5,242 nt of DNA from Candidatus Woesearchaeota archaeon (GTDB lineage Archaea > Nanobdellota > Nanobdellia > Nanobdellales > Nanobdellaceae). The position numbers were made by a program, and so were the translations under genes. This document shows positions 1 to 5,242 of the stretch, piece by piece. The DNA lies in contig CAYXSZ010000064.1 in the NCBI GenBank assembly GCA_964468425.1, forward strand, positions 1 to 5,242, in the 5' to 3' direction. The notes under the pieces were generated by a model. The model did no database searches, was not told the DNA's origin, and saw only the letters and a program-made list of their open reading frames with translations. Within the stretch, counting starts at the first letter, position 1. Each line of letters begins with the position of its first letter.

Positions 1-8
1 ACGTCAAG

Positions 9-14
9 TATTTA
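9..14 (+). promoter_or_regulatory. Candidate TATA box (TATTTA) for the AOR-family gene, implying a leaderless or near-leaderless mRNA
   Basis: TATTTA at 9-14 is centred about 26 nt upstream of ATG38, the usual archaeal TATA-to-TSS spacing. No Shine-Dalgarno-like GGAGG lies between it and the ATG. Motif-only call at the window edge. Confidence 0.25.
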
Positions 15-37
15 GTACTTAACTTCCTATAGTTTTT

Positions 38-1684
38 ATGAGAGTTTTGTTCATTGACGTTGGAAACAAAACGTTTAGAGTCGAAGAAATAGAGCGCGAA
101 GACATTCTCGGACCGTTAGATCTCGGAGTCTATCTCCATAAGGATGTCTACAAGAGTTATGAAAAGGATGTATACGATCCTTCAAACGTTGTAATTGTTG
201 GAACAGGTCCTCTGAACTACCCAGGCGCTCAAAGGGGTGTTATAGTATTTAGAAGCCCCATTCACGGAGGAATTCACTCTTCAGTCATCGGAGACCTCGG
301 AGAGTACCTTAAAAGAGCCGGATACGATGCGATAGTCATCGAAGGAAAGGCTGAGACCGAGACTTTAATTTTCATTTACGACAGCGAGATTGATTTCTAT
401 GAAGAGAGTCTCCCAGAAAACATTTTCGAAAAGGAAAAGGAACTTTACGAGCGTTTTTCGAACTACAAGAACATAAGAGCGCTCCTTACCGGGAAAGCAG
501 CAGTAACTGACTATGCTTGCTTAGTTTCCTCAAAGCCTGGAAGAATTGGAGAAATTCCTTGTGTGGCTGGAAGAGGTGGAGCGGGATCTGTACTATACAA
601 GGCTCACAATGTAGTCGGACTTGTAGTTGGTGGGTCTAAAGATATTTCGATTCAAGAGTACGATGTAAAAAAAATTTTGGAATCCACCAAAAAATATAGA
701 GAAAGCGGAACTTTCTACGCTAATTATCCACACTTAAAAGACAAGATTGTTGCTCTTAACTGGCAGATTTCTTGTCAGAACAAGGAAAAGCGACTGGAGT
801 TCTACGAAAAATTTGTAGAGGGTGTTCTCTTGAAGGATTATACATTCTCTTCAGACACTTGTGGCGAGAGATGTCCTGTGGCGTGCAAGAAGATCGAGGA
901 CGGTGTAAAACTCGATTACGAACCAGTTAACGGTTTAGGACCCTTCATAGGAATTTTCGACAGGGAAAAAATCAGAGAGCTAGTTCACTTAGCAGATTCA
1001 TACGGATTTGACGCGATCTACTTGGGACACGTATTGGGAACGCTGATGGAAGCTCTTTCTAAAGGTTTACTCGACATAGATGTGGAAAAACCCGTTCTCG
1101 AGTTTGATAAATACGAAAAAGACTTTTCAGAAACGAATTATAAGGTTGCTAAGAAACTAATTGAAAAGCTCATTAGTGGAGAACTTCCTGGAAGTCGAAT
1201 TAGAAAACTTGCAGAACGATTGGGAATAAAGGATCTCGCGTTTTATGTTCCCATCGGCTCAGAATACGATATGACGCCAAACTTCTACTGGACATTAGGC
1301 TTAATTCTTCCGATTGCAATGTTCGGAAAGTATTATTCGGATTATCATACAACTGTAAAAGATCCGGAGGAGTACGCAAAGATTTGCGCAGAAAGAACCG
1401 TTATGGAATACCTCTTAGACAACTTAGGGATTTGTAGATTTCACAGAGCTTGGGTGGAGTCAGAGATCATAAGCGATACTCAAAAAGAAATAGCTAAAAA
1501 GAGAATAAAAGATTTATTAGAATACAGAAAGCTAGCCGGAGCCGAACCTATATTCTGGGAATCTAAGAGAGTTTTAGATGTAGTTACAAAATTATTTGAG
1601 GAGGATGGAAGCGAATGGGCTAACAAAGTTGAAGAGTACTGGAATAAATGGAAGGAAGCTTATAACTCTTTCTTTTTTGACTAA
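38..1684 (+). CDS. Aldehyde:ferredoxin oxidoreductase (AOR) family tungsto-/molybdopterin [4Fe-4S] oxidoreductase, short divergent member (548 aa); substrate unknown
   Basis: Complete ORF ATG38 to TAA1682-1684. Several blocks align from memory to P. furiosus AOR: 'VIVGTGPLNYPGAQRG..FRSPIHGG' (cf. 'IIAAGPLTGT..GGRY..TKSPLTG'), 'AGYDAIVIEGKAE' (cf. 'AGYDAIVVEGKAE'), 'VAGRGGAGSV' (cf. 'AAGRGGVGAV'), 'SYGFDAIY' (cf. 'ELGLDTIS') and 'DNLGICRF' (cf. 'DSAGLCLF', which holds the fourth cluster Cys). The Cys cluster 'CGERCPVAC' is at nt 860-886. Confidence 0.85.
   Translation: MRVLFIDVGNKTFRVEEIEREDILGPLDLGVYLHKDVYKSYEKDVYDPSNVVIVGTGPLNYPGAQRGVIVFRSPIHGGIHSSVIGDLGEYLKRAGYDAIVIEGKAETETLIFIYDSEIDFYEESLPENIFEKEKELYERFSNYKNIRALLTGKAAVTDYACLVSSKPGRIGEIPCVAGRGGAGSVLYKAHNVVGLVVGGSKDISIQEYDVKKILESTKKYRESGTFYANYPHLKDKIVALNWQISCQNKEKRLEFYEKFVEGVLLKDYTFSSDTCGERCPVACKKIEDGVKLDYEPVNGLGPFIGIFDREKIRELVHLADSYGFDAIYLGHVLGTLMEALSKGLLDIDVEKPVLEFDKYEKDFSETNYKVAKKLIEKLISGELPGSRIRKLAERLGIKDLAFYVPIGSEYDMTPNFYWTLGLILPIAMFGKYYSDYHTTVKDPEEYAKICAERTVMEYLLDNLGICRFHRAWVESEIISDTQKEIAKKRIKDLLEYRKLAGAEPIFWESKRVLDVVTKLFEEDGSEWANKVEEYWNKWKEAYNSFFFD
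1651..1666 (+). promoter_or_regulatory. Candidate BRE/TATA (GAAGGAAGC-TTATAA) for the tRNA-Leu gene, embedded in the 3' end of the AOR CDS
   Basis: TTATAA at 1660-1665 is preceded by a purine-rich stretch at 1651-1659. It is centred about 29 nt upstream of tRNA position 1 (1692), which predicts a TSS a few nt before the mature 5' end. Motif-only call. Confidence 0.3.
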
Positions 1685-1691
1685 TATATTT

Positions 1692-1775
1692 GGGCCCGTG
1701 TCCGAGCGGCCAAAGGAGCCGGGTTCAGGTCCCGGTGGGTTAGTCCCGTCCGGGGTTCGAATCCCCGCGGGCCCA
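1692..1775 (+). tRNA. tRNA-Leu, anticodon CAG (class II, long variable arm), no intron, CCA not encoded
   Basis: Hand-folded cloverleaf. Acceptor GGGCCCG (1692-1698) pairs with CGGGCCC (1768-1774). D stem is TCC/GGA with loop GAGCGGCCAAA. Anticodon stem CCGGG (1719-1723) pairs with CCCGG (1731-1735), loop TTCAGGT, anticodon CAG at 1726-1728. Variable arm is 1736-1750 (GGG-TTAGT-CCC stem-loop). T arm is CGGGG-TTCGAAT-CCCCG (1751-1767). Discriminator is A1775. The next bases are GTT, so there is no genomic CCA. Confidence 0.93.
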
Positions 1776-1776
1776 G

Positions 1777-2229
1777 TTATTTACAATTCTCAACATAAAT
1801 GTGAGTAGAAGTCTTATTGATCCCTATACACCCTTCTCTCTCGATGACAACTTTTCCAAAGAACTTATTACTCGTGGAGAGATTGTACTTCCACAAGCTA
1901 CCGATTTTTTGAATAGAAACGTCCACAAACTGCGAGGAAAAATTGTAATATGCAGAACTTATAGTAACTGCGTAAATACTCCCGTTGTTCAGGTAAAGAG
2001 TAGACCCTGGAGGAACCTTAATCTTCACCTCTCTATAGCAATTAATACAAGTTTTTACTTCATTTATAGAACTGTTTAAGGCGATCAAGAGGTTCTCGAG
2101 CGAAGCGAGGGTCACCTTGAGTTTATTTAAAGCGAGATAAGAATTAACAGCGTAAAGAATTATCGAAAGAGCTGTAATAGCAAATAAAAGATACATTAAG
2201 TACCCTATCCAAACCGCAACCGCTCTCAT
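1777..2229 (-). CDS. Hypothetical 150-aa membrane-anchored or secreted protein with type-IV-pilin-like architecture (orphan)
   Basis: This is the distal part of the 293-aa minus-strand ORF, taken from ATG at 2229-2227 (MRAVAV...) to TAA (complement of 1777-1779). It starts in the only non-coding gap before the methyltransferase gene. The N-terminus is 'MRA' followed by a 25-residue hydrophobic helix 'VAVWIGYLMYLLFAITALSIILYAV', then an amphipathic helix-like stretch, then an S/N/Y/I-rich beta-like domain. That domain has 4 Cys (C61, C64, C134, C149) and 5 N-x-S/T sequons. I recognise no homolog, and an antisense ORF (1801-2079 +) is a weaker alternative. Confidence 0.55.
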   Translation of the reverse strand: MRAVAVWIGYLMYLLFAITALSIILYAVNSYLALNKLKVTLASLENLLIALNSSINEVKTCINCYREVKIKVPPGSTLYLNNGSIYAVTISSAYYNFSSQFVDVSIQKIGSLWKYNLSTSNKFFGKVVIEREGCIGINKTSTHIYVENCK

Positions 2230-2278
2230 GAAATTATATAAAGCATAACCTCTTAACCATTTTTTCCATTTATATTTC
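2230..2278. promoter_or_regulatory. 49-bp divergent intergenic region with two TATA-like boxes (TTATATAA 2234-2241; TTTATATT 2269-2276)
   Basis: This is the only spacer between the minus-strand ATG (2229) and the plus-strand GTG (2279). Each A/T box sits about 38-45 nt from the start codon of the gene it would drive on the far side, giving predicted leaders of about 15 nt. Motif-only call. Confidence 0.35.
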
Positions 2279-3448
2279 GTGAAGGTGTTGGTAACGACAA
2301 ACCGCGGATTCGAAGACGCTTGCGCAAGCGAAATAAAAATGCTAACAGGAAAGGAAAGCGAGATAAGACCTTTTGGAGTCTTAGGTAGAGTAATGTTTGA
2401 AGTAAAAAACTTAGAAGAAGCTGCAGAGTTCACGTATCTCACAAGAACCGCAAATAGAGTTGTTCTTTTCTTAAAACACTTTAAAGCGCCTAGAACTAAA
2501 GAAGGACTAGAAAAAATATATGGAGAGCTTAAGGATATGGATTGGGAATTTATGAACGAGAACATAACGTTTGCGGTAAGATCTAAAAGGATGGGAGTCC
2601 ACGAATACAATTCAATGGATATTATGCGTGTAGCAGGGCAAGCCATCATAGATTCCATTCAAGAAAGAAAGAAGTATCGTCAAAAAGTAAATCTAGACGA
2701 ACCCGATGTAGTTATTCGAGTGGATGCTGTTGGAGAAGATTTTTTTGTTGGAATAGACTTAGTAGGCGAGAAGGGACTGCACAAAAGAGGTTACAAAGTT
2801 TACAACCATCCAGCATCCTTAAAACCCACGATTGCGCAGAGTTTAATAATCTTGTCTGAATGGTGTGAAAACAAAGTTTTGTTAGATCCAATGTGCGGGT
2901 CGGGAACAATACCAATCGAAGCTGGTTTATTTGCAAGAAACATACCAGGTTCCTTTTGGAGGAAAAAGGATTTAGCCCTAACTAAGCTAGAAATAGGAAT
3001 AGATTGGTTTGAGTTCTTCAGAAACATCGATGAAAAGTTCATTCGGGATTCGGATGCAAGAATTATAGCTTCCGATAAGCTAGTCAGACACGTAAAGGGA
3101 GCAGAGATCAACGCGCAAAGAGCTCTTGTCAAGGATCTTATACAATTTCGCAGGATAGATCTCGAGTGGCTCGATCTCAAGATCGGCGAAAAGAACGTTG
3201 ATTATATAATCACGAACCCTCCGTACGGAGTTAGAATGTCCTATAAGGAAGAACTACAAAAAATCTATAAGTACTTGTTTTATCAAGCGGAGTATATATT
3301 GAATGATCAAGGGAAGATTGTTTTGATCACTACTCAAAAGAAGCTAACGCTTAAGTATGCTGAAAAATACAAGTTCTCCTTGGTTCACGAGCGAAAAGTT
3401 TGGAACGGAAACTTAGAGGCATTCGTCTTTATATTTACCAAGGAATGA
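2279..3448 (+). CDS. trm14: THUMP-domain SAM-dependent RNA (guanine-N2) methyltransferase, Trm14/TrmN (COG0116)-like, 389 aa
   Basis: ORF from GTG2279 to TGA3446-3448. The N-terminus 'KVLVTTNRGFEDACASEI' is typical of the ferredoxin-like/THUMP module. SAM motif I is 'LDPMCGSGTIPIEAG'. The catalytic motif IV 'ITNPPYGVRM' (NPPY) marks exocyclic-amine methylation. Length and domain order match archaeal Trm14 (m2G6) and bacterial TrmN/RlmL rather than the shorter Trm11. The target nucleotide is inferred, not shown. Confidence 0.8.
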   Translation: MKVLVTTNRGFEDACASEIKMLTGKESEIRPFGVLGRVMFEVKNLEEAAEFTYLTRTANRVVLFLKHFKAPRTKEGLEKIYGELKDMDWEFMNENITFAVRSKRMGVHEYNSMDIMRVAGQAIIDSIQERKKYRQKVNLDEPDVVIRVDAVGEDFFVGIDLVGEKGLHKRGYKVYNHPASLKPTIAQSLIILSEWCENKVLLDPMCGSGTIPIEAGLFARNIPGSFWRKKDLALTKLEIGIDWFEFFRNIDEKFIRDSDARIIASDKLVRHVKGAEINAQRALVKDLIQFRRIDLEWLDLKIGEKNVDYIITNPPYGVRMSYKEELQKIYKYLFYQAEYILNDQGKIVLITTQKKLTLKYAEKYKFSLVHERKVWNGNLEAFVFIFTKE

Positions 3449-3463
3449 TTTTTATGATTTTTC
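3446..3463 (+). terminator. Tandem T5 tracts (TGATTTTTA TGATTTTTC): likely archaeal oligo-T terminator for the methyltransferase gene, possibly also the A/T-rich promoter core for the next gene
   Basis: The 8-mer TGATTTTT occurs at 3446-3453 and again at 3455-3462, starting on the stop codon. Archaeal RNA polymerase terminates at T runs of 5 or more. A TATA-like TTTATATT lies at 3428-3435, about 35-40 nt before ATG3470. Confidence 0.35.
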
Positions 3464-3469
3464 ATAACG

Positions 3470-3652
3470 ATGAAAATAATGGATATCCGCGAAGTTCCAA
3501 AAAGCACAACGACAAAGACTATGCTAGTGGTAGAAAAAGGAGTCAAGTTCGTTTGTCCTAACTGCGGTAAAGGAACAATAATTAGAACGAATAAAGAGAG
3601 AAAAATGGGTGTTAAGTGGGTGTGTCCATCTTGCGGATTCGAAGGACCGTAG
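3470..3652 (+). CDS. Small Zn-ribbon protein (60 aa) of the COG2888 type ('Zn-ribbon RNA-binding protein involved in translation')
   Basis: ORF ATG3470 to TAG3650-3652, with ATG3479 as an alternative start. It has two CPxCG knuckles, 'CPNCG' and 'CPSCGFEGP', and the C-terminal 'CPxCGFxGP' ending characteristic of this family. It sits directly upstream of aEF-1beta, the conserved neighbourhood for the family. Confidence 0.8.
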   Translation: MKIMDIREVPKSTTTKTMLVVEKGVKFVCPNCGKGTIIRTNKERKMGVKWVCPSCGFEGP

Positions 3653-3656
3653 GACG

Positions 3657-3932
3657 ATGGGAAAGGTAATCATTACCCTTAGAATTTATCCAGAAGAAGT
3701 GGATACAGATCTCGCAAGAATAGTGGAAGAAGCCAAGAAAATAATCTCCGAGTTCGAAGGAGAGTACTGGAAGCACGAAGAAGTGCCTATAGCTTTCGGT
3801 TTAAAGGCTCTAGACGTAAAGTTTACCTATCCAGACAAGGAGTTTGAAGAGGAAAAGTTCTTGGAAAAAATTAAGCAAATAGAAGGTGTAAGCGACGCCG
3901 AAGTAACGGGAGTCACTCTTTCATCTATTTAA
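3657..3932 (+). CDS. ef1b: Translation elongation factor aEF-1beta (91 aa)
   Basis: ATG3657 to TAA3930-3932. The size is typical at about 90 aa. The N-terminal strand is 'VIITLRIYPEEVDTDL', the core is 'EEVPIAFGLKAL', and the C-terminus is 'EGVSDAEVTGVT', matching the archaeal EF-1beta pattern (cf. Pyrococcus '..EREPIAFGLVALK....VESAEVETVSRI'). The 107-aa version in the track, starting at GTG3609, overlaps the Zn-ribbon gene and is not needed. Confidence 0.9.
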   Translation: MGKVIITLRIYPEEVDTDLARIVEEAKKIISEFEGEYWKHEEVPIAFGLKALDVKFTYPDKEFEEEKFLEKIKQIEGVSDAEVTGVTLSSI

Positions 3933-5242
3933 TGTCTTTTGAAATAAAGAGGTTCGAGGAACTCGACCTGAAAGGTTTAAAGAAGGAAATAGAAGAGGAA
4001 AGAAAGTTCGTAGAAAAAGTTCTCGAGGGAAAAATCGAGTGTGATAAAAAGGAATTCGTAAAAACAGCCCTGTTTGTTGTAGAATCTCCCAACAAGGCTA
4101 GAACCATCGCCAACTTTTTTGGAAAGCCCTCAGTTAGATCCTTCGGAAAGATACAAGCCTATGAAGTTTCAATTGGAAACTATCACTTAATAATCACTGC
4201 TACAAAAGGGCACTTGATTGATCTCTCTACAAAAGACATAGGTCTTTATGGTGTAGAAGTCAAAAATGGAAAGATTTTACCTCACTATAACTCAATCAAA
4301 AAGTGTTACGATTGCGGTTATCAGTTTACAGAATACGATTCTGAGGAGAAAAAATGTTTAGTGTGTGGAAGTGACAACATCGACGATGCGTGGGAAAGAA
4401 TCGAAGCCATCCAGCAACTAGCTCAAGAAGTTGACGAAGTAATCATTGGAACGGATCCCGATGCGGAAGGTGAATTTATAGCGTACACCGTTTATTTGTT
4501 AGTCAGACCCTTCACTCAAAATATTAAAAGAGCAGAGTTTCACGAGGTAACAAAAACAGCTATAATAAATGCTCTTAATAACCTTCGAGAAATTAACTTG
4601 AATAGAGTCAAGGCTCAAATGGTTAGGAGAATAGAGGATAGATGGTTAGGATTTAGCTTAACTGAAAAAGTAAGAAAAGCGTTTAAAAAAGATTGGCTGT
4701 CAGCGGGGAGAGTACAAACTCCCGTTCTTGGGTGGATTGTAAAAAGATACCTCGAGCATAAGAACTCTCTAAGCTATTTCATAGGAATCCGAGCCGGAAA
4801 GTTAAATTTAATCTTAGACCTAGATATTAAAGATAAGAAGAAACTAAACCAAGTTCTAGAGGTCTTGAAGAAAGCTAAAGTTAAGATAAAAAATAAGAAG
4901 TACGAAGAAGTGGAGTTAAATCCTCTACCCCCTTACATGACCTCAACTATGCTTCAAGACGCCACGAACTATCTCGGAATAGGAGTAGATCAAGTCATGC
5001 AAATTGCACAGGATTTATTCGAAGCAGGACTTTGTGTGGCTGGTGATACGTACATAACCCTAGCAGATGGTCAAATAAAAAGAATAAAAGACATTGTTGA
5101 AAAGAAAGAAAATACATCCCTATTAGGAACGAACAGCTTATCCATTAAAGAGAGTAAAATAGTAAAACATTGGAAAATAAAGTATTCTGGAAAAATTAGA
5201 AAAATAATCCTGGAGAATGGATATGAAATAAAAGTAACTCCA
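3932..5242 (+). CDS. rgy: Reverse gyrase, topoisomerase (Toprim/type IA) subunit encoded without the helicase module; 3'-partial (runs off the window) and interrupted by an intein from nt 5033
   Basis: I translated this by hand: ATG3932 overlaps the aEF-1beta stop (TAATG), and 437 codons stay open to the window end. It is absent from the ORF track because it has no stop in the window. Reverse-gyrase signature motifs are 'ALFVVESPNKARTIANFFGKPS' (Toprim Glu51, nt 4082-4084), the inserted Zn finger 'CYDCG..x12..CLVCG' (4304-4369), 'IIGTDPDAEGE' (4442-4474), 'SAGRVQTPVLGWIV' (from 4700), 'PLPPYMTSTMLQDA', and 'IAQDLFEAGL', which normally precedes I-T-Y-H-R-T-D with the catalytic Tyr. Confidence 0.9.
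   Translation, partial: MSFEIKRFEELDLKGLKKEIEEERKFVEKVLEGKIECDKKEFVKTALFVVESPNKARTIANFFGKPSVRSFGKIQAYEVSIGNYHLIITATKGHLIDLSTKDIGLYGVEVKNGKILPHYNSIKKCYDCGYQFTEYDSEEKKCLVCGSDNIDDAWERIEAIQQLAQEVDEVIIGTDPDAEGEFIAYTVYLLVRPFTQNIKRAEFHEVTKTAIINALNNLREINLNRVKAQMVRRIEDRWLGFSLTEKVRKAFKKDWLSAGRVQTPVLGWIVKRYLEHKNSLSYFIGIRAGKLNLILDLDIKDKKKLNQVLEVLKKAKVKIKNKKYEEVELNPLPPYMTSTMLQDATNYLGIGVDQVMQIAQDLFEAGLCVAGDTYITLADGQIKRIKDIVEKKENTSLLGTNSLSIKESKIVKHWKIKYSGKIRKIILENGYEIKVTP
5033..5242 (+). mobile_element. Intein, N-terminal splicing region (block A and following), truncated by the window end
   Basis: The extein motif 'AQDLFEAGL' is followed not by the catalytic-Tyr motif but by 'CVAGDTYITLADGQIKRIKDIVE', a close match to intein block A (C-[LV]-x-G-D-T-x-[VI]-x-L-x-D-G-x-x-x-x-I-x-[DE]-[LIV]). 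The window ends at '..ENGYEIKVTP', the usual lead-in to block B (T-x-x-H). The C-terminal splice junction and any homing-endonuclease domain are out of view. Confidence 0.75.

Follow-up and report, generated by a model that had tools for sequence, protein, structure and literature searches.

The open reading frame at positions 3932–5242 (+) of the window, by which we mean the whole 5,242-nt stretch of DNA analysed here, very probably encodes the topoisomerase subunit of the nanoarchaeal two-subunit reverse gyrase, with an inherited split and an intein in its precursor. The features on which this reading draws are as follows.

3657..3932, + strand: aEF-1beta, 91 aa (PF00736, NF001670), an upstream neighbour conserved in the lineage by synteny
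3930..3934, + strand: TAATG stop/start overlap between aEF-1beta and the topoisomerase half, read from the sequence, with like abutting in relatives L086–L088 and L105
3932..5032, + strand: N-extein (residues 1–367), reverse-gyrase topoisomerase subunit, ortholog of the nanoarchaeal NEQ318-type half (TIGR01054, 1GKU and P0001 matches)
3932..4069, + strand: N-terminal linker, 46 residues ahead of Toprim, aligning with A. fulgidus reverse gyrase 471–515 and with L006 at about residues 612–655
4070..4546, + strand: Toprim (residues 47–205) with catalytic Glu E51 (VESPNK) and the DPDxEGE acidic cluster (PF01751, E=1e-19)
4304..4366, + strand: four-Cys zinc ribbon within Toprim (C125, C128, C142, C145), invariant in alignment A1 and aligning with A. 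fulgidus 'CRDCGYQFTE...CPKCGS'
4592..5032, + strand: first part of the type IA topoisomerase core (residues 221–367), ending LFEAGL (PF01131, E=5e-32, profile 2–159 of 411)
5033..5242, + strand: N-terminal splicing region of an intein with Cys1 at residue 368 and block A CVAGDTYITLADG (PF14890, TIGR01445), which exits the window

A reverse-gyrase topoisomerase module downstream of aEF-1beta

Translation of the window gives 437 stop-free codons from position 3932, in a frame still open at the 3′ end, and this open end is the sole reason why the program-made ORF list lacks the gene. As an earlier note on this DNA had observed, the gene is missing from that list and its ATG (3932–3934) shares a nucleotide with the aEF-1beta TAA (3930–3932), an overlap suggesting that the two genes are probably co-transcribed and translationally coupled. 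No alternative start was found upstream of 3932, where the closest in-frame stop lies 20 codons back. The three forward frames of 3300–3935 contain no helicase-like sequence, only the end of Trm14, a Zn-ribbon protein and aEF-1beta, in agreement with the claim that no helicase module is fused to the gene within the window. A search against Rfam gave no match at the gathering threshold. A frameshift or misjoin near 3930 that masks a fused helicase–topoisomerase gene might be suspected in a fragmented metagenome assembly from a population whose contigs often break, but the aEF-1beta/topoisomerase junction is identical in five independent assemblies from four samples, relatives are arranged alike, and intact genes for Trm14, the Zn-ribbon protein and aEF-1beta, all matching their families strongly, take up the whole 1.6 kb upstream, so that we consider an assembly or sequencing artefact exceedingly improbable.

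As the earlier note had proposed, the ORF is a separate gene for the topoisomerase half of reverse gyrase. Its product scores 466.9 bits against the reverse gyrase model TIGR01054 (profile 560–918 of 1172; the cutoff of 471.7 bits is set for the full-length protein), compared to 171 bits for topA_bact, 99 for topA_arch and 75 for topB, and it matches residues 471–812 of A. fulgidus reverse gyrase (1GKU) at E=1e-83, compared to only 1e-25 for Topo I structures in the PDB. The Toprim strand ALFVVESPNKARTI begins at residue 46, bearing out the earlier count of about 44 residues ahead of it, and the linker so delimited corresponds to the inter-domain segment directly after the helicase module of unsplit reverse gyrases. 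E51, D175, D177, E179 and E181 are invariant in A1, the first four also aligning with A. fulgidus reverse gyrase, and the zinc ribbon inserted in Toprim is a reverse-gyrase-type feature. The Topoisom_bac match covers residues 221–368, and the active-site motif comes immediately after LFEAGL; the catalytic Tyr motif GL(I/C)TYHRTD is present in all relatives and in this gene would lie beyond the contig ends. Lack of a helicase domain, together with Toprim and Topoisom_bac domains that are common to all type IA enzymes, would also suit a stand-alone Topo I or Topo III unrelated to reverse gyrase function. The model and structure scores, the zinc ribbon, the reverse-gyrase-like linker and clustering with reverse gyrases (below) all stand against this reading, to which we give next to no credence.

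Break point, relatives and the helicase half

We found that the ORF is 55–75% identical to 630–664-aa topoisomerase-only proteins of Nanoarchaeota (Ca. Nanopusillus sp., Ca. Nanoclepta minutus, Nanobdella aerobiophila and Nanopusillaceae), the closest being P0001 from a Ca. Nanopusillus sp. MAG (74.7% identity to the N-extein). M1 is invariant in A1, an alignment of 16 sequences, which places the same first residue in about 15–16 nanoarchaeal topoisomerase-only halves, and on alignment with full-length reverse gyrase, a check that the earlier note had proposed, the ORF matches the A. fulgidus enzyme from residue 471 onwards. In the phylogeny that it had also called for, a neighbor-joining tree of 321 columns (a distance method only, with few outgroups), the ORF groups with reverse gyrases apart from the Topo I outgroups, forming one clade with the nanoarchaeal halves in 100 of 100 bootstraps and with P0001–P0003 in 99 of 100. 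Relatives also share with the window the gene order Trm14, Zn-ribbon, aEF-1beta, topoisomerase half. A motif scan of genome contigs with the nanoarchaeal alignment matched generic Toprim motifs; the matches listed were for the most part bacterial Topo I and included neither N. equitans nor any other nanoarchaeote.

The genome of N. equitans is gene-poor and has a GC content of about 32%. Computed GC for the window is 38.9%, within the hand-counted 38–40% of the earlier note, and genes for an AOR-family enzyme and a molybdopterin-oxidoreductase adjoin the locus, which is unusual for gene-poor N. equitans. From GC and AOR the note had judged that the DNA does not look like that of N. equitans, which holds, and that the gene might represent a further, possibly independent split, which is not supported. 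That such splits are possible in principle is indicated by P0026 and P0057, topoisomerase-only reverse gyrase genes from metagenomes with different N-termini. However, the shared start residue, the single clade, the shared synteny and the abutting helicase halves described below all argue against a new split in a lineage unrelated to N. equitans, as does the published record, in which the reverse gyrases of N. equitans (NEQ318/434) and Nst1 (Nst337/402) have one split site in common and the split is ancestral to marine and terrestrial Nanoarchaeota (Podar et al., 2013, PMC3655853, Table 1). Indirectly, by transitivity through the Nanopusillaceae relatives and Podar et al., the break point would equal that of N. 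equitans. Among the nanoarchaeal loci fetched, GC ranges from 25% to 39%, and GC is therefore not diagnostic; what the AOR gene and the higher GC point to is another lineage of Nanoarchaeota rather than another split. An independent split is thus largely refuted and strikes us as highly improbable. We think it very likely that the split is older than the nanoarchaeal radiation and was inherited in this lineage, and the source is in all likelihood an uncultured hydrothermal-vent nanoarchaeote of about 39% GC near MAGs labelled Ca. Nanopusillus sp.

Stand-alone helicase halves of Nanoarchaeota measure 569–596 aa and stop (...KLKLYFS) at about residue 610 of L006, exactly abutting the start of the topoisomerase half. 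The earlier note had suggested searching the rest of the genome for a helicase module ending where the ORF begins. Halves ending there exist, and one of them, P0248, lies on a separate contig from the topoisomerase half P0001 in one MAG of the closest relative (GCA_020697515.1) and one sample (ERZ27236680); for the window organism itself the search yields a candidate only, P0249. This helicase half is complete and 65% identical to P0248, and it contains the Walker A motif, DDVD and motif VI. It comes from assembly ERZ940667, which also holds L001 and L004, in the same vent metagenome, and its composition (GC 37.2%, GC3 35%) is close to that of the window's N-extein (37.7% and 37%; codon-usage correlation r=0.90). 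By co-occurrence and composition P0249 is the best candidate partner for the window's topoisomerase half; codon usage correlates nearly as well (0.89) for another helicase candidate, P0150. P0149, from the sample of L005, was rejected as a partner, its GC of 31%, GC3 of 22% and 46% identity to P0248 assigning it to another co-occurring nanoarchaeote.

Many 600–760-aa reverse gyrase matches from other phyla were also considered as possible further splits and set aside, as most are fragments from contig ends whose first residue lies within the helicase domain.

The intein at the active site

The earlier note had taken the whole of 3932–5242 as topoisomerase, overlooking that the last 70 codons (5033–5242, from codon 368) are intein. 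PF14890 matches this segment at 39.3 bits (cutoff 35.8, E=7e-10) and TIGR01445 at 49.3 bits (cutoff 24.5, E=8e-13). Insertion is at LFEAGL/C (the slash marking the junction, with CVAGDTYITLADG following LFEAGL), two residues ahead of the catalytic Tyr position. The window stops at '...VTP'; contig L003, which over the 1311-nt ORF has a single mismatch to it, gives 20 nt more and extends the translation into block B, '...VTPDHALLA'. The same junction occurs in P0017 (Thermococcus), P0269, P0272 and P0273, with 44–48% identity in the intein N-terminal part (45% to P0017, E=3e-24). Same-site inteins in P0269, P0272 and P0273 end in HN/CTYHRTD-type junctions, CTYHR(T/S), and homologs contain LAGLIDADG domains; the +1 Cys of intein-bearing homologs stands where intein-free GLITYHRTD has Ile. 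Reverse gyrase is among the documented intein hosts (Novikova et al., 2016, PMC4760082). By analogy with these homologs, we infer for this gene an intein C-terminal half, a C-extein and splicing competence.

In every assembly found the gene is cut off by the contig end, the window and L002–L005 all stopping 714–1407 nt into it. An exact look-up of the incomplete L002–L005 products in the protein collection found none present, and a search of metagenome contigs with the P0001 C-extein, using poorly conserved peptide patterns, returned only relatives of at most 49% identity, leaving the C-extein of the window organism unrecovered. A decaying copy, with a splicing-incompetent intein or a truncated gene in a population that is losing the topoisomerase subunit, would account for a 3′ part absent from all assemblies, and two further observations point the same way: the L005 allele lacks eight residues including intein block B (TPDH), a loss that, if real, would impair splicing, and the visible part of the intein has a higher AT content than the extein (GC3 of 24%, calculated from 70 codons only, versus 37%). 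However, the N-extein is free of stops and frameshifts and keeps all invariant catalytic residues, the window and L003 together carry canonical blocks A and B, the candidate helicase partner is intact, and the gene occurs in four samples with SNPs only on a synonymous scale. Strain heterogeneity is a simpler cause of the contig breaks, and we consider decay unlikely.

Proposed maturation and assembly, and comparison with other reverse gyrases

In the mechanism that we propose for an intact split enzyme, the topoisomerase subunit would be co-transcribed with aEF-1beta across the TAATG overlap and translated as a precursor in which the intein lies between Leu367 and the residue ahead of the catalytic Tyr (...LFEAGL / intein / CTYHRTD..., as in homologs). 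Protein splicing would remove the intein and so restore the type IA active site, and the mature subunit of about 640–670 aa would bind non-covalently to a separate helicase-like subunit of about 583 aa, for which P0249 is the best candidate. The two subunits together would then constitute an ATP-dependent positive-supercoiling enzyme, an activity known biochemically, among nanoarchaeal split enzymes, only for the pair from N. equitans (Capp et al., 2010, cited in PMC6878951 and PMC8185306); that the two subunits assemble in the present organism as well is presumed by analogy with that system.

NEQ434 with NEQ318 and Nst337 with Nst402 represent a like split between the helicase-like and type IA modules, and there too the topoisomerase half is a separate gene of the same clade, with a short linker followed by Toprim. 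The lineage in the window differs from N. equitans and Nst1 in coming from a vent metagenome, in its GC of 39% and in having Ca. Nanopusillus sp. MAGs as its nearest relatives, and its gene has an active-site intein whereas the approximately 16 closest relatives are intein-free. Methanopyrus kandleri RgyA/RgyB is also a naturally two-subunit reverse gyrase, but its break is not at the helicase/topoisomerase boundary (PMC8185306); the window ORF, in contrast, begins at the domain boundary and takes in all of Toprim as well as the initial portion of the core.

Being, very likely, the ancestral nanoarchaeal one, the split is uninformative on how reverse gyrase was assembled, and a false lead is thereby removed. 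Split, break point and aEF-1beta adjacency are conserved in Nanoarchaeota of marine and terrestrial origin alike, among them a vent lineage of 39% GC with AOR and molybdopterin-oxidoreductase genes. An intein in the split topoisomerase subunit means that maturation can require both protein splicing and trans-assembly, a combination for which we found no mention with respect to reverse gyrase in the literature searched. It is also conceivable, though unlikely, that the intein, whose Cys1 and predicted Cys+1 flank a site two residues from the catalytic Tyr, works as a conditional switch, responsive for instance to redox or temperature, that gates maturation of the topoisomerase subunit and assembly of the two subunits in an obligate symbiont, with intein variants, including the allele deleted for block B, segregating in the vent population; if true, this switch would add a layer of post-translational control over a trans-assembled enzyme. 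Coincidence of the intein with assembly breaks calls for practical caution when this gene, a marker for hyperthermophily, is annotated in MAGs.

The active-site intein known from unsplit reverse gyrases in Thermococcales-like and further archaea is also present in some nanoarchaeal topoisomerase subunits. Inteins of unsplit enzymes (Thermococcus sp. P0017, P0272 and P0273) have the same LFE-x-GL/C site, Cys1 and block B TPDH at 44–47% identity across the visible 76 residues, and differ in that the host here is the stand-alone topoisomerase subunit of a split enzyme. P0269 (ENA ERZ27262635, locus L105; 1382 aa) is a nanoarchaeal-type topoisomerase-only half with the same split site, directly 3′ of aEF-1beta, and bears the same active-site intein (456 aa, LAGLIDADG), with a spliced length of 669 aa. 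Its identity to the window gene is only 55% over the N-extein and 48% over the N-terminal part of the intein, and its GC is 30%. P0269 carries a second intein of 257 aa in Toprim at TDPD/TEGE, a site at which the window gene has none.

The topoisomerase-half gene and its upstream neighbours

Features of the window

38-1684, + strand: AOR-family protein, 548 aa, AFOR_N plus partial AFOR_C
1691-1776, + strand: tRNA-Leu(CAG), 86 nt, directly 3' of the AOR gene
1777-2229, - strand: conserved 150-aa ORF, called in all same-locus contigs
3657-3932, + strand: aEF-1beta, 91 aa, with family matches
3932-5242, + strand: reverse-gyrase topoisomerase-half ORF, frame 1, 437 open codons, no stop, running off the window

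The ORF at 3932-5242 is omitted from the mechanical ORF list because it runs off the window; the earlier note had correctly picked it out and had seen that its ATG overlaps the TAA of aEF-1beta (TAATG). The closest in-frame stop lies 20 codons 5' of this ATG, with no other start codon between. The note's claim that no helicase module is fused within the window also holds, since translation of the frames of 3300-3935 and family searches turned up nothing there beyond the last part of Trm14, a 60-aa HVO_2753-type Zn-ribbon protein and aEF-1beta. The locus is present in four vent metagenome samples, differing by a few SNPs.

The encoded protein contains a Toprim domain (Pfam, residues 47-205) followed by the first 159 profile positions of Topoisom_bac (residues 221-368). 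It scores 467 bits against the reverse-gyrase equivalog TIGR01054 (NCBIfam), covering positions 560-918 of the 1172 in that profile, compared to at most 171 bits for any Topo I or Topo III model, and its best PDB matches are the reverse gyrases of A. fulgidus (residues 471-812, E=1e-83) and T. maritima (E=1e-78), followed by Topo I at about 1e-25. It has the catalytic Glu (VESPNK) and the DPDxEGE cluster, as well as four Cys forming a zinc ribbon inside Toprim, and all of these are invariant among relatives. We therefore assign the ORF, from these matches and conserved residues, as a reverse-gyrase topoisomerase module beginning at the helicase-module boundary, in agreement with the note's reading of a split enzyme whose topoisomerase half is its own gene.

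Relation to the known nanoarchaeal split

The best database relatives are proteins of 630-664 aa with Toprim and Topoisom_bac domains only (54-75% identity); those that carry a name are annotated as reverse gyrase from Ca. Nanopusillus sp., Ca. Nanoclepta minutus, Nanobdella aerobiophila, Nanopusillaceae or Nanoarchaeales, and all these relatives share the start residue of the window ORF (M1 invariant in the alignment). In a neighbour-joining tree of 321 columns, a distance method with limited sampling, the ORF fell inside the nanoarchaeal clade in 100/100 bootstraps and grouped with P0001-P0003 in 99/100; unsplit reverse gyrases and Topo I fell outside. The locus of P0001, the closest relative, from a Ca. 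Nanopusillus sp. MAG, has the gene order Trm14, Zn-ribbon, aEF-1beta and topoisomerase half, with abutting stop and start as in the window.

Podar et al. 2013 (PMC3655853, Table 1) record reverse gyrase as split at the 'same site' in N. equitans (NEQ318-434) and terrestrial Nst1 (Nst337-402), and conclude that splits shared in this way arose before the group radiated. This makes the window gene a further member of the known nanoarchaeal split; the further, possibly independent event that the earlier note had proposed is not supported, given this record, the common start residue, the clade nesting, the P0001 synteny and the helicase halves described below. In M. kandleri the break is not at the domain boundary (Garnier et al. 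2021, PMC8185306), whereas the window ORF starts at the helicase/topoisomerase boundary.

The note had also set the source apart from N. equitans by GC and the AOR-family gene. Its hand count (about 38-40%) agrees with the computed 38.9%, nanoarchaeal loci that we fetched range from 25 to 39%, and the higher GC, like the neighbouring AOR-family gene, points to a nanoarchaeal lineage that is different and less reduced, but not to a different split. Archaeal GAPOR is the best NCBIfam match of the AOR-family protein, but its 265 bits fall far short of the 1300-bit cutoff. On longer contigs a 639-aa molybdopterin oxidoreductase lies beside and upstream of the AOR gene (L001 253-2172, L005 2488-4407), metabolic content not expected in a nanoarchaeote. 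The AOR gene varies between strains, as its call in L005 is only 373 aa. The 150-aa minus-strand ORF had no family match.

Outside the nanoarchaeal clade, two apparently complete topoisomerase-only reverse-gyrase genes may be additional independent splits: P0057 (634 aa), on a 270 kb contig, starts exactly at the Toprim strand, and P0026 (661 aa), on a 105 kb contig, starts about 20 residues before the nanoarchaeal start site. Two 626-aa topoisomerase-only reverse-gyrase-like proteins on 35-40 kb contigs (P0086, P0089) have the nanoarchaeal start site and show W where G is otherwise invariant (TDPDTEWEK, SSSWWHV, GEEWTHEAIRPT), which suggests UGA=Gly recoding read as Trp; if so, split reverse gyrase would occur in a recoded lineage.

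Candidate helicase partners

A search that began with the helicase module of L006, an unsplit 1233-aa reverse gyrase, and continued with a profile built from the first matches yielded about 26 complete proteins consisting of the helicase half alone (569-596 aa), some of them named for Nanoclepta, Nanopusillaceae and Nanoarchaeales. These terminate (...KLKLYFS or ...LKWIEY, then stop) at L006 residue ~610 and the window ORF aligns from about 612, so the halves abut without gap or overlap, which answers the question behind the note's proposed profile search. One of them, P0248, lies on a different contig of the same MAG (GCA_020697515.1) and ENA sample as P0001; the nearest relative thus demonstrably encodes both halves as separate genes.

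For the window organism, the best candidate partner by composition and codon usage is P0249, a complete 583-aa helicase half (L102 490-2241) from assembly ERZ940667, which also contains the same-locus contigs L001 and L004. Its GC (37.2%) and GC3 (35%) resemble those of the window N-extein (37.7% and 37%), its codon-usage correlation with the window is the highest (0.90), and it is 65% identical to P0248, keeps Walker A, DDVD and motif VI intact, and belongs to a cluster that includes JGI members. We rejected P0149, which shares its sample with L005, as partner on account of its 31% GC and its distance. The mature topoisomerase subunit would associate with such a helicase-like subunit, whose ATP-driven conformational cycle would steer strand passage to positive supercoiling, judging from homologs and from N. 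equitans biochemistry, for which Garnier et al. 2021 (PMC8185306) cite Capp et al. 2010.

P0249, P0248, P0160 and P0161 share a degenerate-looking N-terminal zinc finger (CFNC...PCELD, fourth Cys replaced; Pfam zf_Rg 19.3 bits, below the 25.5 cutoff), and the finger is kept in the nanoarchaeal helicase halves P0139, P0145 and P0149. A TmcA-like tRNA acetyltransferase adjoining the helicase half is encoded by two genes (345 + 426 aa) in hot-spring contig L097 (7541-9912) and by one 788-aa gene in L096 (10060-12426) and L100, another lineage-variable nanoarchaeal gene split (cf. the 'P-loop ATPase-acetyltransferase' entry of Podar et al., Table 1, PMC3655853).

An intein ahead of the catalytic tyrosine

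Topoisomerase sequence stops after ...LFEAGL, and from residue 368 (nt 5033) an intein, overlooked in the earlier note, opens with CVAGDTYITLADG...; Pfam Intein_splicing and TIGR01445 both score above cutoff. Contig L003, with one mismatch across the 1311 nt of the ORF, continues for 20 nt beyond the window, up to ...VTPDHALLA, which is intein block B. The site corresponds to GL-ITYHRTD of intein-free relatives, two residues ahead of the catalytic tyrosine, and an intein interrupting the Thermococcus reverse gyrase P0017 at exactly this junction is 45% identical over 75 residues (E=3e-24). With the junction segment as query against 1.84 billion representatives, the best seven matches were long reverse gyrases aligned across the junction. 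Same-site inteins in three inspected matches (313-456 aa, two with a recognisable LAGLIDADG endonuclease) end HN|CTYHR(T/S), so that Cys takes the place of Ile as the +1 nucleophile; by homology, the precursor would splice to restore ...GLCTYHRTD.... By GC3 (24%, from only 70 codons) the visible intein segment is richer in AT than the extein (37%). Every assembly breaks off 714-1407 nt after the start of the gene, before the intein C-terminus, catalytic Tyr and C-extein, none of which was found for the window organism among the matches listed by two contig-collection scans.

The intein is absent from all of roughly 16 nearest intein-free relatives and present in one metagenomic protein:

L105 8001-12149: P0269, topoisomerase half starting at the split site, 3' of aEF-1beta, with two inteins

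Its intein at the window gene's site has 456 aa with LAGLIDADG; the second (257 aa, Ser1, ...CHN|T) lies within the Toprim metal-binding motif TDPD|TEGE, a site without an intein in the window gene, and the predicted spliced length is 669 aa. P0269 shares just 55% identity with the window gene in the N-extein and 48% in the intein, so within the nanoarchaeal clade the intein is patchily distributed, as expected of a mobile element. Reverse gyrase is among documented intein hosts (PMC4760082), and the literature that we searched contained no description of one in a reverse gyrase of nanoarchaeal type; the window intein is unreported but unsurprising.

L005 departs from the window at position 5237, inside the intein (L005 9538-9633 compared to window 5237-5242 and L003), and when aligned to P0269 is without the eight residues holding block B (TPDHxLLx). 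This gap may represent a real degenerate (splicing-defective) allele, an intein variant or an assembly error. Of the five same-locus contigs, three break off at most about 100 nt from the L005 divergence point.

Follow-up and report, generated by a model that had tools for sequence, protein, structure and literature searches.

The start of an intein in a stand-alone topoisomerase subunit from a split reverse gyrase of the Nanoarchaeota type

Known split reverse gyrases and reverse-gyrase inteins

The r-Gyr intein of M. jannaschii is catalogued in InBase, and comparable elements were read in the reverse gyrases of Thermococcus (P0337 and others), where the site is FEAGL↓C...HN↓CTYHRTDS (arrows mark the splice junctions). 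The locus described here shares with these Thermococcus inteins the insertion site, the nucleophile Cys1, a block A of the form C(V/L)xxDT and the block B tetrapeptide TPDH, and the N-terminal parts are 44–45% identical. The host enzymes are of different kinds, as those of Thermococcus are single-chain reverse gyrases of about 1220 aa whereas ours is a stand-alone subunit of about 660 aa. PMC11409957 lists the Rgy protein of T. kodakarensis (TK0470) with a single intein of 489 aa and an extein of 1222 aa. Together these lengths agree with the 1711-aa Thermococcus proteins, an agreement in size alone.

Split reverse gyrases with separate helicase and topoisomerase subunits are documented in N. 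equitans and in the Yellowstone nanoarchaeon Nst1 (PMC3655853, PMC4117796, PMC8185306). The N. equitans genes are NEQ434 (helicase) and NEQ318 (topoisomerase; Capp et al. 2010, cited in PMC4117796 and PMC8185306), and those of Nst1 are 337 and 402 (PMC3655853). The gene studied here resembles the N. equitans arrangement in encoding the topoisomerase module alone, with a start at the linker between helicase and topoisomerase. Described nanoarchaeal subunits (634–664 aa) lack an intein and read GL-ITYHRTDS, whereas the subunit in our sequence carries one. Three database proteins (P0237, P0336 and P0236) have both the same split N-terminus and the same intein site, and in those proteins the downstream junction HN↓CTYHRTDS can be seen.

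Two further systems invite comparison. Methanopyrus kandleri has a heterodimeric reverse gyrase, RgyA/RgyB (PMC4117796, PMC8185306). Its split point is unlike that of the Nanoarchaeota, and it has no intein. The M. kandleri split falls inside the topoisomerase module and leaves the active-site tyrosine on the small subunit, at a point not far from the intein site considered here. The other is the family B DNA polymerase of N. equitans, for which NEQ068 and NEQ528 are listed as split PolB genes (PMC3655853). What the two cases share is a nanoarchaeal DNA enzyme whose gene is fragmented and also carries an intein. The PolB intein acts by trans-splicing, and is itself the split point, whereas in the present gene the helicase–topoisomerase split and the intein site are about 370 residues apart. 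The literature searched mentions inteins of reverse gyrase and the split enzymes of nanoarchaea only apart from each other, and does not describe their combination. A first-pass annotation of the sequence had called an intein inside an already split reverse gyrase unusual; this holds for the literature searched but not for the databases, where P0236, P0237 and P0336 show that the case is not unique.

The stand-alone topoisomerase subunit and its empty-site relatives

The DNA analysed (hereafter the window) is 5242 nt long with a G+C content of 38.9%. On the plus strand it carries genes for an AFOR-family oxidoreductase (38–1684), tRNA-Leu(CAG) (1691–1776), a THUMP/UPF0020 methyltransferase (2279–3448), the aS21/HVO_2753 zinc-ribbon protein (3470–3652) and EF-1beta (3657–3932; Pfam PF00736, E = 5e-16), and on the minus strand a 150-aa ORF (1777–2229) that matched no family. 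The last plus-strand ORF (3932–5242) runs off the end of the window, and consists of a 367-aa N-extein (3932–5032) followed by the N-terminal part of an intein (5033–5242). Its ATG at 3932 overlaps the stop codon of EF-1beta (TAATG) and the frame remains open up to 5242; because of this overlap, no helicase domain can be fused upstream. An N-terminally fused helicase-like module is indeed absent, the upstream genes being those for EF-1beta, aS21 and the THUMP methyltransferase. A gene for the helicase partner was not found within the 5242-nt window (the organism is covered by contigs of 5.2–9.6 kb). The EF-1beta to topoisomerase gene pair recurs in Ca. Nanopusillus and at the P0236 and P0336 loci.

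The N-extein comprises the linker, a TOPRIM domain with a zinc finger and the beginning of the topoisomerase IA domains, and ends with the helix IAQDLFEAGL. It matches the reverse gyrase equivalog model TIGR01054 with 464.5 bits (E = 6e-139) over profile positions 560–916 of 1172, just a third of the profile, for which the full-length cut-off is 471.7. The second-best model is bacterial topA (170 bits), Pfam Toprim and Topoisom_bac both match, and features of reverse-gyrase-type topoisomerase IA, namely the TOPRIM with its zinc finger and the VESPxKA motif, are present in the ORF. The start of the ORF, MSFEIKRFEELDLKGLKKEIEEERKF, aligns residue by residue with the starts of stand-alone proteins of 634–664 aa annotated as reverse gyrase, from Ca. 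Nanoclepta minutus, Nanobdella aerobiophila, Nanopusillaceae and a Ca. Nanopusillus sp. Single-chain enzymes carry the segment matching this N-terminus in their interior; a 1711-aa Thermococcus protein, for instance, has it at position 598. The TIGR01054 score, the EF-1beta gene upstream and the alignment to the Nanoarchaeota subunits support the earlier proposal of a split reverse gyrase with this ORF as its topoisomerase subunit, and on the side seen here the gene has the Nanoarchaeota-type split form and not that of a canonical single chain.

The closest relative found is P0001, from a Ca. Nanopusillus sp., which is 74.7% identical over the N-extein, with no frameshifts; the nearest relatives that bear a name are Nanopusillus, Nanoclepta and Nanobdella. 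Its gene is syntenic with the window (THUMP, aS21, EF-1beta, reverse gyrase), and it has no intein, reading FEAGLITYHRTDS at the corresponding position. The intein is likewise absent from P0002 and P0003 (P0001 to P0003 are 75–65% identical to the N-extein) and from all named Nanoarchaeales subunits, and intein-less orthologues read FEAGL↓ITYHRTDS at the insertion point. An empty-site allele therefore exists at the syntenic locus in the closest relative. The P0001 cluster also includes two incomplete proteins, of 448 and 226 aa, which were considered as possibly broken by an intein and set aside, as neither is broken at one. The source organism is probably a hydrothermal-vent nanoarchaeon, kin of Ca. 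Nanopusillus.

The intein N-terminal region and its homologues at the same site

The ORF reads QVMQIAQDLFEAGL↓CVAGDTYITLADGQIKRIKDIVEKKEN...ENGYEIKVTP across the junction and on to the end of the window. The Cys1 codon, TGT (5033–5035), directly follows FEAGL, which ends at Leu367, and the N-extein and the visible intein part form one uninterrupted frame. Block A (5033–5071) consists of the Cys1 nucleophile and CVAGDTYITLADG, and aligns column for column with CVTPDTLVTLADG of Thermococcus and CVAEDTLVVAKDG of P0237. The last two codons of the window (5237–5242) specify Thr69-Pro70, the start of a T-P-D-H block B; Asp71 and His72 fall 1–6 nt past the edge. They are supplied by the sister contig L002, from a JGI vent metagenome, which is 15 nt longer and continues KVTPDHALLA, thereby completing the block B (TxxH) that the first-pass annotation had expected at the window edge. 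TPDH occupies the matching alignment column in all ten homologues compared. Stop codons are absent over the 76 intein residues of the window plus L002, and over 102 in a further contig, L035. The G+C content of the intein part is 30.5%, compared with 37.7% in the N-extein.

Scored against Pfam PF14890 (Intein_splicing), the 70-residue stretch that begins at 5033 reaches 39–41 bits, above the cut-off of 35.8 (E about 2e-10 to 7e-10), and when the six L002 residues are added the sequence matches NCBIfam TIGR01445 (intein_Nterm) with 67.2 bits (E = 2e-18), over profile positions 1–82 of 83 and against a cut-off of 24.5 bits. The claim that the IAQDLFEAGL helix runs into Cys1 and block A was correct as quoted, and with both profiles above their cut-offs the match to inteins is confirmed as far beyond chance. 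The region is consequently annotated as residues 1–70 of an intein N-terminal splicing region (5033–5242, plus strand), which ends where the contig ends.

The protein searches listed hits up to about 1.75 times the query length, so that the first of them missed full-length homologues with inteins. A 740-aa chimeric query, made of the window N-part and the C-extein of P0001, recovered P0235, P0236 and P0237, and an exhaustive search of representative proteins gave further intein-bearing homologues, with alignments that continue through the intein part. The N-part of the window intein is 37–49% identical to the same-site inteins of ten other proteins. Single-chain hosts include P0337 (Thermococcus waiotapuensis/T. 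zilligii; intein of 488 aa), P0338 (485 aa), P0339 (346 aa), P0341 (313 aa) and P0343 (337 aa). Split-type subunits are P0237 (1206 aa, with a 494-aa intein containing LAGLIDADG domains), P0336 (1382 aa, 456-aa intein) and P0236 (1048 aa, 122-aa mini-intein). The N-extein of P0237 is 55% identical to that of the window, and P0336 is 54% identical overall. P0236 and P0336 have a second intein in the DPD motif of TOPRIM, whereas the window has none there and reads GTDPDAEGE. The exteins of these two proteins are 91–94% identical, yet their same-site inteins are 122 and 456 aa long, with N-termini only about 37% identical.

All complete homologues read (F)(E)x(G)L↓C...HN↓CTYHR(T/S)(D/S)S, with (F/Y)(I/F/L/V)(A/S)N(G/A/V)xxxHN as the C-end of the intein. 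A degenerate DNA pattern for H-N-C-T-Y-H-R-T-D gave 18 matches in contigs of one genome per GTDB species, and 17 of them are genuine inteins at this site. The hosts of these 17 are Thermococcus and Thermococcaceae, Archaeoglobaceae, Aquificota and uncultured archaea, together with two CPR bacteria (in type IA topoisomerase), a MAG labelled 'Undinarchaeota' and a MAG labelled 'Woesearchaeota', the contig of which (L034) carries a 5'-truncated copy of the P0336 gene. It had been reasoned from the chemistry of splicing that the C-extein could not begin with the usual Ile, and the homologues bear this out: in all 17 genuine GTDB matches and all the complete database proteins examined, Ile is replaced by a +1 Cys (HN↓C-T-Y-H-R). 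Comparison of the insertion site with other reverse-gyrase inteins, as had been suggested, places it at the known r-Gyr site, the one that holds the 488-aa intein of P0337. The sequence comparisons therefore support assignment of the window intein to the known r-Gyr allele, at exactly the site where Thermococcus and other hyperthermophiles have it in their reverse gyrases.

Contig ends, and proposed splicing and enzyme assembly

Look-ups of exact proteins (EF-1beta, aS21 and the THUMP methyltransferase) led to the related contigs L001, L002, L003, L035 and L036. Counting the window, the six assemblies come from at least four samples, and each of them stops either upstream of the intein or within it. 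L002 differs from the window by 10 SNPs. The window, L002 and L035, which derive from separate samples and carry SNPs elsewhere, agree in every base at the extein/intein junction and over the 205 nt that follow. As the intein-like tail sits where a contig stops, and the metagenome has many Thermococcales with the same intein allele, it might be explained as a chimeric join with intein reads of another vent organism, such as Thermococcus. This is extremely improbable: a junction common to three independent assemblies is not an assembly chimera, the G+C content of the segment (30.5%) is below that of the adjoining N-extein (37.7%), and its protein is only 44–45% identical to the Thermococcus intein N-parts (P0337, P0017).

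L035 matches the window through intein residue 68 plus one base, but from 5238 it reads KSGWQLKGAIEDIKASSFNNPNIQAVYAYDEVNK instead of TPDHALLA. This tail has no T-x-x-H, is open in the intein frame alone of the six frames, and by blastp (E > 5) shows no significant similarity to related inteins. Relative to the window and L036, L035 is also missing 127 nt of the AFOR gene, a gap that makes an assembly error plausible, and such an error is a plausible origin for the tail as well. Alternatively, strains may differ in the form of the intein, for which P0236 and P0336, with closely similar exteins and unlike inteins, offer a precedent; a variable intein region would also explain why assemblies break there. 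Searches for the remainder of the gene were negative: when metagenomes were scanned with the C-extein of P0001, the closest relative, the matches were only relatives of at most 49% identity, a protein search with the same query found nothing above 50% identity, and two scans of viral contigs with the two alternative intein tails gave no match.

The L035 sequence bears on whether the element is still functional, since it lacks TxxH where all homologues have TPDH, and the C-terminal half of the intein was seen in no contig. From this it could be argued that decay has set in, in the intein or in the gene as a whole, with this copy splicing-dead and the subunit gene a pseudogene or the source of an inactive precursor. 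We regard such decay as unlikely, given that the window and L002 have the canonical Cys1 and blocks A and B in a frame without interruption and match TIGR01445 over its full length, that the N-extein is 75% identical to an intact orthologue without frameshifts, and that the 127-nt AFOR gap in L035 suggests an assembly error.

The contig ends also raise the question of a split intein. All of the contigs that reach block B end 2–7 codons past its start, and L002 finishes with ...GCA TA, so that its next codon would be Tyr or a stop. Were it a stop, the ORF would end soon after block B, the C-terminal intein piece and C-extein would be encoded elsewhere, and the enzyme would come from three genes through trans-splicing and heterodimerisation, as with N. 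equitans PolB. The Nanoarchaeota are known for split genes, including that of the DNA polymerase NEQ068/NEQ528 (PMC3655853). Against this, homologous inteins at the site were contiguous in 11 of 11 examined, and L035 continues in frame. An N-piece of this kind would be 76 residues long and end 4 residues past the block B His, and typical split-intein N-pieces are longer. No gene for an intein C-piece was found by the C-extein protein search or by inspection of short C-terminal reverse gyrase proteins. Those 'proteins' of 260–290 aa, which occur on long contigs, were candidates for the missing piece and were rejected, as they carry no intein C-piece and start at an internal Met upstream of ITYHRTDS, and are truncated gene calls. 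A split intein is accordingly very improbable.

A broader version of these ideas is that the intein is not one fixed element, and that strain variants occupy the catalytic-Tyr site, among them the L035 form without block B, which would be unable to splice by the standard route, or else a three-gene split. We give this little credence; if it were true, an obligate symbiont would have its reverse gyrase activity controlled by unusual or conditional splicing.

The most probable explanation, in our view, is that a stand-alone reverse-gyrase topoisomerase gene was invaded by an r-Gyr intein, which would be removed by class-1 splicing before pairing with a separate helicase subunit. The intein follows Leu367, at the end of FEAGL, and its other end would adjoin the residue that precedes the motif T-Y-H-R-T-D-S, in which Y is the catalytic tyrosine. 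We infer that the unspliced precursor is inactive, as the intein sits two residues from that tyrosine. Splicing would begin with an N–S acyl shift at Cys1, helped by the Thr and His of block B, and proceed by trans-thioesterification to a +1 Cys standing in place of the usual Ile. Cyclisation of the terminal Asn and an S–N shift would then yield ...FEAGL-C-TYHRTDS.... The spliced subunit would finally pair with the separately encoded helicase subunit, so that active enzyme would need both splicing and this association. In this scheme the C-terminal splicing blocks, the HN↓C junction, the size of the intein, its competence to splice and the partner subunit are all predicted from homologues.

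Each component of the system was already known, and at least three unannotated database proteins (P0236, P0237 and P0336) already combine both. The case in the window is real but fairly ordinary, in that neither the intein nor this type of split host is new, and it leaves the understanding of inteins and of reverse gyrases unchanged; a higher significance could come only from the state of the second half of the intein. The comparison does draw attention to several split reverse gyrases in the databases that contain one intein or two and are not annotated as such, and the pair of empty and occupied sites at a syntenic locus is useful for studies of how inteins move among archaea of vents. With this case the hosts of the r-Gyr intein come to include the reduced genomes of Nanoarchaeota-like symbionts, where reverse gyrase, the signature enzyme of hyperthermophiles, would require two post-translational assembly steps for its activity.

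Gene neighbourhood of the topoisomerase subunit

In the window, the gene for the reverse-gyrase topoisomerase subunit lies directly 3' of the gene for EF-1beta, the two overlapping at a TAATG sequence (3930-3934), and the same gene pair is kept in Ca. Nanopusillus (L014) and in more distant intein-bearing relatives (L037, L039). The window also encodes an AFOR-family protein (38-1684), whose match to archaeal GAPOR is weak, at 265 bits where the cut-off is 1300. Compared with the window and sister contig L036, the 5' end of this gene lacks 127 nt in sister contig L035 (4400-4600), and a molybdopterin oxidoreductase is found upstream in both L035 and L036. An AFOR-family protein together with a molybdopterin oxidoreductase is unexpected, being more redox metabolism than would be anticipated in a nanoarchaeon. 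On the minus strand, 1777-2229 holds an ORF of 150 aa whose N-terminus is hydrophobic; every sister contig has it among its gene calls, and it is without a match to any Pfam or NCBIfam family.

Contig ends and the intein segment

All six assemblies of this organism (the window and sister contigs L001, L002, L003, L035 and L036), drawn from several vent metagenomes, end before or inside the intein, and this shared break suggests that assemblers are unable to resolve the region, through either its variability or its repetition. No difference is seen between L035 and the window through base 5237, after which L035 continues with other in-frame sequence, KSGWQLKGAIEDIKASSFNNPNIQAVYAYDEVNK (L035:9532-9633, against 5238-5242 in the window). 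The block B splicing motif (TxxH), of which the window carries the first two residues and L002 (within 5233-5257) the whole, is absent from this divergent tail. Either an intein form particular to one strain or an assembly error may account for it. Measured over only 210 nt, the G+C content of the intein segment (5033-5242) is 30.5%, compared with 37.7% in the adjoining N-extein (3932-5032), a lower value that is consistent with a foreign origin.

Probable intein turnover and spread

Two other split-type subunits with an intein at the catalytic-tyrosine site, P0236 (L037) and P0336 (L039), share 91–94% extein identity, but P0236 carries a mini-intein of 122 aa and P0336 a LAGLIDADG intein of 456 aa, and the N-termini of these inteins are only about 37% identical. 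Such different inteins within exteins this similar point to turnover or replacement at a single site. In P0235, P0236 and P0336, all related subunits of the split type, the TOPRIM metal-binding motif holds a second intein about 255 aa long (for example, in the genes at L037:3001-6147 and L039:3001-7149), with the junctions GTDPD|S-ITGDM...CHN|TEGE (Ser1, Thr+1). The corresponding site in the window is empty and reads GTDPDAEGE.

The intein allele at the catalytic-tyrosine site, GL|C...HN|CTYHRTDS, also occurs in bacterial reverse gyrases of Aquificota (L026, L027, L030) and, as inteins of 500–514 aa, in type IA topoisomerases of CPR bacteria (L028, L029; Saccharibacteria/Parcubacteria MAGs). 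Its recurrence in these two bacterial groups implies that one intein would have spread across domains, at a homologous site.
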